Assembly: GCA_963707025.1 (NCBI GenBank)
Contig: CAVPOM010000004.1
Coordinates: forward strand, 448,001 to 512,000
Origin: an uncultured Verrucomicrobiae bacterium
GTDB taxonomy: Bacteria > Verrucomicrobiota > Verrucomicrobiia > Limisphaerales > Palsa-1400
DNA: 64,000 nucleotides
Reading direction: 5' to 3'
The stretch's first letter is position 1. Each line of letters starts with the position of its first letter. The notes below the pieces were generated by a model. That model was not told the origin of the DNA. It did no database searches and saw only the letters and a program-made list of their open reading frames with translations. This document shows, in pieces, positions 1 to 64,000 of this stretch. The position numbers were made by a program, and so were the translations under genes.

Positions 1-1
1 T

Positions 2-1213
2 GGCATATACAACCTTGGCGAAAAAGCCGGCTGGACCCTCACCCTGCCCGAGGGCGCGCCGGCTCCTTCCGGCAAATACTCCTACACGGTCAAGAAGAAC
101 AATCAGGAAGAAATCAGGTCCGGCGAGCTGGACCTTTCCTCCGGCTCGGCCAGCATTGACATCACACTGGATGAGCCGGCCATGCTCTACGCGCAGGTCA
201 CACCGCCGCCGGGTGGGGGCGGGCGCGGCGGTGTGGTGGCTGGCGCAGCCATCGCTCCGGCCAAGCTGCAACCCTCCGCGCCGCGTCCGGCGGACTTCGA
301 CTCTTTCTGGGAATCGAAGATCAAGCTGCTCAAGGAAATTCCCGAAAACGCGGTCCTCGCCCCCGGCGACAGCGGCCGGCCCGGCGTCGAATACTTCACC
401 ATCACGATGGATCACATCAAAGGCGCGCACGTTCACGGCCAGCTTGCCAAACCAAAAAAAGAGGGAAAGTTCCCGGCGTTGCTCATTCTGCAATGGGCCA
501 GTCCGCCCTATCCCCTGCAAAAGCCCTGGGTTACCGACCGCGCCGCCCAAGGCTGGCTCACCCTGAATATCGAACCCCACGACGTGCTCCCCGACCAGCC
601 CCAGTCCTATTACGATGCCCTCCCGCGGGAAATCAAGCAATACCAGGCCATTGGCCGGGAGGACCGCGACAAATGTTATTTTCTCCAAATGTATCTCGCC
701 GACTACCGTGCGGTGGATTATCTGGCCGGCCGGCCCGATTGGGACGGCAAAACCCTCGTGGTCATGGGCACCAGCATGGGCGGCCAGCAGAGCCTGTGCG
801 TCGCGGGGCTTCATCCGAAAGTCACGCATGTCATTGTCAACGAGCCGTCCGGCTGCGACGCCAACGGGCCGCTTCATGGCCGCGCCTCAGGCTATCCCAA
901 CTGGCCCTCCAGCAATCCCAAGATCATGGCAACCGCGCCCTATTTTGACACGGTGAATTTCGCTTCCCATGTCAAAGCGACGGCGCTGGTCGCCATGGGT
1001 TTCATAGATACAACCGCCCCGCCGGTCGGCATCTGGACAGCCTTCAATCAAATCCAAGGGCCCAAGGAAGCCGCCCCAATGTTGGATTCTCCGCACAACA
1101 ATCTGGCCACCCCGGCCCAACAGCGGCCCTACACCCAGCGTTCGGCCGAGTGGCTTGATATTCTGGTCAAGGGCGGCGAAATAAACCCCCACGCAAGCGC
1201 AGGCAACCCATGA
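2..1213 (+). CDS. Acetylxylan esterase (CE7/AXE1-like alpha/beta hydrolase), 5' end outside window
   Basis: Frame is open from base 2 (GIYNLGEKAGW...). Contains RPADFDSFW, nucleophile motif GTSMGG, GFIDTTAPP and a C-terminal His (SPHNN). Confidence 0.8.
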   Translation, partial: GIYNLGEKAGWTLTLPEGAPAPSGKYSYTVKKNNQEEIRSGELDLSSGSASIDITLDEPAMLYAQVTPPPGGGGRGGVVAGAAIAPAKLQPSAPRPADFDSFWESKIKLLKEIPENAVLAPGDSGRPGVEYFTITMDHIKGAHVHGQLAKPKKEGKFPALLILQWASPPYPLQKPWVTDRAAQGWLTLNIEPHDVLPDQPQSYYDALPREIKQYQAIGREDRDKCYFLQMYLADYRAVDYLAGRPDWDGKTLVVMGTSMGGQQSLCVAGLHPKVTHVIVNEPSGCDANGPLHGRASGYPNWPSSNPKIMATAPYFDTVNFASHVKATALVAMGFIDTTAPPVGIWTAFNQIQGPKEAAPMLDSPHNNLATPAQQRPYTQRSAEWLDILVKGGEINPHASAGNP

Positions 1214-1256
1214 ACAAGCCAAAATCCATATCTCAACTTCTAAAGGGTAATTGGTT

Positions 1257-3692
<2,436 letters not shown>

Positions 3693-3708
3693 CGGCCCCG
3701 GCACGAAA

Positions 3709-6639
3709 ATGAAAACCCGCCTCAGCCTCCTGTTGCTGGGACTGTGCCTTTGCTCTTGCACCTTCCCAAGGACCGGACCCGGCCCGGCGCCGTTCTGCGG
3801 AACAGTCAAGACCAAAGACAGTTTCGCCATCGTGCAGGACAATGCGGCCGCGCCGCTTTGGGTGGAGGCCGGCGATTTTCCCGGCGTCCTGCGCGCGGCC
3901 AACGACCTGCGCCGGGATGTCGGGCGCGTGACCGGCCGGACGCCGTTGGTCATCCAGGAAGAAAACGCCCCCGCGGCGAACGTCATCCTCATTGGAACCA
4001 TCGGCAAAAATCCTGTAATTGACAGAATGATTCGGGAAAACAAGCTGGATGTCACGGGCATCGCCGGCCAGTGGGAATCGTTTCTCATCCAGGCGGTGCC
4101 CGACCCGCTGCCCGGCGTGAGCGCCGCCCTGGTCATCGCCGGGAGCGACAAACGGGGAACCATTTACGGCATTTACGAGCTTTCCGGGCAGATCGGCGTT
4201 TCGCCCTGGTATTATTGGGCGGACGTGCCGGTGGAGCACAAAGCGGCTCTCTTTGTCAAAGCCGGCCCCTGCAAACAGGGGCCGCCGTCGGTCAAATATC
4301 GCGGCCTTTTTTTGAATGACGAGAATCCCGACCTGACCCAGTGGGTGCGGGAGAAATTCGGCACGGTGCCGGTGCCCGGCGGTGAGCCCACGGCCAATTA
4401 CGGGCGGGGATTCTACACCAATCTGTTTGAATTGATTCTGCGGCTCAAGGGCAACTTCCTTTGGCCGGCCATGTGGAACAACCGCTTCAACGAAGACGAT
4501 CCGGAAAACCCCCGGCTGGCCGACCAATACGGCATCGTCATGGGCACCTCCCACCAGGAGCCGATGCTGCGGGCGCAAAAGGAATGGGACTGGGGAACCA
4601 ATTACGGCAGAATCTATGGCAACTGGAATTATGCCGCGGCCCGGCAGCAGCCGGTGCTCCAGCAATTCTGGCGGGAAGGGGTCCGGCGCAACCGGAATTT
4701 CGAGAGCATCTTCACCATGGGCCTGCGGGCCGAGAACGACAGCGCCGCGCCCATCGGCCGGGACCTGACCGGGGAAATCGTCAACGAGCAGCGCAAAATT
4801 CTGGCCGAAGAAGTCAATCCGGATTTGACCCGGGTGCCGCAGGCCTGGTGCCTCTACAAGGAGGTGCAGGACTATTACAACGAGGGGCTGCATCCGCCTG
4901 AGGATGTTACGCTGCTCTGGGCGGAGGACAACTGGGGCAACCTTCGCCGCTTGCCCACCGCCGGCGAACGCCAGCGCCCCGGCGGCGCGGGAATTTATTA
5001 TCACTTTGATTACCACGGCGGACCGCGCAGCTACCAGTGGATCAACACCAGTCCCATTGCGAAAATCTGGGACCAGATGTCGCTGGCCAAACAGTATGGG
5101 GCGGACCGGATTTGGATCGTCAACGTCGGGCACTTCAAAGGCTGCGAGTTCCCCCTGGAATACTTCCTGAGCCTGGCCTGGGACACCAGCCGGTGGACCA
5201 ACAACAACCTCAATGAGTTCACCCGGCTTTGGGCGGCCCGGCAATTTGGGCCGGCCTGCGCGGCGGAGATCGCCGACATCCTGGCCAAATACAGCAAGTA
5301 CAATGGCCGGCGCAAACCCGAATTGCTCGAGCCCGGCACCTACAGCCTCGAACACTACCAGGAGGCCGAGCGCGTGGTGGCGGATTTCCTGGCCATCTCA
5401 GGCAAGGCGGAGAAAATTTACCAGCAATTGCCGCGGGAAAAACAGGACGCCTTCTATGAGCTGGTGCTGTTTCCCGCCAAAGCCAGCGCGCAGTTGAACG
5501 AGATGTACCTCGCCGCCAACCAGAACGCGGTCTATGCGCGCCAGGGCCGCGCCAGCGCCAACGACAAGGCGGCCGAGTGCCGCGCCCTGTTCCAGCGGGA
5601 AACGAATTTGATGGCTTACTACAACCACACCTTCGCCGGCGGGAAATGGGATCACTTCATGGATCAGCCCTTTATCGGTTACACCACCTGGGCCGAACCG
5701 CGCCAGGGAAATAATCTGGGCGCCATCAGGCTCAAGGAACTTCCCGTGCCGGACGCGGCGGAGATGGGCCTGGCGCTGGAAGGCGGCGGCGACGCCCTGC
5801 CGCGCTTCGACGCTTTTAACCAACAGCGCCATTACTTGGAGGTGTTCAACAAGGGAAAAACGCCGTTTGCCTTCACCGCGGCGGCCAGCGATTCCTGGAT
5901 CACCCTGAGCGAAACCCAGGGGACGGTTGGCAAGGACCAACGGCTGTGGGTCGGGGTGGATTGGGGCAAGGCCCCCAAGGGGACGGCCGCCGGCACGGTG
6001 CGCCTGGCCGGCCTCAACACCAATTTCACCGTGAAGGTGGAGGCCCTCAATCCCGTGGAAGTGACGCGCCGTTCCCTTCAGGGCTTTGTGGAAGGCGATG
6101 GCGTCGTTGCCATCGAACCGGAGCACTGGACAAAAATAATTGACTCCGGGGCCGGGCGCTGGATCAAAATCCAGGATTACGGACGCACCTTGTCCGGGAT
6201 GAGGGCGGCGGGGCCGGTGGATGCCCCGCCCGCCGCGCCGGGAAAGGATGCGCCCTGCCTGGAATACCGGATGTATCTGTTCAGCGCGGGCGAGGCGGAA
6301 GTCACCACCATCACCGGCCCAACCTTGAATTTCGTTCCTGGGCGCGACCTTCGGTTCGCCCTCGCCTTCGACGACGCGCCGCCGCAGACCGTCCCCCTCG
6401 TGCCGGGGAATTACAGCGCGCAGAACGGCAACCGCGACTGGGAGACCTCGGTGAAGGACAGCGCGCGCATGGTCAAGACGAAATTCACGCTGGCCCGGCC
6501 CGGCTATCATACCTTGAAGCTCTGGATGGTTGATCCGGGCGTGGTCGTGCAGAAACTCGTGGTGGACCTGGGCGGCCTGAAACCGAGTTATCTCGGACCG
6601 CCGGAGAGTTATCGCGGCGCTCAAAATGCGCCCAGATGA
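3709..6639 (+). CDS. GH115 alpha-glucuronidase
   Basis: Signal peptide (MKTRLSLLLLG). GH115 motifs IAGSDKRGTIYG, GVSPWYYWADVP, YRGLFLNDE, LWPAMW, MGTSHQEPM, WAEDNWG, GIYYHFDYHGGPR, SYLGPPES. Confidence 0.92.
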   Translation: MKTRLSLLLLGLCLCSCTFPRTGPGPAPFCGTVKTKDSFAIVQDNAAAPLWVEAGDFPGVLRAANDLRRDVGRVTGRTPLVIQEENAPAANVILIGTIGKNPVIDRMIRENKLDVTGIAGQWESFLIQAVPDPLPGVSAALVIAGSDKRGTIYGIYELSGQIGVSPWYYWADVPVEHKAALFVKAGPCKQGPPSVKYRGLFLNDENPDLTQWVREKFGTVPVPGGEPTANYGRGFYTNLFELILRLKGNFLWPAMWNNRFNEDDPENPRLADQYGIVMGTSHQEPMLRAQKEWDWGTNYGRIYGNWNYAAARQQPVLQQFWREGVRRNRNFESIFTMGLRAENDSAAPIGRDLTGEIVNEQRKILAEEVNPDLTRVPQAWCLYKEVQDYYNEGLHPPEDVTLLWAEDNWGNLRRLPTAGERQRPGGAGIYYHFDYHGGPRSYQWINTSPIAKIWDQMSLAKQYGADRIWIVNVGHFKGCEFPLEYFLSLAWDTSRWTNNNLNEFTRLWAARQFGPACAAEIADILAKYSKYNGRRKPELLEPGTYSLEHYQEAERVVADFLAISGKAEKIYQQLPREKQDAFYELVLFPAKASAQLNEMYLAANQNAVYARQGRASANDKAAECRALFQRETNLMAYYNHTFAGGKWDHFMDQPFIGYTTWAEPRQGNNLGAIRLKELPVPDAAEMGLALEGGGDALPRFDAFNQQRHYLEVFNKGKTPFAFTAAASDSWITLSETQGTVGKDQRLWVGVDWGKAPKGTAAGTVRLAGLNTNFTVKVEALNPVEVTRRSLQGFVEGDGVVAIEPEHWTKIIDSGAGRWIKIQDYGRTLSGMRAAGPVDAPPAAPGKDAPCLEYRMYLFSAGEAEVTTITGPTLNFVPGRDLRFALAFDDAPPQTVPLVPGNYSAQNGNRDWETSVKDSARMVKTKFTLARPGYHTLKLWMVDPGVVVQKLVVDLGGLKPSYLGPPESYRGAQNAPR

Positions 6640-7943
6640 TGATGCCACTTCGCGCCGATAGATTGCCGAAGATCCGGACACCGCTCTGGAACGGGGCGGG
6701 TTTAATTCTGATTTTGTTTTTGGCCGGCTGCCGCAGCCCGGCCCGCCCAAGGAACGGGGCCGATGGCGGCGGTGCTTATGCGACGGGACACTACCGCAAT
6801 CTGTTTGTTGAGGCGGGCCATCCGGCCGGGGAAGTGAGACGGAAGGTGGAGGTGGCTTTTGCCCAGTTGTTCCACGGCAACCCAACCAACCAGGCGGTCT
6901 ATTTCGAGGCCGGCCGCAATGCCAACGGGCCGCTCGCCTGCATCACCGATATCAAACACCACGACGTCCGCACCGAAGGACTCTCTTACGGCATGATCAT
7001 TGCCGCGGAATTGGACAAAAAGGCCGAGTTCGATGCGCTCTGGAATTGGTCCCTCACCTGCCTCTACAATCCGGCAACGAACCATTTCTCCTATGGATTC
7101 TTCTCGTGGCAGGCGAGGACCAACGGGGCGCGCCTGAGCGAATTTGTGGCGCCGGACGGCGAAGAATACTATGTGATGGCCCTTTATTTTGCCGCCGGAC
7201 GATGGGGCAGCGGCCAGGGCATTTACAACTACCGCGCCCAAGCCGACGCCTTGCTGTCCCGCATGCTCCACCGCGCCGTCATCACCGGCCCCTCCGCGCG
7301 GGGAGGCCAGGTCACCGCCGGTCCGCTGTTTGATGCGGAGCACAAAATGGTTCTCTTTTCACCCAGTTCCGAACGCAATCGTTTCACCGATCCGTCCTAT
7401 CATTTGCCCGCCTTTTACGAGCTTTGGTCCCGCTGGGGTCCGGCGCAAGACCGCCCCTTCTGGGCAGCGGCGGCTGCCGCCAGCCGTGATTTTTTTCAGA
7501 GCACGGTCAATCCCATCACCGCGCTTAACCCCAATTATGCGAACTTCGACGGCACGCCCGCCGGTCGCGCCACCAACTTTTCTTACGACGCCTTCCGCAC
7601 CGCCGGGAACTGGTCGGTGGATTGGTCCTGGTGGGGAAAGGATGTCCGGGAACGGGAACTCAGCGACCGTCTGCAGGCCTTTTTCGAATCCAAAGGCATG
7701 GCTGATTACGGCTGTCAGTTCACCCTGGATGGCCGGCAACTCGAAGCGCGCCACGCCCAGGGTCTGGTCGCGGTCAACGCCGTCGCCAGCCTCGCCGCCA
7801 CTCAACCCCGCGCCAGGGAATTCGTCCAGGCCTTGTGGAATACGCCTGTCCCGGAGGGACTGGAACGCTATTACGAAGGCTTGCTCTATCTGATGGCCCT
7901 GTTGCATTGCAGCGGCGAGTTCCGCATCTGGCCGCCGCGATGA
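6636..7943 (+). CDS. GH8 xylanase / reducing-end xylose-releasing exo-oligoxylanase-like lipoprotein
   Basis: LAGC lipobox. DVRTEGLSYGM, APDGEEY, TDPSYHLPAFYELW, SYDAFR, RYYEGLLY. Confidence 0.88.
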   Translation: MMMPLRADRLPKIRTPLWNGAGLILILFLAGCRSPARPRNGADGGGAYATGHYRNLFVEAGHPAGEVRRKVEVAFAQLFHGNPTNQAVYFEAGRNANGPLACITDIKHHDVRTEGLSYGMIIAAELDKKAEFDALWNWSLTCLYNPATNHFSYGFFSWQARTNGARLSEFVAPDGEEYYVMALYFAAGRWGSGQGIYNYRAQADALLSRMLHRAVITGPSARGGQVTAGPLFDAEHKMVLFSPSSERNRFTDPSYHLPAFYELWSRWGPAQDRPFWAAAAAASRDFFQSTVNPITALNPNYANFDGTPAGRATNFSYDAFRTAGNWSVDWSWWGKDVRERELSDRLQAFFESKGMADYGCQFTLDGRQLEARHAQGLVAVNAVASLAATQPRAREFVQALWNTPVPEGLERYYEGLLYLMALLHCSGEFRIWPPR

Positions 7944-8022
7944 TGGCGCGACGATTCCTGCGTCCCGAAACAAGTATGCCAATTCCAAGACATGTCTTCC
8001 AGGCGGTTTCCACCTTGTCAAT

Positions 8023-8331
8023 TTGCCAGTGGACTCCCACGAACTCATCGCCCTCTGCGCGCCGCGACCGCTATTTGTGACCGGCGGCACGGAAGATCTC
8101 TGGTCGGACCCGGTCGGAGAATTCAAGGCCTGCGTTGGAGCAGGCCCCGTCTATCGCCTCCTCGGCCAGCGCGACCTCGGCACGACCGGGATGCCCGCTC
8201 CCGATGTGGCTCTGATTGACGGTGACATCGCCTTCCGGGAGCACACGGGCGGCCATACCGATGCTCCCGACTGGCCGGCCTTCCTCAAGTTCGCCGACAA
8301 GTACTTCACTGCTTCCGCCCCGGCGAAGTAA
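8023..8331 (+). pseudogene. C-terminal remnant of a second CE15-family esterase
   Basis: PVDSHELIALCAPRP and FREHTGGHTDAPDWPAF match the CE15 C-terminus. The catalytic GxSRxGK half is missing and there is no room for it after the GH8 stop. Confidence 0.75.
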
Positions 8332-8361
8332 CGTCCGCGCTTGGCTGATGGCCGGCGGGAA

Positions 8362-9492
8362 TTAAGGACCCGCCGCTTTGATCACGGCGTCAAAGGCGGG
8401 TTTTGGCCGGCCATTCCTGTCAAACAACAGCGGGTTGCCGCGCGACCGCCAGGAATCAGCATCCGTCACGCCCCAAAAAGTCACGAGCTTGATGTCTTTT
8501 TTATGTTTCAGGAAAACTCTGAAAAGTTCGGAATAACGCGCGGCCAATTGTTGCTGGAGGGCATCAGACAGGCCGCCGTTGGAGGGAGCCGCCCCGCTTT
8601 GGGCCTGGGCGTTGGCCGCGACATCGGCGGTGGTGGTTCGCTGGCCGCCACGGGAACAGTCAATGTCCAGCTCGGTGATCATCACCTGCAGGTTTAGCCT
8701 GGCGAAGGCGGCAATGGTGGCGTCCTCCTGTTCCGCGGTGGGAAAACTCAAATTGCCGTGCCCCTGCAAGCCGATGGAGGTGACGGGCACTCCCTGGGCC
8801 TGAAGTTTTTTGATGAGGGCGATGGCGCCGTTGCGTTTGGGTTCGTTTTCCAGGGAATAATCGTTGTAACGCAGCACCGCTTTGGGATCGGCTTCGTGCG
8901 CGTATTGAAAGGCCTTGGCAATGTAATCCTCGCCTATGATCCTCAACCAGGGCGATTGGCGCAGGGTGCCGTCCTCGTTCAGCGCCTCGTTGACCACGTC
9001 CCAAACCCGGATGCGGCCCTTGTAGCGGCCGACCACGGTATGAATGTGGTCGTGCATGCGCTGGAGCAGAGTTTCGCGATCGCAAGGCTGGCCGTTGCTT
9101 CCCTGGAAAACCCAGCGCGGCGTCTGGCTGTGCCAAATCAGCGTGTGGCCCACCACCAGCATGTGGTTGCTCTCGCCGAAGCCGGCGTACTGGTCCGGCC
9201 CCTCGAACGCGTAGCCATCCGCGCGGGGATGGACGGATTCCCACTTCAAAACATTTTCCGGGGAGATGGAGTTGAAATTGGCGGCGATGATCGGGTTGCC
9301 GCGGGCGTCCTGGCCGGAAAATTGCTTTTGGTTGACAGCCACACCAATGAGGAAGTCCTTTTTGTAGGCGAGCTTCAGGGTGGGCGGTCCCGGCGGAGCG
9401 GTGGTGCAACTGGTCATGGTCAAAAGGCCGGCGCTGGCAAGTCCCCAAAGCAGGGCGCGGACGGCCGGAGTGAAGAGGAGAGCCGTTTTCAT
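8362..9492 (-). CDS. GH10 endo-1,4-beta-xylanase
   Basis: PENVLKW, GHTLIWHSQTP, WDVVNE (acid/base), YNDY, GLQGH, ITELD (nucleophile), TFWGVTDADSW. Confidence 0.95.
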   Translation of the reverse strand: MKTALLFTPAVRALLWGLASAGLLTMTSCTTAPPGPPTLKLAYKKDFLIGVAVNQKQFSGQDARGNPIIAANFNSISPENVLKWESVHPRADGYAFEGPDQYAGFGESNHMLVVGHTLIWHSQTPRWVFQGSNGQPCDRETLLQRMHDHIHTVVGRYKGRIRVWDVVNEALNEDGTLRQSPWLRIIGEDYIAKAFQYAHEADPKAVLRYNDYSLENEPKRNGAIALIKKLQAQGVPVTSIGLQGHGNLSFPTAEQEDATIAAFARLNLQVMITELDIDCSRGGQRTTTADVAANAQAQSGAAPSNGGLSDALQQQLAARYSELFRVFLKHKKDIKLVTFWGVTDADSWRSRGNPLLFDRNGRPKPAFDAVIKAAGP

Positions 9493-9504
9493 CGCAGATT
9501 TGGT

Positions 9505-11007
9505 TTAGGCGGGTCCCGCGCCGGACTTTAAGCGGCGTTCCGCCAGTTCGTTGGAGATCTGGATCGTGAGACTTTTGTTGATAGGGTAAGCGATGAGCAA
9601 AATGGTGCAGATGACAAAAAGGACGCCGACATAAATGCTGGACAAAGCGCGGAAGCCCTGCAAGTTCTCCGGCGTCGGAGCCACTTTGGCATCGTAGCCA
9701 TAAAACCCGGCCAGGATCCACAGGCCCGCAGCGGCGCCGAGGCTCAGGCCCAATTTAAGGGCAAAACAAATCGTGGCGAAAACCATGCCGGTGGCGCGCC
9801 GCCCGGTTTTCCATTCGGAATAATCCGCCACGTCAGCGTAAATGGCCCAGACCAGGCTGATAGTCGGGGCATAGACGATGGCGACGAAAACGGTCACGGC
9901 GATCATTCCCCAGATGTTGGTCGGTGAGAGAAAATAAAATGCCAGCGTGCCGAGGCTGGCCAACCCGAACCCGGCCACGGCCACGGCCTTCTTGCCAAAT
10001 CGCTTCGCCAACGAAGGGGAGAGGAGGATGACGATGATGGTAACGCCAGTCCCGATCATATTGACAATACTGTAGGCCACACCGGCCACATTGGATTTAT
10101 CCGGCAGAACGATGTAGCCCAGCCAGTTCAAAATGCCGCCCGGCGGTGCGGAACCAGCCGGCACAGTCAGACCCAGCCACTGCAACCAATCGTAGAGGGC
10201 GGCCTTGTCCGCATAATTCATGTAGTAATTGTACAATGCGCCCCCCCGCAGCGCCAGAATCGTGAAGTGGGTGAAGGTCATGCAGAACATGATCTTCCAC
10301 GGAAAATTGCTGAACAGATCGGCAAAATCCTGGCGGGGCGGCGTTTTTTCCCTGGAGATGGGCTCGATGCGCTCTTTGGTGGTCAGAAACGTGATCAGGA
10401 ACAGCGCCAGGCAAAGTATCGCCCAAAGCCCCATGGTCATCTGCCAGCCGTATTGCTTGTCGTGGCCCAGGGCGAATTTCGCCACCAGCGGCAGCGTGAA
10501 GCCGCCGACGATAAATTGCGCGGCGTTGACGGAAACGAAACGGTAGGAATTGAGTTTGGCGCGCTCCAGGACATCACCGGTCATGACACCGCCCAAGCGC
10601 CGCATAGGGCATGTTGTTCGTCGAGTAAAGCGTCATCAACAGGATGTTGGTCACGAACGGCATAGGCGATTTTCAGCTGTGCTGCCGAAATGCGGCGTGG
10701 TGTAGGCCAGAACCATGACCACCGCCCAGGGCACCGAGGTCCAGAGCACCCAGGGACGAAACTGGCCCCAGCGCGTTTGCGTGCGGTCGGCCAGAACGCC
10801 CATAATCGGGTCAAAGAACGCGTCCCACAATCGCGAAACCAGCAGGAGCGTCGCCGCCAGACCGGCGCTCAGGCCGAACACGTCCGTGTAGAAATTCGCC
10901 TGGAACAGAATCATCGTCATGAAGACGAAATTCGCGGCCGCGTCTCCGCGCGCTGTAGCCCGCCTTTTCGACGAACGAAAGTTTCTGGTGGAAGTGTGCT
11001 CGGCCAT
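9505..11007 (-). CDS. MFS GPH-family (xyloside/melibiose-type) sugar symporter, frameshifted in this sequence
   Basis: Pieces in different frames: GDAAANFVF, FYTDVFGLS, DPIMGVLADRTQTRWGQFRPW, YADVADYSEWKTGRRATG. Multiple hydrophobic helices. Confidence 0.85.
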
Positions 11008-11017
11008 ATTAACGGGT

Positions 11018-13409
11018 TTACTTCGCACCGTCAAAATCACTTTTTGCAGATCGCTGTCCCGCGAGGAATTGCCGACCATGATTTCGAACTCGCCCGGCTC
11101 GACGACGTATTTCATGTTGATGTCATAAAATGCCAGCGATTCGGGGGTGATGTCCAGCGCGACGGTCTGGGTTTCGTCCGGGAGGCAGTGAAACTTTTTT
11201 GAAGCCCTTTAATTCCTTGACGGGCCGGGTGACGGAGCTGACCAGGTCGCGGATATACATTTGCACGACTTCCGTCCCGGCGCGTTTGCCGGTGTTGGTC
11301 ACGTCCACTAGAATCTTGTGTTGACGCCGTCACGCCTGATTCTTTTTCTTTGCCAGCCGGAGGTTCTTGCAAGGCGAACGTCGTGTAGCTCAGACCGAAA
11401 CCGAAAGGGATAGAGCGGCGACGCCTCGTCGAACAAATAGCCGCGGCGGGCCGGAAGGTTTGTAATTGTAGAAAGCCGGGCAGGTGTCCTGCCGAACGGG
11501 GAATGGTAATGGGCAGTTTCCCGCCTGGATTGAATCGCCGAATAGAACTTCGGCGACCGCATGGCCGGTTTCCTGGCCGAGATACCAGCACTCAAAAATC
11601 GACCGGCACGTTTTCACTCAAGATACTGGATGGAAAGCGGGCTGCCGTTGAACAGAAAGACGATGACCGGTTTGCCGGTCGAAAGCATGGCGGTGACCAG
11701 TTCCTGTTGCTGCCCGACCAACTCCAGGCGCGTCCGGTCGCCCATGTGCTTAAGCGACCAGGCTTCGCGCGAAGTCTGCTCGTTGCCGCCGATGGCCAGC
11801 ACGATCACGTCCGCATTCCGGGCGACCTTGACCGCTTCCTGGATTTGTTTGCGGTCATCCTCCGGATGGCTGGGCGTGACCAAATCCTGGTTCCACGAGC
11901 CGCCGACGCGTAATCTTGCAGCCTTCCCAATAAGGCACTTGCACCCGGTCACCCACTTTCGCGCGGATGCCTTCCAGCAGCAGAGATGAAAGAATTTGGG
12001 TTTGCCGCTGTAGCCGCCCAGCAGTTCGCGGTCCGCGTTCGGTCCGATGACCGCGATGGATTTAATTTTGCGCGGATTCAGCGGCACCAGATTGTTCTCG
12101 TTTTTCAGCAGCGTGATGGTTTCCCGCGCGGCCTGCAGCGCCAGCTTGCGGTTGGCTTCGCAGCCGACAATTCCGCTCGGCTTCGTCCGGGATCCACGTA
12201 ACGGATCGTCGAACAAGCCCAGTCTTGAATTTCCAGTACAGCATGGGCGCGACCAGTTCGTCCAGGTGCGGATTCCTTGAGCACGCCTGTTGCGGACCAG
12301 TTCGACCAGATGCAAATAACAATCCGGCTCCGGCAATTCGATGTTGACTCCCGCGCGGACGGCCAGCAGCGCAGGCTTCCCTTTTGTCCTTGGCCACCCA
12401 ATGGCCGTGCGTGTCGGGGCGATGGCTCAATTCCCAGATCGCGTAGTAATCGGAAACGACGAAGCCTTTGAAGCCCCATTCCTGGCGCAGCACGTCGCGC
12501 AGCAGCCATCGCTGGCGTGCGACGGCACGCCGTCAATTTCATTGTACGACGGCCATCACGCTGATGGCGCCCGGCCTTTTGAATGCACTCCTTGAACGGA
12601 CGCAAAAAAGTTTCGCGCAGCACGCGCATGGAGACATTGGCCGGCGCGCAATTCATGCCCGATTCCGGCTGGCCGTGGGCGGCAAAATGTTTCAGCGTGG
12701 CGATGACATGCTTTTTGTCCTTGAACGAAGCGTCGCCCTGAAATCCCCGCACCGCGGCCATGCCCAGTTGCGTCACCAGGTAAGGGTCTTCGCCGAAGGT
12801 TTCCTCCACGCGTCCCCAGCGCGGCTCCCGCGCCACATCCACCACCGGCGTCAGCGCCTGATGCGTCGCCGCGGGCGCGCGCTTCTTCCGCCGCCATGGT
12901 GTAAAGCGCCTCCACCAATTCGGGATTGAAAGTCGCGGCCAGGCCGATGGGTTGCGAAAAACTGGTCGCATCCTTGGCGGCGTGGCCGTGCAGACATTCC
13001 TCGTGGAACATCACCGGGATGCCCAGCCGGCTGTTCTCGATGAAGAATTTCTGAATGGCGTTGGTCAACTCGGCCGTCGCTTTGCGCGTCCTTCCCCCCG
13101 CCGGCGTCGCTCGGGCCGCCCAACCTGGCCCAAGCCATGCCCCTTTTTGAAACTGGCTTTGGCCTTCTGCAGATCGAAATTGCCCGCCGCATCCAGCAAG
13201 GTTTCGGATTTCTTCTGCCAGACGCACATCATTTGCGCGGCCTTTTCCTCCAGCGTCATCCGCCGGAGCAGGTCTTGCACCCGCTCCGCCACGGGCAGAC
13301 CCGCCTTCTTGTACGGAGCTTCGGCCCCGGGTCGTTTTCCAGTGGAAGCAGAACGCGTATCGGACAGGGGAACACTTCGTTTGGTCCAAGTCGGCCGTTG
13401 CTGTTTCAT
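11018..13409 (-). CDS. GH3 beta-glucosidase/beta-xylosidase, multiply frameshifted
   Basis: Fragments [105 protein letters not shown]. Confidence 0.88.
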
Positions 13410-13766
13410 GAATTCCTGTTGCGCGCCGGCCATCACAATGGCCGGTCGCGGGCTGGTAGATTACCCGGCCGCTTTTGGGTCGTCCAGTCTGCGGTTTGAA
13501 ATCATGGCCGGAGTATTTCAGGCAGAACACCCCGGCGGAATGGAGGATATTATGATTTGCATGGACAATCCTCTGGCCAGACCGCTTCTCTGCGGCGCCA
13601 TTGGATTTATCATGCCAGGAGAATTGCCTGGCCCATTTCAACTGCCTGGCGCCTGGTCTGCTCTTTGAAGAGGGCGCGCACTCCGTGGGCGCCGCGTCGG
13701 ACAATTCCGGCCTGGCGGGACCCTGCCGCGTAATGCGGCTGCAGTATATGTGAAACCGCTCTAAAA

Positions 13767-13850
13767 TGGTGCGCGAGAGAGGATTCGAACCTCCACCCCT
13801 TGCGGGACCAGATCCTAAGTCTGGCGTGTCTGCCATTCCACCACTCGCGC
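13767..13850 (-). tRNA. tRNA-Leu, anticodon TAG
   Basis: Minus strand reads GCGCGAG-TGGTGGAATGGCAGACACG-CCAGA CTTAGGA TCTGG-variable arm-GGAGGTTCGAATCCTCT-CTCGCGC-ACCA. Long variable arm, encoded CCA. Confidence 0.97.
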
Positions 13851-13979
13851 CGCGGACGTTCCGGCTGACCATACCCCATTCCCGCCGCCACTGGCAAGTT
13901 TTCGGCGAAGAGGGTAGTGCCTTAATTTCATTGTTGTAGTGTCGGCGCGACACGGGAACGTGTGGCGGACAAAATCTGC

Positions 13980-14165
13980 TTACGGCACTGGTATGCCCAG
14001 ATCGCGGCAAATTTTCCGGGCAAGAAACTTGTTGATCTCCTAGTGCCGCGGCACGGCGGAGCGCCGATTTGAAGCCGGGTTGCCCTACCATGAGTGGTCG
14101 CTGCCTTCGCGGATGAAAACGCACCCGTGGGCCGTGAGATGGCGGATTAGTTCCCGCCGTTTCAC
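13980..14165 (-). pseudogene. hicA: HicA-family mRNA interferase toxin with two in-frame TAG stops
   Basis: Hand translation from the GTG overlapping the hicB stop: MKRRELIRHLTAHGCVFIREGSDHSW*GNPASNRRSAVPRH*EINKFLARKICRDLGIPVP. GxH and VPRH motifs present. Confidence 0.88.
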
Positions 14166-14374
14166 AGAACGATGGCTTCCTCCTGGTACCCTTCCTGCGC
14201 GGCGGCGAGGGCATCCTCGCGATTAAACTCCAACGCCTCTTTTAATGCGGAGCGCAAGTTCTTCAGAAGCTCGGCGTGGGTTTTGCCCTGGCAATTGACC
14301 CCGGGAATTTCCTGCACCCAGCCAATCCACCACCCACCGTCCTGTTTGATAACTGCCGTAAAATGCCGATTCAT
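14162..14374 (-). CDS. hicB: HicB-family antitoxin
   Basis: 70 aa with FTAVIKQDGGWWIGWVQEIPGVNCQGKT, the typical HicB N-domain. Translationally coupled to hicA. Confidence 0.85.
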   Translation of the reverse strand: MNRHFTAVIKQDGGWWIGWVQEIPGVNCQGKTHAELLKNLRSALKEALEFNREDALAAAQEGYQEEAIVL

Positions 14375-14384
14375 GTTTCAAAAG

Positions 14385-15835
14385 CACAGCCATCCCACAG
14401 GAAATTGGAAAAGAGTGTTGGCTTGACCATTTGAACCTGCCACAAGGCAGGCATGAAAAACAAAAAAATCAAACCAACACGGTCCCGGTTTAACGTTTTG
14501 CGCCAGATTTGCAATCTCATTCCTGCGCATGAAGTCTCCAAAATAGCGCGGGAGACCGGGGCTCTGGATAAGTCGCGCACCTTCAGTCCGTGGAGTCACA
14601 CGGTCAGTTTGCTGGACGCGCAACTCACCCATTGCATCGGACTCAACGATCTGTGCGACTCGCTGCAATTGCATTCCGGGCCGCTGTCCACTTTGCGCGG
14701 CGCCAGCGCCCCCAGCCGCAACGGCCTCTCCCACGCCAACCGGGAGCGTCCGGCCCAGATGGCCGAACAACTCTTCTGGCGGGTCCTGGAGCATTTGAAA
14801 GCACAGACGCCCGGCTTTGCCGCGGGCCAGCGCCGTGGCCCCGCCTTCCGTTTCAAGATGCCCATCCATGTGATTGATAGCACGACCATGGAACTGGTGG
14901 CCAACTGCCTGGACTGGGCCAAGCACCGCCGGCGCAAGGCCGCCGCCAAAACCCATATGCGGTTGAATCTGCAGAATCTTTTGCCCGGTTTTGTCATTGT
15001 GGACACTGCCGCCGAGCACGACAACCGACGGGCGCGGGAACTGTGCGCCGACTTGAAGAGCGGCGAAATCGCCTTGTTCGACAAGGGTTATGTGGACTTC
15101 GGCCACTTGCGGGATTTGGACGGGCGCGGGGTCTTTTGGGTGACGCGGGCCAAGGAGAACATGGGCTATGAGGTGGTGCGGAAAATGCCCGCCTCCAGAG
15201 ACCCGAAGATTTTGCGCGACGAAGTGATCGTCCTGAGCAACGAGAACAAACCCGCGCCGGAGTTGATGCGCCGGGTGGTGGCGCTGGTCGAGATTGATGG
15301 AGAGGAACGGGAAATGACCTTCCTGACCAACAACCTGGAGTGGAGTCCGCGCAGCGTGGCCGACCTTTACCGCTGCCGCTGGCAGATCGAAGTCTTCTTC
15401 AAACAAATCAAGCAGACCTTGCAGTTGGCGGATTTTCTGGGCCACAACGCCAACGCCGTGCGCTGGCAGGTGTGGACGGCGCTGTTGACCTACGTGCTGT
15501 TGCGCTACCTCAGTCACCTCTCCAACTGGGCGCACAGCTTCACCCGGCTGTTCACGATTTTGCGGGCGGCGCTCTGGGAGAAATATGATCTGCTCAATTT
15601 GCTGGCGTGCTATGGGACAGCAGGCGGCAGCTTTCGCCACTTGGCGCGGCCCGAGCAGGCGTATTTCCCCGGCTTCCAATAAAGCTATGGGACAGCACAC
15701 GCGCCCAAACAGGCGCATACCAAACCCAAAAGCCAAACTCGGAAAAATCAAAATCTCATTTTACCCCGAAGACCAATTAAACCCTTGCAAATGAACAGGT
15801 CAGCACCAGACTTTTCCCCTTATGAGACGGGTGTG
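14385..15835 (+). mobile_element. IS4-family insertion sequence (ends tentative)
   Basis: Encloses the transposase. Imperfect terminal inverted repeats CACAGCCATCCCACAG and, reverse-complemented, CACACCCGTCTCATAA. No target duplication visible. Confidence 0.6.
14453..15682 (+). CDS. IS4-family DDE transposase
   Basis: IDST, FDKGY, and the YREK-type motif YRCRWQIEVFFKQIKQ. Confidence 0.93.
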   Translation: MKNKKIKPTRSRFNVLRQICNLIPAHEVSKIARETGALDKSRTFSPWSHTVSLLDAQLTHCIGLNDLCDSLQLHSGPLSTLRGASAPSRNGLSHANRERPAQMAEQLFWRVLEHLKAQTPGFAAGQRRGPAFRFKMPIHVIDSTTMELVANCLDWAKHRRRKAAAKTHMRLNLQNLLPGFVIVDTAAEHDNRRARELCADLKSGEIALFDKGYVDFGHLRDLDGRGVFWVTRAKENMGYEVVRKMPASRDPKILRDEVIVLSNENKPAPELMRRVVALVEIDGEEREMTFLTNNLEWSPRSVADLYRCRWQIEVFFKQIKQTLQLADFLGHNANAVRWQVWTALLTYVLLRYLSHLSNWAHSFTRLFTILRAALWEKYDLLNLLACYGTAGGSFRHLARPEQAYFPGFQ

Positions 15836-16759
15836 TTTTATTTCGTAGTCTTTGCCGTTTGCAGTGGCCTTCCGCAATGACTCATAAAACGGAGTGCCTT
15901 TGATCTTAGTCAGCGTGGATGCCTTTATTAAGTACGGCTTTACGGCTTTGCCCCACCAATCGGAAACTGTATTTTTGTTGAAAGGCGGTAGCTGGCGGTA
16001 AACGAACACCTCGGGATTGTGAGGGTAGTGGTCTCGAATCCAATCTTCAAGGGTGACATTACGATATTTCTCCCATTCGCTGCCTGGGTGCTCTTTGGCG
16101 AGTTCTTGCATTTGCTGCAATGACCCTTCATCCCATTTTATTCTTCGCTGCCAAGACGCAATTTCCTCAAGAATTTCAGCAACAAGTCGCGTCGCTGGCT
16201 TATCCAACTGGTGCATGGCGCTTGAATCCATGTTCACGATGGAGGCTTGGGACAATCCGATAGCTTTCGAAACGGCTTCGAAGTCATGCGTGAAAGTCTT
16301 CGACTTTGCACGCAGCGACGGGAGAAACAGGGCATCGCTCGCCAATAATTTTAGGCTTTCAGGTTTCGAGAGGGCGACGTGATGTATGACCTCCGCGAAC
16401 AGTTGTCCTCCGCACCACGCACAAATAAGCGCGGAAGGCTCGCCAGCGCGGGCAAACACCGCCACTTTTTCGCTTATCCAATTTGCGCGTGTGCAAAGGC
16501 AACTTATCGCATCGTCATGAAAACGATCATCCGTTGCGTCCGTGTAATTTGCCTTGTAAAAGAACGCTTTCGACTCAACTATCTTCAAAAGCATTTCTAC
16601 TCCATAATCTATTGCCTGATGAGCTTCAGTCATGGCCGCTCGCGGGTCTGCCTTTACGTGTGCGGCAATGCGCTTCTTCTGTTTTTGGTATCGCTCAATC
16701 AATTCTTGCCACTCGGTGTTGGCAACTTTAGCTTTATGGGTATTAACTCTCATTCTCAT
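15800..16759 (-). CDS. Hypothetical protein, C-terminus probably truncated by the IS
   Basis: 319 aa ORF in AT-richer DNA. The last ~11 codons lie within the proposed IS right end. Confidence 0.6.
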   Translation of the reverse strand: MRMRVNTHKAKVANTEWQELIERYQKQKKRIAAHVKADPRAAMTEAHQAIDYGVEMLLKIVESKAFFYKANYTDATDDRFHDDAISCLCTRANWISEKVAVFARAGEPSALICAWCGGQLFAEVIHHVALSKPESLKLLASDALFLPSLRAKSKTFTHDFEAVSKAIGLSQASIVNMDSSAMHQLDKPATRLVAEILEEIASWQRRIKWDEGSLQQMQELAKEHPGSEWEKYRNVTLEDWIRDHYPHNPEVFVYRQLPPFNKNTVSDWWGKAVKPYLIKASTLTKIKGTPFYESLRKATANGKDYEIKHTRLIRGKVWC

Positions 16760-17211
16760 TTGGCGGGGCGCTTGAAGTAAAGGATGATGTAGGCGGTGCG
16801 CGTATTAACAAAGGCCATTTTGCCGATTTGCGCGGGGTCCGGGCTAAGAGTTTCGACCTGGGGTACGGCGGCGACAAGTTCCCACCCATGTTCTCCGGCA
16901 ATGTTCGGTTCTGTGTCCAGGTCAACAAAGTTGCCGGGCATGGCTTCAATCAGCGCAACGGTCGTGCGGTCGGGTTTCGGCTTATCCTGCTCTTTCGCCA
17001 GCGCCCTGGTTTCCACGTTGGTTTCGATGACGACTTTGTATTCCCAATTGGTCATGCGCGGAGGTTCTGGGGACGGTGCCGGAGCTGGGGCTTCCACAAT
17101 GGCTGCCTGGGCGGGAGCCGGTGGCTGCTGAATGGGTCGTGCGGTGGGTTTACAGGCACAGATTGATGAGAGGATAAACAGGGAGACTGGGATTGACAGG
17201 ATGGGTTTCAT
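16756..17211 (-). CDS. Hypothetical lipoprotein with a DUF4177-like domain
   Basis: Signal peptide ending in Cys, Pro/Ala linker, then WEYKVV...GEHGWELVAAVP...YFKRP. Confidence 0.7.
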   Translation of the reverse strand: MKPILSIPVSLFILSSICACKPTARPIQQPPAPAQAAIVEAPAPAPSPEPPRMTNWEYKVVIETNVETRALAKEQDKPKPDRTTVALIEAMPGNFVDLDTEPNIAGEHGWELVAAVPQVETLSPDPAQIGKMAFVNTRTAYIILYFKRPAK

Positions 17212-17254
17212 GGCTTCATTTTTCGGTGTTGGCGCGGAGGAGCGAGAGGGTGTG

Positions 17255-18247
17255 CTACTGCTCTTTGATTTCGGCAGTTGTTTCGTTGGTCTTATTTACT
17301 TGGAATAGGAGTTGACGGTCTAGTGCTTTAATTCGCCGTTTCAGAGGCAAATGCGGGTTCAGTTCTAGGGCGCGTTTCAGGCACGCCAGTTCATCCGCTG
17401 GAACACCTATGGCACCATACATCGTTGCAGAGGCTGCCCAAGCCCGAGCTCGCCATTTCGGGTATCGATCAAAATACTGGGTTGTCGTCAGCTTTGCCAG
17501 CGAATCACAAAGCCAATTCCAGCGCCCTTCGTCACGTACGAGAGGCGTTTCGCCAAGCGAACTCTCCACTTCCTCAAGCAAACGAAATGTGGTGTCCTTC
17601 TCTGCTCGCTCCTGGGCGACCTGCTGGTTTCGCCTCTCGTAATCTGCCTTTGCCTGCTCCGCTTGTTCGCGCTGCTGGTGGCGTTTGTGAGCCACACGCT
17701 CTTCCCGCGTTGCTCCCGGCCTAGGACCGCCGTGTCGGTAGATGGCCTCTTCCAACTCGCGCTTGGTTTCAAGCAAAAGCTCCATAGGTGGTCCCTTTCC
17801 GTCCTGCCACAAACTCGGGCCCTTAGGCAGTTCGGCCAATTTGGCGTCCAATTCCGCCTCACTGACAACACCCATGACGATGGCCTCATCTTGATCTATC
17901 CAACGCCAAGACGCACAACTGCTCTGCGCATAAGGCGGATACGGGTTGCCCAAGCCGTCGTCAAACGTGCCACTTAACCGATCCCAGATGGCATCCCACT
18001 TTGCTGCAATCATTCGACCTTCATAAAGTGTTCCGCCACAGCGTGCCCAACGAGCGTGCCATTCGTTTGTGTTTTCCTCCCAAAACAACGACAGGGTGAG
18101 TTCCCACGCCGGCCAAGTGCGCAAAGAAATCCTATCATTCCGGCGCTCCCAATCGGCGCGGCCGGATCGCTGGCTCTCGACGATGCGCTGGGCAAGGCGT
18201 TCTTGACCCCAGTGTTCAAGCCACTCCTCGAATGTCAAAAGATTCAT
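17255..18247 (-). CDS. Hypothetical protein; N-half resembles phage MuF-like head-morphogenesis domains, C-end TPR-like
   Basis: Probable start MNLLTFEEW. Motifs WPAWEL, WHARWARCGG, GRMIAAKWDAIW, GNPYPPY and terminal ELACLKRALELNP. Confidence 0.55.
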   Translation of the reverse strand: MNLLTFEEWLEHWGQERLAQRIVESQRSGRADWERRNDRISLRTWPAWELTLSLFWEENTNEWHARWARCGGTLYEGRMIAAKWDAIWDRLSGTFDDGLGNPYPPYAQSSCASWRWIDQDEAIVMGVVSEAELDAKLAELPKGPSLWQDGKGPPMELLLETKRELEEAIYRHGGPRPGATREERVAHKRHQQREQAEQAKADYERRNQQVAQERAEKDTTFRLLEEVESSLGETPLVRDEGRWNWLCDSLAKLTTTQYFDRYPKWRARAWAASATMYGAIGVPADELACLKRALELNPHLPLKRRIKALDRQLLFQVNKTNETTAEIKEQ

Positions 18248-18579
18248 TTCCTGGGTGAAAACTAGAGCCACGGTTCCCGTAGGTAAAGTGGAAATTGGTG
18301 GCGTGGCGCGATTCCATGTGATAGCGCGGAGTGGATGTTTGCCAAAAGGCGCTCGCTCTATCGAAGGTGATTGCGAACGGCGAAGCCCTGCCCTGGTGGT
18401 GACGGCATTGGCCGCAGTGTTGCGAGGGCAGCCGGGGCGCAATCCTGCGGACAATGACGACACGACCAGGCACTTGTCGGGGCGGAGCGTTCGCGTGTTG
18501 GCATTCGGCTTGGCCTTCCTGCCTTTAGCAAGCCGGATGACGACACGGGAACGAGCCGCGGGGAAATCCCCTGTTTCAA

Positions 18580-18603
18580 TTTGTGCCACTTTTTGTGCCA
18601 CTT
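18580..18603 (+). repeat. 12 bp tandem direct repeat, candidate integrase arm-type sites
   Basis: TTTGTGCCACTT x2, ~120 bp inside the tRNA-fragment boundary. Confidence 0.5.
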
Positions 18604-18723
18604 TCATGGTTTTCTCGAACCTCCCCGGCAGTGTGGCGAAAAGTGAGTTTTCCCCTTTAAAATCAAGGGGTTTGACGTGGTTTAAGCAATGGAAAGAATT
18701 GACATAAAATGGCTATTTCTCGA

Positions 18724-18762
18724 ATCCTAAGTCTGGCGTGTCTGCCATTCCACCACTCGCGC
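18724..18762 (-). pseudogene. 5' half of tRNA-Leu(TAG), att-site remnant
   Basis: 39 nt identical to 13812-13850. It stops just after the anticodon loop and has no T arm or CCA. Confidence 0.9.
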
Positions 18763-18915
18763 CGCGGACGTTGCGGCTGACAATACCCCGTTTCCGCCGC
18801 CACTGGCAAGTTTTCGGGAAAGTGAGCAGCTTTCTAATTTGTTGTAGCGTCGAGCCTGTGGGTCGAAATCGGCGCACAGCGCCGACACTACAACAAGCTT
18901 GGGAGCGACGAGAGT

Positions 18916-19653
18916 TCAGGGAAACACCAGCCGAATTCCATTCGTCCCCGGGAAATTAGTCCCGGCCTGCGCATTTATCAGCCAGTTCTGTCTCAGACTC
19001 GCCGACGACATCACTTGCCCGCTTCCGTCGCCCAGCAAAATATTTCCAGAGCCTGCTGGATCCCCGTGCGAATGCATCTTCAACGACCAGGAGACAGGGG
19101 TGTTGGTGAAGAGGACGACATTATTGCCTTGTCCATTCGTGGGCGAATAGCCGTAATTGGGATCGGGGACGGTGCCGGGACCGAGGTTGCGATCCCCACC
19201 TGCTATGGCCTGCGGATAGACGTCGCTGGTGTCCATTCCCACAAAATAAGAGACGTGGGTGTTATCGAAGCCATTGGTGAAAGTTTTGGCGGGCTTCCGT
19301 TCGTCGGCGGGGCAAACCACAATCGCCGGCGATTCGCCCAACTCCTTCCGGAGGATCGCGTAGTTTGTCCACAAGTACTTGCCAGCCTTGGAATTCGTCA
19401 GAAGCTCGCTCCAACCGCCGGTGGTAATGGAGGTCTGCCATGGCACGAGATCGCCATGATCCCCCGCCCAAAGGCGATAGGCGGTGCCAATACACATCAT
19501 GTTGTTCAGGCAATAGATACGCCAAGCCTTCTGGCGCGCTTTTTGCACGGCGGGCACAATGATCATCGCCAGCAACGCAACAACCACCAGGATTACCACC
19601 ACCAAATCCCGTCGCGTGAACCCTCCTTTCGCTTGTTGTGTCAAGCGTTTCAT
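18916..19653 (-). CDS. Prepilin-type N-terminal cleavage domain protein (PVC-type pseudopilin-like)
   Basis: GGFTRRDLVVVILVVVALLAMIIVPAVQKARQKA, CLNNM, CPAD, and C-terminal H-x-GNILLGDGS. Confidence 0.85.
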   Translation of the reverse strand: MKRLTQQAKGGFTRRDLVVVILVVVALLAMIIVPAVQKARQKAWRIYCLNNMMCIGTAYRLWAGDHGDLVPWQTSITTGGWSELLTNSKAGKYLWTNYAILRKELGESPAIVVCPADERKPAKTFTNGFDNTHVSYFVGMDTSDVYPQAIAGGDRNLGPGTVPDPNYGYSPTNGQGNNVVLFTNTPVSWSLKMHSHGDPAGSGNILLGDGSGQVMSSASLRQNWLINAQAGTNFPGTNGIRLVFP

Positions 19654-19972
19654 AAGGCAATACTCGGGCCATTGCGCCGCCAAGTCAAGCAAAAATCGGC
19701 GGGAAAAAGCCGGGCCTCAATCATTAGCGACTTTTTCGGGGAGCGCGGTCGTCTCGACCGCATCCGTCGGCGTCCCGCCGGCGGAATCTCTCGTCCGAAA
19801 TCGGCGCACCTTTTGGATGCGTCTGCAAGCACATCGCTAATGATCCCGGAGCAGAGGGCAGTCACGGATGGCAGGCCGAAACTCCGTCGAGCAGATCATG
19901 GAGAGCATCGAAGGGGCGAACCATAGGGAGCAACTTATCGAAGACCTGACCGATCTGATGAAGGGCGGTAAG

Positions 19973-20180
19973 TTGGATGTAACAAAATGTAACGGGGGCA
20001 ATTTTCGCAAACCGTTGATAATCAACAACGGTAACGGTGTAACGGTCGTCGCCCTTCTCACCCTGCCTGCATTGGATGTAACAAAATGTAACGGGGTGTA
20101 ACGGGGGCAGTTTTCGTAAACCGTTGATAATCAACAACTGTAACGGTGTAACGGCTGTAATGCACCTCACCCTGCCTGCA
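19973..20180. repeat. Two tandem ~100 bp units rich in GTAAC boxes
   Basis: Units 19973-20071 and 20072-20180. Nine GTAAC motifs in total; each unit has the palindrome GTTGATAATCAAC. Confidence 0.9.
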
Positions 20181-20257
20181 AGAGTGGGCGTCGAACAAGT
20201 CGCTGCCCACACTTGCAGGCCCCCCATTACGGTGAAGAAACAATAATCCCGTCCCGC

Positions 20258-21076
20258 TCAAAACTCCGCCGGCCATTTCCCCGTCTCCAATACTTTGGCC
20301 GCGATGTGTTGTGCATCGCTGTCGTCCAAGTCGAACGGCGCAAAGGCGGCGCACGCTTTCAATTCCCCGGTCATCAATTTCTTCTGGCCGACGATGTGAT
20401 AGACGTGCGCCAGTTGCAGATGGTGAATGACGCGGTTGGGAGCCAGTTCGATGGCCTTCTTGAAATTCTGGATGGCCATTTCGTTGCTCGCTTTTGGCAG
20501 GCCCCCATATACCAGTTTCACCAAAGCCGTCAGGAACAGGTTCATATTGGCCACCTCGCAATTCCACCGTCCCAGCATGTGATAGGACAGATCGAATTTC
20601 GGGTCCAGCACTATGGCCTTTTCCGCCTCCGCCTTGATCTGCCGCGAATAGTTGACCTTGGTTTGATTATCCAACCAGGGAAAATTCTTGGCATAGCAGA
20701 CCGCGACGCAGACGTGGGCTTTGGCGCTCTGCGCGTCCTCCGCCGCCGCCTTCCGCCCGCAAGCCAGCGCTTGGGCGGCCAGCTCCTTCTGCTCCGTCCT
20801 GGATTTTGCCAGATGCATCAAGTCGCAATACGCTTCCGCCATTTTGATTTGAACCTCCGCCTTGCCGGGAAACAACTTTTCGGCCTGAAGAAAAACTTGC
20901 AGCGCCGCCCTGGTCTCATGCTGCTGGCTGAGAACATCCCCCCGGGCCACCAGATTGGTCAGCGACAAATCCTCCGCCTGGACCGCCGCGCCCTGGCACA
21001 ACAGCCAGCAAAGCGCCAGCCGCGCGCCGCGGAAAACGCGCGCGGCAAAACCGGGCCTGGACTCAGCAGCGATCAC
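20258..21076 (-). CDS. Exported TPR-like helical repeat protein
   Basis: Signal-like N-terminus and TPR-type motifs AEKAIVLDPK and FKKAIELAPN. Confidence 0.75.
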   Translation of the reverse strand: MIAAESRPGFAARVFRGARLALCWLLCQGAAVQAEDLSLTNLVARGDVLSQQHETRAALQVFLQAEKLFPGKAEVQIKMAEAYCDLMHLAKSRTEQKELAAQALACGRKAAAEDAQSAKAHVCVAVCYAKNFPWLDNQTKVNYSRQIKAEAEKAIVLDPKFDLSYHMLGRWNCEVANMNLFLTALVKLVYGGLPKASNEMAIQNFKKAIELAPNRVIHHLQLAHVYHIVGQKKLMTGELKACAAFAPFDLDDSDAQHIAAKVLETGKWPAEF

Positions 21077-21365
21077 GCGCGGAATCTAGCCATCCCCGTC
21101 CCCAATAGCCAACGAAAAGCGGCCTCCCAGCCGCCCGGCTGCCGGGGAGCGCGACCTTCCCGGTCGGCTCCGTCGGCCTCCCGCCGGCGGGATCCAATTT
21201 GCAGCAGGGCGAGACTCCATAGCGCCGTCGAATTTCCCTCGCCCCGCGAAGATGTCCCGCCATAATTCTTTTCTTTCCCCACACGTTGCGCAGGCTTGCG
21301 GGGCAGGGGAGTTGGGTTTTAAATGGGGGCATGGCTGTGGCGGAAAACCAGCCGGAAAAAACCGC

Positions 21366-22478
21366 ATGAGTCTCATTGCTTCATTTGACGAGTTTGTGCC
21401 GCAATTGCGCGCGTTTATGACGCGGGCGCAAGAGGCGTCTGTTCCAGACGCCGGCCTGGACGCGGAGTTCAACCGGCTGGCGGCGGCGCTGTTCGCGCTG
21501 CAAAAGGAGGCGGTGCCGATCTATGGGGAGCTTTGCCGGAAACGAAACATTTCCGCGGTTGACGACTGGCGCGACATTCCGGCGCTGCCCTCTTCCACCT
21601 TCAAGGAGTATGAGGTCACCAGCCTGCCGGCCGCGCAACGAACCCATGTCTTCCATTCCAGCGGCACCACCCAACACCGGCCCGGCCGCCATTTTCACAA
21701 TGCCCAATCTCTCCAGGTTTATGAGGAGTCGCTGCGCCCGTGGTTCCGGCGCCATTTTCTCCCTCCGCCCTCCTCCCTCCTCCATTCTCCTTTGCTCATC
21801 TTGACTCCTCCTGCCGCCGCGGCGCCGCACTCGTCGCTGGCTTATATGTTTGAGACGGTGCGGGGGGAATTTGGCCATTCGATTTTCACCGGACGGATTG
21901 ACGGGGAAGGAGCCTGGGCGCTGGACTTGGAGCAAACGATGGCGGCGCTGCAACAAGCGCAGTCCGACCGCCAGCCGGCGGCGCTGCTCGGCACCGCCTT
22001 CTCTTTTGTGCATTTGCTGGATCATTGCCGCTCCAGCCAGGCGCGCTTCCGGCTGGCGGCTGGCTCACGCGCGCTGGAAACCGGCGGCTATAAAGGGCGG
22101 GGGCGGATGGCGTCCAAAGCGGAGTTGCGGCAGATGATGACGCGCTGGCTGGGGATTCCCGAATCGCACATTGTGGCCGAATACGGCATGAGCGAATTGA
22201 GTTCGCAGGCTTACGACCGCGTCCTGCCCGAAGCAACGGGCGTGGGTTTCCGCTTTCCGCCCTGGGCGCGGGCCCAGATCATTTCGCCGGAAACCGGACG
22301 CGAAGCGGAGGAGGGGGAAACCGGCCTGCTCCGGGTTTTTGACCTGGCCAATGTCCGCTCGGCCCTGGCCGTGCAGACGGAGGACCTGGCGGTCCGCCGC
22401 GGGGAGGGATTTGAGCTGGCGGGGCGGGCGGCGCGGGCGGCGGCGCGCGGCTGTTCGCTGCTGCCCCAACAATTATGA
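21366..22478 (+). CDS. LuxE-like acyl-protein synthetase
   Basis: DIPALPSSTFK, FHSSGTT, GTAFSF, ETGGYKG, EYGMSELSSQ, QTEDLA and C-terminal RGCS. Confidence 0.85.
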   Translation: MSLIASFDEFVPQLRAFMTRAQEASVPDAGLDAEFNRLAAALFALQKEAVPIYGELCRKRNISAVDDWRDIPALPSSTFKEYEVTSLPAAQRTHVFHSSGTTQHRPGRHFHNAQSLQVYEESLRPWFRRHFLPPPSSLLHSPLLILTPPAAAAPHSSLAYMFETVRGEFGHSIFTGRIDGEGAWALDLEQTMAALQQAQSDRQPAALLGTAFSFVHLLDHCRSSQARFRLAAGSRALETGGYKGRGRMASKAELRQMMTRWLGIPESHIVAEYGMSELSSQAYDRVLPEATGVGFRFPPWARAQIISPETGREAEEGETGLLRVFDLANVRSALAVQTEDLAVRRGEGFELAGRAARAAARGCSLLPQQL

Positions 22479-23852
22479 TTGACCATCCGTTGAACCTGCC
22501 GAATTATTTCCTGGCCGACCTGCCGCCCGAGGCGGCGCTGACGCCCGGGTTGATCACCGAAGCCTGCCAGACGCTGAAACGCAACCGCGCGCGCTATCTG
22601 GAGGGGCGCACCACCGAGAGCCTCATCCAATGCCTGGACGGCATCGGGCGCGACTGGCTGGAAGCCGATTATCCCTTCCGCCGGGCATGCCCTGGAAGCC
22701 GGGCCGGCGGCGACCGGTTTTTCCGCGGCGGTGTTGGCGGCGGGGCTGGACAGTTTTTTCCAGCAACTGACGGCGGAGAATTTGGAGGGTTTGCTGCGGC
22801 AGGAGCTGGGGCATCCGCACCGCCTGGACGATTTTTTTCCGGGTGATCACGAACGGGCCTCCAACCGCGTGGCGCTGGCGCGCGGGCCGCAGTTGCTGGC
22901 GCACATCGCGCCCGGCAACATCCCCAGCGCGGTCATGCAGGGCTTGGTGCTGGGTTTGCTGGCGCGGTCGGCCCAATTTGTCAAATGCGCCACCGGCCAG
23001 GCCTTCCTGGCGCGCCTGTTCGCCCATTCCCTTTACGAGGCGGAGGCCAAACTGGGCGCCTGCCTGGAGGTGGCCGAATGGCCGGGCGGGACGGAGAACC
23101 TGGAGGCGGCGCTCTTTGCCGAGGCGGATTGCGTGGCGGCGACGGGCAGCGACGAAACGCTCGCGGCCATCCGCAGGACGTTGCCGGGGCAGGTGCGCTT
23201 CGTCGGTTATGGCACGCGGGTCAGTTTCGGCTTTGTGGCCAGGGACGCGCTGAGCGGACGCCACCCGGAAACCATCGCGGCGCAGGCGGCGCAGGATGTG
23301 GCGGCGTGGAACCAGCTTGGGTGCCTTTCGCCGCATGTCATTTATGTGGAGCAGGGCGGGAGGATTGGGGCGGAAGGCTTTGCCGACTTGCTCGCCGGAG
23401 CGCTGGAGGCGCTGGAAAAAACCCATCCGCGCGGCCGGCTGGCGGCGCGGGAAGCGGCCGGGATCGCGGCGCGGCGCTCCTTTTACGAGGTGCGCGCCGC
23501 CCATTCCCCGGACACGAAAATGTGGGCCAGTTCGGAATCCACCGCCTGGACGGTGGTGTTGGAGACGGAGGCGCAGTTCCAAGTGTCGTGTTTGAACCGG
23601 TTTGTTTATGTCAAGGCGGTCAACGATGTGAGGGAGGCCTTGCAGGCGGCGGACCCGGTGCGGGAAAACATTTCCACGGTGGGCCTGGCCAGCAGCGGAG
23701 CGCGGGCGGCGGAACTGGCGCAGCAATTCGCCCGCTGGGGCGCGCGGCGGATTTGCCCGCTGGGCCAGATGCAGAACCCGCCCCTGGGCTGGCGCCACGA
23801 CGGCCGCCCGGCGCTGGGGGATTTGCTGACCTGGAGCGAGTGGGAGAAGTAA
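22475..23852 (+). CDS. LuxC-like acyl-CoA reductase (one frameshift near 22690)
   Basis: [31 protein letters not shown] (catalytic Cys), [21 protein letters not shown]. The N-terminus is in a different frame. Confidence 0.85.
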
Positions 23853-23935
23853 GAAAATGCAGAATGCAGAACGCAAAAGGCAGAATGAGAAATGGAAAAG
23901 GCAGAATGAGAAACGCAAAAGGAGAAAAACTAAAA
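23853..23935 (+). repeat. Purine-rich intergenic repeat
   Basis: Repeats of AAAAGGCAGAATGAGAAA and AATGCAG between the luxC-like gene and queD. Confidence 0.7.
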
Positions 23936-24289
23936 ATGGAGTTGCGAAAAACATTTCAATTTGAAGCGGCGCATTTGCTGCCCCATCTGCCCAAATCCCA
24001 CAAATGCCGCCGCTTGCACGGGCACAGCTTCAAGGTCGAGGTGGCCGTCTCCGGCCCGTGCCATCCCAAGCTGGGCTGGGTGATGGATTACGCGGAAATC
24101 GCGGAGGCCTTCCAGCCGATTTGGCAGCAACTGGATCATAATTATTTGAATGACATCCGCGGCCTGGAAAATCCGACCAGCGAAAACCTCGCCCTCTGGA
24201 TTTGGCAAAGATTGAAGCCGCGCCTGCCATTGTTGACAGAGGTGGTGGTGGCCGAGACCTGCACCGCCCGCTGTGTTTACCGGGGTTAA
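23936..24289 (+). CDS. queD: 6-carboxy-5,6,7,8-tetrahydropterin synthase
   Basis: [39 protein letters not shown]. Confidence 0.95.
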
Positions 24290-24386
24290 TGAAACCTTTG
24301 GCTCGGGCGCGGCGTCTGTGTTGGCATTGAATCCAATCTTGACCGCACGCCGGCTTCGCCTGATTATTTAACGGGGATAACCATAT

Positions 24387-27300
24387 ATGAATTTGCCAAA
24401 AAACCTCCTCTCCGTCCGCAGCCTCGCCGCCGCCGCGATGGCCGCCATCATTCCAGCCAGCCTGGGCGCGTTCGTGCCGCCGACGGGAATCAGTTTGTCG
24501 AGCCTCTATTCCTTCGCCAACGCCGCCAACCCGGTGGCCAGCCTGGTGCAGGGCACGAATGGAAATTTCTACGGCACAATGGAGGGATCAGGAACAAACT
24601 TCCTGGGCGCGGTGTTCGTGCTCACGCCGTCCGGCGCTTTTACCGATCTGGTTTTGTTTAACGGCGCCAACGGCTCCACGCCCGCCTGCCCTTTGTTTTT
24701 GTCCACGGATGGCAATTTCTACGGCACCACGGCAAAGGGAGGGACCGGCAACCAAGGCATTCTTTTTAAAATGTCGCCCTCGGGCAGCTTCACCATTCTG
24801 GCGCGATTTCAGGGAGCCAATGGGGCCAATCCCATAGGCGGCCTGGTGCGGGGTGCGAAGGGATATTTTTACGGCACGACCTGGGCCGGGGGATCCAACG
24901 GGGTGGGGGAGGTCTTTGCGTGGTCCCCGGCCATCGGCGTGAGCAATCTGTATTCGTTTAACGGCACCGATGGCGCCAATCCGCCGGGCGGGTTGGTGGC
25001 CGGTTTGGACGGCAACTTGTATGGCACCACTTACCTGGGCGGGGCGAATGGATTGGGCACGGTCTTTCAACTCACTCCGTCGAACACGCTGAACACGCTG
25101 GTTTCATTTTCGCTGACCAACGGCGCGTTTCCATTGGGGCTGGTGCGGGCGCCCAATGGCCTGATGTATGGCGCGGCCTTTGCCGGCGGGACTAATAATT
25201 TTGGCTCGGTTTTCGAGGTGACAACGACGGGCGGTCTCACCACGCTGGCCTCCTTCGGCATCGGCAACGGGGCCAATCCCCAGGCTTCCGTCATCCTGGG
25301 CGCCGACGGCTTCCTCTATGGCACGACGGTGCAAGGCGGTGCGGACGGCAAAGGCGTCATTTTCCGGGTGTCCACCAATGCCACCGTTGGCAGCGGCCGT
25401 GGCGGCGGCCGGGGCGGCGGCCGGGGGTCAGGCGGGTCGGGGACCAGCTCGGCGGTCTTGACCAATCTGGTTTTCTTTTCCGGCTTCAACGGCGCTTTTC
25501 CACAGGGAGGACTGATGCAGGCCGGCGACGGCAATATTTACGGCACAACGACGAGCGGCAGCGCGAATGGCTTTGGCAATATCTTTGAGCTGTCCGGTTT
25601 TCCGCCAACCATCTTCGCCCAACCTGCCAGTGAGGACTTCGCGGTCAAAGCGACCAACCACTTTACGGTGGGGGCCACCGGCTCGGCCCCGTTGAGTTAT
25701 CAATGGGTCATGGCGGGGACTAATCTGACCGACGGCGGGAACATTTCCGGCGCGACCAACAGCGAGCTGACCCTGGCGCCCGCCGTGCTGTCCGATGCGG
25801 GAAGTTATGTGGTGGTGGTGGCCAACGCTTTTGGCTCGGTCACGAGCGCGGTGGCGACGTTGACGGTCCCGCCCCCGGCTCTGACGATCAAGTCGCCCGG
25901 CTCGAGTGTGCCGGGCCTGTCGCTGACCATGCACGGAAGCGCTTCGGGCAAATTCGGGGTGGCCAATGTGCAATATCAACTCAACGGCGGGGCGTGGAGT
26001 CCGGCCGCGACGACCAACCAATGGACCAATTGGTCGGCCCTGGTGTTCTTGCCGCCCGGAACCAACAGTTTCCAGGCTTACAGCGTGGACCCTGTTGGCA
26101 ATCACTCGCCCACCAACAGCGTGACCTTTTTTTGCGTGATAAAGAGTCCGCTGACCTTGTTGACCAATGGTTTTGGAACGATCAGCCGCAGTTTCTCCGG
26201 GACCAATCTGGTGCTGGACACCAACTATACCGTCACGGCTGTGCCGAACTCAAAGAATCTGTTTTCCAACTGGACCGGGACGATTACGGCGACAAACAAT
26301 CCGCTGAAGTTTCTGATGGTGTCGAATATGACCTTGACGGCCAACTTTGTGACCAATTCTTTCCTGCGCGCGGCCGGAACCTACAACGGACTGTTTTATG
26401 TTGACGGCGCCGTGGGCGCGGAAAGCTCCGGTTTGCTGGGCGGCTTGACGGTGGGAACGCAGGGAGTTTACACGGGCAAACTTTATATCGGCGGAAGCAA
26501 CTACGGGGTGCGCGGCAATTTCGATCTGGCGGGCGACGCGAGCAATCAGATCCCGCGGGCGGCCAAATTAGGACCGGTGTTGCTGGCGATGCATTTGGAC
26601 TGGAACAGCACGCCGCCGCAAATAACCGGCACGGTGCAGGGGACCAACGGCGGCGCGTGGACGGCTGCATTGACCAACGAACTGGCGGGAAGCAACCTGC
26701 CTTCCGCCGAATACACGATGCTGATACCGCCTGGACCGGGCGCTTTGGTGCCACCGCCCTCCGGCGTGGCACCGTCGCCCCCCGGCGATGGCTACGCTTT
26801 AATCACCAACCATCTCGGCGCTGTCAGCGTGACGGGTGCTTTGGCCGATGGCACAACTTTCAGCCAGAACATCGCGGAATCGGAAGCCCTGCACCTGCCG
26901 TTTTATGCCACTCCTTACACCAACGGCGGATTGCTGCTGGGCTGGCTGGACCTGGGCAGCGGCGCCCCCGCAGGCAGTCTGACCTGGATTCGCCCAACGG
27001 CGACAAGCGGCTTGTTCACCAATGGCTACACCAACACCGTCACTGTGCAAAGCTCGGCCTGGACCGATCCGGCGGCCAACACGAATATTGTCCAGCCTTT
27101 GCTCCATCATCAAACGGGTGGATCTTTTGTAATGCTGATCCTCGATCAATTGGATATTTCAGGCGGTTTTCTGGAGGCCCCGATTGTCTTCAACGTCTCC
27201 GTGGAATACGCTGGCGGAGAATTAGGGGTGGATGCTGGCGGTGCCACCAATTCGTTGAGCAGCAAGATCGCTCCCAAGACCGGTTTGTTGACCATCACCT

Positions 27301-27428
27301 TCGGCAACGGCCAAGGCACCAACACCACCAGCGCGACCGGGGCGATCCTGCAAAATCACGCGCTGGGCGGCGGCTTTTTCACCACCAAGACCAACGCGGG
27401 AGCGTTCACGCTGATCCCAACCCTATAA
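24387..27428 (+). CDS. Large secreted protein: seven GloVer-like tandem repeats, Ig-like domains and an unknown C-terminal domain
   Basis: Signal peptide and seven copies of G(N)(F/L)YGTT..GG....G.VF. Then Ig motifs PPTIFAQP, PLSYQW, DAGSY. Confidence 0.85.
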   Translation: MNLPKNLLSVRSLAAAAMAAIIPASLGAFVPPTGISLSSLYSFANAANPVASLVQGTNGNFYGTMEGSGTNFLGAVFVLTPSGAFTDLVLFNGANGSTPACPLFLSTDGNFYGTTAKGGTGNQGILFKMSPSGSFTILARFQGANGANPIGGLVRGAKGYFYGTTWAGGSNGVGEVFAWSPAIGVSNLYSFNGTDGANPPGGLVAGLDGNLYGTTYLGGANGLGTVFQLTPSNTLNTLVSFSLTNGAFPLGLVRAPNGLMYGAAFAGGTNNFGSVFEVTTTGGLTTLASFGIGNGANPQASVILGADGFLYGTTVQGGADGKGVIFRVSTNATVGSGRGGGRGGGRGSGGSGTSSAVLTNLVFFSGFNGAFPQGGLMQAGDGNIYGTTTSGSANGFGNIFELSGFPPTIFAQPASEDFAVKATNHFTVGATGSAPLSYQWVMAGTNLTDGGNISGATNSELTLAPAVLSDAGSYVVVVANAFGSVTSAVATLTVPPPALTIKSPGSSVPGLSLTMHGSASGKFGVANVQYQLNGGAWSPAATTNQWTNWSALVFLPPGTNSFQAYSVDPVGNHSPTNSVTFFCVIKSPLTLLTNGFGTISRSFSGTNLVLDTNYTVTAVPNSKNLFSNWTGTITATNNPLKFLMVSNMTLTANFVTNSFLRAAGTYNGLFYVDGAVGAESSGLLGGLTVGTQGVYTGKLYIGGSNYGVRGNFDLAGDASNQIPRAAKLGPVLLAMHLDWNSTPPQITGTVQGTNGGAWTAALTNELAGSNLPSAEYTMLIPPGPGALVPPPSGVAPSPPGDGYALITNHLGAVSVTGALADGTTFSQNIAESEALHLPFYATPYTNGGLLLGWLDLGSGAPAGSLTWIRPTATSGLFTNGYTNTVTVQSSAWTDPAANTNIVQPLLHHQTGGSFVMLILDQLDISGGFLEAPIVFNVSVEYAGGELGVDAGGATNSLSSKIAPKTGLLTITFGNGQGTNTTSATGAILQNHALGGGFFTTKTNAGAFTLIPTL

Positions 27429-27468
27429 CAATAGTTTTGACACAGCCGCCGGCGCGGCCCCCCAAGCC

Positions 27469-28032
27469 ATGACCGTTTATTCGCCACAGATCATCGGTTC
27501 GCTTTGGGGCGCGTCCGAATTCTGCCTGCTGCTCTTCAAGCGATCCAAGTCAGGCGCCGTCTCCAAGGACCGCCATTCCTTGGCCGTCATCTGGCTGGTG
27601 ATCCTGGCGGCTATCGCCCTGAGCCTGGTCGCCGCTTACCAACTCCCATCCTGCCGGCTGGCCGCTTCCAAGCTTGTCACTTCGATCTCCTGCGGACTCC
27701 TGATTTTTGGCGTTGCTCTGCGCTGGTATGCGATTCTGTATCTTGGGCGCTTCTTCACCGCCAACGTCGCGATCCACGCCGGCCACCAGGTGGTGGATTC
27801 CGGGCCCTATCGTTTCATTCGCCATCCCAGTTATACCGGATGCCTTCTGGCCGCGGCGGGTTACGCGATGACTTTGCACAACTGGGCCTCATTGGTGATA
27901 ATCGTCCTGCCGTGCGTCGCCGTGATGCTCTGGCGCATCCACATCGAGGAACAAGCCTTGCGCGAGGCGCTGGGCGAACGGTATTCCAGTTACATGCGGC
28001 GCACGCGGCGCCTGATTCCCTTCCTTTATTAA
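27469..28032 (+). CDS. Isoprenylcysteine carboxylmethyltransferase (ICMT/PEMT) family membrane protein
   Basis: LGRFFT, GPYRFIRHPSYTG, RIHIEEQAL, Y..YMRRT.RLIP. Confidence 0.9.
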   Translation: MTVYSPQIIGSLWGASEFCLLLFKRSKSGAVSKDRHSLAVIWLVILAAIALSLVAAYQLPSCRLAASKLVTSISCGLLIFGVALRWYAILYLGRFFTANVAIHAGHQVVDSGPYRFIRHPSYTGCLLAAAGYAMTLHNWASLVIIVLPCVAVMLWRIHIEEQALREALGERYSSYMRRTRRLIPFLY

Positions 28033-28223
28033 AGGCAAAAACGTCCGTTTCACTCCCAAAGCGGCACTGGCCTTCCGCACTCCACGAGCCTTCGCGTTCA
28101 CCGGGCGCGACCGAATCGCCGGCAGGTCTTGGAGTGCGGGCGCGCCGGCGCCGTTTTCCCGCTGCGGGCACAGGAATCAGTCTCGATCGCAAGTCGCGTT
28201 GGCGGGCAGGAGGCAAAGGGGGA

Positions 28224-29245
28224 TCACTCCCCAAAATTGCGCAAAATGTTTTGGGCGGAGCGCTTGACGCTTTCGCTCAGTTCCGGCGGCTGGAGGACGC
28301 GGGCATGGCCGGCCCAGCCGAGAATCCAGCGCTCCACCTCGGCCAGGCTGGAAAGTTTCATGCGCAGCTCCACGCCGCCGTCGGGCAATTCGCGCAGTTG
28401 CTGCGATTCGTGCCATTTCTTCTCGCGAATGTAATCGGCAACCATTTCCTGAAACGGATGACCACCTCGAACTCGCCCTGGCCGGATTGCACGCCAAAGC
28501 TGTCGCGCAGCCGTTTTTCCAGGGAGAACTTTTGCGGGCGCTCAAAGGTTTTGCCGGTGAGCCGGACGGCCTGGATGCGGGCGGGCACGAAGGTGCGGAT
28601 GTCCTTGCGCAGATGATCGAAGGCGAAGAGAAACCATTCGCCGTTGATGTTGGCCAGGTGATAGGGGTCCACCAGGCGCTGCTCGGTCTCGCGGCTGGCC
28701 GGGCTTGCGGTAGGTCAGTTCGCAGTTGCTGGCGCCGCGGCGGTGGCTTTGGCCAGGGCGTCGAAGATCTCCAGATTCAGAATCGGCTCGGCGCGGGTGC
28801 GGAAGGAGATGGTCTGCTCCCAGTCGGCCAGGTTGAGCGAAATGGTGTCGGGCAGGGACTGCTCCATTTTTTTGAAGGCGCTGAGCAGGGGCCTCTCGAA
28901 GCTGGTGCCGCGATATTGCTGCAGGGCCTTCTCCGCCACGACCAGCGCGAACAATTCGCCTTCGGTAATCTGCAGGGTGGGGAAGGCGCTGACTTCCTCG
29001 GTGTAATGGTAGCCGTGGTGCGCGGCGCATCGAACTCCAGCGGCAGCTCCAGCCGGTCGCGCATGAATTCCAGGTCGCGGTGAATGGATCTTGGTGCTGA
29101 CTTCCAGTTCGCGGGCCAGGGAGGCGGCGTTGGGGTATTTGCCCGATTGAATGGCCTGATGAATCCGCAGCATCCGCTCCAACGGCGGGCGCGGAATGAA
29201 GCAGAGCGTGACTTTACCTGGCTTTGAGGCACGCGTCAGGTTCAA
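28224..29245 (-). CDS. WYL-domain HTH transcriptional regulator (frameshifted)
   Basis: HTH ARELEVS..IHRDLEFMRD, VDPYHLANINGEWFLFAFDHLRKDIRTF..RI, and WCX-type tail EVERWILGWAG. Split over several frames. Confidence 0.85.
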
Positions 29246-30394
29246 GCTTCAAACCTTACCAGCTTGGCGAGCAATTCGTCGTTGGTCTTGTGCTTCTTGA
29301 GCGCGGCGGTGAGCGTTTCCATCGCTTCGATGGGATTCAAGTCCACCATCATGCGGCGCAGTTTGCGGATGGCTTCGATTGTTCTTGGCGGGAAAAAGTT
29401 TCTCCTCCTTGCGCGTGCCGCTCTTGGGAATGTCAATGGCCGGGAACAGGCGGCGGTCGGAAAGCTTGCGGTCCAGAATCAGCTCCATGTTGCCCGTGCC
29501 TTTGAACTCCTGGAAAATCAGTTCGTCCATGCGCGAGCCGGTGTCCACCAGCGCCGTGGCCAGGATGGTCAGCGAGCCGCCTTCTCGATCTTGCGCGCCG
29601 AGGCGAACATCTTGCGCGGGAATTTCCAGCGCGCGCGCGTCCACGCCGCCGGTCATCGTGCGGCCGCTGCCGCCGTGCACGCTGTTGTAGGCGCGGGCAA
29701 TGCGCGTGAGCGAATCCAGCAGCACAAAAACGTCCTTGCCGGCTCTCCACCATGCGCCGGCAGCGCTCGATCATGAAGCGCGAGAGGCGGACGTGCGTTT
29801 CCAGATCCTGGTCGTTGGAGGAGGCCACGACCTCGGCCTTGACCGAGCGCTGGAAATCGGTGACTTCCTCCGGGCCGCTCGTCAATCAGCAGCACCATGG
29901 CGTGGACTTCGGGATGATTGGTGGTGATGGCGTTGCAGATCTGCTTGAGGATGGTGGTCTTGCCGGTGCGCGGCGGGGCGACAATCAGGCCGCGCGTGCC
30001 CTTGCCGATCGGCGTGACCAGGTCAATGACGCGCGTCTCGATCAGGTCGGGGCTGGTTTCCAGCTTGAACTTTTCAATGGGGTCAATGGTCGTCAGATTT
30101 TCGAAGCGGACGGCCTTGGTATAGTCCTCGAAGGGCATGTCGTTGACCTTGTTCGACGGCCTTGAGCTGCGGGCTGGTGCCGCGATGCGGCGGCTGGGTT
30201 GGGCCGGCGACGAGGCTGCCTTCGCGCAGGAAGCTGCGCCGGATGGTGTCCGGCGTGACAAAGATGTCGCGTCGGCTTGGGGTGGAAATGGTTTTGCGCG
30301 GTGCGCAGGAAACCGAAGCCCTTTTCGGAAATTTCCAGATAGCCGGAGCCGTAGTCCGGCGATGTTGTCGCCGTTGTTGTTGTGCGTTGCTCAT
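29242..30394 (-). CDS. rho: Transcription termination factor Rho (frameshifted)
   Basis: [91 protein letters not shown]. Confidence 0.93.
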
Positions 30395-30666
30395 AAATGT
30401 GTTTGTAATGTGCGAAGGCCTAAAGAATTATCCCGAAAACTCGGTATTGAACTTTGAATTTTTGGAGAACTGACCGTGGCGGCTCACTCCACTGCACATC
30501 TCGCCCAACGCGACAGTCGCATCAAACCTTCGACATGCCTATTTATTACCGGCGCAAACCCGGCCGCGCAACCGCCTAACACAGTTTTCTTGCCGGAATA
30601 CAATTGGCACAATGGCCGGATCTCCATCGATTCCATCGCTCAAATCCGCCGTCAACTCAACGGCTT

Positions 30667-31656
30667 TCAACCGCCCACCGCCGCGCGCGCCTCCGCCGCC
30701 AGCGGCGTGCTCAAATAGCGTTCGCCGGTGGAACAGGCGATGGTGACGATCAGTTTGCCCTTGTTTTCCGGGCGTTTGGCCACTTCGATGGCCGCCACGA
30801 CGTTGGCGCCGGACGAGATGCCGCACCAGAATGCCTTCTTCCTTCGCCAGCCGCCGCGCCATGGCAAACGCGTCGTCGTTGGTAACCTGAATGCATTCGG
30901 CGATCTGCGGATTGCCCTTGCTGTCCTTCAAATGCAGGTTTTTGGGGATGAAACCCGGCGCCGAGTGCCCTGAATCTTGTGCGGGCCGGGCTTGAGCGGC
31001 TGGCCGGCCAAGCGTCTGGGAAATCACCGGCGAATCCTTCGGCTCCACCGCAATGGCCGTGAAACGACGGCTTGCGCGGCTTGATGACTTCGACGCAACC
31101 GGTGATGGTGCCGCCGGTCCCGACCGCCGCGACCAGAATGTCCACCTTGCCGTCGGTGTCGGCCCAGATTTCCTCGGCCGTGGTCTTGCGATGAATTTCA
31201 GGATTGGCCGGATTGTCGAACTGCTGCGGAATCCAGGAGTTCGGCGTTTCCTTGGCCAACTGCTCGGCCTTGGCGATGGCGCCTTTCATGCCTTCGGCGC
31301 CGGGCGTCAAAACCAGCTTCGCGCCCAGCATCGCCAGCAGCGTGCGCCGTTCCAGCGACATGGTTTCGGGCATGGTCAGAATGAGCTTGTAACCCTTGGC
31401 CGCGGCGACGAACGCCAGCGCGATGCCGGTGTTGCCGCTGGTCGGCTCGATGATCACCGTGTCCTTCTTCAGAACGCCGCGCTTTTCGGCGTCTTCAATC
31501 ATGGACATGCCGATGCGGTCCTTGACGCTGCCGAGCGGATTGAAAAACTCGCACTTGAGCAGAATGGTGGCGTGCAGCGCCGGCGGTGACTTTGTTCAGT
31601 TTGACCAGCGGCGTGTGCCCGACGGTTTCGACGATGTTATTGTAGATGCGTCCCAT
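30667..31656 (-). CDS. cysK: Cysteine synthase A (frameshifted)
   Basis: [59 protein letters not shown]. Confidence 0.93.
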
Positions 31657-31803
31657 AAGAATCAATCGGGTTAATATTCTTGCAACTTTTACTTTCGACG
31701 CTGCATTTTGGCGCAACGTTCGATCAGGGCAAGCGTTTTTTTGGGGTTTTTGGGTTCCCCCGCGGCCGATTTATGAAGTTCCTGGTGTTCTTATGGTCCA
31801 GGG

Positions 31804-31901
31804 TCAAGATGCAAAAAAAAGATGAACCCGAGCCAGTCCAGCGACCCGGGCCAGTTCTGCCTGCGCGGCGTCGCAAGTAATGAACATTTTTCAATTTTCA
31901 C
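31804..31901 (-). pseudogene. Remnant of a PIN/VapC-type toxin gene, most of the body deleted
   Basis: GTG AAA ATT overlaps the antitoxin stop, followed within ~15 bp by MFITCDAAQAELARVAGL, a typical PIN C-terminal motif. Confidence 0.6.
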
Positions 31902-32146
31902 CGTCGTCGTCGTTGCCGTTCCTGCAATACCGGGTTGGGAACACGATCTCTGGATTTAACGCTCTTTTGCGCGCGCCAGACTTCGGCCATGAGGTCAGGC
32001 CAGCCGGCTGGCTCGGCGGCGGCCAGGGGCTCGATCCGCCCGATGGTCCGGCCATTGCGGGTGATGAGCAAAGACTCGCCCTGCTCAAGTTGGTTCAAGA
32101 CCGCCTTGGTTTCCTGGTGCAATTGTTTTGCCGTGATGATGCTCAC
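31898..32146 (-). CDS. Phd/YefM-family antitoxin
   Basis: ITAKQLHQETKAVLNQLEQGESLLITRNGRTIGRIEP. Confidence 0.8.
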   Translation of the reverse strand: MSIITAKQLHQETKAVLNQLEQGESLLITRNGRTIGRIEPLAAAEPAGWPDLMAEVWRAQKSVKSRDRVPNPVLQERQRRRR

Positions 32147-32292
32147 ATCCTGAAAGTAAGACCTTCAAAGTGTCTCCACAAGCCCAAGACTTTCCAGAAA
32201 AGCACTTCGTCCATTTCCTGGCGGAAGAACCAGCTCTGGATTCCCTGCGACGGCTGCTTGGGATTCCACCCATCCGGTATCAAGTTTCGAGT

Positions 32293-34922
32293 CTATGGCA
32301 CTTCGGGAAGCAGGCCGCTTTCCAGTGGGACGGGCTTTGCCTCCAGGCGCGCGACGGCGGGTTCCAGGCCGGGCCGGGCGGCGGTGAGGGTGATGACGCC
32401 GGGAGTCAGGGTCGAACGGATCGCCACGCGGTTGATGCCGCACTCGGTGTCGAGGTACAACTTGTTGACAGAGTTTGTCCGGCCGCTGTTGTAACCGCCG
32501 CGCCAAGTCGCCGGGCCGGTTACGCTGAAATCCACGCGGGCGGCGTCGGTCGGGCAGCGGCGGCCCTGGGCGTCCACGGCCTCGATGTCGAAAAAGGCCA
32601 CGTCGGAGGCGTCGGCTTGCAGGCCGTTGGGGCCGGTATGCGCAGTGAGCTTCAGGCGCCTGGGTTCGCCGGCGGTTTGGATTTCGTCCTGGGCGGCGGT
32701 TTGGCCATTGCGGGTGGCGACGGCCTTGATGGCGCCGGGTTCAAATTTGATTTCCGGGAAGGCAAAAATATAGCCGGTGTCTCCGTAATCAGTGGTTCGG
32801 TTGTTGTAGGTGTCCACGAAGTGCAACGGCTGGCGGGCCGCGCCCAAAGATTTGCCGTTGACGAAAAGTTCCACCGCGTCGCAATGACTGGCCGCGACGA
32901 AAATGGTTTTCACCGTGTTGGACGGGTAGGTCCAGTGGCCGATAATGTGGATGTCCGGGTCCGGGTTTTGCATGACGCGATAGACATAATAGGCCTGCTT
33001 GGGCAGGCGCACCGCATCCACTTTGCCGCTGACGCGGCAGACTTCGCTGCTGTCCTGGCGGCCGTCGGCGTTGGCATCGGACCAGTAAATGGAGGCGTAG
33101 CCGGACCATTTGGAGTGGGCCGGGTCCGGGTTGGAAATGCGGTTGCTGAAGTAATCGTGGTAGCGGGCGGCGGCGGCCAGGCAGAAAGTCTCCGAGTTCC
33201 AGTGATAAGTGTCTTTGGGGCCGGGCTTGAAGCCGTAGTGGGGAGGGGAGAAGTCGTCCCAGAATCTCCGGGCGGCTTCGTCGCGAAAATCCTCCGTCTC
33301 GATCAGCGGCGCCTTGTCGCGGCGTTCGGCGCTGTAGCCGCGAAAGATGTCGGTTTTCCCGCTCAACCGGTCGGTGCGCGGGTCCTGGCCGATCATCACG
33401 CCGTAGTACTCCGCAATGGGCGTCAGGGCGGTGTTGGCCGCGTTGTCGCTGTTGCCGCGCGTGCCCATGACGCGGCCGCCCTCGGGGTCCCATTGCTGGC
33501 GCAAGGCCACCATCTGCCGCATGTGCTCCGGCGTCACCACCGTGTTGCCCGCTTCCCAGAAAACTATGCTGGGCGTGTTGCGATAGAAGATGATGGAGTC
33601 GCGCATGACTTCCAACCGCTGTTGCCATTGCAGCGCGGCGACATCCGGCGGCAGACGGCGATCCAGAACCGGGTCGCCCTCCTTGTCGCCGGCGGGACAG
33701 ACTTCAATGAGGCCGGCTTTGTCGCAGGCCGAGACATCGGCGCGCTGGGGCGAGATGTGCATCCAGCGGACGTAGTTGGCGTGGGTGCTGCGCACCAGCG
33801 CGGCGTTGAAGTCATGCATCCAATCCGGATAGGCCTGGCCCAGCCCGGCCCAATCGTCCGAGGCCCGTTGCGCGTAGCCGGTGAGCCAGACGAAATGGTC
33901 GTTCAGCCAGACGCCGCCCTGGCCCGCGCCGCCCTTGAATTCAGCCTTGCGAAAGCCGGTGCGCGTCCGGCAAACGTCCACCACTTTGTCGTTGACCGTC
34001 AGGACCGTGTAAACGTCGTAGAGATACGGATCGTTCACATCCCAGAAACGCGCGGCCGCCAGCGGCCCGCCGGCGGCGAGGGTTCCGGTCTGGCCGCCGT
34101 CCAAAGCAGAGGCCTCCCCTTGGAATTTGGCCCGCACCACGCCCCCGGCGTCCACCACCACGGCGGACAAGGCGACCGATTGGGCATCGGCGGATTCATT
34201 GCGCACCTGCGACTGGATGGACAGATCGCAGCTTTTATTGGCGATGGAAAAATGCGACGGAACGATGTAAAGGCCCGTCGTCTTGAGGTTCTCGTAGAGG
34301 GGCAGGGTTTGATAGATCTTGCCCGTCAGGATCAGGCGGATGTCATGATTCAGCCCGCCGTAGTTGGGATTGAAGGCCCGGCCCATCCATTCAAATTCCG
34401 CGCCGGATTCCTCCTTGTAATTGTTGCTGTTGTCCACTTTGACGGCCAGGAGGTTGTCGGCGCCGCCAAAATTCACCAGTTCGGTCAGGTCCAGCCCGCA
34501 GGGGGTGATGCCGTTTTCGTATTTGCCGGCGAATTTGCCGTTGACCCAAAAACGGCCCGCTTGTTTGAGCCCTTCAAACTCCAAAAAAACTTTCCCGCCT
34601 GCCGCCTGGCCGGCAGCTTGAAATGCTTGCGATACCAGGCGATGCCCGCGTAGGGGCGCCGGTCGCCGCCGCTGTGGTCAATGAGGCCCTGGTAAGAGTC
34701 GGTGTCGTTGTAAGTGTGCGGCGCGCTCACGCTCGCCCAGGCCGAGTCGTCGCAATCCATCTGTTGGGCATTGGCGGCATCCTCGCGGATGAATTTCCAG
34801 CCGGCGTTAAAATTATAAATGGCGCGCGGCGAAGGCGGGGGCGCGAAGGGCGGGCTGCCGGCGCCAGCGGCCAGCGCCCCGGCGGCCAGCAACCCGGCGG
34901 CAAGAGCGGTTGCAGTTTTCAT
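32293..34922 (-). CDS. GH2-family glycoside hydrolase, secreted (frameshift near 34600)
   Basis: Signal MKTATALAAG. YNFNAGWKF, WYRKHF, EFEGLKQ, NYGGL, TGFRKAEF, PSIVFWEAGN, HIIGHWTYP, VELFVNGKSLG. Confidence 0.85.
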
Positions 34923-34986
34923 TTTGTGATATTCTGCAAGGTAAAACGGCGGCAGCACTCGGTCGAGGGAATTATGGGTGTACGCC

Positions 34987-35023
34987 AAAAAGCCCCCGCC
35001 CAGTCTTGCGACTGCGCGGAGGC
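34987..35023 (-). terminator. Rho-independent terminator closing the putative large ncRNA
   Basis: Minus strand GCCTCCGCG-CAGTC-GCAA-GACTG-GGCGGGGGC-TTTTT. Confidence 0.75.
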
Positions 35024-35855
35024 AAATTGGGGATGGGAGTTCGCCACTCTCTCTTTCCCACGCTGACATTAGGCGCGCCCTCGCGGGGCTGCCAGCTTCC
35101 CGACGCCATTCTCCACGGCAAGCGGAGTCTTCGGCCTCATAGCAGGGCCGTCCAGCGCCTTGCGGTCGCTGAATCATCGAGTGAGGCTTTTCAGCTCGCT
35201 TGGGCTGGTGGTTGCGACACCGGCTTGCGAACCAGGTGAAGACACGCTTGTGACTGCGGTTCCGCGTCTTCACCGTTTAGCGCTGGGTCGGCCGCCGCTT
35301 TTGGCGGCGCGTTGGCCCAGTGCCACGGGTCTCGCCTCTTATCTCTCAGGTTGCATTTCGCTCACAAGCCAGCGGCGCCGTTTTTAACATCGCCGGCCTT
35401 TTGGAAGGTTTTCACGAGACCATGCCTGGGCCTGCGTGTCCTTCCCGGTTGCGAAGACGCCGCTTTGTCCCGCCTTTCGGCGTCTTTACTGGCGACCGGT
35501 TGCAGAGGCCGGCAGAGTCGCTCCTTCCGTGCTGATGCGCAGTAGCAACCGTTTACCCTCTGGGTAACTGCGATTCCCCCAGGCCCGAAACCTGCCTGAG
35601 CTACTTGACCCGGCTCGGAACGGTTTCTCTTTCGTTCCTGGCCGCTCAGTTCCTCTTTCGCGTTACTGACGGCGCGCGAACGCCGCCAGAGGAACTGGTG
35701 AATTCTGCCTCCGGTCTCCGCTCCTTGCGAAGCGGACTTAGAGGGGCTGGGCCAACCAGCCTGACTCAACCTTTCCCCAGTCACCTGGGATTATCTTGGA
35801 TGTTCCGCAACTTTCTTGCGTCCGCCGCGGGCATCCGCGTTCTTTCAAGGAACTG
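34987..35855 (-). ncRNA. Putative large (~870 nt) structured non-coding RNA; MISL/GOLLD-like size class, family unassigned
   Basis: No credible CDS. Continuous hairpins on the minus strand, many with GNRA loops (UCCCAG-GUGA-CUGGGG, UCCGCUUC-GCAA-GGAGCGGA, CGCC-GAAA-GGCG, CAGCGACC-GCAA-GGCGCUG, CCC-GCGA-GGG). Helices 35647-56/35688-97 and 35235-46/35263-74. Flanked by a putative promoter and terminator. Confidence 0.8.
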
Positions 35856-36037
35856 TCCACAAATTAGCACAACTGGCAAAAAAAAGTATCAAATGTTATG
35901 CACAGGTTTGTTCACCGCCGACCCCACTTATTCACCGCCGCCCGCCGCCACAATCCTCAACATTGACGGGCTTTTTTCCGCATTCAGTCAACATAATTCC
36001 GACGCCCGATCCGCCGCGCCCCGCCCGCGGTGGATAA
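35853..36037. promoter_or_regulatory. Cluster of DnaA-box-like 9-mers
   Basis: TTATGCACA 35896-35904 fits TTWTNCACA. Near matches: CTGTCCACA 35853, TTGTTCACC 35908, TTATTCACC 35928, TTTTCCGCA 35974, and TTATCCACC on the minus strand at 36029-36037. Confidence 0.5.
35861..35892 (-). promoter_or_regulatory. Putative sigma70 promoter of the large ncRNA
   Basis: Minus strand TTGATA-ctttttttt...-TGC-TAATTT (extended -10; the -35 spacing is long). Confidence 0.5.
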
Positions 36038-36081
36038 GTTTTTTTCGCAAAAACCGCGAAATCCTGCCGGAGCGCCGGCCC

Positions 36082-36312
36082 TCAGGCCGCCGCCGGCGCC
36101 GCCGGCGCCACCGGGGCCGCTGCCGCTGCTGGGGCCGTTGCTGCCGCCGGGGCCGCCGCCGCCGCTGGGGCCGTTGCTGCCGCCGGGGCTGCCGCCGCCA
36201 CTGGCGCTGCAACGGCCTTCTTCGGCGGTTTGGTCTTGGCAGCGGTCTTTTTGCGTTTGATGTGTGCGACGCGCCGCTGGCGCTTGAGGACTTTGTTATA
36301 TTGCTTGCCCAT
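36082..36312 (-). CDS. Small very basic protein with an Ala/Pro tail
   Basis: MGKQYNKVLKRQRRVAHIKRKKTAAKTKPPKK followed by AAAPAA repeats. Confidence 0.75.
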   Translation of the reverse strand: MGKQYNKVLKRQRRVAHIKRKKTAAKTKPPKKAVAAPVAAAAPAAATAPAAAAAPAAATAPAAAAAPVAPAAPAAA

Positions 36313-36355
36313 AATTCGTTGCCTTATGCTCGGTTCAGTTGTTAATTGGAGCAAT

Positions 36356-36925
36356 ATGAAGTTTTGGCTGCGTTCATTCAATATCTATTTGTTGGCGGCT
36401 GCGGCCGCTCTGGCCAGCGGCTGCGGTTCAAACTTCTTCGGCATGAAAAAGGAATACTCCACTTTGCGCGTTTATTTGGAGGGGTCCCCGGCCGAGTCGT
36501 CCATGGTCTATGTGACGCGCGCCAAGACCCCCATGTACGTCGCCGCCGAGCCGTTCCTCACCGAAGAGGATGTCAGCCGGGCCAAGCTGGTGGACAATCC
36601 GGACGACACCTTCGACATCCAAATCACCTTCAATGATCACGGCGCGCTGGTGCTGGACATGACCACCACCACCAGCCGGGGCAAGCATCTCATCATCTTT
36701 TCGCATTTTCCCCCGAAAGGCTGGAAGCAACCGCAGGACACCGGCGTTGACGCCGTGGCCAAGCCCGAGCCGGGGCAGCCCCGCGTTTCCGGCTGGCTGG
36801 CCGCGCCCTTGATCCGGACCGGCCTGTCCAATGGCTCGCTCAAGTTCACCCCGGACGCCACCCACGAGGAGGCGGAACGGATCGTGCGGGGATTGAACAA
36901 CACGGTGGCGGATGCGGATAAATAG
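36356..36925 (+). CDS. Lipoprotein with a SecD/F P1-head-like domain
   Basis: LASGC lipobox, PFLTEEDVSRAKLV, IQITFNDHG..L...T, AAPLIR, EAERIVRGLN. Confidence 0.65.
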   Translation: MKFWLRSFNIYLLAAAAALASGCGSNFFGMKKEYSTLRVYLEGSPAESSMVYVTRAKTPMYVAAEPFLTEEDVSRAKLVDNPDDTFDIQITFNDHGALVLDMTTTTSRGKHLIIFSHFPPKGWKQPQDTGVDAVAKPEPGQPRVSGWLAAPLIRTGLSNGSLKFTPDATHEEAERIVRGLNNTVADADK

Positions 36926-36939
36926 GCCTGGCCACTGCT

Positions 36940-37952
36940 ATGTCGCGGATGCGGTTATTTTTTTTGGCGGCGGCGGTTTTGGGGTGGAGCGCGGCGGTCC
37001 GGGCGCAGCCGTTTTTTTTGCCGACGGCCAATCACGCCTTGTTCGAGAAGGGGAAGGAGGCGGATTTTTTTGTGCCCACGCCCGGCAAGACGTGGGAAAC
37101 CGGCTGCTTCGGCTGCGTGCGCACCGACCGCCGGCAAATGCACGAGGGGCTGGACATCAAATGCCTGCAACGCGACAGCCGCGGCGAACCGGCCGATCTG
37201 GTCCTGGCCACCGCCGCCGGCACGGTGGTTTACCTCAACGACCGCCCGGCCCTTTCCAATTACGGGCGTTATCTGGTCCTGCGCCATCTCATCGGCGGCA
37301 TGGAAGTCTATTCCCTTTACGCCCATTTGCACTCCCTGCGTAGCGATCTCAAGGCCGGCCTGGCGGTGCAGGCGCAGGAACCGGTGGCCGTGATGGGCCG
37401 GACCTCCAACACGGCGGAAACCATTTCCAAGGAGCGGGCCCATGTCCATTTTGAGTTGAATTTGTTTTACAGCGATCATTTCGCCGCCTGGTACAAAACG
37501 CATTTTCCCGGGGAACGCAATGATCACGGAGTGTGGAACGGGGAAAACCTGGTGGGGTTCGACCCGAGCCTGGTCCTGCTGGCCGAGCGGGAGGAGGGGA
37601 CAAATTTCGACTTGACATCCTGGCTGCAACACCGCGCCGCCTTGTGCCGCGTGCTCGTGCGCAAGACCGATGTGCCCTGGGTCAAGCGGTATCCCATGCT
37701 CCTCGCCCCCAATCCGACCGCGCAAAAAGAGGGCGTGGCCGGATATGAAATCGCGCTGGACTACAACGGCCTGCCCTTCGCCTGGGTGCCGCGCGCCGCC
37801 TCCGAGATCAAGGGGCCCGCCAAATACCGCCTCCTCTCCGTCAACGAAGCGGAGGAAACGCAAAACCCCTGCCGCAGGCTGGTCCGGCAGCAGGCCGCCG
37901 CTGGCAACTGGCCCCCTACGGCATCAGCTTGCTGGACCTGTTGACGCAATGA
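36940..37952 (+). CDS. M23-family metallopeptidase (frameshift near the 3' end)
   Basis: HEGLD, NYGRYLVLRH, SLYAHL, AHVHFE. The alternative frame ends LLDLLTQ*. Confidence 0.88.
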
Positions 37953-37964
37953 GGTCATGCCGCC

Positions 37965-39080
37965 ATGAAAAGAACCAGGCCCGTCCTTCTCGCCGCGCTG
38001 CTCCTGGCCGCCCCGGCGGCGGTGCAGGCCCAATTCAGTTACACGACCAATAACGGCGCGATCACCCTCACCGGATACACGGGGGCCGGGGGTGCGGTGG
38101 TCATTTCCAATTTCGTCACCGGCATCGGCGGGTTTGCGTTCTATAACAACACCAGCCTGACCGGCGTCACCATTCCCGGCAGCGTCACCAGCATCGGGGA
38201 AGGCGCGTTCTTTTACTGCACCAACCTGGCCGGCGTCGCCATTCCCGGCAGCGTGGCCGGCATTGGCGACTATGCTTTCGATAGCTGTTTCAGCCTGACC
38301 AACGCCACCATTGCCGACGGCGTCACCAACATCGGGCAGGCGGCGTTCGAGGAGTGCTCCAGCCTGGGCAGCATCACCGTTCCTGGCAGCGTGGCCAGCA
38401 TCGGGCCGTCGGCTTTCGATAGCTGCTTCAGCCTGACCAACGCCACGGTTGACTTCGGCGTCGCCAGCATCGGGGCGGCGGCCTTCTCTTACTGCGAAAG
38501 GCTGGCCGGCGCCGCCATTCCGGCCAGCGTCACCAACCTCGGCGACCATGCGTTCTATTACTGCTACCTCCTGACCAATGTCACCATTCCGGAGAGCATC
38601 ACCAGCCTCGGGGAATCTGCGTTTCAGAACTGCTCCAGCCTGGCCGGCGTCACCATTCCAGGCAGCGTCACCAACCTCGGCGAGGCGGCGTTCTCCGATT
38701 GCGCCAGCCTGGCCGGCGTCTATTTCAAGGGCAACGCTCCCGCCGCGGATTCGTCCGTGTTTGCTTCCGACAGCAACGCGACGGTCTATTATTTGCCTGG
38801 CGCCACCGGCTGGAGTTCGCCCTTTGCCGGCCTGCCGGCCCTGCTGTGGAACCCGAAGATCCAAACCGGCGACGGCAGCTTTGGCGTGCAAAACCAGCAA
38901 TTTGGATTCAACATCACCGGGACCGCCAACATCCCCATCGTGGTGCAAGCCAGTGCAAGTCTGGCCAACCCCGTTTGGACTCCGCTCCAGACCCTCACCC
39001 TCACCAACGGTTTGTACTATTTCAGCGAACCTTATCAGTCGAACCTCTCCGCCCGCTTCTACCGCATCACTTCCCAATGA
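37965..39080 (+). CDS. BspA-type leucine-rich repeat surface protein
   Basis: Signal peptide and 23-aa repeats IP.SVT.IG..AF..C..L. C-terminal Verrucomicrobia-type tail ending RFYRI. Confidence 0.92.
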   Translation: MKRTRPVLLAALLLAAPAAVQAQFSYTTNNGAITLTGYTGAGGAVVISNFVTGIGGFAFYNNTSLTGVTIPGSVTSIGEGAFFYCTNLAGVAIPGSVAGIGDYAFDSCFSLTNATIADGVTNIGQAAFEECSSLGSITVPGSVASIGPSAFDSCFSLTNATVDFGVASIGAAAFSYCERLAGAAIPASVTNLGDHAFYYCYLLTNVTIPESITSLGESAFQNCSSLAGVTIPGSVTNLGEAAFSDCASLAGVYFKGNAPAADSSVFASDSNATVYYLPGATGWSSPFAGLPALLWNPKIQTGDGSFGVQNQQFGFNITGTANIPIVVQASASLANPVWTPLQTLTLTNGLYYFSEPYQSNLSARFYRITSQ

Positions 39081-39302
39081 GCCGTGCCTTCAGAACATTC
39101 CTCGCCGTGCTGACAAAACCCCGCTGCGTGGGTCCGCCAGGCACCTGGCGGCAGGCCATCCGATCCGCGCTCGTTCAACAGCTTTTGGTCCAGGCGTTCA
39201 CCAGCATGATACTCGATGGAGGTGTTCTATGCTGCATCTGCTGTTTGCTCGACATTATCAGCGGAAAGCCAAATGACGTTGGGACGTTTTGTTTGCTATT
39301 GG

Positions 39303-39521
39303 CAATCCCAACGGGATTGCATCTTGCAGCCCACGGTTGCGAGGAACGAGCTACCCTGGGTGAGATCGCAGAAGAATCACCACCCTGCAAGGGTTGGATC
39401 TGTTTCCTCAGGCTTTGATATTCGACCCTTGCAGGGTTGTGTAACTTGAATGCATTGACCCACGGTAGGCCTCTGGAAATCGGCCAACCTTGGGCTGAGT
39501 GATTCAATCCCTTCGGGATTG
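39303..39521. repeat. REP/BIME-like palindromic element
   Basis: Terminal hairpins CAATCCC-AAC-GGGATTG and CAATCCC-TTC-GGGATTG, with internal ACCCT..AGGGTTG hairpins. Confidence 0.65.
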
Positions 39522-39934
39522 CACGACGGTTATGGGCCGCGATTTGATGAACCAGCCGTTTCGTTGTTTCCGGCTGTGCGGCCACGTCTGGTTTCAGGAA
39601 TCGAAAAATTCGATGCAGGCACATTTTTTATCAATTTAAGCATTTAGCAGGCCGGGTTTACGGTTGCGACATGAGAATACTGAAACGCCTGCGCTTTCTC
39701 GCCAGCACTCTGTTGGCACTGTTGACCTCCGGCTGCCTGATTGTTGAGCTCGCGCCCTCGCACTCCTCCTGGCCAAAACCCGTCGCAGCGAAAGATCTTC
39801 GGCAGTTCGAGGGGGTCTATCGAAACCACAGTCTCGAGGCCGGGAGCGACTTGGACTTGGAGCGCGGCACCCAACTTTTCGACTTCCTTGCCGGCCAAGG
39901 CCATTCCCACGGCGACAACGGAATGCGGGTCGAA

Positions 39935-41412
39935 TGAGGTGGACCCCATCCTTTAGACCACGGAGCGCGGAGAATAAGATAGACTCTGGAGGTCCGCTGT
40001 CATTTGTATTTTTGTTTGTCTGTTGTTCATTCCGCGCTTCCAAACCCTTTCGAAAAGAGAGAACGAGCCGCGCCTGGCACCGCCCGTCCTCCCTCTCCGT
40101 TTTCTTAGGGTTTCCAACCTTACCGCCGCAGGCGGTCTGATTTCAAGTTTTTCCGGCCTGCCTAGCCCTCCTTGGGCTGCATCGCTTCCCATCGGGCCGG
40201 TTGGGCTCCGTAGGCCCCGGGATCAGAATACACGGCCGCGGGCGTCGCATAGTGCAAAGCCGCGTGCGGACGCAACCGGTTGTAATCCTCAAACCAGCGC
40301 GCCAGCCCGCGCCCGGCCTCGATCCCGTCCAGGTAATCTTGCAGATATATGTCCTCATGCTTGACGCTCCGCCACAACCGCTCGATAAACCGGTTGTCCA
40401 TCCACCGCCCCCGGCCATCCATGCTCACGTCCACCCCCGCCGATTCCACCGCGTCGATATACAGCGGCGAAGTGAACTGCGACCCCTGGTCGGTGTTGGC
40501 GATCAGCGGGGCCTTCCGCCCGCTCTACAGCGCCGCTTCCCAGGCGTCCACGCAGAAGGCGCTCTCCAACGTGTTGCTCAAGCGCCACGCCAGCACATAC
40601 CGGCTCCACCAATCCATCACCGCCACCAGATACATAAACCCCTGTGCCATCGGCACATAGGTGATGTCCGCGCACCAAGCCTGATCGGGCCCGGTGATCT
40701 CCAACTCGCCCAACAGATACGGATAGATCTGATGGCCCGGCCCCGGCAGGCTGGTCCGGGGTTTGCGGTAGATGGCCTCGATGCCCATGACCCGCAACAG
40801 CCGCACCACCCGCTTGCGATTGACTTCCCAGCCCTCCCGGCCCAACAGCACCCGCAACTTGCGGCTGCCATAGACCGGATGGTCCAAGTGCAACTGGTCC
40901 AAACGCCGCATCAGCGCCAGATTCTCCGGCGTCTCGGGGCACGGTTGGTAATAGTAACTGCTCCGGCATAAATCCAGCAGGTCGCACTGATGCCGCACGC
41001 TCACCTGCGCATCCGGGCCGACCAACTCCGCCAGGCTCTTTAAAGGCCCAGTTGTTTGGATTTTTTTTTCAGCCAGTCCAGGTCCACCGTCAACTGCCCG
41101 ATCTTCTGGTGCAATTGCCCGATCAACTCCTCCTGGTCCTGCGCTGCCCGCATGCCCCGCCTCAAACAGGTCGGGCAACCGGTCGCGAATCGTCGCTTTC
41201 CATTGCGTGACCTGGGTCGGATGCACCGCGTACTCTCGCGCCAGCTGCGCGACCGTCTTAAGCCCCACCAGGGCTTCGAATCCCACTTTGGCCTTGAAGG
41301 CCGCACTGTGCCGCTTCCGTTTTGTTTTCATCAGTCTGCTTTCTCTCATTTCCAGCAGACCAACAAAAGTCTATCTTCTTCAGCAGTGGTCTAGTTTTTG
41401 GGGACCCCCTCA
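39935..41412 (-). mobile_element. IS3-family insertion sequence, 1478 bp
   Basis: TG...CA ends. Inverted repeats TGAGGTGGACCCCATCCTTTAGACCA and TGAGGGGGTCCCCAAAAACTAGACCA. 3 bp target duplication GAA. Confidence 0.95.
40162..41331 (-). CDS. IS3-family transposase OrfA/OrfB
   Basis: OrfA HTH RHSAAFKAKV..LAREYAVHPTQVTQWK, poly-A slippery run 41061-41069, OrfB WCADITY, DNRFIERLWRSVKHE, YNRLRPH. Extra frameshifts are present. Confidence 0.92.
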
Positions 41413-41873
41413 GAACTCCATTTTGCGCCAGACGGGAGTTCGTTGCACGTACGCTTGTTTGACCGGCAAGACCGCGAGATTGATTCCGCCACCTTGCAGC
41501 GCGGCGCGGCTTTCGCTTTCTCCGATGGGGCACTGGTGCTTTACGGCCCTTTTTCGGGCCTGCGGAATAATTCCGGCAACTTCGGCCCTAACGCACAATA
41601 TCAACGAGACAAATTGCACCTTGCGTCAACCGGCGGCCTCCTTGGGCACGAACGCCAGGATGAGGTTGGACTTTTATTCGACGTTATTCCTGTGGCAAGC
41701 ACGAGTGGATCATCCATGTTTTGGCCCAAGCTCGCCCCATGAGGATTTTGTGTCAACGCTCCGTGCCGGTGTCCATCCTCACTATAACGGCTCCTCTGGC
41801 GCAGTGCGCCGTTCAGACTCTTGCGGCAGTTCGCGACGGCTTGCCGCGCTGACCTTCGGCGTCTTTCCGTGGC

Positions 41874-41910
41874 CCACCACTCCATCACTCCATCACTCCA
41901 CCACTCCATC
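41874..41910 (+). repeat. 8 bp tandem repeat
   Basis: CCA(T/C)CACT repeated about four times. Confidence 0.8.
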
Positions 41911-42267
41911 CGCGCTCCAATTTGTTGCAACTCGTTGCAAATCAACGAACGGCTGTGTCAGAACGGGAAACAGCGGCTTTCCCAGTCTCCGTGCTCTCCG
42001 CGTTCTCCTGTTCAAACCTCTTCTTCATTCCCTGTCCTCCGTCCTGTCCTCCGTAGGCCCGGCGAAGGTGGAAGGCCCTGCGGAGGAGGATGCATTCTGG
42101 ATTCCCCCTTCTTTTCCATCCGTGTGATCCGCGCCATCCGTGGCAGCATTCTTCTGCTGCGGTCTGCCAGCATCCGCATCTTGCCCCTCCGCTATGGGCC
42201 GATTAAGTTACTCAAGTGTCTAATGCTTAGGGCCTTGCCAAAATCCGCATTTTTTCGCGTTTTTTCG

Positions 42268-42295
42268 TTGACGGCACTAATTTATATGCTAAAAT
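42268..42295 (+). promoter_or_regulatory. Putative sigma70 promoter
   Basis: TTGACG-N16-TAAAAT with a TG extension. Confidence 0.5.
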
Positions 42296-42730
42296 TCGCA
42301 TAGTGAGAAGAGGAACGGCAACAGTGGCAGCGGACGGCGGCGGGAATCGGGACGGGATTCCTCCCGCGCTGCCTTCGCCATCCACCGGCCTCGGGCGCAT
42401 TTCACTTGTTTTGGCGCTGCTTTGACTCGGGCAGCTTTAAGCGATTCCAACGATTGAAAACTGGTCCTCGCGAATTGGTCATTTGTCATCTACAACCTCT
42501 TCCGATAACCAATAACAAATCTTCGATGACCAATTCTCAATCGAGCGGTAAATCAACGGAAGGTCCTGTCCATGAATAATTTACATTCCAGACTGGGCTA
42601 TCTCCAACCAGGGTCAATCAGGCCCAATCAAGGTGTTTTTTTGAACCAAAGGACCCACCAATCCATCACTCCAAAACCTTCGCGAGCCACTCAGGTATTC
42701 CTATCTCGCGCATTAAAACCGACCCCAGAA

Positions 42731-42786
42731 TTTTCACCTAATTTCACCTAATTTCACCTAGTTTCACTTGATTTCACCTAGTTTCA
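42731..42786 (+). repeat. 10 bp tandem repeat
   Basis: (A/G/T)TTTCACCTA about 5.5 times, one copy degenerate. Confidence 0.9.
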
Positions 42787-42911
42787 GTTCGAAGGGTGGG
42801 GGGGGCCTGGCCGGATTCTCAGCCCTATTCCACAGGCCTTTATTTTTGCTGGCTCCGAAACGCGGACCCTGTACCATGGCGCCGTCCCATGACGAAAAGC
42901 TGTTTGTCTCT

Positions 42912-44519
42912 ATGAAAATAAAATTGTTCTTCCGCCTCGTTTTGCCGGCGCTGCTCTTCGCCGGATGCGCAACTGAATCGTCCCGGCCAATCGTCGCGGT
43001 AAAACCAGAGTTGCCCCTGAGAGACCAATTTTACAATGTCCGCGCCTTCGGCGCCGTGGGCGACGGCCAGACGCTGGACAGTCCGGCGATCAACAAGGCC
43101 ATTGACGCCTGCGCCGCGGCGGGCGGCGGGACGGTTTTGTTTCCGGCCGGAACTTATTTGTGCGGCTCCATTCATCTCAAAAGCAACATTCATCTGCTGA
43201 TTGACGCCGGCGCGACGATTCTGGGCGCGCCGCAGGCAATGAACGCCTACGACCCGAAGCGAAGCCTTCGACGGGCCGGCGTTATCAGGACGGCGGCCAC
43301 ACCTATTTTCACAACAGCCTGATCTGGGGCGAGAACCTCACCAACGTTTCCATCACCGGCCAGGGCATGATCAACGGCGGCGGGCTGGTGCGCAACGACC
43401 GCGCATCGTGGACCGCATGAGCGGCTATTTCAACTTTGGGTCAACCACCAACCGCACCGTCCCCCGTCCCGCCGATGAACAACCTCCCGTCCGCGCTCGG
43501 CAACAAGGCCATCGCCCTCAAGCTTTGCCGCAACGTCCTCATCCGCGACATCACGATTTTTCACGGCGGCCATTTCGCCATTCTCGTCACCGGCTGCGAC
43601 AACCTGACGGTGGACAACGTGACGATGGACACCGACCGCGACGGCATTGACATTGATTGCTGCCGCAACACGATGGTTTCCAATTGCCGCATCAATTCGC
43701 CGCGGCGACGACGGATCTGTGCCCGAAGAGCACCTTTGCCCTGGGGCGAAATGTGATCACGGAAAATCTGACCATCATCAATTGCCAGGTCTCCGGATTT
43801 GAGGAAGGCACGCTGCTGGACGGCACGATGAAGCCCGGCCGGGGACACAATGGCCGGATCAAGTTCGGCACGGAGTCCAACGGCGGTTTCCGCAACGTGC
43901 ACCATGGCCAACTGCACGTTCCGCGGCTGCCACGGCCTGGCGCTGGAAGAAGTGGACGGCGGCATCATGGAAAACATCACCATCAACAACATCACCATGA
44001 TGGACGTGCGGCGATTATCCGATTTACATCACGACCGGCAAACGCAATCGCGGCCCGGACGTGACCGGAGCCGAGCCGGTGCCAGAAACATTTTCATTTC
44101 CAACGTCATCGCCACGGCGTGGACAAGGAGAGCGGCATTCAGATCATTGGGATGCCGGACCATCCGATTGAAGGGGTGCGGCTGGAAAACATCCGCATCG
44201 TCTTCAAGGGCGGCGGCACCAAGACGACGCCGCGCAGATCCCCCGCGAACTGGGCACCGGCTATCCGGAACCGCGCGGCACCATGCCGGCCTACGGAATT
44301 TTTGCCCGCCACGTCCGGGGCCTGGAACTGGCGAACATCCAATTTAGTTTTGACAGAGAAGATTTGCGCCCGGCCATGGCCTGCGAGGACGTGGATGGGG
44401 TGGAGATTGACGACTTCAAGGCGCAGTTGGCCCAGGGCGTGGCGCCCGCGCGTTGGGAAAATGTCAGAGGCAAAACCGTGCGCAATTCGCCGGTCCTGTC
44501 AGCCCCTGAATCAAACTAA
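42912..44519 (+). CDS. GH28-like / pectin-lyase-fold glycoside hydrolase lipoprotein (multiply frameshifted)
   Basis: FAGC lipobox, YNVRAFGAVGDG, AINKAIDAC..GGGTV..PAGTYL, TDRDGIDID, RIKFGTES. Confidence 0.82.
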
Positions 44520-44713
44520 CCAGCGCTGCATCCGCCGATGAACCCGGCCACTCCGATCAGTCCCAACCGTTTGACGGGAGAACATGGGGCGCCTTTGGAA
44601 CCTCGCAGGATTCCAATTAAAGGCGCCGTCCAAATTTTATATCGGCCGGAATGCCGTTTTACTTTACCGGCCTCGCGGCGCTGATGGGGAGGCCGGGAAA
44701 ATGATGCGAAAGA

Positions 44714-46126
44714 TTAGACGTCATAGTAGAGATGGAATTCGTAGGGATGAGGGCGCAGGCGCAGGGCGTCCACCTCTTTGCGCTTGGCCGCGATCCACAT
44801 GTCCAGGAAGTCGGTGGTAAAAACGTCCCCTTTGAGGAGAAAGGCATGATCTTTTTGCAACAGATCCAGGGCCTCGCCCAGGCTGGAGGGGACTTGCGGG
44901 ATTTTTTTGAGGTCTTCCGGCGGCAGTTCGTACATGTTTTTGTCCATGGGCTCGCCCGGCTCGATTTTGTTCAGGACGCCATCCAGCCCGGCCAGGAGCA
45001 GGGCGGCGAAGCAGAGATAGGGATTGGCGGCGGGATCGGGGGGCCGGTACTCAATGCGCCGGGTTTTGGGATTCTCACTGTAAGTGGGGATGCGGATGGC
45101 GGCGCTGCGGTTGCGGGCGCTATAGGCCAGGTTGACGGGGGCTTCGTAGCCGGGCACCAGGCGTTTGAAGGAGTTGGTGGTGGGGCTGCAAATGGCGCAG
45201 AGGGCCTTGGCGTGTTTGAGGATGCCGCCAATGTAATAGAGGGCCATCTGGCTCAAGCCGGCGTATTCCTTGCCGGCGAAGAGGGGCCGGCCGTTTTTCC
45301 AGAGGCTTTGATGGGTATGCATGCCCGAGCCGTTGTCGCCGAAGAGGGGCTTGGGCATGAGGCAGACGGTCTTGCCGTGGCGGCGGGCGACGTTTTTGAT
45401 GACGTATTTGTAAACCATCATGTTGTCGGCCGTCTTGACCAGGGTGTCGAAGCGGAAATCAATCTCGGCCTGGCCGCCGGTGGCCACTTCATGGTGCTGG
45501 CGCTCGATCTTGATGCCCAGTTGTTCCATGATCAGGCACATCTCGGTGCGGATGTCCTGCTGGGTGTCGTGGGGGGCGACGGGGAAATAACCCTCCTTGT
45601 GGCGGATTTTATAGCCGAGGTTGGGGGCCTGGTCCCGGCCGCTGTTCCAGATGGCCTCCTCCGAGTCCACCGAGTAGAAGGTGCCGTTGCATTGGGCGTC
45701 GAACTGGACGCTGTCAAAAATAAAGAATTCGGCCTCCGGCCCGAAGACGGCGGCGTCGGCCAGGCCGGTGGAGCGGAGGTATTTCTCGGCGCGCCCGGCG
45801 ATGCCGCGGGGGTCGCGGGTGTAGGCTTCCTTGGTGCCGGTCTCGGCGATGGTGCAGGTCAGGGAGAGGGTGGGCACGGCGCAAAAGGGGTCAATGAAGG
45901 CGGTGTCCGGGTCGGGCATGGCCAGCATGTCGGAGGCCTCGATGGATTTCCAGCCGCGGATGGAGGAGCCGTCAAAGCCGTAGCCCTCGGCAAAGGCCTC
46001 CTCGGTCAGCTCGGAGATGGGCAGGCTGAAATGCTGCCAGGTGCCGAAGGTGTCAACAAACTTAACGTCAATCATTTTGGCGCCCTGCTGTTTCGCCAGG
46101 GCCAAAACGCTTTTGGGGGTGTTCAT
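44714..46126 (-). CDS. glnA: Glutamine synthetase type I
   Basis: [63 protein letters not shown], adenylylation site NMYEL. Confidence 0.98.
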
Positions 46127-46272
46127 CGCTTGTTTTGTATATTGTTTTTACTTGTCGTCGCCGGCCAATGGTGCCTCCGTTGTGGAGGGTTTAATTTCAT
46201 TTGGTTCGCTACACGTTCTATCTCGAGCAATACGGCCTTCTCCAGAGGCACGGCTGAATTTAGCAGTTGGAA

Positions 46273-46288
46273 TGCCACTTGCGTGCCG
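46273..46288 (-). promoter_or_regulatory. Putative sigma54 promoter of glnA
   Basis: Minus strand CGGCACGCAAGTGGCA (GG-N10-GC), ~150 bp upstream of glnA. Confidence 0.65.
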
Positions 46289-46418
46289 CTTGTCAAAAAA
46301 ATTGTGATACGCAGGCAACTCAGCCTCGGTTAGGCGGTTTTTGTGGCGGATTTTTCTTTTTTAAACGGCGAAATGGAATATGGGCTGTATTTTTTTGCTC
46401 AGACTGTGCAGATTTTTC

Positions 46419-47294
46419 TCAAGGGTCTGGGAACTCGGGCAGCGGCGGGGTCGCGCCTTCGCAGGAACAGACATACCGGGCCACCTGGTTGGCCCGGCGG
46501 TTGATGGCGTCCAGCGGCTTTCCCGTCAGCACGCCCACGGCCAGCGCCGCGGTAAAGGCATCGCCGGCCCCAACGGTGTCCTTGACCGCGACGGATTGGC
46601 CGGGATCATCAGCCCATTGGCCCCCGCCATGGAGCAAGCTGCCCTGGGCGCCGCGGGTCAGGCACAACAGGCGCTGGGCGTGCTGCCGCGCCAACTGTTC
46701 GATTTGCTGGCGCACACTCCCGCGCAAACCCAGCATGCCCGCCAGGACAGGCAGTTCGGCCTCGTTGCATTTGACGATGTTGGCCAGGCGCAGCGATGTT
46801 TCGATGAGGTCCCGCGAGAAATAGTGCTGGCGCAGGTTGAGGTCCAGAACCCGCAACGCGCCGGGGCGAACCGCCGCCAGCAGCGCCTGAATGGTGCTGC
46901 GTGCCGGCTCGCGACGCTGGCCCAGCGTGCCAAAGACCACCGCGTCTGCTGCGGCGACGGCGGCGAGAGCGGTTTTTTCCAGGGCCAGAAAGTCCCAGGC
47001 AACATTCTCGTGAATGGTGAAGCGCGGCTGGCCGCCGGCCGAAAGCTCCACGCTGGCAGTTCCCGTCGGGGCGGACGGATCGGCTTGAATTTCCGCAACC
47101 GACAGGCCCAGAGCTTGCAGCCGCTGGAGGATTTCCGCGCCCAGAGGATCCTGTCCGACGCGGGAGATCACGCAACTGCGCGCACCCAGGGCGCGCGCGT
47201 GCAAGGCGAAATTGGCGGGCGCGCCACCCAGTTGTTTGCCGGACGGCAGGAGGTCCCAGAGAATCTCGCCGAGACCGATTACGTTGAAACTCAT
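46419..47294 (-). CDS. PfkB-family carbohydrate kinase (fructokinase-like)
   Basis: GEILWD, GGAPANFA, DLNLR, VKCNEAE, DTVGAGDAFTA. Confidence 0.93.
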   Translation of the reverse strand: MSFNVIGLGEILWDLLPSGKQLGGAPANFALHARALGARSCVISRVGQDPLGAEILQRLQALGLSVAEIQADPSAPTGTASVELSAGGQPRFTIHENVAWDFLALEKTALAAVAAADAVVFGTLGQRREPARSTIQALLAAVRPGALRVLDLNLRQHYFSRDLIETSLRLANIVKCNEAELPVLAGMLGLRGSVRQQIEQLARQHAQRLLCLTRGAQGSLLHGGGQWADDPGQSVAVKDTVGAGDAFTAALAVGVLTGKPLDAINRRANQVARYVCSCEGATPPLPEFPDP

Positions 47295-47542
47295 TCCATA
47301 ATTATACGTCCCTCACCCGGTCGCGCACGCCAATACGCCGGCGCCGCGCCCGACAGCGGGTTTGGCCTTTACTGGGAACATCCATCACAGGCTGCCTCAT
47401 GCAGATGCGATGGTGAATGCTTTGGCTGCTGGACTCGTGGCAACTCACACCATGGATTGGAACAGGCGCCGTCTTGATGGCGATTGGGATTAAGACGGGG
47501 ACATAGCCTCCACTCCGGCGCGCTTGACAGCGGCGGCGTGAA

Positions 47543-48883
47543 ATGGGAGGCTGGGTGATCGTGAACGCGGTCATCTTCTGGCTCGATGTCGCCTTGCTGG
47601 CCTTGCTGGCGGGAACCGCGCAGGGGGCTGAGGCCGGAGGGACGCCGGGCCGCCACGCCTTGAGTACCGTATTTCTGCTCAAACCCGCGCTGGTCTTCGA
47701 TACGGCCAACGGCCAGACGCACGCCGGCTGGTCTGTGCTGGTCAGGGGCAATCAAATCGCCGCGGCCGGACCTGCCGCGCAGATGGAAGCGCCGGCCAAC
47801 GCGGAGAGGATCGAATTGGCCGGCATGACCCTGCTGCCCGGATTAATGGACCTGCACTCCCATATTTTCCTGCACCCTTACAATGAGGCCTCCTGGGATG
47901 ACCAAGTCCTGAAGGAGCCGGTCGCCTATCGTTCGGTCCAGGCGGTGCTGCATGTCAAGGACACGCTGCTGGCCGGCTTCACCTTGCTGCGCGACTTGGG
48001 CACGGAAGGGGCCGGGGCTGCCGACGTGTCCATCAAGCGGACGATTGAGGAGGGGCTGATTCCCGGTCCCCGGCTGGTGGTGGTCACCAAAGCCATTGTG
48101 GCCACGGCCAGTTATGGTCCCGGCCCGCGGGGTTATGCCGAGAACGTCCTTCTGCCCAAAGGCGCGCAGGAGGCATCGGGCATCCCGGAAATCCTCAAAG
48201 CGGTGCGGGAGCAGGTGGGTCTGGGCGCGGATTGGATTAAGGTCTATGCCGATTACGGCCGCGGCCCGGGAGGCCAGCAGGCGGCCACCTTCAGCCTCGA
48301 AGAGCTGCGGGCCTTGGTGGAGGAATCCCATTCGGCCGGCCGCCCGGTGGCGGTCCACGCCACCACCGCCGAAGGGATGCGGCGGGCCGTGGAGGCGGGA
48401 GTGGATACCATCGAGCATGGCTTCGGGGGGACGGAGGAAGTTTTCCGGCGGATGGCAGAAAAGGGGGTGGGTTATTTGCCGACGCTCACGGCGGTTGAGG
48501 CCACGGCCGAATACTTCCATGGTTACAAGCCCGGGGAGAGTGCCGCCACCCCTGAAATGGTCAACGCGCTGCGGGCTTTCAAACTGGCCCTGGATAACAA
48601 GGTGACCATCGGCGCCGGCAGTGACGTGGGAGTTTTTGCGCACGGCAGCAACTATCGCGAGCTGGAATGGATGGTGCGAGGCGGGATGAGCCCGAGCCAA
48701 GCCATCCTGGCGGCCACGGCGACCAATGCCAGGATCCTGCGAATGGAGGATAAGTTGGGAGCCGTCCGTCCTGGAATGCTGGCGGACCTCATCGCCGTGC
48801 CGGGCGACCCCACCACCAACATTCAGGCGTTGCGGGATGTGCGCCTGGTCATGAAAGACGGCGTGATTTACAAAAAGCCCTGA
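47543..48883 (+). CDS. Metal-dependent amidohydrolase (Xaa-Pro dipeptidase-like)
   Basis: [53 protein letters not shown]. Confidence 0.92.
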
Positions 48884-48885
48884 AT

Positions 48886-48945
48886 CGGAGATTGAGAATA
48901 AGAATAAGATTAGGATTAGGATCAGGATTAAGATTGGGATTAGAT
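48886..48945 (+). repeat. Degenerate hexamer repeat
   Basis: GATTAG/GAATAA/GATCAG-type 6 bp units after the amidohydrolase stop. Confidence 0.7.
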
Positions 48946-49029
48946 GGGTTTGGCCTTGTGGAAATGGCTTGTGGGCGCACAACCTCGGGGCTAACGTAAT
49001 GTCCGGCGCATCACACCGCCAGGTTCACG

Positions 49030-50502
49030 ATGAAGATTCTCCTCGTCAGTCCGCAGACGCCAGACACGTTCTGGAGTTTCAAGCATGTGCTGCGGTTTGT
49101 TGCCAAGCGGGCCTCGTTCCCGCCGTTGGGCTTGCTCACGGTGGCGGGCATGCTGCCCCAGGATTGGGAATTGCGGCTGGTGGACATGAACGTCAAGCGG
49201 CTCAAGGACGCGGATTTGCTCTGGGCGGACTTCGTGATGGTCAGCGCGATGATCGTGCAGAAGGATTCGGTGCGGACCATCGCGGGGCGGTGCTTGGAGC
49301 AGGGCAAACCGGTCATCGCTGGCGGACCGTTGTTCACCACCGGACATGAGGCCTTTCCGGAAATTCCCCATTTCGTGCTGGGTGAGGCGGAAGAAATCAT
49401 GCCGCAAGTGGTCGAAGACCTGCGGCACCAGCGGCTGCAACGCCTCTACCAAGCGCCGCGCTGGCCGGATCTGGCGCAAACCCCCGTTCCGCGCTGGGAT
49501 TTGATTGACCTCCGGCATTACGTGACGATGCCGGCGCAGTTTTCGCGGGGCTGCCCGTTCAACTGCGAGTTTTGCGACATCATCGTGATGAACGGCCGCG
49601 TGCCCCGAACCAAGGCGCCGGCGCAATTGATCGCCGAGCTGGAAGCCCTCCGGGTGCGGGGCTGGAAGGAAATGGTCTTCATCGTGGACGACAATTTCAT
49701 CGGGGACAAACGGCAGACGCGGGCGTTGCTGCGGGAAATGGTGGCCTGGCGGCGGCGCACGGGGGCCGAAATGGGATTTCTCACCGAGGCCTCGGTGAAC
49801 CTGGCGGACGACGCGGACTTGTGCGCGTTGATGGTGGAAGCCGGTTTCACCAAAGTGTTTGTCGGCATCGAAACACCGTCGGTGGAAGGGCTGGAGGAAT
49901 GCCGCAAACTGCAGAATCGCGGGCGCGATCTGGTGGAAGCGGTGCGGCTCTTGCAACAGCGCGGGCTGGAAGTGATGGGCGGATTCATCGTGGGCTTCGA
50001 CAGCGACAAGACGGACATCTTCAAGCGGCAGTTCGACTTCATCCAGCGCTCGGGCGTGGTGACGGCCATGGTGGGCCTGCTGACGGCGCTGCCGCAAACC
50101 CGCCTCTACGACCGCCTGAAGAAGGAGGGCCGGCTGGAGGCGGAAACCAGCGGCAACAACACCGACTCGGCGCTGAACTTCAAACCGAGGCTCAGCCGGG
50201 AATTCCTCCAATCCGGCTACCGCGACCTGATGAAAAGACTCTACGAGCCGAAAGTCTATTACCAGCGGGTGCGCACCTTTCTGCAAAATCACAAGACGAC
50301 CGCGCCGAGCCTGCGGCTGTCGCGCGCGGACTTGGTGGCCTTCCTAAAATCGTTATGGCTGCTGGGAATCTGGTATCGCGGGCGGGTGGCCTACTGGCGG
50401 TTTTTCCTGGGCACACTGTTGCGCCGGCCGCATCAATTCCGTCGCGCCATAGAGTTCGCCATACTCGGATATCACTTCCGCCGTGTCGCGCAGGAGTGTT
50501 AG
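49030..50502 (+). CDS. B12-binding-domain radical SAM protein
   Basis: PPLGLLTVA, SRGCPFNCEFC (CxxxCxxC), VDDNFIG, GFIVGFDSD. Confidence 0.93.
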   Translation: MKILLVSPQTPDTFWSFKHVLRFVAKRASFPPLGLLTVAGMLPQDWELRLVDMNVKRLKDADLLWADFVMVSAMIVQKDSVRTIAGRCLEQGKPVIAGGPLFTTGHEAFPEIPHFVLGEAEEIMPQVVEDLRHQRLQRLYQAPRWPDLAQTPVPRWDLIDLRHYVTMPAQFSRGCPFNCEFCDIIVMNGRVPRTKAPAQLIAELEALRVRGWKEMVFIVDDNFIGDKRQTRALLREMVAWRRRTGAEMGFLTEASVNLADDADLCALMVEAGFTKVFVGIETPSVEGLEECRKLQNRGRDLVEAVRLLQQRGLEVMGGFIVGFDSDKTDIFKRQFDFIQRSGVVTAMVGLLTALPQTRLYDRLKKEGRLEAETSGNNTDSALNFKPRLSREFLQSGYRDLMKRLYEPKVYYQRVRTFLQNHKTTAPSLRLSRADLVAFLKSLWLLGIWYRGRVAYWRFFLGTLLRRPHQFRRAIEFAILGYHFRRVAQEC

Positions 50503-50583
50503 CCAGGACATGGCCTGCGCGCGCCCGCATCGGATGGGTGGCACAGGCGCCCCCGTCCCGGTTCATTTCGGAATCAAAAAGTG

Positions 50584-51129
50584 CTACGCAGACGGCGGGT
50601 GCGGCAGCCCGCCTTTGGAATTGAGGAACGTGTTGGTCCGCAATTCGACCTGTTGAATCACCTCGAACATCTGGAAGTTGTCCGGAGCGGTCTGCAGTTT
50701 CTCGACCAGTTGGCTGTCTCTGGCCAAACGGCCCAGGCCGGCGACCACCAATAGATATTGGGTTGAGTCGGTTTTGGGAACAGCCAGCAGAAAAACCAGC
50801 CGCACGGGGCGAATGGCCTTTGCCCCCCACCGCAATGGCTCTTCGCTGCGGCCCAGCGCGAAAGCCAGCTCCTTGAGGCCCGGCAACCGCGCGTGCGGAA
50901 AGGCCATGCCTGCCTCCATGTCACTGCTCACCAGGAATTCCCGGTTCAGAGCCGCTTCGTAAAACGGCAGTAAATCGGGCACGCGTTTTTCATGTTGCAT
51001 CGCCTGGCTGAGTTCCTGAATCACGCTGGCCGCATCGCAGCCGCGCAAGCTGGGAACCATCAGACCCGGGCTGGTAAAATCGGCCAGGGTCACTGAAGCG
51101 GCGGGATGGATGCAGGTATCAGGCGACAT
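50584..51129 (-). CDS. PTS EIIA type-2 (Fru/Ntr-like) domain protein
   Basis: LNRE...S....GMAFPHAR with the phosphorylatable His, VRLVFLLAVP. Confidence 0.88.
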   Translation of the reverse strand: MSPDTCIHPAASVTLADFTSPGLMVPSLRGCDAASVIQELSQAMQHEKRVPDLLPFYEAALNREFLVSSDMEAGMAFPHARLPGLKELAFALGRSEEPLRWGAKAIRPVRLVFLLAVPKTDSTQYLLVVAGLGRLARDSQLVEKLQTAPDNFQMFEVIQQVELRTNTFLNSKGGLPHPPSA

Positions 51130-51514
51130 GCAAATCCGCTTTCTGCCGGGTTCGTCTGGCGCCTGATTTGGCGGGGGCCTTGATCGGCGGCGGTGAATCG
51201 GTCAGGCTGTACGGCTCGTCCTCCGCCCGAAAAAGATAGCGGCCGCAATGGTCGCAGACATGAAGCTCGGTGGCATAGGCCAGACTGGCGAGCGTGCCCG
51301 AAGTTATTCGCAAATGGCACTCGCTGCAGACACCGTGGCGGGCGAAGGCCAGGCCCTTCTTGCCGCGCGCGATGAGCCGGTCGAAGTGGCCGAGGATCGG
51401 GGCGGGCACGCTTTCGCGCAGGTCCAGAATCTCAGCTTCGTCGTCCAGTGACAGAGCCTTGGCCTGTAGTTCGAGTTCCTGTAGTGCAAGGAGTTTTTCC
51501 AAGATATGTTTCAT
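51119..51514 (-). CDS. C4-type zinc-ribbon protein
   Basis: GVCSECHLRI ... CDHCGRYLF. Confidence 0.8.
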   Translation of the reverse strand: MKHILEKLLALQELELQAKALSLDDEAEILDLRESVPAPILGHFDRLIARGKKGLAFARHGVCSECHLRITSGTLASLAYATELHVCDHCGRYLFRAEDEPYSLTDSPPPIKAPAKSGARRTRQKADLHVA

Positions 51515-51526
51515 GGTTCATGGTGA

Positions 51527-51542
51527 TGCAAAGGCCGTGCCG
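51527..51542 (-). promoter_or_regulatory. Putative sigma54 promoter
   Basis: Minus strand CGGCACGGCCTTTGCA, close to the TGGCACGNNNNTTGCA consensus. Confidence 0.75.
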
Positions 51543-51798
51543 GGAAAGGGTGCATTTGCGCTAACCCGTTGCGTTGAAAAGGGTTGAAGCATTCGCACGC
51601 CAATCTGTTTTCATGTGGTGCGGCCTTATTTCCGAGTTTTGTGCATTGTTTGCACCGCCTCCTGAAAACTTGTGCAAACCAAAAAGAGTCTTTGCCGCGC
51701 TGGCGTCAATTCACATTCGACACCAGCGCTGCTCTCGGTCTTCCCAATACGGATAAGCTCCGGCGCTGGTTGGCAACCGGAGGGGACCTTTCCGTGGC

Positions 51799-52041
51799 TT
51801 AATGGTTGCGCCCGCTGCGGGGTTTGCGAACCTTGCCCGACGCAGGCGGCGCCGTTTGCTGCTGCGGTGGTTTTTGGGCTGGCGACGCTGTGGGCGGATT
51901 GGCTGCCGCCAAGGTAGCAGCGGCTGGCGCCAGAGGTTTCGGGGCGCCGCCTATGGCGCCCATTGGGTTCTGCGGGGTGTTCACAGTTGTGGGAGGCAGG
52001 GTTGCTGGAATTGGATTTGCTGTAACAATTTGATCACTCAT
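51799..52041 (-). CDS. Small Pro/Ala-rich, probably disordered protein
   Basis: 80 aa ORF with a basic tail, preceded by an A-rich leader and a sigma54-like promoter. Confidence 0.55.
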   Translation of the reverse strand: MSDQIVTANPIPATLPPTTVNTPQNPMGAIGGAPKPLAPAAATLAAANPPTASPAQKPPQQQTAPPASGKVRKPRSGRNH

Positions 52042-52093
52042 AAGCTTTTGTTGTTTTAAATTGGCTCGTTAATTCGGCCACGGCCGCAATGGT

Positions 52094-52109
52094 TGCATTT
52101 GCGATGCCA
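52094..52109 (-). promoter_or_regulatory. Putative sigma54 promoter
   Basis: Minus strand TGGCATCGCAAATGCA (GG-N10-GC). Confidence 0.6.
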
Positions 52110-52268
52110 TCGCGCGTTGGTGGTGCCGAACATTTTTTCGCTGAACGACTTAGCGTCAGAGCATGTTTATGGGGACCGCTTTAAATCAGCGTCCACAAGT
52201 CTTTTTGGGCAAATTCTGCACAAACCGGAGGCGGCCTGTGCAACGCATTCCATCAGGAGCGCCTCTCC

Positions 52269-53669
52269 TCATGGTTGCTCGCTGGCCGGCTCGCCGGTCT
52301 GCGGTGACTCCTGTAACAAGTCATATTGCTTGAGCTTGTATTGCAGGGTGCGCCGGCTGATGCCGAGCACCCTGGCGGCTTCGTCGCGGTTGCGCGTGAC
52401 GTGAGTGAGGGTTTGACGGATGAGCAGTTTCTCCACTTCGGCCAGTGACATGCCGGGACGCGCCGTAAAGGTGGTGGCGCTTTGGTCGTGGGTCCGCAGG
52501 AAGTCGGGCAGGTCCGCCACCTCGACGGTCGAGCTTCGATGCGTGATGACCAGCCGTTCGATCATGTTGCGCAATTGCCGCACGTTGCCCGGCCACGGAA
52601 ACCGCTGGCAGAGCTGCATGGCTTCCGCCGACATCTTCTTGCGCCGCCGCTTGTGCTTGGCGGTGAAGTGCAGAAGGAAATCCTCAATCAGCACCGGGAT
52701 GTCCTCGGCCCGCTCGCGCAGGGGTGGGACGACGACGGGCAGAATTTGCAGGCGATAGAACAGATCTTCCCGAAATTTCCCGGCCGTCACCGCCTTCTGA
52801 AGAGGCTGGTTGGTGGCGGCGATGACGCGCACATTGACGCGCACCAACTCGGTGCCGCCCACCATCCGAAACGCGCCGTCCTCCAGCACCCGCAACAAAT
52901 CGCCCTGGCCTTTGGGGGAGAGGTCGCCGATTTCATCGAGAAAGAGTGTCCCGCCATCGGCGAGTTGAAAGCGGCCCGGCTTGTTGGCCACCGCGCCGGT
53001 GAATGCGCCTTTGACGTGGCCGAACAATTCTGCTTCGAGCAACTGTTCGGGCAAGGCGGCGCAATTGACCGAGATGAACGGCCGGTCGCTCCGCCGGCTT
53101 TTCAAGTGAATCGAGCGGGCGACCAGTTCCTTGCCCGTGCCGCTCTCGCCTTCCAGGAGGACGGTGACGTCGCTCTGGGCCACTTCATCAATGGAACGCA
53201 GGATGGAGTGAACGCTTTCACTGACGCCGAGCAACTGGCTGGGTTCGGACCGCTTTTGCAGACGCAGCCGTAACTCGTTGTTCTCGGCAATGACGGCCTG
53301 AAATTCCAGCGCCTTGGTCACCTGTGCGCGCAGGCGCTGCATGTCCAGCGGCTTTGAGACATAATCGTAAGCGCCTTCTTTCATGGCTTGCACGGCGCTT
53401 TCCACCGTGCCGAAGGCGGTCATCATAATGAAGAGGGTGTCGCGGCTTTTCTCCCTGGCTTCCTGGAACAATTGCAGCCCGCTCATCCCCGGCATCTTCA
53501 TGTCGGTGAGCACCAGGTTATAGAGCCGGCTGCCGATAAGCTGCAAAGCCGCCGGCGCGTCGTTGGCCGCGTCCACCGCGTAACCTTCGCGCTGGAGCGC
53601 TTCCTGCACGCCGGCGCAGAGGCCGCGCTCGTCGTCCACCACCAGAATATTGATCTTGGATTTATCCAT
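52269..53669 (-). CDS. NtrC-family sigma54-dependent response regulator
   Basis: REC domain (ILVVDDE, TDMKMPG, SKP), GESGTGKE, ELFGHVKGAFTGA, TLFLDEIG, WPGNVRQL, Fis-type HTH. Confidence 0.96.
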   Translation of the reverse strand: MDKSKINILVVDDERGLCAGVQEALQREGYAVDAANDAPAALQLIGSRLYNLVLTDMKMPGMSGLQLFQEAREKSRDTLFIMMTAFGTVESAVQAMKEGAYDYVSKPLDMQRLRAQVTKALEFQAVIAENNELRLRLQKRSEPSQLLGVSESVHSILRSIDEVAQSDVTVLLEGESGTGKELVARSIHLKSRRSDRPFISVNCAALPEQLLEAELFGHVKGAFTGAVANKPGRFQLADGGTLFLDEIGDLSPKGQGDLLRVLEDGAFRMVGGTELVRVNVRVIAATNQPLQKAVTAGKFREDLFYRLQILPVVVPPLRERAEDIPVLIEDFLLHFTAKHKRRRKKMSAEAMQLCQRFPWPGNVRQLRNMIERLVITHRSSTVEVADLPDFLRTHDQSATTFTARPGMSLAEVEKLLIRQTLTHVTRNRDEAARVLGISRRTLQYKLKQYDLLQESPQTGEPASEQP

Positions 53670-54413
53670 GCACGGCCTGTTTGGCCCGCAAGGGCAACTG
53701 CACGGTAAAGACCGCGCCGCGGTCCGGCGCATTGGCGACAGAGACAGTGCCGCCGTGGGCGATGACAATTTGCTGAACGATCCAAAGCCCCAGGCCGCTG
53801 CCTTCGGCCTTGGTCGTGAAGAACAACTCGAAGATGGCCGACTGCTTTTCCAACGGAACCCCGGGGCCGGTGTCGCGAGTCTCAATGGCCAGGATTTCAT
53901 TGGCGGTGTCAACATGCGCGCTGACGCCCACTTGGCCCCTGCCTTCCACCGCTTGGATGGCGTTGACGACCAGATTGACCAGAGCCTGCGTGAGTTGGAC
54001 CGGATCAGCGGTGAGCGGGGGCAAGGATTCAGGCGCTTGCATTATAATCTCAACCCCGCGCGCCGCGGCTTCCGGACGCAGCAATTCGCAGACATGATGG
54101 ATCACTTTGGCCACTTGGACCTGCTGCAAGTCGAGCGAGGACGGCCCGGCCAGACTGAGGAACTGTTTGACGATATTCTCCAGGCGGTGCAACTCGCCGC
54201 GAATGATTTCAAACCGGCCGGCGGCCTTTTCCCTGACCAGGCGCCTTGCGCCAAGTCCTCCTCCAGCAATTGCACATGGATGTCGAGCGAACTGAGTGGA
54301 TTGCGAATCTCGTGCGCCAGACGGGCCAGCAGGCGCGAGAGCAAAAGCTGTTTCTCCTGCGCCGCCAGCTTGCTCACGTCCTGACCCAGCGCAGTTGCCA
54401 AGATTTTTTCCAT
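53662..54413 (-). CDS. Short cytoplasmic histidine kinase (frameshift near 54230)
   Basis: H-box LAHEIRNPL about 30 aa from the start, N-box NLVVNAIQA, DTGPG, FTTKAEGSGLGL. Confidence 0.88.
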
Positions 54414-54527
54414 CGCGACACGAAGGATGCCAGAGACGCGGCCTCGAATCCAGACCTGTTCGCGATCCGGCCGCCGATTTTTAAGCTGGAGTAATTTCGC
54501 ATTCAGAACAGAATTGGAGATGAAACC

Positions 54528-56276
54528 ATGAAAGCGGGAAGCGACGCCTTTGAGCCTTTTGCCCTCCCGGACTGCGCTCCGGCCGTGTTGCCGCCGGAAG
54601 TGCGGGAGCGCGGGCATGTGTTGTCGCTGCTGGGCGTGAAGTATCTGCGGCTGAAGACGGAGGACGGCGGGGATCTCTACTTGACGCATTTCGGCCTGCC
54701 GTTCTGGCAGAATCTCCTGCCGGAAAACTGGTATGCCCGGGAGTGGTTCGAAGCCAAGCGGGAGCGGTTGGAAGGCACCAGCACGATTTACAAAGTGCCC
54801 ACCCGCCGGGTGAGCGGCCGCATGTTGAGCCTCGTCGTCAAATGGTCGCGCGTGGGCGAATACGTGCCGCTGGATACGCTCACGATCAACCGCTTCATGC
54901 ATGCCGAGTTTAACAGTCCGTTTGAGGAGTTCTCGCTGCTGATGGAGTTGCGCCAGGGCGAAACCGGCCCGCCGGGCATTCACATCCGCACCCAGCAACC
55001 GCTGGCCATTTATGTGCCCAGCGAGCGGCTGCAACTCTGGGAAACCGGGCGTTCCGAATCCAAGCTGCGGGCCAAGTTGATCCGCCATTCCGAGGTCGAG
55101 ATTGATATTCTCCGGCAATACGTCGTCCTCTACGGCTGGATCAAAGGGTTGAACGCGGTGGAGATGGCGCAGCATTTGCTTTTCCCGGAGCGGGCGCGGG
55201 CCGAGTTCCTCGCCGCCGCCACCAGTCTGGCCACCCACGAACTATTGCTCAAGGGTTACCGGGTGATTGATATGAAGCCGGCCCATATCATCCTCAGGCA
55301 CGGCCGCAACCAGCCGCTGTTGCGCGACCGGCACGGGCAGTTCGCCTACGCCCTGGTGGATTACGAATTGCTGGAGCGCACGCCCGAACACGAGCAGGCG
55401 GTGCGCGCTTCCAACCGGCAGCTCTACCTCCAGCACATGGCCCGGCGGTTTGAATCCGATGCCGCCGGACCGATGCCCGCCCACTTGCGCGCCACCAACG
55501 TGCTGGGAGTGGATTATATTTTTGGCCGCGCGGAAAGCACCGGCGGCCTCCTCTGGGTCGTCGGCAAGGACCCCGACCTGTTCAATTATTTCCTCCCGGA
55601 ACGCTGGCGGCGAACGCCCAAGAAACGGCTGTCTTCGCACAACCAGGTTTTCCACACCCGCACCAAGGATGACATCAACCTGGTCTGGAGGGTTTCGCGG
55701 ATGGGCGACTTGCCCTGGCTGGTGAATCCCAAGGCGGTCCAGCAGCCGGCGCGGGATTACGGCTTCAACAGCCCCTTTGAAGAATTCGCGTTTGCCTTGC
55801 AATTGGGCCGGGGCGGCACCCGGACGATCTATCCCCGCGCCATCTACATGACCGGCAGCAAGCGGGATCCGGGGCGGAAAACCACCGACCAACGCCGCGG
55901 CGCGGCCTTGGCGCACCTGCGCACTCCGGACGGCGAGCCGGCGGTCCGCCACGATTGCGATTACATTACCATCTGGGGCTTCTGGAACGGCCCGGATCAG
56001 CTTTTGGCGGCGCACGACGGCCGCTATTACACGTCGCTCAATGCCAACCGCGCCTCGGCCCGCCACTTTATCACCCGACAGATGATGGCCGGGTTGATGC
56101 AATCGAAGGCAAACAAGCTGGCGCGTTGCGGCCTGGAGGACCTCAACCTCAAGGCCGATCATCTCCTGATCTCCTTTGATTCCGAGCACAACCTGGTGCT
56201 GGACACCTTCGGCAAGCCCGAAGTGCGCCTCTGCAATTTTGAGCTGGTCTGCCGAAAGGACGCGCGACCTGAGTAA
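54528..56276 (+). CDS. Hypothetical protein with two tandem atypical protein-kinase-like domains
   Basis: Internal duplication (FNSPFEEF twice). Kinase-like motifs VVKWS, DMKPAHII, LVDYEL. Confidence 0.7.
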   Translation: MKAGSDAFEPFALPDCAPAVLPPEVRERGHVLSLLGVKYLRLKTEDGGDLYLTHFGLPFWQNLLPENWYAREWFEAKRERLEGTSTIYKVPTRRVSGRMLSLVVKWSRVGEYVPLDTLTINRFMHAEFNSPFEEFSLLMELRQGETGPPGIHIRTQQPLAIYVPSERLQLWETGRSESKLRAKLIRHSEVEIDILRQYVVLYGWIKGLNAVEMAQHLLFPERARAEFLAAATSLATHELLLKGYRVIDMKPAHIILRHGRNQPLLRDRHGQFAYALVDYELLERTPEHEQAVRASNRQLYLQHMARRFESDAAGPMPAHLRATNVLGVDYIFGRAESTGGLLWVVGKDPDLFNYFLPERWRRTPKKRLSSHNQVFHTRTKDDINLVWRVSRMGDLPWLVNPKAVQQPARDYGFNSPFEEFAFALQLGRGGTRTIYPRAIYMTGSKRDPGRKTTDQRRGAALAHLRTPDGEPAVRHDCDYITIWGFWNGPDQLLAAHDGRYYTSLNANRASARHFITRQMMAGLMQSKANKLARCGLEDLNLKADHLLISFDSEHNLVLDTFGKPEVRLCNFELVCRKDARPE

Positions 56277-56630
56277 TCTTTTTTGACAATATTTTAGTGA
56301 GACAACCGGACTTATTAAGACGTTAAGCAAACGTCCGTGATAATTCCCCGCGCATTGTGAATTTCGATAGTCCTGCCATGCCTGTTTGTTGCCGGCAAAA
56401 TTGCCGGGCAGCATCAACATGGGCATTTCGGCGGGCATGTGGATGGTCCCTCGCTGGAGTTTCTTTGGCAATACTACTGGAACAAGCTGTGGGTCGTTCC
56501 CGCCAGGCGACCGGGGTACGCGGCCCGGGGTACTGAGAGTCCCTCCTCACCCGGGTAGCGCGGGGAGTTCACAAAGCAAGGCCAAACAAGTCCCCGGCGA
56601 TCGGGCGCCGCGGTTCGCAATGCCCGTGTG

Positions 56631-59600
56631 TTAATGGATCGTGCCCATTGAATTGGTCCAGCGGTATTCAGCCGCGCCGTTGAGCGGCAAACGCCATCGC
56701 GAGCCGGTCTGCACGGGAATGGCTTCGGACGCGCTCCCCCCGGCGCATTGCACTTTGGCGGGTTGCGCGAAGCGTGTCCGATCAAACTCGAGGGTGAAAT
56801 TGCGCTCGCGCGGCCAAGTCTTGAGAACCCATTCGTTGCTTTCCTGATGGAGCCGGATGCTGCCGTCAGTTCGCGCGCCTCCAAAATCCACCACGCTGTT
56901 CAAGTTGTTCAGGTGCCGGCCATACCAGGTGGAGGGATCGAAAGCGGTCATATTCGTTTCGGCGGTGAACGTGACTGACGCGCCGGCGTTGGCCAGGTGC
57001 AGCACCCCCAGGCGGATGCGCAAAGTCCCGTCATCCGATCCTTGCAGTGGCACGCGGTGGCCATCGCCCGCGGCCTCAAACAGACCTATGAGCCAGTCAT
57101 AATCGCCGTCGGCCAGGCCGCCAGGGAGGGTGACATTCCACGGGCCGTCGTTGATGGCCTGGCCCGCCTGCCATTGCGAAGTGGGCGGCGAAACCGCGTG
57201 GTCCTGCTGGATGCAAATAATTCCGTTGGCGCAAAAATGGACGAAACAAGTGTAGTTTTTGGCCAGCCGATCCTGCACGTCCCACCGGTAGGTGAGCCGG
57301 AAGGCGCGCGCGCCGGTTTGCTCAAAAGAGGCGACGCTCGGATGCACGCGACGGTAACTGGACAAATTCCAGTCGGCGGCTGCCCGGGCGTTCAAGAAAA
57401 GTGTCTCGCCGGTGTCGGCGAAGTCGGCGATCACGCCATCGCGCATCGTCGTGCCGGCAGCGACCCCGGCGCCCTCGGCCACCCAGCCCAGGTCCGGCAA
57501 AAGCCACGAGCCTGCGGCCAGAACATTGGAGGAGCCGTTGGCGGTGACAACCAGGCCGTTTTCGTACCGAACCCGAACGCGGTTCCAGACGCCGGCGTCG
57601 TCGAGCTTGGCCGCGGCGGTGGCATCAATCCACGCGCCGTGAGTTTCGTAGAGGATCTCGCGGGGCCGCGCCAGCGCGTAGCGGGCCATGACCGGCGAAA
57701 GCAAATGATGTTCCAACCAGGCCAACGGAACGTTGGCATAGACGGAAGCGTCGAGGAACCCGGCGTGTCCATACGCCACCTCCTGCATCCGGTAGCGGTC
57801 CAGCACCACCATGGGCACGGGTCCCGCCCAATTGCTCTGGTAAGACTCGGTGGGCCACCAACGGCTGTAGTAGCCCATGCCGTGGTTGAACTGGAGTGGA
57901 TGGATCTTGAGCAGATCAAAATCCACGGCCAGAGGCGCGGTGAAGCCGCCGTTGCCGGCCCAACCGCTCCCGAACTGGGCTTCCACGCCGTCCAGGCAGC
58001 CGCTCCAGTACCAATGATTGTTGCCTTCCCCGAAGACAGGGCCGTGATGCGTGTCGCGTTCGTAAGCCCAAAGTTGCCGGTGAACATCCCACACCCGGCT
58101 GCACTGGCCGGCCCCGGTTTGGCCGGCGCGGTCGTCCACATGAAACCACGGCGGCACTGCGCTATGCACGTCCAGGTAGTCGGCCGGCGTGTTGTAACGA
58201 CGATGAATCTCCGGGGACTGGGTGGCGGCCAGGCGCAGGATGGCATTGGGCTTGACGGCAAAGGATTGGATGCGGGTGCCGAGATTGTACCAGGCGCGTT
58301 GCAGGTTTCCGGCGGAGTCGAGGGCGATGTCGTTCGTGTCATAGAAATCGTAGTTTGGGTAGTAATCCACGTAGTTCTCATGGAGCGCACACCGGATGCC
58401 CAGGCGCGCGCCGGTGGCGACCAGGTTGCTCATGCCGGCATCACCCCCGTAACGGGCGTTGGCCGGATAGTGCATGGGCAGGGCATTGTCGTAGCCGCTG
58501 CGCTGCCAATCGTGAATGAGAGCCACGCAGTTGGTGATGCCATAGCCGGCCAGCTTGCTCAGGTTGGCGGCGATGTTGGCGAAACTGCCGCCCCAGACGT
58601 CCAGCACGATCTTGTTGGCCAGAAAATCGCGCCAGGGCGAAGGCGGGTTCGGTGGATTCGGCAGGACCTCCGCCAGATGCCAGGCGGCCGTGAAAACGGC
58701 GCGCTCCCGCAGTTGGGCGCGCGTGCCGTCGGTGAGCGCGTCGTAGCTGGCTTTGGTCCCACTGTATGATGTGGCGGCGGAACTGGTCCAATCGAGCAGC
58801 GCGCCGACAAAGAGACCTTCTTGCGGGAGATAATGGACGGCGCCGGGATAGTAGGGCACCGGGACCTGGCGTCGCCGCACTACTGGCCCCCAGGCGCCGA
58901 GGTCGAGCGCGGTCACCCAGGGTTGATCGCAGGAGAGCGCCAGCACCAGGCTCTTGCCCGCCCATCGCCCGGTGATGCGAACGGTGGCAGAGGCCGAGCC
59001 GGCGTCGAAAGTTCGCCAGAGCGTGCAGCCCTGATTGGTCAGGAGCCATCCGCTGGCGACCGGCCGAGCCGGCCTGGCTCCACACAAGCGCCGCCGAGTT
59101 TGCCAATGGCAGCGTGAGGGGTGTGTCGCCCGCCATCTGCGCGTGGAGCGTGAGTAGGCCAAACAGACCATCGTTGGCGGACTGCGGGGCACGCCATTGA
59201 TACTCAAGGACCCCGTCAAGGCCCGTGTAACGGAAACGGGCCACGCCGTTGGACAGGCTGATCGCGGAAGTCCCCGGGAATCCGCTTTGGGGCGCTACTT
59301 CGGTCCTTTCTCCGGCCCACAGGTTGGAGAGGGCCAGAGGCGGGGGCGGAGGGCGGGCTGGAACGGGCGGGACATAGCCCTCCAGCACCAGTTCGCGGTT
59401 GCCCCAGAATGAGTAGTCAAATGAAGGATTGTTTTTAGGGCCGGGATCCACCTCGAAGCGCACCGTCAGGTTGGACCCGCGGCGGGCGCTGAAATCGAAT
59501 TCAAACTCGCGCCAGACATCGTTGGTCTGGTGATAGTCGAACAGCTTGCGGCCGTCGGCGTAGAGGCGGAAAGTGACCCCGTCGGAGTTGGTCACGTTCT

Positions 59601-59964
59601 GCGAGCGCATCGCCGTGGCGCCCCGCAGCAGGATGCGCCTGGCCTCGGATGGAAGACGGATGACGAATTGCTGGAAGGCGATGCCCGTGCCCTGGCGCCA
59701 GGGGCAGTGCAGCAGGAAGGCCCGCTCTCCATTTTGCGTGCCGAATGGCTCGCACGCCACGCCCGTGCGGTCCTCGAAAAAGCCCGACCAGCCCACTGGA
59801 AACTGCTGCTCGGCCTGGCCGCGGTAGGCAAATCCGACGGCGTAAACCCCCAGCTCATCCAGATTCAGCACCGCCAGGTCGGGACGGACGGCTGGTTGCG
59901 CCCTGGCGCAGGCCACCAAGGCGGCGGCGCTCAGGGCAAGCAGCGCCCGGCGGATAGGCTTCAT
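56631..59964 (-). CDS. Large secreted putative glycoside hydrolase, DUF5696-like TIM barrel (frameshift near 59070)
   Basis: Signal MKPIRRALLAL, N-terminal beta-sandwich, then HDWQRSGYDNALP, LHENYVDYYP, YLDVHS, GPVFGEG. Confidence 0.7.
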
Positions 59965-60132
59965 ACGATTGGACGCCAGCCTATCCCGGTCGGCCAAGGG
60001 TGGCAAGAAATGAGATATTCCCAACCTATGGCTGCACACCCCGTCCGGGATGCGCCGGATCGGCCAGCCAATCTGCAGGCCAGCCTCGTTTTTATACTAG
60101 TTTTGCAGAGCGGTTCCAGGCAACCTAAAGCC

Positions 60133-62277
60133 ATGAAGAAGAGTCTTCCCGTTTCGGCGCGGCTGCCGGCCCTGCTGGTTCTGTTTGCTCTTTCCGTGTC
60201 TCAGCCGGCTGGAGGCGCCGGAGTAGTATTGGAAGACGATTCGCTCCTCGTCGCATTCGACAGCGATACCGGCGCGTTGACGCGTTTGGAAAATAAATCC
60301 ACGCACTGGACGATCGAGCGCCGTCCGGAGTTGGGCGTGTCGTTCCGTCTCCACGCGCCGCTGCCGGACCGCCGCGATAATTTTGTGCTGGGGCAGAAAC
60401 AGCGCGCCACGGCGGTCAATAAAATTTCAAACCACGAGGTGCGTTTCCAGTGGCAGGATTTGTTGAGTGAACACGGCGGGACGCTGCCGATGATTTTCAG
60501 CGCCACTGTGACCTTGAGCAATGGCGTTCTAATCTTTGGCGGGACGCTCCAGAACAATTCTTCGCTCATGGTTGAAACCATCGAGTACCCGTATTTTGGC
60601 GACTTTAACCCGCCGGCGCCCGGCAGCTCGCTGCACACCCGGCACATGTGGTACGGCAACCTCGCCTCCAGCGAGATTTATCCCGGTTTTAACAACCAAA
60701 AAGGCTATTGGGGCGTTGATTTTCCGATGCAGACCATAGATTCCAAACAAAGTTTGTTTTGTTTGATTCAGGCGCCAGAAGAAGGTTTGTATGTGGAAAT
60801 GCATGATCCGACCCAGCGTTATCTGCTGGAATACACTTTCGAGCAACATCCGGGAGTCGTTCAGTCCATCAACAATTGGGCGCCCCAAAGTGATGCCATC
60901 TCCGGTTTGCCGGTGCATCTGGAATTTCGGACGTGTCATTTTCTCTTTGTTCATCCGCATGCGGCCGTGGACCTGGCTCCGGTCGTGCTGCGCTCTTACA
61001 AGGGTGACTGGCATGCAGGGGTGGATTTGTATAAGGAGTGGCGCGCCACCTGGTTCAAGCCGCCCCATTTTCCCCAGTGGGTTAAGGAGGTCAACGCCTG
61101 GCAGCAATTGCAGATCAATTCACCCGAGGAGGAGTACCGCGTGGCCTATACGAATCTGATTCACTACGGTCAGGAATGCGCCACCAATGGCGTCAGCGCC
61201 ATCCAACTGGTGGGATGGAATCGCGGCGGACAGGACGGTGGGGACCCTGCGCAGGAGACGGACCCTGGCCTGGGCACCTGGCAGGAATTGCATGATGCCA
61301 TTGCGCAAATCCAGGCCCAGGGGGTTAACATCATCCTCTTCGCCAAGCTCAACTGGGCGGACATGACCACCGCCTGGTTCACCAATGAACTTTTCAAATA
61401 CGGAGCGACTGACCCGTTTGGCATTCCTTATGAACAAGGCGGCTACAGCTATCACACGCCGACGCAGTTGGCCGGCATCAACAACCGCCGGCGGGCGGTC
61501 ATGGATTTTGTCAGTCCGGAGTACCAGGCGATTGCGGCCGGGGAATTTGTGAAATTAATGAAGCTTGGTTCCACCGGCTGGCTCTGGGATGAGATTTGTC
61601 ATCACGGCCCGGTGGAATACAGCTTTGCCGCCAACCACGGCTATGCTCCTCCCGGCTACATCTACGCCGGCGATATTCCGCTGACCGCGCGATTGCGCGC
61701 CGCGGCCGACAAGATGAAGCCGGATTTCCTTTTCAGCGGCGAGGGTCCCCAGGATTGGCTGATGCCATATTACGTCTCCTACTTCCGCATCAATGGCGGT
61801 TCGACGCCCGTTTGCCGTTACCTGGACCCGCAGGCGCCGCTGATGGTTGCGGTCACCGGCTTGGACGATCGCGAGATGCTCAATCTCATATTGTTGGACC
61901 GCTATATTATCAGTTACGAGCCTTACAACTTCAAAGGTCATTTGACGGATTTCCCGCTCACCCTGGCCTACGGCCGGAAGATTGACGCCTTGCGCAGGCG
62001 CTACAAGGCTTATCTGTGGGACGCCGATTTTCGCGATACTTTGGGCGCCAGTGTGAACGCCAATGGTTCACATCGTTATTCTGTATTCGTTACTGCCGCC
62101 GGCAAGCGCGCGGTCGTCGTAGTCAACCAGGAAGCCAGCCGGACCATCACCGCCGGAGTTGAGTTGCCGCAGGCCCGCGAGTTTCTGGTAGCGTCGCCGG
62201 AACAACCCGAGGCCGTCGCCACCACCGGGCCGTTGCAAATCCCAGCCCGCTCGGCCGCGGTGCTGATGGAACAGTAG
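60133..62277 (+). CDS. Secreted putative glycoside hydrolase (DUF6259/GH36-clan-like TIM barrel)
   Basis: Signal MKKSLPVS, GDWHAGVDLYKEW, LVGWNRGGQD, DPGLGT, GWLWDE, FSGEG. Confidence 0.7.
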   Translation: MKKSLPVSARLPALLVLFALSVSQPAGGAGVVLEDDSLLVAFDSDTGALTRLENKSTHWTIERRPELGVSFRLHAPLPDRRDNFVLGQKQRATAVNKISNHEVRFQWQDLLSEHGGTLPMIFSATVTLSNGVLIFGGTLQNNSSLMVETIEYPYFGDFNPPAPGSSLHTRHMWYGNLASSEIYPGFNNQKGYWGVDFPMQTIDSKQSLFCLIQAPEEGLYVEMHDPTQRYLLEYTFEQHPGVVQSINNWAPQSDAISGLPVHLEFRTCHFLFVHPHAAVDLAPVVLRSYKGDWHAGVDLYKEWRATWFKPPHFPQWVKEVNAWQQLQINSPEEEYRVAYTNLIHYGQECATNGVSAIQLVGWNRGGQDGGDPAQETDPGLGTWQELHDAIAQIQAQGVNIILFAKLNWADMTTAWFTNELFKYGATDPFGIPYEQGGYSYHTPTQLAGINNRRRAVMDFVSPEYQAIAAGEFVKLMKLGSTGWLWDEICHHGPVEYSFAANHGYAPPGYIYAGDIPLTARLRAAADKMKPDFLFSGEGPQDWLMPYYVSYFRINGGSTPVCRYLDPQAPLMVAVTGLDDREMLNLILLDRYIISYEPYNFKGHLTDFPLTLAYGRKIDALRRRYKAYLWDADFRDTLGASVNANGSHRYSVFVTAAGKRAVVVVNQEASRTITAGVELPQAREFLVASPEQPEAVATTGPLQIPARSAAVLMEQ

Positions 62278-62283
62278 CAGGGA

Positions 62284-62481
62284 ATGACGGAGCGGAATGT
62301 TGAGGCCAGGACCATCACCGAATCAGGAATACCGCTGGCCAGGGCGGCTGGCGTCAGATTGTTGCCGGTGGAAGGGGGCCGCGCGGTTCTGGAGGCTGGC
62401 TCCGGAAGCTATCGTTTCGCCTCGATTCACACCGAGTCCTCCCTGAGCGGGCGGTTCGTTGGCGCGTCTGGGAAAGGATAA
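62284..62481 (+). pseudogene. C-terminal remnant resembling the alpha-L-rhamnosidase (GH78) tail
   Basis: ITESG.P...A.GV.......AVLEAGSGSYRF with no upstream body. Confidence 0.5.
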
Positions 62482-62486
62482 AGATT

Positions 62487-64000
62487 ATGTTTGAAAAACT
62501 CAATCAGCCACCGGGAATTTCCCGCCGGAAGTTCCTCCGCGCGGGCGTGCTGGGCGTGGCGGCCGCGGCTTCGAGCGCGGCCCTTTGGCCCGGCCTTCTC
62601 GCGGCCCAACAGACCACCGGCGCCGACGGCTCATGGTGGCCGCTGGATCAGGACTGGCTTTTCGGAGGGAAATTCAACCCTGCCGCCCTGGCGCCGTCTT
62701 TTAATGACGCCGCCTTTTCCCGGATTACGCTGCCCCATTGCGTGGCCCGGCTTTCCTGGCAAAAGTGGGACCCGGCGGCGTGGGAGGATCTTTGGATTTA
62801 CCGCCGGCATTTCAGCCTCCCGCGCCAGTTCAAGGGAAAGCGCGTCTTGCTGCACTTTGACGGGGTCATGGTCGGCGCCACTCCGGTCATCAACGGCCAC
62901 GCCTTGCCGCAACATTTGGGCGGCTATCTTCCTTCGCGCTACGACATCACCGAATGGCTCGCCGTCGGCGACAACGTGCTGGCGGTGGCGGTGGATTCCC
63001 GCTGGGGCAATGTCCCGCCCCAAGGCTCGCCGAAAGGTCCGGCAGGCGTTGATTATCTTGAACCGGGGGGCATTTTCCGCCCTGTTCGCCTACAGATCGT
63101 GCCGCAGGTTTTCATCAACGACGTTTTCGCCAAGCCAGTGGACGTGCTCGGGACCGGTCGCCGGATCGAGGTCGCTTGTTCCATTGACGCCGCCTCGCTT
63201 CCGGCAAAACCGATTCAGGTCCGGGTCGAACTGCGGGATGGCACCCGCGTTCTGGCGCGCGCGGATCGGGAATTGAACCTGGAGAAGGCGGGCCAAGCCG
63301 AGGCGGCCTTAACCTTGTCGAGCCTCGGAAACGTCGCGCTCTGGGAGGTGGACGCGCCTCGCCTCTACGATGTTGTGGCCGCGCTCTTTATAGACGGCAA
63401 GCGGGTGCATGATTACCGGGTCCGAACGGGAATCCGGGAAGCGCGCTTTGAGGTGGATGGATTTTTTCTGAATGGGCGGCGGTTGCAGCTTTTTGGCTTG
63501 AACCGCCATGAAATATATCCCTACGCCGGCGGCGCCATGCCTGGGCGCGTGCTGCGTCGTGACGCGGCCATCCTGCGGCGCGATTTCAACTGCAACATCG
63601 TGCGCTGTTCCCATTATCCGCAATCGGAGGCCTTTCTGGACGCTTGCGATGAACTGGGATTAATGGTGTGGGAGGAGACGCCCGGATGGGGCTATCTGGG
63701 CGGCCAGGCGTGGAAAGAGTTGGTGGTGGAGAATGTCCATGACATGATCTGCCGGGACCGGAACCACCCGGCCATTGTCATTTGGGGGGTTCGCGTCAAC
63801 GAATCGGCCAATGATGTGGCCCTCTATCAGCGCACGACCGGGATGGCCAAAGCGCTGGATGGCTCCCGCGCCACTTCCGGCTCCATGACCTCGGGTTCGA
63901 GGAATAATTGGGAGCGGGACTGGCATGAGGACGTCTTCGCCTTTGACGACTACCATTCCGATCCGGATGGCTCTGTGGGCATCGAAAGGCCGACGCCAGG
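62487..64000 (+). CDS. Tat-exported GH2 glycoside hydrolase, runs off the window end
   Basis: Hand translation MFEKLNQPPGISRRKFL (twin-arginine), LHFDGVM, GLNRHE, RCSHYP, WEE, HPAIVIWGVRVNES. Absent from the ORF track, which fits a frame with no stop inside the window. Confidence 0.9.
   Translation, partial: MFEKLNQPPGISRRKFLRAGVLGVAAAASSAALWPGLLAAQQTTGADGSWWPLDQDWLFGGKFNPAALAPSFNDAAFSRITLPHCVARLSWQKWDPAAWEDLWIYRRHFSLPRQFKGKRVLLHFDGVMVGATPVINGHALPQHLGGYLPSRYDITEWLAVGDNVLAVAVDSRWGNVPPQGSPKGPAGVDYLEPGGIFRPVRLQIVPQVFINDVFAKPVDVLGTGRRIEVACSIDAASLPAKPIQVRVELRDGTRVLARADRELNLEKAGQAEAALTLSSLGNVALWEVDAPRLYDVVAALFIDGKRVHDYRVRTGIREARFEVDGFFLNGRRLQLFGLNRHEIYPYAGGAMPGRVLRRDAAILRRDFNCNIVRCSHYPQSEAFLDACDELGLMVWEETPGWGYLGGQAWKELVVENVHDMICRDRNHPAIVIWGVRVNESANDVALYQRTTGMAKALDGSRATSGSMTSGSRNNWERDWHEDVFAFDDYHSDPDGSVGIERPTP

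Follow-up and report, generated by a model that had tools for sequence, protein, structure and literature searches.

A full-length MISL RNA gene in a Verrucomicrobiota genome and the conserved transcription unit around it

The window, the whole stretch of 64,000 nucleotides analysed here, carries on its minus strand an RNA gene that matches the Rfam family MISL RNA (RF03079) at positions 35036-35796 with 590.1 bits (cut-off 274.6, E = 1.1e-178). The match is full-length and not truncated (model positions 1-751 of 751), and the gene is a typical full-length member of the family, without any deviation in the core. A first-pass annotation made from the sequence had called 34987..35855 a free-standing, structured RNA gene, some 870 nt long and read from the minus strand, which agrees with the Rfam match and with the conserved unit described below. 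Its further assignment to either a MISL or GOLLD relative or a new class was right in naming MISL, but the RNA is MISL itself rather than a relative or a novel type. As MISL is already catalogued in Rfam and the RNA class is not new, the locus also loses the rank it had been given as the strongest candidate for an undescribed system in the window; by the annotation's own reasoning, a strong Rfam match confirms the RNA and removes the hoped-for novelty. The Rfam comparison that it had proposed recovered MISL far above the cut-off, and an E-value search of positions 34600-36300 (Rfam, E <= 1) returned no GOLLD, ROOL, OLE, tmRNA or intron models. Chance-level hits in the same search were an RNaseP-T fragment (17.9 bits, cut-off 60) and Spy779816 (22.4 bits, cut-off 67). 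A role as substitute for a housekeeping RNA is ruled out, with RNase P, tmRNA, 6S (two hits) and SRP RNA all present in the genome. The MISL family reportedly originates in the 2017 survey of Weinberg et al., although the word is absent from its main text. Our literature search on MISL found no functional experiment and only its use as a chemical-mapping example.

The RNA core lies within a transcription unit of which several parts are conserved among relatives. On the minus strand, an extended -10 element is located at 35861..35869 (TGcTAATTT, with TG at 35869-35868 and TAATTT at 35866-35861), corresponding to a consensus tG.TAt..T whose distance to the boxA word that follows is constant in the relatives' upstream regions; the first-pass annotation had likewise noted an upstream promoter-like element. 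A simple sigma-70 scan reported no promoter site here, and the -35 is weak or ambiguous. The predicted start falls at 35853-35855, just after the extended -10, and the predicted transcript begins with a boxA-like word at 35841..35853 (GUUCCUUGAAAGA, also given as GTTCCTTGAAAGA and GTTCCTTGAAA). It is followed at 35798..35836 by a leader hairpin with an outer stem GGAUG/CAUCC and an inner stem CCGCGGC/GUUGCGG. When the leaders were aligned with MAFFT, RNAalifold recovered only the boxA hairpin; in an arm-swap test, used instead, the longest stem between the two arms averaged 6.83 pairs over 53 unique leaders against 4.86 with swapped arms (maximum 5.35 in 200 permutations). Downstream of the core, the linker CAUCCCCAAUUU (35024..35035) leads to the terminator and is CCCCCAAUUUG-like in nearly all flanks listed.

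The intrinsic terminator at 34987..35023 consists of a hairpin (35023-34992) with a 14-position stem carrying one G-G mismatch and a GCAA loop, followed by UUUUU at 34991-34987. All 55 unique 3' flanks contain a hairpin of -23.8 kcal/mol or stronger, capped by a GNRA loop in 52 of them. A strict U-tail rule is passed by 44 of the 55, and in the other 11, the window among them, the U run is absorbed into the called stem. A simple terminator scan had missed this hairpin, the stem of which carries the mismatch. The terminal hairpin with U-run and the independent transcription of a large non-coding RNA, both put forward in the first-pass annotation, agree with the conserved elements found here.

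Comparison of 29 homologues supports both the fold and its non-coding nature. The consensus fold comprises 194 pairs with 96.2% of cells paired, compared with 34-44% for slid partners, and 95 of the 194 pairs have changed on both sides (28-47 for slid partners); none of 500 shuffles reached the observed pairing and covariation values, with conservation counts inflated by the relatedness of the compared MISL sequences. The covarying homologues that the annotation had asked for are therefore at hand, and the folding energy likewise lies below that of shuffled controls, with -390 kcal/mol for the minus strand against -352 +/- 5.9 in 20 shuffles (z = -6.5) and z = -3.7 for the plus strand. The minus strand, read earlier from G-U pairs, is confirmed by the strand of the Rfam match, by the promoter and terminator, and by many conserved G-U pairs. 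No coding signal was detected in the 29 homologues: variable columns are spread evenly across codon phases (189/253, 180/254 and 186/254), 866 of 917 gap runs have a length that three does not divide, and the longest open frames vary in strand and place, with no shared frame. The view that the gap holds no plausible protein is accordingly upheld, and the gene, with promoter-like elements and a terminator of its own, is free-standing and non-coding.

Three of the five helices proposed at first reading are conserved in the family, namely GGUGAAGACGCG/CGUGUCUUCACC, CAGUUCCUCU/AGAGGAACUG and the CCGCGGC/GUUGCGG stem of the leader hairpin, while two are not. The helix AAGACGCCG/CGGCGUCUU rests on letters unique to the window copy, in a place where the family keeps a local GAAA-capped hairpin, and the long-range GGGCCUG/CAGGCCC pair is superseded in the family by two local covarying hairpins. 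We counted about seven GNRA loops (four strict ones in the 19 hairpins of the consensus fold, two in Rfam's fuller structure and one on the terminator) instead of the more than eight noted earlier. Long invariant single-stranded segments (such as GAGACCCGU, GGCGUCGGGAAGC and GAGGCAgnAUUCACC) are interspersed with the covarying helices. Their presence raises the question of a ribozyme, in which catalysis, not scaffolding, would be the purpose of the large size, the many invariant stretches left unpaired and the elaborate fold of several domains. Size and complexity of such order are typical of ribozymes, and self-cleavage is a conceivable way of losing the leader, which is probably cut off directly ahead of the core, a cut for which there is a weak hint. 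On the other side, no known ribozyme family matched at E <= 1 apart from the chance-level RNaseP-T fragment, the gene neighbourhood differs between clades and suggests no substrate or reaction, and the very high abundance of the RNA suits a stoichiometric or structural role at least equally well. A catalytic function for MISL hence appears quite unlikely to us.

Upstream of the promoter, three DnaA-box-like 9-mers are arranged in the same direction on the minus strand. The furthest upstream, GGTGAATAA at 35928..35936, has one mismatch to TGTGNATAA and is described here from the window sequence. The other two form a tandem pair, with a distal box GGTGAACAA at 35908..35916 (two mismatches to TGTGNATAA) and a proximal box TGTGCATAA at 35896..35904 that matches it perfectly. 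Both are held in place among the 54 unique upstream regions: 45 of them have the proximal box at 51 nt before the boxA word, and 44 have the distal box at 62-63 nt before that word, 11-12 nt from the proximal one. A box with at most one mismatch occurs in 48 of the 54 regions and a perfect one in 16, none of them in the opposite orientation, while shuffles gave 2.3 regions with such a box on average and never more than 6. The MISL promoter thus possesses, at the sequence level, DnaA boxes (TTATNCACA) at conserved positions.

The same kind of box is found at the promoters of dnaA and mraZ. The dnaA upstream regions of 30 relatives contain 5.0 boxes per kb against a background of 0.45 per kb, with at least one box at a fixed place in all 30 and tandem pairs in 15. 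The tandem 9-mers of dnaA autoregulation promoters resemble those of MISL in their fit to TGTGNATAA, their shared orientation, their 11-12 bp spacing and their position upstream of the -35, whereas the target of the MISL pair is a non-coding RNA gene. Tandem boxes are also present upstream of the -35 in 20 of 30 mraZ upstream regions, apart from the GTGGG-type repeats. A replication origin at the MISL boxes was considered and ruled out: a genome search found no 600-nt stretch with a cluster of at least three relaxed boxes, a different contig carries dnaA, and no GC-skew switch occurs at the locus.

Binding of DnaA itself to the tandem repeats is suggested by these sequence words. Direct repeats with an 11-12 bp period adjoining the -35 are, however, typical of many activators, and a factor other than DnaA, such as a direct-repeat response regulator, could occupy them, in which case MISL would not be tied to replication control. 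The lack of enrichment of single DnaA-type 9-mers across the genome (70 seen, about 80 expected, not above chance) is in line with such a factor, but the fit of the repeats to the universal DnaA-box consensus, together with the fixed boxes before dnaA in every relative, argues against it. MraZ as the tandem-box factor is also disfavoured, because the GTGGG-type repeats, which are the usual MraZ site, stand apart from the tandem boxes in the mraZ promoters and lie downstream of the -35. We consider a non-DnaA factor rather unlikely on the whole, and retain DnaA as the candidate regulator.

The word at the start of the predicted transcript resembles the boxA of rRNA operons. It reads GTTCATTGAAA in 45 of 54 unique leaders, with close variants in seven, and in the genome of the window the rRNA leader reads GCTCATTGAAA and the rRNA spacer GTTCTTTAACA. 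The published boxA consensus is GYTCTTTAANA (PMC5725501), to which the spacer word is a perfect fit, and the MISL family word is equivalent to that of the rRNA leader under GYTCATTGAAA. As in an rRNA operon, the promoter is directly followed by a boxA-type word and the product is a long, untranslated, structured and abundant RNA, the mature form of which has probably lost its leader. MISL differs from the rRNA operon in not being ribosomal, and its window copy reads GTTCCTTGAAA. Binding of NusB/NusE at MISL is suggested by the words themselves, one boxA-type form of which (GTTCNTTGANAN), taken alone, appears at about 50 places in the genome. The stretch GTTCNTTGAAAGAAC was also considered as a repressor operator or a small hairpin, and both were set aside in favour of boxA after comparison with the rRNA operon; RNAalifold draws a possible 4-bp hairpin there. 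No leader-trailer helix enclosing MISL was found.

In RNA samples from soil and peat, MISL RNAs occur in great abundance and make up a visible share of metatranscriptome assemblies. Of the runs listed, 20 of 24, all metatranscriptomes and from 16 studies, contain 21-27% of the words sampled. Four runs, each from a different study, have 0.15-1.9% of their contigs on MISL RNA (35006-35821, at least 85% likeness), corresponding to 28,038 of 4,356,437, 42,446 of 2,250,813, 7,637 of 5,008,676 and 12,548 of 1,365,929 contigs; the runs were picked for holding MISL, and these figures are hence not an unbiased survey. The summed depth over 35006-35821 ranges from 1e5 to 1e7, while nearly all flank bins have 0-13. 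In the leader bin (35822-35872) depths of 2, 321, 3,080 and 0 contrast with about 1e6 in the next bin, and the bin 34955-35005, with the 3' arm of the terminator, has no cover, where absent contig cover in a bin proves nothing. The transcript that the annotation had proposed to look for in metatranscriptomes is thus represented by contigs in all four studies, although contigs cannot show RNA ends. Seven of the 32 contig pieces listed end at 35794-35796, which is a weak hint of a processed 5' end at 35796.

A single MISL gene copy is present in the 6.96-Mb genome, and MISL was found in 29 of 41 related genomes, 28 of them above the cut-off with one full-length copy each. In the 12 relatives with no match the RNA may be dispensable, or it may have been missed in incomplete assemblies. 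Across the phylum, 9 of 151 sampled genomes have MISL, while 14 control genomes gave no MISL matches. The search pattern recovered at least 119 loci, and among 80 record titles of the matches listed, 75 have labels of the Verrucomicrobiota lineage, four have labels of other phyla (MAG bins) and one is unlabelled, in accordance with the occurrence of the family in Verrucomicrobiota.

The neighbouring genes are stable within a clade and vary between clades. One clade repeatedly shows MISL, PALP enzyme, Rho and WYL protein in this order, and the window has the same order downstream, with a GH2 gene between MISL and the PALP enzyme, and then rho. Taken together with 17 of 76 loci that have the PALP gene in first or second downstream place, and 12 of 76 that have Rho there, this might suggest that MISL is a cis-acting leader of the downstream genes. 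Yet the strong terminator follows the RNA in every unique flank, the insertion of the GH2 gene has left the RNA unit of the window intact, and neither the length of 760 nt nor the great abundance fits a riboswitch. Loci labelled Opitutaceae, moreover, have other neighbours: HrpB lies upstream, and the downstream gene encodes BipA or an unnamed protein of 660 aa. The HrpB helicase, considered as a dedicated partner, is divergent and upstream in 20 of 72 loci but confined to this type of synteny. A cis-acting leader is therefore highly improbable, and the variation of the flanking genes by clade speaks for an action of MISL in trans.

Some other large ornate RNAs are found in mobile elements or phages, and the MISL pattern did appear in a viral collection of 2.9 million contigs, but in four only, which are short (2.2-6.8 kb). 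MISL lies among housekeeping genes in synteny that is stable throughout a clade, with one copy in the genome and one full-length copy per relative, and no integrase or transposase adjoins it at the locus. That it is part of a mobile element or phage seems extremely improbable.

We therefore hold with good confidence that MISL is a trans-acting, very abundant and stable RNA, encoded by a single-copy gene and produced in the manner of rRNA from a minus-strand unit of about 870 nt. According to the mechanism that we propose, transcription would start near 35854 from the extended -10 promoter, which DnaA, or a factor with the same site, may tune through the two tandem repeats, whose centres lie about 46 and 58 nt before the start, in the arrangement that relatives show at dnaA and at the cell-division operon of mraZ. 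The boxA word, as the initial 13 bases of the transcript, would recruit NusB/NusE, so that RNA polymerase could resist Rho across the long untranslated RNA and fold it co-transcriptionally, as in rRNA operons. The covarying leader hairpin is probably trimmed to leave a mature 5' end at 35796, and the intrinsic terminator would end the transcript near 34987. The mature RNA of about 760-800 nt, acting in trans, abundant and stable, would most likely form the centre of an assembly, either a ribonucleoprotein or one of RNA. More tentatively, and with somewhat less than even confidence, we suggest that MISL may amount to a fourth ribosomal-type RNA, in which a DnaA-tuned promoter of a design shared with dnaA and mraZ, boxA-dependent Nus antitermination, a processed leader and an abundance among the highest of non-ribosomal transcripts in Verrucomicrobia of soil, peat and sediment would serve an assembly of undescribed kind, coupled to growth or the cell cycle.

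OLE, ROOL and GOLLD share with MISL a large size, many covarying helices with GNRA loops and a poorly understood function. ROOL, GOLLD and OLE are described as forming RNA-only multimers (10.1101/2024.12.08.627333). MISL differs from the three, whose Rfam models have no match at the locus at E <= 1, in being chromosomal, single-copy and restricted to Verrucomicrobiota among the matches listed, with the four short viral-collection hits. It belongs to the few very large bacterial RNAs whose function is not known, and some value of the locus lies in the surroundings of the RNA: a precise transcription unit, an rRNA-type boxA and tandem DnaA-type boxes common to the dnaA and mraZ promoters. Together with the share of MISL in soil and peat metatranscriptomes, these provide testable handles, pointing to dependence on cell cycle or growth rate, dependence on Nus factors, protein partners and particle structure. 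Annotation of the family would gain as well: the Rfam model spans 761 of about 870 nt and omits about 110 conserved bases, and the tandem boxes, extended -10, boxA word, leader hairpin, linker and terminator are all conserved outside it, so that the limits 34987-35855 suit the whole transcription unit better than those of the model.

The free-standing structured RNA of ~870 nt that the first-pass annotation placed on the minus strand at 34987-35855 is real and belongs to an already catalogued family, MISL. The stretch from the start of the GH2 gene to the next upstream gene was read on both strands. When the whole window was scanned with Rfam, two matches exceeded the family cut-offs, a tRNA and MISL RNA (RF03079), the latter at 35036-35796 (-) with 590.1 bits (cut-off 274.6; E 1.1e-178) and spanning model positions 1-751 of 751 without truncation. 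A permissive Rfam search of 34600-36300 gave, beyond MISL, only two chance-level matches, Spy779816 (22.4 bits vs cut-off 67) and a 33-nt fragment of RNaseP-T (17.9 bits vs cut-off 60), and none to the GOLLD, ROOL, OLE, tmRNA and intron models. Because the match is full-length and no other large-RNA model was hit, the object is a typical full-length MISL member; of the identities put forward, MISL is therefore retained, and a GOLLD relative or a new class is set aside. The Rfam comparison, itself proposed at first pass, confirms the RNA as one already known, and the value added here lies in the transcription-unit architecture and the abundance data.

The structure is strongly conserved. On the minus strand the 875-nt unit folds at -390 kcal/mol, better than 20 dinucleotide shuffles (-352 +/- 5.9; z -6.5), and the opposite strand gives z -3.7. 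For 29 aligned MISL copies (832 columns, mean column identity 79%), the RNAalifold consensus has 194 pairs; compensatory changes occur in 94. Standard pairs fill 96.2% of cells, a share that drops to 34-44% once the 3' partners are shifted by 1-3 columns. Both-side changes occur at 95 pairs vs 28-47 for shifted partners, and 0/500 shuffles attain any observed structure measure; deriving the fold from this very alignment biases the comparison somewhat in its favour, but the margin is large. The strand, deduced earlier from G-U pairs, is fixed by numerous invariant G-U pairs in the consensus fold. Among five helices named in the annotation, GGUGAAGACGCG/CGUGUCUUCACC, CAGUUCCUCU/AGAGGAACUG and CCGCGGC/GUUGCGG (the last in the leader) are family features. 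The letters of AAGACGCCG/CGGCGUCUU, however, are peculiar to the window's copy, the family keeping a local GAAA-capped hairpin there, and two local covarying hairpins take the place of the supposed long-range GGGCCUG/CAGGCCC pair. GNRA loops are present, but about seven rather than more than eight: four in the consensus fold, two more in the Rfam structure and one on the terminator. No coding signal was found in the 29 aligned copies, as expected of a gap described as holding no plausible protein: variable columns are even across the three codon phases (189/253, 180/254 and 186/254), the longest open frame varies in strand and position between copies, and 866/917 gap runs are not multiples of three.

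The conserved unit exceeds the Rfam model. Among 58 loci whose two ends could both be recognised, conservation extends into the 5' and 3' flanks, and the limits 34987-35855 are good. A CCCCCAAUUUG-like linker 3' of the core leads into a strong hairpin, whose energy is -23.8 kcal/mol or lower in 55/55 unique flanks and which is capped by a GNRA loop in 52 of the 55. A strict U-tail rule was passed by 44 of these 55 flanks, and in the 11 failures, the window included, the script's stem had swallowed the U run. From the window sequence and the family flanks, the terminator stem (35023-34992) pairs 35023-35010 with 35005-34992 (-) and runs into UUUUU at 34991-34987 (-). This is the hairpin and U-run seen at first pass, and termination is very probably intrinsic. 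Upstream, a tandem pair of 9-mers is followed, in conserved order, by a weak -35, an extended -10, a boxA word, a hairpin and the first core base (35796 (-), the Rfam model start). In the window the extended -10 is TGcTAATTT at 35869-35861 (-), from which transcription would start at ~35854. The boxA word follows at 35853-35841 (-) (GTTCCTTGAAAGA in the window, CAGTTCATTGAAAGAAC in the family), and then the leader hairpin at 35836-35798 (-). Its closing stem covaries, the mean longest stem being 6.83 pairs with own arms (53 unique leaders) vs 4.86 with swapped arms (maximum 5.35; 200 permutations).

The near-palindromic word after the -10 could be taken for an operator, but comparison with the rRNA operon favours boxA. 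This genome's rRNA leader holds GCTCATTGAAA ~145 nt before the 16S start, and its rRNA spacer contains GTTCTTTAACA and GTTCTTTGACA. Of these two, GTTCTTTAACA is a perfect fit to the published gamma-proteobacterial consensus GYTCTTTAANA (PMC5725501). Under GYTCATTGAAA, the MISL family word GTTCATTGAAA, found in 45/54 unique leaders, matches the rRNA leader word exactly; in the window's copy the fifth letter is C. Such a word is not rare by itself (~50 matches of a looser form in the genome), and the boxA reading is based on two things: the word hardly varies where transcription begins, and it is identical to the genome's own rRNA leader word. BoxA binds NusB/NusE and blocks Rho. By analogy, we infer that the MISL boxA would do the same, and boxA-dependent antitermination with assisted folding seems fairly probable.

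The tandem 9-mers resemble DnaA boxes. In 48 of 54 unique MISL upstream regions a 9-mer differs from TGTGNATAA by no more than one base (16 are perfect), vs a mean of 2.3 and a maximum of 6 after shuffling, and none of the 54 has a box in opposite orientation. Their positions are fixed, 51 nt before boxA in 45/54 and 62-63 nt in 44/54, with a tandem spacing of 11-12 nt. In the window the proximal box TGTGCATAA lies at 35904-35896 (-), the distal box GGTGAACAA at 35916-35908 (-) and a third, GGTGAATAA, at 35936-35928 (-). The box composite occurs at only six places in the genome, including the mraZ-rsmH promoter and the front of ketoacyl-synthase/histidine-kinase genes. The region before dnaA carries the same boxes at constant positions in 30/30 relatives (5.0 boxes per kb vs 0.45 background; tandem pairs in 15/30). 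The mraZ promoter (loci L160-L189; in the window's own genome, G000, contig C18:339334-339354) has tandem boxes in 20/30 relatives, some without MISL. There the boxes lie upstream of the -35, and a run of GTGGG-type direct repeats, the usual MraZ sites, lies separately downstream of it; hence MraZ is unlikely to read the boxes. The two kinds of site at this promoter suggest that DnaA and MraZ may jointly control the division operon in this order. At MISL, DnaA is the simplest candidate reader, its rival being a different factor that binds the same site; judging from the sites, we lean towards DnaA-type control of the promoter. The MISL locus is not a replication origin. Three tandem DnaA-type boxes followed by a promoter-like site were also seen at C18:677948-677977 (L156) of G000, ahead of genes for a beta-ketoacyl synthase and a 7TM/GAF histidine kinase, and similar tandem boxes precede genes without Pfam match at C7:84001 and C5:539012. 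Upstream of the MISL promoter, an intergenic G+C-rich hairpin followed by a T run (36009-36045 (+)) faces the divergent gene, and a fourth DnaA-box-like word, TTATCCACC (36029-36037), overlaps it in the orientation opposite to the other three.

MISL is a single-copy gene in its own 6.96-Mb genome, as searched with the family model. It was matched in 29 of 41 related genomes, this one included (28 exceed the cut-off), each with one full-length copy and one with an additional 76-nt fragment. Across the phylum it is patchy (9/151 sampled genomes), the carriers being this genome, 6/8 of one family and one genome from each of two other families. A pattern built from invariant columns, which matches 28/29 aligned copies, gathered at least 119 loci in named public genomes. 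Among the matches listed, 75/80 titles bear Verrucomicrobiota-lineage labels (Opitutaceae, Lacunisphaera, Nibricoccus, Verrucomicrobiales, Limisphaerales, Pedosphaera and Chthoniobacteraceae); the other five are one without label and four bins labelled as other phyla. These four, L054, L069, L070 and L081, carry Bifidobacteriaceae, Sulfotelmatobacter, Dongiaceae and Saccharimonadales labels, and are probably mis-binned, since in L054 and L081 MISL is flanked by genes in the Verrucomicrobia-type order. In a viral collection the pattern matches just 4 short contigs, so MISL is not typical of phages. The family reportedly originates from the survey of Weinberg et al. 2017. The word MISL is absent from the main text of that survey, and among the papers searched MISL RNA is named only in versions of the Ribonanza preprint, in whose figure legends the Rfam MISL RNA serves as a chemical-mapping example.

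MISL is heavily represented in RNA libraries. Twenty of the 24 runs listed for the stretch contain 21-27% of its sampled words; these are without exception metatranscriptomes, from 16 studies of peat, soil, sediment or wetland. Shares of this size reflect conserved parts of relatives rather than this organism. Contigs of four runs (four studies), chosen for holding MISL RNA, were placed on the stretch at 85% likeness, giving 28,038 of 4,356,437, 42,446 of 2,250,813, 7,637 of 5,008,676 and 12,548 of 1,365,929. Virtually all fall in 35006-35821, with summed depths of 1e5-1e7 that add up many organisms. Flank bins have depths of 0-13, save the leader bin 35822-35872 (2, 321, 3,080 and 0), and, not being conserved, are a poor same-organism control. 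Even so, depth of this order and so many variant contigs are typical of very abundant RNAs. Contigs cannot show the ends of an RNA. Among 32 pieces listed, 7, drawn from all four runs, end at 35794-35796, where the Rfam model begins; no loose end occurs there among 24 listed (925 further ones exist). These ends hint only weakly at trimming of the leader, for which we see an even chance.

The neighbouring genes follow two clade-specific patterns. Opitutaceae-labelled loci have an HrpB helicase divergently upstream (20/72 loci) and BipA or an unnamed 660-aa protein downstream. Loci labelled Verrucomicrobiales, Limisphaerales and Pedosphaera, like the window, have an M23 peptidase (here 36940-37941 (+)) and a ~200-aa protein divergently upstream, and a PALP enzyme, Rho and a WYL protein downstream. 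The lack of a universal neighbour fits a trans-acting RNA, and MISL is very probably trans-acting, stable and abundant. It may be the core of a ribonucleoprotein or RNA assembly, a proposal we hold at about even strength and favour over a ribozyme, which seems improbable. The ~200-aa protein (36230-36922 (+)) is 25% identical to its cluster representative (E 5e-9), shows weak SecDF_P1_head likeness below cut-off, and divergently adjoins MISL in 12 other loci. On the opposite strand, the ORF at 36082-36381 (-), maybe the small basic protein gene of the annotation, is low-complexity, Gly/Pro/Ser-rich and without Pfam match; the conserved gene there is the ~200-aa one. The GH2 gene, inserted relative to the clade order, is split by a frame change (34922-34488 and 34584-32296 (-)), PALP is cut (31505-30750 (-); profile positions 45-229 of 295) and Rho is spread over two ORFs (30258-29653 and 29722-29249 (-)). 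Frame changes in three consecutive genes (29249-34922 (-)) suggest indel errors of the assembly (18 contigs, 88% completeness), not pseudogenes. Elsewhere in the window, the tRNA gene at 13770-13850 (-) (58.8 bits) and a BspA-type leucine-rich-repeat protein gene at 37965-39077 (+) (LRR_5, E 2.5e-59) appear ordinary.
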